10,657 nt of DNA from positions 1 through 10,657 of the forward strand of contig JAYGFR010000070.1 of assembly GCA_046581755.1 (NCBI GenBank), given 5' to 3'. A program made the position numbers and the translations under genes. Origin of the DNA: Nitrospinota bacterium. Its GTDB lineage: Bacteria; UBA8248. Shown one piece after another: positions 1 through 10,657 of this stretch. Under the pieces are notes generated by a model. The model saw only the letters and a program-made list of their open reading frames with translations. It made no database searches and was not told where the DNA came from. Position 1 is the first letter of the stretch. Every line of letters starts with the position of its first letter.

Positions 1-828
1 GCGGCTCTCGGCGCCGCGGCCCTGGGAGAGGAAGACGATTCGCTCGCCGCCGTTGGCCATATTGAACTCCCGGTCCGCGTTCAGACCCGCGTCCTGCATC
101 AGCTTTTCGATGCGGGCGCGGTCTTTTGTGTAGGCCACGAAATTCACGTTGCGGATGGGGCGCTCCAGCGTGGGAACCTGGCCGAGGATACTCCGGCAAC
201 TGAGCCGGACGGCCAGCCCGCCGATCAGATTCATCGGAATTCCGTTTTGAACCGCCCTTGAGGCCAGGGCCTCGCCGAGTTCGTGGAGCGCTTCGGTCGA
301 TTCGAGATCGCCCAGCGCGTCCGTGGTAGAGGTGAGGAGGGTATCCTCGTCGCTTTCCCCGACGATCGCCGTCTTGAGGTCGGTTAGAAGGTTGACCTGG
401 GTGTCCGATGACTTTTGGATGTCCGCCCGGACGCCCTTGAGGACGGCGAGGAATTCATCCGAGGAGGCTTCTTTCTGCTCTTCGGGCTGGAGAAAGCCGG
501 AAAAGGTTCGGTAGGTGATGCCCAGGGCCATTCCGAGGATGCTGGTGACGAAGGCGAGCTTCAGGCCATCCAGGAGTTTGGGGATGCTGCCGTCGATGTC
601 CTTGACGTCGAAATCCAGGAGCCCGATGTAGATTCCGAAAAATGTCCCTAGAACGCCGACGGTCGCGAGCGTCGCCTGTGTGTGTTCGCAGAATTCCTTG
701 GCGAGCGGTGATTTCATGCGTCTCATGAAAAAGGCCAGGAAAAAGATGGCAAAAAGTGTGGCGCAAAACACAAACGAGACTTCGTTCGAAAACATGGCGG
801 TAAAAAATCTACTTAAATCCCCAAGCAC
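1..828 (-). CDS. ZorA/MotA-TolQ-ExbB-type membrane protein fused to a nucleotidyltransferase-like domain (3' end outside window, >=276 aa)
   Basis: Not in the ORF track because there is no stop inside the window. Manual translation from GTG 828 (GAGGG RBS-like element 8 nt upstream; alternative ATG at 795): MLGDLSRFFTAMFSNEVSFVFCATLFAIFFLAFFMRRMKSPLAKEFCEHTQATLATVGVLGTFFGIYIGLLDFDVKDIDGSIPKLLDGLKLAFVTSILGMALGITYRTF...LKTAIVGESDEDTLLTS...GIPMNLIGGLAVRLSCRSILGQVPTLERPIRNVNFVAYTKDRARIEKLMQDAGLNADREFNMANGGERIVF. It has three hydrophobic helices with the GxLGTFxG and GLxxAFxTSIxG signatures of ZorA/MotA-family TM2/TM3, followed by a GGxA...R..[DxD-position] NTase-like signature. Confidence 0.85.
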   Translation of the reverse strand, partial: MLGDLSRFFTAMFSNEVSFVFCATLFAIFFLAFFMRRMKSPLAKEFCEHTQATLATVGVLGTFFGIYIGLLDFDVKDIDGSIPKLLDGLKLAFVTSILGMALGITYRTFSGFLQPEEQKEASSDEFLAVLKGVRADIQKSSDTQVNLLTDLKTAIVGESDEDTLLTSTTDALGDLESTEALHELGEALASRAVQNGIPMNLIGGLAVRLSCRSILGQVPTLERPIRNVNFVAYTKDRARIEKLMQDAGLNADREFNMANGGERIVFLSQGRGAESR

Positions 829-1047
829 GCTCTTTTCCCTCGGCTAGGATCGGAAACCCTATGCGTCGTATCGGCAGAGTGAAATCAATCTTTTAGCCTG
901 TTTCCGCCGGGAGGCGAATTGGGCGACGCTCCGGCGCAACCTAACACAATATATCTACACGAAATCGGATTCATTTTGAAGGGTGAAAATGGGGACCAAA
1001 CCCCTAATTTACTGGAGTTTCTGGAAAAATGGCGAATACGGGGACAA

Positions 1048-3444
1048 TTACGAAACCGAAGGGGCGGGAGCCTTGGGTTTGGGAGGCGCCTTGGCCTGTT
1101 GCCGGGCCTTGGCCCTGGCGGCGGCCTGTTGGGCCATTTTTTCGTAACGGAAGCGGGCCGATTTGTGGATCACCTGCTCGAAACTCTTGAAAATCCGCAC
1201 GTTCGAGGATTGCCCCGCTCTCGCCGAGGGAACATAGACCTTGATGCGGTCCAGCGGGGGCTCGGTGCTGCCCCTGGCCGGCCAAGGCAGGCGGCTCAGG
1301 CAGAACTGAACTGCATCGGCGGGTTTGATAGGCGCGGGAGCGCACTCATAGAAGACCTCTCCCCAGGAGGTGGTGTGGATGAGCTCTAGCCGTGCCACTT
1401 TATTGATATCCCCGCCCACGCCGTAATTCAGGATGGCCAGCGTGCGATCTACCTTGCTGTCGGCCAGAAGAACATCGTTTTTCAAGGCGTCCACCTTGAG
1501 GTGGGGGAAGAAGTCCGTCATGAAAAACAGAAGGTCCTGAACCTCACCCGCCGAGAGGGGCGATTCGCGGGCGACGAGGGAGGTGTTCGTGTCCTTGGTC
1601 CAGATTCCGTTGAGTACGAGCCACATGAAGGTTTCGGGCAGGTTGTAGGAGCGTTTGAGGATCTGATCGTCGTGAGTTCCCTCTTCGATGTCGCCTGTGG
1701 TGACCGTCCCCGGATAAACATTCCATATGCCCGCTTTTTTTTTGGTGGGCTTGTCGAAGGAGAGCGTGAGCCGGTCCTGCCGGAGGCTGTCCTCGAAGCT
1801 TTTGGGCAGGAAGCCGATCTTGTTTTCTTTTTTCGAGAAGAAGGTGAACAGCTTCCGGCCGAGGACGGTCATGTCGGTTTCGTTGATTTGCACCTTCGCC
1901 TCGGCCCCGGATTTTTTGAGCCGCTTGTAGGAGTCGATGATGAAGTTGTTGACCTGGCGCCCGAGGGCGACCCGCTCATCGAAGGACCACTTTTCGTAGT
2001 TGTTCAGGGAGATTATTTCATCGTTGGTCCAACCCCAGGCCTGTACGATCTGGCAGAGCATGTCTTTCAGGGGATATTTGGAGCGCGTGATATCCTGGAG
2101 GCCGGTGATGGAGGTTCCCGCCTTCAGATAGAAGCATTTGCGGAGGACATCGAGATTCTCCTCCTGGCCGGTCCGGCGGTAGTAGTCCTGGATCCGGTTG
2201 AACATCAGGTTGTAGCAGTCGATGTTCGTTCGCTCGGGGTCCTCCTCGAGGAGCACCAGTTCCGGCTGAACGGCGACGCGCCCTCGATCTTCCTTAATAT
2301 CCGGGGTTTCCGCCTCTTCTTCGTTTCCTTCTGCCTTGGCTTCTTTTTCTTCCGTTTCGCCCCGTACCTGAATTTCCGCGAGGGTTTCCTTGAGGCGGTC
2401 GCAAAGGAGCATCGGGTCCGTCGCCTTGTCCATGTAGTCCTCGATCAAGGCCATCTTCATCGCGGACTTGAACGGGCTCCCCAGAGCCTTGTTCAGTTGC
2501 CAGAGGGCGGCCCCGAAGGCCTCCTCCATCGTGACCCGCTGGGCGTTGCCCAGGTCGATATAATTTCCCCGCTCGATCTTGTGGCTCTTGATGGCGAGCA
2601 ACCGGAGGCGCTCGTACTCCTCGTCGGTCATTGTCGCGGGCATGAGCGTCCAGAACGGGAAATGACCCGCCAGAACGGTGTGGGTCCTGTAGAACTCCTC
2701 CTTGAGCAGTTTCCCCAGCGCCGAGCCGGCGCTTTCCTTGTCGGCCGAGCCGAAGTTGTTGACCTTGACGCTGTCGATGTCGGTAATGAAAAAGTGAACC
2801 TCGAAATGGCTCAGGTCCTCGGCCCACTCCTCGAGGGCCTTGAACTTTTCCTTGAAGCCGTCGAGCTGGGATTCCTTGATTTTATCCTTCTTGACGCACA
2901 CCCAGAGGTCAAAGTCGCTCTTGCTGGTCTGTGCGATGGAGGCCAGGCTGCCCATGGCCGATAGGGAGTAAATCTGGTTTTTGACGCCCACCTTCCTGAG
3001 GGATAGGGGCCGGTAGTCGGCGTCGGGAAACATTTTCTTGAGCATGTCCACCGTGTCCTTGCGGACGCGATAGTTCCAGATTCCGCCCGGCACTCGATCG
3101 CGCGGTTCGATGTAGCCAGGCAGGCCCTTGGTGTTCAGGTGAATGAGGGCGGGCAGGACGCGGAAAATGTCCCGGTCGAGGCCGTTGAGTCTCTGCTCGA
3201 TGGTTTTGAGTTTTCGGCGGTTGTAGGTTTCGTAGGCGCGAGCCCGGATGTTCATTTCCTTGAGGATCCGGTCATCCTCGAGGAGGTCTTCTTCGGCCTC
3301 CTCGGCGGCCATCTCCTCACCCGGCCCCTCGTCCAGCGAGAGATCCTCGGCGGGGGCGCCGGGGTTCTCATCCGACTCAGGAATCCCTCCGTTGGCCGGG
3401 CCTTTGTTCTTGGATTTTCGGCCGAACAGGGCTTTCAGAATCAT
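1048..3444 (-). CDS. cyaA: Class I adenylate cyclase (798 aa)
   Basis: Class I AC motifs are present in order: MGSLASIAQTSKSDFDLWVC (SDxDxW), ESAGSALGKLLKEEFYRT, GAALWQLNKALGSPFKSAMK, CFYLK, WGW, LGRKL, TSWGEV. GGGAGA RBS-like element upstream of ATG 3444; TAA at 1048-1050. Confidence 0.93.
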   Translation of the reverse strand: MILKALFGRKSKNKGPANGGIPESDENPGAPAEDLSLDEGPGEEMAAEEAEEDLLEDDRILKEMNIRARAYETYNRRKLKTIEQRLNGLDRDIFRVLPALIHLNTKGLPGYIEPRDRVPGGIWNYRVRKDTVDMLKKMFPDADYRPLSLRKVGVKNQIYSLSAMGSLASIAQTSKSDFDLWVCVKKDKIKESQLDGFKEKFKALEEWAEDLSHFEVHFFITDIDSVKVNNFGSADKESAGSALGKLLKEEFYRTHTVLAGHFPFWTLMPATMTDEEYERLRLLAIKSHKIERGNYIDLGNAQRVTMEEAFGAALWQLNKALGSPFKSAMKMALIEDYMDKATDPMLLCDRLKETLAEIQVRGETEEKEAKAEGNEEEAETPDIKEDRGRVAVQPELVLLEEDPERTNIDCYNLMFNRIQDYYRRTGQEENLDVLRKCFYLKAGTSITGLQDITRSKYPLKDMLCQIVQAWGWTNDEIISLNNYEKWSFDERVALGRQVNNFIIDSYKRLKKSGAEAKVQINETDMTVLGRKLFTFFSKKENKIGFLPKSFEDSLRQDRLTLSFDKPTKKKAGIWNVYPGTVTTGDIEEGTHDDQILKRSYNLPETFMWLVLNGIWTKDTNTSLVARESPLSAGEVQDLLFFMTDFFPHLKVDALKNDVLLADSKVDRTLAILNYGVGGDINKVARLELIHTTSWGEVFYECAPAPIKPADAVQFCLSRLPWPARGSTEPPLDRIKVYVPSARAGQSSNVRIFKSFEQVIHKSARFRYEKMAQQAAARAKARQQAKAPPKPKAPAPSVS

Positions 3445-3835
3445 GTCCCAGTATTCTCCCGGACGGGGTGCGCCGTCGAGCCAATTCGGGCGCCTTGGAT
3501 TCGTTTCCGGCGGGGGGAATCCTCCTCCCTGCCAGGAAACCGCCCGAATAACCGGCGCAGCCAGCAGTTGGAAAACCCACGGTAATAATTTTGTTCCTCG
3601 GGCGCAAGCGGGAGGGGGCCCAAAAATCTCCCTGGGCCCGGGGCGAAGTCCGGAATCTGGGCGTCATCGCCCTCCATCCGGGAGGCGGGCCGGCCAGGAG
3701 CGGGAGCCATGGGCGGTTTTACAGGGATTTGCCCTGCGTGCTAACCAAGTGGCGCTCACCTTTATTTTATAGAAACATTCGCCCGCATGAATGGCCGCGT
3801 CTCGAACGGGCGGTTTTTCCTTTAGGGAGGTGCCC

Positions 3836-5011
3836 ATGAAAAAGCCGATGCGCCAGCGCGATGGCCAGCAATGGATTTCGGATTATTTCATCAAGGCGAC
3901 CGGGCGGGTCGTTCACCACGATCTGGACGGCAGGAGCCTCCCGCCCCAGGTGAAGAATATCCGCATGGCCGAGAAATACATCGCGCGCTCGGCGGAAAAC
4001 GCCGCGCGGCTCGCCGGGGAGGCCGAATCCCGGGGGGACCCTCTGAGCGCCAGGCAGCTCTACCGGATCGCCGCGGAGCGCTTCCGCGAAGCCCAGCATT
4101 TTTGCGTCCCCATCGTGGGTCCCCGCAAGAGGGAGCTTCATGGGCGTCTGCTCGAATGCGCAGCCAAGCTCCACTCGATGGCCGGCTACCCCATCGAGCG
4201 GGTAGAGATTCCTTACGAGGGAGAATCCCTGCCCGCCCTGTTCCACCAGGCGCCCGGCGAGGAGGCGGGGCCGGCGGTCCTCTTCATGCCCGGCATGGAT
4301 CAGACCAAGGAGAATTTTCCGAATCCGCTGGCGAACGATTTCCGTATCTGGGGGATGCACGTCCTCGCTCTGGACGGTCCGGGACAGGGCGAGAGCTGGC
4401 TCCGGGGAATTCATGTGACGCCCGAGAGCCATGCCGAGGCGGCGCGGTCGGCGTTCGAGTTCCTGGCTGCGCGGCCCGAAGTGGATGCCGCGAGGATCGG
4501 CGTCTATGGGAGGAGTTTCGGAAGCTTCTGGTCGTTCCGCGCGGCGGCGGCTGAGCCCCGCTTCGCGGCCTGCGCGGGGGCGGTGGCCTGTTTCTACTGG
4601 GACCGCCTGCCGATATTCGAGGAAGCGCCGATTCGCTTCAAGCAGGTGTTCATGGCAATGTCCCGCATGGAGGATGAGGATGCCTTCGACCGCATTGCCG
4701 AGGGCTACACCCTCCAGGGCCACGCCGAGCGCATCCGGTGCCCCGCCCTGATAGCAACCGGCGAGTTCGACCCGCTCAACCCCCTGGAGCAGACCGAGGC
4801 GGTTTTCGAGGCCCTTTCCGGCCCCAAGGAGCTGTGGGTGTTCGAGGATGAGTTCCACCCGCTCCGCTCCCTCGAGGCCCTGGGCGAGCTTGCGGTCTAT
4901 CCGTTTATCGCCGCCTGGATGAGCCGGGCGCTGGCGGGGGAGATTCCGGAGGGCCACTCCCGGAAAACATTGGTGAATAAAACCGGAGAGGGAATGTTCG
5001 GCGCGGAATGA
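3836..5011 (+). CDS. Alpha/beta hydrolase, FrsA / 2,6-dihydroxy-pseudo-oxynicotine (DHPON) hydrolase-like
   Basis: Motifs PIERVEIPYEG, PGMDQTKE, LDGPGQGES, nucleophile elbow G-R-S-F-G, acid GEFDPL and His EDEFHP. Start moved from 3791 to the in-frame ATG 3836 because of the AGGGAGG SD at 3824-3830. Confidence 0.85.
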   Translation: MKKPMRQRDGQQWISDYFIKATGRVVHHDLDGRSLPPQVKNIRMAEKYIARSAENAARLAGEAESRGDPLSARQLYRIAAERFREAQHFCVPIVGPRKRELHGRLLECAAKLHSMAGYPIERVEIPYEGESLPALFHQAPGEEAGPAVLFMPGMDQTKENFPNPLANDFRIWGMHVLALDGPGQGESWLRGIHVTPESHAEAARSAFEFLAARPEVDAARIGVYGRSFGSFWSFRAAAAEPRFAACAGAVACFYWDRLPIFEEAPIRFKQVFMAMSRMEDEDAFDRIAEGYTLQGHAERIRCPALIATGEFDPLNPLEQTEAVFEALSGPKELWVFEDEFHPLRSLEALGELAVYPFIAAWMSRALAGEIPEGHSRKTLVNKTGEGMFGAE

Positions 5012-5039
5012 TGCGTCCGTCTTTATCGATGAGGAAGCC

Positions 5040-5429
5040 ATGTTTGACTTGAAATTCGAACATATCCATCTGATCCACACGGACCACGACGACGCCGTCC
5101 GCTTCTACCGGGAGGCGCTGGGGGCGAAGGAGATCGACCGCGTCGAGCGCCACGGCGCGCCCCAGACCAAGCTGGACTGCTCGGGAACCATGCTCATCGT
5201 CCGCGGAATCCGCGAGGGCGAGGACCCGATGGCGGCGGGCACGCTTCCCCGCATGGGGTCCGATCATTTCGGCTTCTGGATCGGCGCGGGCCAGTACGAG
5301 GAGGCCAAACGCCACCTCGAGGGGATAGGCATCCGAATTGTCCAGGAGGGCGATCTGCCTCACCTGCGGTTCCTGTACTTCGAGGGGCCGGACGGGGTGA
5401 TGATCGAACTCATGGATCCGAAGGAGTAA
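5040..5429 (+). CDS. VOC (glyoxalase/bleomycin resistance/dioxygenase) family protein
   Basis: Motifs FEHIHL..D...AVRFYREALG, SDHFGF and YFEGPDGVMIEL; 129 aa; GAGGA SD. Confidence 0.88.
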   Translation: MFDLKFEHIHLIHTDHDDAVRFYREALGAKEIDRVERHGAPQTKLDCSGTMLIVRGIREGEDPMAAGTLPRMGSDHFGFWIGAGQYEEAKRHLEGIGIRIVQEGDLPHLRFLYFEGPDGVMIELMDPKE

Positions 5430-5479
5430 TCTTTTCGGCGAAGAATTATTTTTCGTTTTTTCCGCGAAGGAGAATCTGA

Positions 5480-6229
5480 ATGGAACGCGCGCGTAGCCTG
5501 ATGGAGATGTCCAGCCCGGAGACGGCCGAGGCACTCAATAAAACCAACCTCGCCATTTTACCTATCGGCAGCGTCGAGCAGCACGGCAAGCACCTCCCGA
5601 TGGGGACGGACTACTTCGCCGCCGAATCCATCGCCCGGCGGGTCACCTCGCTCACGGGCGGCCTTCTCGTGGATTTCATCCCCTTCGGCGTCACCCCGCT
5701 CCACATGGGCTTTCCGGGCACCATCAACCTGCGGGCGGAGACCATGATCGCCGTCTTCATGGATGTCTGCGGGAGCCTCCACCATCACGGCGCGCGGAAC
5801 CTGGTCTTCCTCAACTGGCACGAGCGGAACCTGCCCGCCGTCGAGATCGCCGCCGAGCGGGTCCAGAACGAATGCGAGGGCGCGCGCGTGCTCATCGTCC
5901 ATGCCCACTTCATCGCCAAGGACAAATACGGGCAAAAGGTGGGCCTGACGCACGGGGGCGAGCTTGAGGTCCTTCCCGTCCTGGCGGACCGGCCCGAACT
6001 CGTCCGCCTCGACCTGGCGGACGATCCCTCTCCCGCCGGCCACGGGGCGGCCCAGGACCGGCTCCGCCGCGACCCTGCGGTCTACTACATCCCCAAGGAC
6101 GTGCGGACCATGTACGCCTCGGGGTGGTACGGCGAGATCGAGGACACCTCGCCCGGCCGGGTCGCGGAAGTTGTCGAGGGCACGGCCGGAATCGCCGCTG
6201 AACGGATCAAGGCGTATTTTGAGATTTAA
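5480..6229 (+). CDS. Creatininase / creatinine amidohydrolase family protein
   Basis: Motifs LPIGSVEQHGKHLPMGTD, H.GFPGTI, LNWHERN (the NxHGGN position) and HGGELE; AAGGAG SD. Confidence 0.9.
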   Translation: MERARSLMEMSSPETAEALNKTNLAILPIGSVEQHGKHLPMGTDYFAAESIARRVTSLTGGLLVDFIPFGVTPLHMGFPGTINLRAETMIAVFMDVCGSLHHHGARNLVFLNWHERNLPAVEIAAERVQNECEGARVLIVHAHFIAKDKYGQKVGLTHGGELEVLPVLADRPELVRLDLADDPSPAGHGAAQDRLRRDPAVYYIPKDVRTMYASGWYGEIEDTSPGRVAEVVEGTAGIAAERIKAYFEI

Positions 6230-6232
6230 GCG

Positions 6233-6271
6233 CCCGGGATTTTGGCCCGGGGTTTTGGTCTGGGGGATCGG
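6233..6271 (+). repeat. Degenerate 13-bp tandem repeat (x3) right after the creatininase-family stop
   Basis: CCCGGGATTTTGG / CCCGGGGTTTTGG / TCTGGGGGATCGG. Confidence 0.45.
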
Positions 6272-6311
6272 CCAAATATTTTTCGGCAACGGAGCCGGCG
6301 ATGCCGCCTCG

Positions 6312-6341
6312 GCCCTAGTGGTGAGGGCATTTTTCCTTTTT
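6312..6341 (+). terminator. Weak intrinsic terminator-like hairpin inside the catabolic cluster
   Basis: GCCCT-agtggtg-AGGGC followed by ATTTTTCCTTTTT; the stem is only 5 bp. Confidence 0.35.
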
Positions 6342-6381
6342 CGCTTTCATGCGGGGCGAGAGCTCTCGAAAGGAGAAGATC

Positions 6382-7670
6382 ATGGGTAAATTTGAATTTT
6401 CCAAGGTCAGCGGGTCGCTCCACGAATGGGAGGTTTTCAACAACCTGGAGGATTCCCCCTGGCACAAAGACGCCATCTATCCCCGGTTTTCAGAGCGAGA
6501 ATACGAGCGGCGCAGGCAGGCGACCCGTGAGGCCATGAAAACGCGCGGCGTGGACTGCATCATCGCGGGCGGAAGCTCCAACCTGATGAGCATGTGGGGG
6601 GCGGTGGTCTGGCTGAGCGGGCACATGGACCACCGGAGCGTGGCCAATTACGTCGTCTTTCCGGCCGAGGGGGAGGCAACCTTGCTCTACCCCATGTCGG
6701 GACCCACATCTGGGCCGTGCGCCAGCAGGCGTCGGGGGTCGCGGATGTCCGCGCGGTGCGGAACGTGGGTGGCTACGGAAAGGGAGCGGCGGCGCGAATC
6801 AAGGAGCTCGGCCTGGAGGCCGGTACGATCGGCATCACCTCGGTCAACATGGAGGGCTGGGGGCCGGAGTATCTGCCCGTCAATTATTTTCAGGATCTGC
6901 AGGAGGCCCTCCCCGAGGCGGAGTTCGTTTTTCTCCCGGATTTTTTCCACAAGCTCTGATATCTCAAAAGCGACGAAGAGCTCGACTGCTACCGCAAGGC
7001 GGGCGAGCTGGCCGACCGGGCGATGGGGGCCCTGGTCGAGCGGGCCAAGCCGGGCGTGACCGAGCGCCAACTCGCCGCCAGCGCCAACTTCGCCATCGCC
7101 GACGGCGGGGGGTATCCCCACTTTTGCATCGTGGGGCCCACCTCGATGGCCAATCCGGCGAATATATTCGGGAACCCCAACCCCTCCGACCGCCCCCTCG
7201 AAGAGGGCGACATCATCAACAACGAGATGGCGGCGGGCTACGGGGGCGTCACCGTCCAGATCGGGAACCCGGTTTGCGTCGGAGAGCCCACCGAGGCGGC
7301 GAGGAGGCTCTGGGAGGAGGCGGTGCTGCCCAGCGCGAGGGCCATCGAAGAGGCTCTTGTGCCGGGTAAGACGCTTGAGGACGTGCGCCAGGCCGGGCGC
7401 GTCATCCTGGAAAACGGCTATACCGGCCGCCCGACCCTTTGCCACGGGATCGACATCGCCACCTCCTCTCCCCATATCCGGATGGAGGAGGTCCACGGGG
7501 CCGACTACGAGCAGACGCTCCAGGCCGGTATGGTCATCATGAGCGAGCCCAACCCCGCCACAAAGGACGGCCGCCTCGGGATGTTTTTCGGGCGCACCTA
7601 CATCATCACCGAGAACGGCAACGAGGCGGTGACGAAGTATCCCTTCGATCTTCCGGTCACCGGGAAATAG
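6382..7670 (+). pseudogene. M24 (Xaa-Pro aminopeptidase / creatinase fold) protein disrupted by a 1-nt deletion (~6697-6701) and an in-frame TGA (6957-6959)
   Basis: ATG 6382 with AGGAG SD. The first frame reads PRFSEREYERR...ATLLYPM. The protein-like reading continues in the next frame (GTHIWAVR...LPDFFHKL), hits TGA, then resumes in frame as YLKSDEELDCYRKAG...AKPGVTE...RPLEEGDII...HGID...LQAGMVIMSEPN...YIITENGNEAVTKYP, ending at TAG 7668-7670. Confidence 0.88.
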
Positions 7671-7688
7671 AAATAGGAGAATGACGAA

Positions 7689-8852
7689 ATGAGCGACACT
7701 TCGATTCTCGATACCCTCCCGCTCGCCCCAAGCGAGAGTCCCTTCGTGGTCGAGCACGGGGGCTTCTACCGCCGGTGGTTCTACATGATCGACGACCTTC
7801 AACTCCTCCAGGACACCGTCGCCACCCTCAAGGGGACGACGGACGACCTCTGGGTTCCGGTCTGGCGGGGGATCGGAAAAAAATTCGAGGACGAGGCCGA
7901 GGACCTCGCCGCGAAGGGAGAGGGCGCCGCCGCGCGCGCGAAGTTTCTCCAGGCGAAAACCTTCTACAGCATCGCCCGGTTTCCGCACCCTCTGACACCC
8001 CTCAAGGAGGAGGCCAACCAGGATTGCATCCGCGCCTATCTCCGCTCGTGCGATTTTCTCGATCCGCCGCTCGAGAGGGTGAATGTCGAGTGCGGGGGAA
8101 AATCTATTGTCTCTCATTTCCGCGCGCCGGCCGGCTCGGGCCCCGATAATCCGGCGCCCGCCGTGCTGATCATGTGCGGGGGCGACATGTTCAAGGAAGA
8201 CCGGGGCTGGGCGGGCGAGATGGCCATGGAGAACGGCCTGGCCTCGCTTGTCATGGACGGGCCCGCCACAGGGGAGAACCCGTTTCCCCACGAGCCCGAA
8301 TCGGTCAAGGCCTGGATGGCGGCGATCGACTATCTGGCGGCGCGGCCCGAGGTGGACGGGGCCCGCATCGGGGCGTTCGGCATCAGCCGGGGAGGGCACT
8401 CGGTCATGCTCCTGGCGGGCTCGTATCCCGGGGGCGTGCGCTGCGCCGTCGCCAGCGCAGGCCATCCATACGGCTACCGGATGAGCGAGGAGGAGCTGAA
8501 CCATTTCGTGGAGATGCGCAACCGTCGCTCCAGCATCATCTTCGGTGCGCCCGGGGACGGTCCCAGCTTCCCGCCCACCACCGTCGAGAAGGAGGAGGCC
8601 AACTTCAAGCGGTGGGCGCTCAGCGAACTGGGCCTCGTGGACAAGATCGTCTGCCCGGTGCTGATGATCAACGGGAAGCAGGATCATCTCTCCCCGATCG
8701 GGAATATCTACTACATGCTCGAGCACGGCCCCGTTACCGGCAAGGAGGCGCGGATTTATCCGGACGACGGGCACTGTGCGTTCAAGTATTTCGAGGAATG
8801 GGCGCCCGAATCGTTCCGGTGGATCAGGGAAAAGGTCGATCGAGAACCGTAG
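7689..8852 (+). CDS. Alpha/beta hydrolase, FrsA / DHPON hydrolase-like (second copy of the family)
   Basis: Motifs YSIARFPH, CGGDMFKED, MDGPATGE, RPEVDGARIG, G-I-S-R-G elbow, NGKQD and DDGH; AGGAG SD at 7675-7679. Confidence 0.87.
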   Translation: MSDTSILDTLPLAPSESPFVVEHGGFYRRWFYMIDDLQLLQDTVATLKGTTDDLWVPVWRGIGKKFEDEAEDLAAKGEGAAARAKFLQAKTFYSIARFPHPLTPLKEEANQDCIRAYLRSCDFLDPPLERVNVECGGKSIVSHFRAPAGSGPDNPAPAVLIMCGGDMFKEDRGWAGEMAMENGLASLVMDGPATGENPFPHEPESVKAWMAAIDYLAARPEVDGARIGAFGISRGGHSVMLLAGSYPGGVRCAVASAGHPYGYRMSEEELNHFVEMRNRRSSIIFGAPGDGPSFPPTTVEKEEANFKRWALSELGLVDKIVCPVLMINGKQDHLSPIGNIYYMLEHGPVTGKEARIYPDDGHCAFKYFEEWAPESFRWIREKVDREP

Positions 8853-8882
8853 GTTTCCATCCCTCCCCCGGGGGACCACGCA

Positions 8883-8914
8883 AAAAGGGCCGCGGCGAGT
8901 GCCGCGGCCCTTTT
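8883..8914. terminator. Bidirectional intrinsic terminator between convergent genes
   Basis: AAAAGGGCCGCGGC-gagt-GCCGCGGCCCTTTT: a perfect 14-bp inverted repeat with an A tract before and a T tract after, lying between the stop at 8852 (+) and the stop at 8936 (-). Confidence 0.92.
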
Positions 8915-8935
8915 GTTTGCGCGCTTTGCCGCCGA

Positions 8936-9859
8936 TCAGCTGTCGGCGTTGATTTGCTGGATGAGCTCTTTCAGAACCTGCTCGGATTTGTCGTTGTCCA
9001 CCTGGCAGGTGCCCGCCGCCTCGTGCCCGCCGCCGCCGTACTTCAGGCACAACTCGCCGACGTTAACGTTCGAGCTAAGGTTGACGATGGATTTTCCAAT
9101 GGCGAAGACGGTGATTTGCTTGTCCCTTCCCCACATGGCGTGAATCGAGATGTTCTGGTCGGGGAAGAGGGCGTAAATCATGAACCGGTTTCCGGCCCAG
9201 ATGGTTTCCTCGTTGCGCAGGTCCAAAATGATGAGATTGTCGTGGACCTTCGTGCACTTTTGAATCTGTTCCTTGAATTTTTCCTCGTGCTCGAAAAACA
9301 GCTTGATGCGTTCGGTGACGTCGGGGAGCTCGAGAATTTCGCTCAGGGGGATCTCGACGCATTTCTTCATCAGCATCATCATGAGGTCGTAGTTGGAGAT
9401 TCCGAATTCCCGGAACCGGCCCAGGCCGGTGCGCGCGTCCATGATGAAGCTGAGAAGCACCCAGCCGTCCGGATGAAGTACGTCGAACTGGGAGAAATTG
9501 CCCGAGTCCACCTTGTCCACGGCGAACATCATATCCTCGTCGATACTCGGAAATTTGTCTTCGCCGAAGTATTCATACACCACGCCCGCGCAGGAGGCCG
9601 CGTCCGGATCCGTGATGTAGTTTTTCGAGGTGCCGACCCGCTCGAGTTCGCTGGTATGATGGTCAAAAGCGATGTGTACGCCTTCCACATAGGGTAGGTT
9701 GGTGGTGATGTCCCTGCTCGTGATCTCGACCTTGCCGTCCTGCATGTCTTTCGGGTGGACGAATTTCACATCGTCAATCATGTTCAGGCTGTTGAGCAGC
9801 GCGCCGCAAACCAATCCGTCGAAATCACTTCTCGTTACCAGGCGATATTTGTCAGCCAT
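8936..9859 (-). CDS. DHH/DHHA1 phosphoesterase (NrnA/NrnB-like; family often annotated as 'exopolyphosphatase')
   Basis: Motifs RLVTRSDFDGLVC (DxDG), FDHH, AVDKVDS and C-terminal YGGGGHEAAG (DHHA1 GGGH..AAG). GGAG/AAGGG purine tract upstream of ATG 9859. Confidence 0.9.
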   Translation of the reverse strand: MADKYRLVTRSDFDGLVCGALLNSLNMIDDVKFVHPKDMQDGKVEITSRDITTNLPYVEGVHIAFDHHTSELERVGTSKNYITDPDAASCAGVVYEYFGEDKFPSIDEDMMFAVDKVDSGNFSQFDVLHPDGWVLLSFIMDARTGLGRFREFGISNYDLMMMLMKKCVEIPLSEILELPDVTERIKLFFEHEEKFKEQIQKCTKVHDNLIILDLRNEETIWAGNRFMIYALFPDQNISIHAMWGRDKQITVFAIGKSIVNLSSNVNVGELCLKYGGGGHEAAGTCQVDNDKSEQVLKELIQQINADS

Positions 9860-9947
9860 TTTCCCTTACTTCTCCACCCGTCATCGGAACGGTTATCCTC
9901 GCCAGCGATAAGATCGAAAGGGCCGGTTATCTCGTTCATTCGGTTAA

Positions 9948-9962
9948 TCGCTAAATTAGCGA
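9948..9962. promoter_or_regulatory. Perfect 7-1-7 palindrome upstream of the DHH gene, candidate operator
   Basis: TCGCTAA-A-TTAGCGA in the AT-richer intergenic region, about 90 nt upstream of ATG 9859. Confidence 0.4.
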
Positions 9963-10053
9963 AAGTTCACGGGAATCACAACCGGGGAAACGGGATTGCC
10001 CGCCCGCCGCCTTAAACTCCCCGATTGCGGGAAAAGCCACGCAAACGGGCCCA

Positions 10054-10418
10054 TCAGGCGGCATCGAGGGCCTGGGCGAGGTCCGCCTGGATATCGTCGA
10101 TATGCTCGATTCCGACCGAAAGCCGGACATAGCCCTGGGTCACGCCGATGGCCTCTTGCTCTTCCGCCGAAAGCTGGGAGTGGGTCGTGCTGGCGGGGTG
10201 GATGGCCAGGCTGCGCGAATCGCCGAAATTGGCGACATGGTAGAACATTTTTAGCGAATCGAAAAATCGTTTCCCGGCCTCCAGACCCTCCTTGAGCTCG
10301 AAGCCGACGAGTCCTCCGTAGCTGCCCTTCAGGTAGGTGTCCGCCCGCCGGCGGAACTCGCCGTCCATGAGGGTTGGGTGGATGACGTTCACGATTTTTG
10401 GATGATCGTTCAGAAACG
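10054..10418 (-). pseudogene. metY: 3' remnant of O-acetylhomoserine/O-acetylserine sulfhydrylase (MetY/Cys-Met metabolism PLP family), truncated by IS insertion
   Basis: FLNDHPKIVNVIHP...YGGLVGFELK...FYHVANFGDSRSLAIHPASTTHSQLSAEEQ...VRLSVGIEHIDDI..DL.QAL is the MetY C-terminal domain. The N-terminal PLP-binding part is absent, and homology ends at the IS terminus. Confidence 0.88.
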
Positions 10419-10657
10419 TGTGCATGGCGAATTCCTAATCAAGCAGCGATCGGTGTCTGAAATAGACCTCGGCAATGTGAGAGCCAGGTAGAATTGCTCA
10501 ATTCCGCCAAGGTAGGCGGTCCCTTCCCGGCGACTTCATTGGGTGTTTTTAGGTTCAGTGCCTGATGAACCCGGTGGGCATTGTAGTAATCTTGAAACTC
10601 CCCCAGCTTCTCTTCCAGATCGCGCTCGTTCCAGAAAAGAGTCTGGTCCAGGAATTC
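10419..10657 (-). mobile_element. End of an insertion sequence (IS481/IS3-superfamily DDE element), partial
   Basis: On the minus strand the transposase 3' end is followed by TTAGGAATTCGCCATGCACA. The element ends in ACA (TGT at 10419 on +), as IS481-type ends do, and metY-like sequence starts immediately after. Confidence 0.75.
10439..10657 (-). CDS. Transposase / integrase core domain (rve-type), C-terminal 72 aa
   Basis: Manual translation: EFLDQTLFWNERDLEEKLGEFQDYYNAHRVHQALNLKTPNEVAGKGPPTLAELSNSTWLSHCRGLFQTPIAA*. YN..R.H..L...TP is the conserved integrase-core C-terminal motif. Confidence 0.88.
   Translation of the reverse strand, partial: EFLDQTLFWNERDLEEKLGEFQDYYNAHRVHQALNLKTPNEVAGKGPPTLAELSNSTWLSHCRGLFQTPIAA

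Follow-up and report, generated by a model that had tools for sequence, protein, structure and literature searches.

A Zorya type II-derived ZorA2 protein fused to a predicted inactive nucleotidyltransferase domain and encoded beside a class I adenylate cyclase

Introduction

What might a ZorA-type motor subunit do when a globular domain of the nucleotidyltransferase (NTase) fold takes the place of its long cytoplasmic tail? The question arose from the initial annotation of one edge of the DNA analysed here (the window: all 10,657 nucleotides of contig JAYGFR010000070.1 of a Nitrospinota bacterium, assembly GCA_046581755.1), which proposed a Zorya-derived membrane sensor with a built-in signalling or effector domain. 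The length and flexibility of the ZorA tail, and its action on separately encoded proteins, have made it hard to see how a signal passes between membrane and cytoplasm in ZorAB; a motor joined by a short stub to one compact domain within 428 aa makes this coupling directly testable.

The fusion gene and its parts

The gene is a 276-codon open frame on the minus strand (828 to 1), with a GTG start at 828, that runs off the window edge; since the window is the whole contig (C383), it holds no stop codon for this frame. The source genome (4.2 Mb in 400 contigs) supplies the remainder: the final 20 bases of contig C36 are identical to the first 20 of the window, this 20-mer occurs nowhere else in the genome, and C36 adds 152 in-frame codons to give a fusion protein of 428 aa. 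Directly after it on C36, on the same strand, lies zorB2 (231 aa). The frame and the motifs quoted for it in the initial annotation, including T62, T95 and S96, hold in every position, and the gene could be completed as that annotation had suggested. The parts are as follows.

1048..3444, minus strand: class I adenylate cyclase, 798 aa (Pfam PF12633, E 3e-48; PF01295, E 5e-52)
829..1047, minus strand: spacer between cyclase and fusion gene, 219 nt, its last ~90 nt partly conserved among four loci
499..828, minus strand: ZorA2-type membrane module, residues 1-110 (ZorA2 profiles, PDB match, Foldseek)
Residues ~17-35, minus strand: TM1
616..672, minus strand: TM2, residues 53-71, with T62 at 643-645
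Residues 72-89, minus strand: periplasmic loop between TM2 and TM3
517..555, minus strand: TM3 motif, residues 92-104, with T95/S96 at 541-546
361..498, minus strand: remaining stub of the helical cytoplasmic tail of ZorA, residues ~111-156 (model helix and alignment)
289..360, minus strand: fusion junction, residues 157-180, a hinge common to canonical ZorA2 and then an acidic linker
1..288, minus strand: N-terminal part of the predicted pseudo-NTase domain, residues 181-276
217..222, minus strand: GG motif, residues 203-204
Residues 226-230, minus strand: RNVNF, with N227 at 148-150 and N229 at 142-144
Contig C36 of the same genome (G000): remainder of the predicted pseudo-NTase, residues 277-428 (E278, H288, K312, D322, D325), and zorB2

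Integrity, spread and selection of the fusion

The two-domain ZorA2-NTase protein is real. Its counterpart in G004 matches residues 3-276 at 79% in a single frame across the junction, and seven full-length clusters (427-430 aa, spanning 97-100% of the 428 aa at 50-100% identity) hold 58 members, fragments included, from four archives; for P0020 the predicted start lies further in, which gives 417 aa. A single contig bridges the junction (nt ~290-360) in two of the four DNA runs, X5 and X6, which belong to different studies, whereas X8 has a gap there and X21 yielded zero reads; the misassembly or one-off chimera against which the initial annotation had cautioned is thereby discounted. The sequencing runs containing fusion DNA are marine, and some cluster members are labelled by their sources as Nitrospinaceae or Nitrospinota bacteria.

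The gene is under purifying selection: across the four loci compared, no segment has a dN/dS above 0.35, and the NTase segments with unsaturated dS have values of 0.07-0.19. RNA runs contain contigs inside the fusion gene in two cases out of four and inside the cyclase in all four, which falls short of proof of transcription; these runs reveal neither strand nor level.

Among the 61 genomes searched, the window protein matched 10; G001 matches the C-terminal part of the fusion, and seven genomes of a sister genus match its N-terminus alone. A search with the G004 protein gave 142 matches among 7,998 scored candidates, a profile search (31 matches among 7,999) retrieved no additional full-length form, and one among the best 150 of 4,813 matches in 1.84 billion 50%-representatives covered both domains. 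As these wide searches added no further full-length forms, the fusion constitutes one small clade, present within its phylum in 3 of 51 genomes, all of one genus. A viral origin was set aside, none of 262 pattern matches in viral contigs being confirmed. Rfam gave 0 matches in three sources.

The motor module and its ZorB2 partner

The N-terminal part is recognized by the PADLOC ZorA2 model with E 4e-35 over residues 7-167, against 9e-11 for the best ZorA1 model. The NCBIfam ZorA2 model matches with E 1e-22 at 80 bits, below its 700-bit whole-protein cut-off, under which the canonical ZorA of G011 (190 bits) also falls. The closest PDB sequence match is the type II ZorA of 8VVI (E 2e-10), and Foldseek superposes the model on 8VVI_C with an rmsd of 1.4 A over 97 columns; both chains of this type II complex are the best solved relatives of the ZorA part and of ZorB, respectively. 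Pfam MotA_ExbB reaches 21.3 bits for the fusion, below its cut-off of 22.9, and the partner protein scores 240 bits as ZorB2 versus 25 as MotB. A flagellar MotAB, ExbBD or TolQR identity was therefore rejected, since the ZorA2 and ZorB2 profiles score best, in agreement with the initial reading of the module as ZorA-like.

The search for a downstream ZorB that the same annotation had recommended was also fruitful: the gene following the fusion matches PADLOC ZorB2 with E 2e-96, and zorB2 lies directly 3' of the fusion gene in five of five loci. All five linked ZorB proteins keep D17, GHTSS (H136) and RRVEFRVR; the equivalent Asp, His, Ser and Arg are reported as needed in Zorya (PMC11890865). 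In the alignment, the Thr and Ser that form the ion filter of Escherichia coli ZorA (PMC11946911) correspond to T62 and S96. The TM3 motif reads F-V-T-S in the fusion, F-L-T-S in the Na+-bound 8VVN, F-W-A-S in 8VVI and F-L-G-S in 8QYH, so that T95 is common to the Na+-bound Shewanella ZorA and absent from the two proton-type ZorAs. The position of T95 may, on this alignment, provide an extra polar Na+ ligand.

Homology to canonical ZorA2 ends after the hinge at residue ~167, and canonical proteins run hundreds of residues longer. In the models, which are of monomers, the TM module leads through one short helix and a linker into a globular domain, and the long tail is absent. The tail stub is a single helix of ~34 residues and can be aligned to the opening stretch of the tail in canonical ZorA2 proteins (397-658 aa). 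The junction contains a G-x-x-D-x-x-L-L-T hinge, the stretch GESDEDTLLTS finishing at residue 167, and is the most conserved segment of the protein, with 16 of 24 positions invariant across the seven full-length clusters versus 33 of 91 in the TM part; its pLDDT in the monomer model is below 50. If, as in Zorya, five ZorA subunits surround two ZorB, five predicted pseudo-NTase domains would ring the cytoplasmic face at ~50-70 residues from TM3.

Hu et al. describe long ZorA tails in all subtypes and found that each tail truncation abolished defence (PMC11946911). A search for ZorE (NF041791) gave none in the three fusion genomes, which are 96-98% complete drafts, and recovered it in both positive controls; the PADLOC ZorE model hit merely a 50-63-position HNH piece in unlinked frames of 126-131 aa. 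ZorC and ZorD models were likewise negative in the three genomes, with a weak control in which no positive control matched for ZorC, and no ZorF- or ZorG-type gene flanks the ZorA-NTase/ZorB pair in the loci read. As the tests for a long tail and for ZorE failed, the fusion system is a derivative of Zorya II and not a member of it: the Zorya descent first suggested stands for the ZorA2-ZorB2 motor, and a complete Zorya is not what was found.

A quick tree, which does not resolve the root of the fusion clade, fails to pair the fusion ZorA2 with the canonical ZorA2 of its family as sisters; it lends no support to descent from the canonical Zorya II loci in the sister genus. That genus carries canonical type II Zorya at L014-L020 (G011, G015, G025, G027, G028, G029 and G034), with ZorE2 confirmed in the loci of G011, G028 and G034. 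The zorA of G025 ends early, after ~114 codons.

The fused domain as a predicted pseudo-enzyme

The C-terminal domain (residues ~176-428; model pLDDT 93.6) has the pol-beta-like NTase fold that had been surmised for it. It is closest in structure to ANT(2'')-Ia (Z 12.8, rmsd 2.9 A, 153 aligned), MenT1 (Z 12.1, rmsd 3.6, 169 aligned) and LnuA (Z 10.2, rmsd 3.0, 134 aligned); the top nine structural rows are all NTases, and Foldseek gives E 4e-4. Pfam and NCBIfam, including PF14907, cNMP-binding and SAVED models, gave no match for it, and a PDB sequence search with the domain profile returned ANT(2'') at E 0.13 together with spurious uS3 rows. In the ESM Atlas it falls in unnamed or 'nucleotidyltransferase' clusters, with nothing for the distant member P0023. 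It belongs to a large uncharacterised family whose proteins are ~250 aa long and 30-39% identical to it along its full length; the stand-alone members score 17-38 bits for NTP_transf_5 (PF14907; cut-off 31.2, exceeded by one of them).

Positions 227, 229 and 278 carry a D-D-D triad in 103 of 104 relatives, and among 147 further representatives 141 have D-D-D and three D-D-E. The family DxD aligns (E 0.13) with D44/D46 of ANT(2'')-Ia, in which D44, D46 and D86 hold two Mg ions and the D44A and D86A variants are inactive (PMC4313920). Seven of the eight fusion proteins instead have N-N-E (N227, N229, E278), and the eighth K-D-D; all eight keep GG, H288, K312, Q314 and D325. With its metal-binding aspartates replaced, the fused domain is probably not an enzyme, which tells against the catalytic signalling or effector role originally envisaged, and these residue patterns most likely mark it as a pseudo-enzyme that retains its pocket.

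The three representatives among the 147 with a changed DxD are all regulator fusions: P0247 (GntR-FCD), P0292 (IclR/MarR-type HTH) and P0302 (Roadblock-like, by eye). A Roadblock fusion of G109 (L065:7084-8394, G109:C36) is a fourth case. D-D-D is kept in NTase fusions to AhpC, to a phosphoribosyltransferase and to one Roadblock-like domain (P0253); the DxD is hence altered in four of five regulator-fused proteins (G109, P0302, P0253, P0247, P0292), and P0253 indicates that regulator fusion does not always kill the site. Thus, the family looks like one that has been repeatedly recruited as a sensor domain. Because the DxD pair is lost in the GntR, IclR/MarR-type and Roadblock-like fusions, we infer by analogy that the domain fused to ZorA2 would be a ligand-sensing input. 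A DUF4388 gene adjoins the Roadblock-NTase gene of G109.

Stand-alone NTase genes lie beside an APC amino-acid permease and a metallophosphoesterase in four of five loci in a 401-genome sample (three by Pfam scan, one by eye). This APC permease/metallophosphoesterase/NTase set is a conserved operon with an intact NTase active site (L062, L063, L064, L066). No stand-alone family member was found in the 51 genomes of the phylum, three of which carry the fusion instead. As the phylum has the family as the fusion alone, the NTase domain was probably acquired from outside it, and the permease/phosphoesterase pathway seems absent there.

The adjacent adenylate cyclase and the conserved locus

The initial annotation overlooked the cyclase at 1048-3444; the absence of ZorE and the conserved chromosomal site lay beyond its view. 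The cyclase is an additional paralogue in this genome; it retains an intact catalytic S-D-F-D motif and, at ~800 aa, is without the last ~250 residues of the usual ~1000-aa form. Class I cyclases occur in 14 of the 51 genomes of the phylum; this short version forms a clade of its own (99/100) seen just in the genus of the fusion. In all four loci with upstream DNA it lies directly upstream of the fusion gene on the same strand; the spacer is 219-234 nt, so the two need not be one operon. Outward of the cyclase, glyoxalase, creatininase and DHH phosphoesterase genes recur in the four loci, across species (73-83% identity), and the fusion locus is a stable chromosomal neighbourhood rather than a defence island. 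In G003 (96% complete) the short cyclase, the fusion and ZorB are missing together, and their place is taken by other genes and IS remnants. As all loci with known neighbours belong to one lineage, the adjacency of cyclase and fusion counts once (one gain, one loss). G002 is uninformative, its contig stopping in a cyclase fragment. At that contig end (L045, G002:C353:2702-3172) the 5' end of the same gene lies in inverted orientation right next to the fragment, a rearrangement or an assembly artefact.

On the other flank, the gene after zorB is an opposite-strand transporter-like gene (by eye) in G000 and L023, a globin in G004 and a methyltransferase-like gene (by eye) in L024; the G001 contig ends ~490 nt past zorB, and G000 has a transposase close to zorB. 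Elsewhere in the window, an M24 peptidase-family gene is broken (6349-7670; frame change near 6700, stop at 6957-6959), and a Cys/Met PLP enzyme is a 3' fragment (10054-10657) whose 5' part is replaced by an apparent transposase remnant at the contig end; G004 has a longer Cys/Met PLP enzyme gene at the same place.

A scan of the spacer for sigma-70-like promoters gave 0. Measured against the CRP consensus, a perfect palindrome occurs in L024 (8498-8513), 134 nt upstream of the fusion gene (8 of 20,000 shuffles), and the box has two mismatches in G004 and four in both the window and L023; a conserved CRP box was rejected, as it is perfect in one spacer of four. The G000 genome has 18 cNMP-binding-domain matches. 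The long cyclase is encoded at another site, which in G000 adjoins a class II cAMP phosphodiesterase (L041:13058-16803). It is also near cheY/cheX-like genes (by eye) there; its G003 copy contains internal stops, and the G010 copy is frameshifted. Complex prediction for cyclase residues 57-775 with the pseudo-NTase scored 0.00 twice versus a mark of 0.32, a result with no bearing on binding. The idea that the fused domain stands in for the lost C-terminal extension of the cyclase was rejected for want of profile similarity (hhalign probability 0.3%).

A proposed mechanism and its alternatives

We propose, at a probability of roughly 0.4, that a Zorya II-type ZorA-ZorB pair bearing a dead NTase mediates nucleotide-gated ion flow in a signalling circuit with the cyclase. 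The pseudo-NTase domain would bind a nucleotide at its kept pocket, binding would switch ion flow through the ZorA-NTase/ZorB motor, and the adjoining class I adenylate cyclase would be part of the same circuit. The ligand might be cAMP or ATP and the output a gated ion flux, which is the most tentative element of the scheme; the ion would likely be Na+, since T95 matches the Na+-bound Shewanella ZorA. The proposal draws on the loss of the triad with the pocket kept in 8 of 8 proteins, the upstream cyclase in 4 of 4 loci, the joint absence in G003, dN/dS of 0.07-0.19 in the NTase segments and the 18 cNMP-binding-domain matches in G000. It has to contend with the facts that the nearest folds (ANT(2''), MenT1 and LnuA) take NTPs together with a sugar or tRNA and not cAMP, that the cyclase adjacency is a single event in one lineage, that the spacer is 219-234 nt long and the CRP-type box perfect in 1 of 4, that the Roadblock-like fusion P0253 retains D-D-D, and that the ZorA tail is output and not input in Zorya (PMC11946911). 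Its fullest version, in which cAMP from the dedicated class I cyclase is read by a Na+-driven, Zorya-derived 5:2 motor through five dead NTase domains, is more doubtful. If true, this motor would be the first of the MotAB/ExbBD/ZorAB family to be gated by a ligand, and the circuit would be either the first instance of Zorya put to domestic use in cell signalling or a new immune system of the cyclase-effector type.

The signal might instead run from outside in: ZorB would engage peptidoglycan under envelope squeeze or stress, ZorA would turn, and the pseudo-NTase ring would be a scaffold that switches the cyclase on or off, so that cAMP reports envelope state or ion-motive force. This is the direction taken in Zorya (PMC11946911), D17 and the peptidoglycan-binding motifs of ZorB are intact, a cyclase with its C-terminal extension gone could need a new regulator, and the Pseudomonas flagellar stator stimulates a diguanylate cyclase (10.1101/483339). 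A scaffold need not keep a pocket, yet H288, K312, Q314 and D325 persist in 8 of 8 proteins, and here too the cyclase adjacency is one event; we consider this direction rather unlikely. Two further readings appear unlikely to a somewhat greater and mutually similar degree. Pycsar and CBASS depolarise the cell through membrane effectors, and on the one reading infection would trigger the extra cyclase, whose product would open ZorA-NTase/ZorB with the same result. Both motor subunits do derive from a defence system, such systems likewise set a cyclase beside a membrane protein bearing a nucleotide-fold domain, the block is absent from G003, with IS remnants at its site, and G000 has a transposase close to zorB; but the same neighbours (DHH phosphoesterase, creatininase, glyoxalase) flank 4 of 4 loci, no defence genes were noticed nearby, there was no confirmed viral-contig match, cAMP is already widely used by the cell, and occurrence in 3 of 51 phylum genomes, one genus, differs from the scattered pattern of defence systems. 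The other reading makes the cyclase a chance neighbour and has the dead domain gate the motor on sensing another small molecule, a candidate being the substrate of the APC permease/metallophosphoesterase/NTase operon that would be the source of the domain. The permease and phosphoesterase neighbours of stand-alone relatives in 4 of 5 loci, closest folds that are small-molecule adenylyltransferases, and regulator fusions in the family that suggest sensing of a metabolite of that pathway all fit it, but the short cyclase is co-distributed with the fusion and no stand-alone family member was found in the 51 phylum genomes.

The remaining explanations deny the domain its sensory role. An active NTase, working as an effector or signal synthase turned on by motor rotation, would account for an intact fold and mostly intact pocket under low dN/dS, and the basal member retains two of the three aspartates; we regard it as distinctly improbable, as the metal-binding Asp pair is Asn and the third residue Glu in 7 of 8 proteins, 103 of 104 relatives keep all three, and D44A kills ANT(2'')-Ia (PMC4313920). 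That the gene is a decaying Zorya II remnant with an accidental fusion might be argued from the absence of ZorE and from tail truncations that abolish Zorya defence (PMC11946911); this, and an assembly chimera along with it, is largely refuted and very improbable given seven full-length clusters with 58 members in four archives, dN/dS of at most 0.35 throughout and two independent contigs bridging the junction.

Implications and comparison with known systems

These observations suggest that housekeeping signalling can take over a motor that evolved for defence, that ligands may gate a 5:2 motor from the inside, and that an uncharacterised NTase family has been turned repeatedly into a sensor domain. 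Full-text literature searches found no NTase-fused ZorA or MotA, in line with the novelty first claimed; subscription papers and supplements lie mostly outside such searches, and survey tables could list one. The accessible portions of PMC8565338, PMC13434031, PMC7159879, 10.1101/2024.07.22.604496 and 10.64898/2026.10.19.760177 contain no such fusion, and non-canonical gene arrangements were left out by Hu et al. (PMC11946911).

Zorya type II (8VVI, PMC11890865) resembles the fusion in its ZorA2 three-helix module, Thr/Ser ring and tail start, and the fusion locus shares with it the zorA-zorB order and a ZorB2 with a TM Asp and an OmpA-like domain. The fusion differs from it in a tail of ~50-70 residues followed by a globular domain, in having no ZorE and in its stable chromosomal site beside an adenylate cyclase; in the sister genus, G011 has canonical ZorA2, ZorB2 and ZorE2. 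With its own PF14907-related NTase family, the fused domain shares the GG, H, KLQI, D-x-x-D and C-terminal W-x-x-R...G-x-R-x-x-W-Y motifs, but it is without the catalytic triad and sits on a membrane motor, not beside a permease and a phosphoesterase.

Pycsar and CBASS combine a PycC-type or CD-NTase cyclase with a cNMP-binding or SAVED effector. They are similar to the present locus (for CBASS, PMC13434031) in placing a nucleotide cyclase beside a membrane protein with a candidate nucleotide-sensing domain; here the cyclase belongs instead to class I, the membrane protein is part of a motor of the 5:2 type, a dead NTase would be the sensor in place of a cNMP-binding or SAVED domain, and no defence context was seen. 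HINPO also has a catalytically dead pol-beta-like domain in a conflict-derived system, but as a ParA fusion with HEPN and ORC-CDC6 genes (10.64898/2026.10.19.760177), and the accessible text of that paper mentions neither Zorya nor ZorA nor MotA. MotC-SadC of Pseudomonas aeruginosa likewise ties a MotA-family protein to second-messenger synthesis; it joins a flagellar stator to a diguanylate cyclase by contact of membrane segments, with no fused pseudo-enzyme (10.1101/483339).
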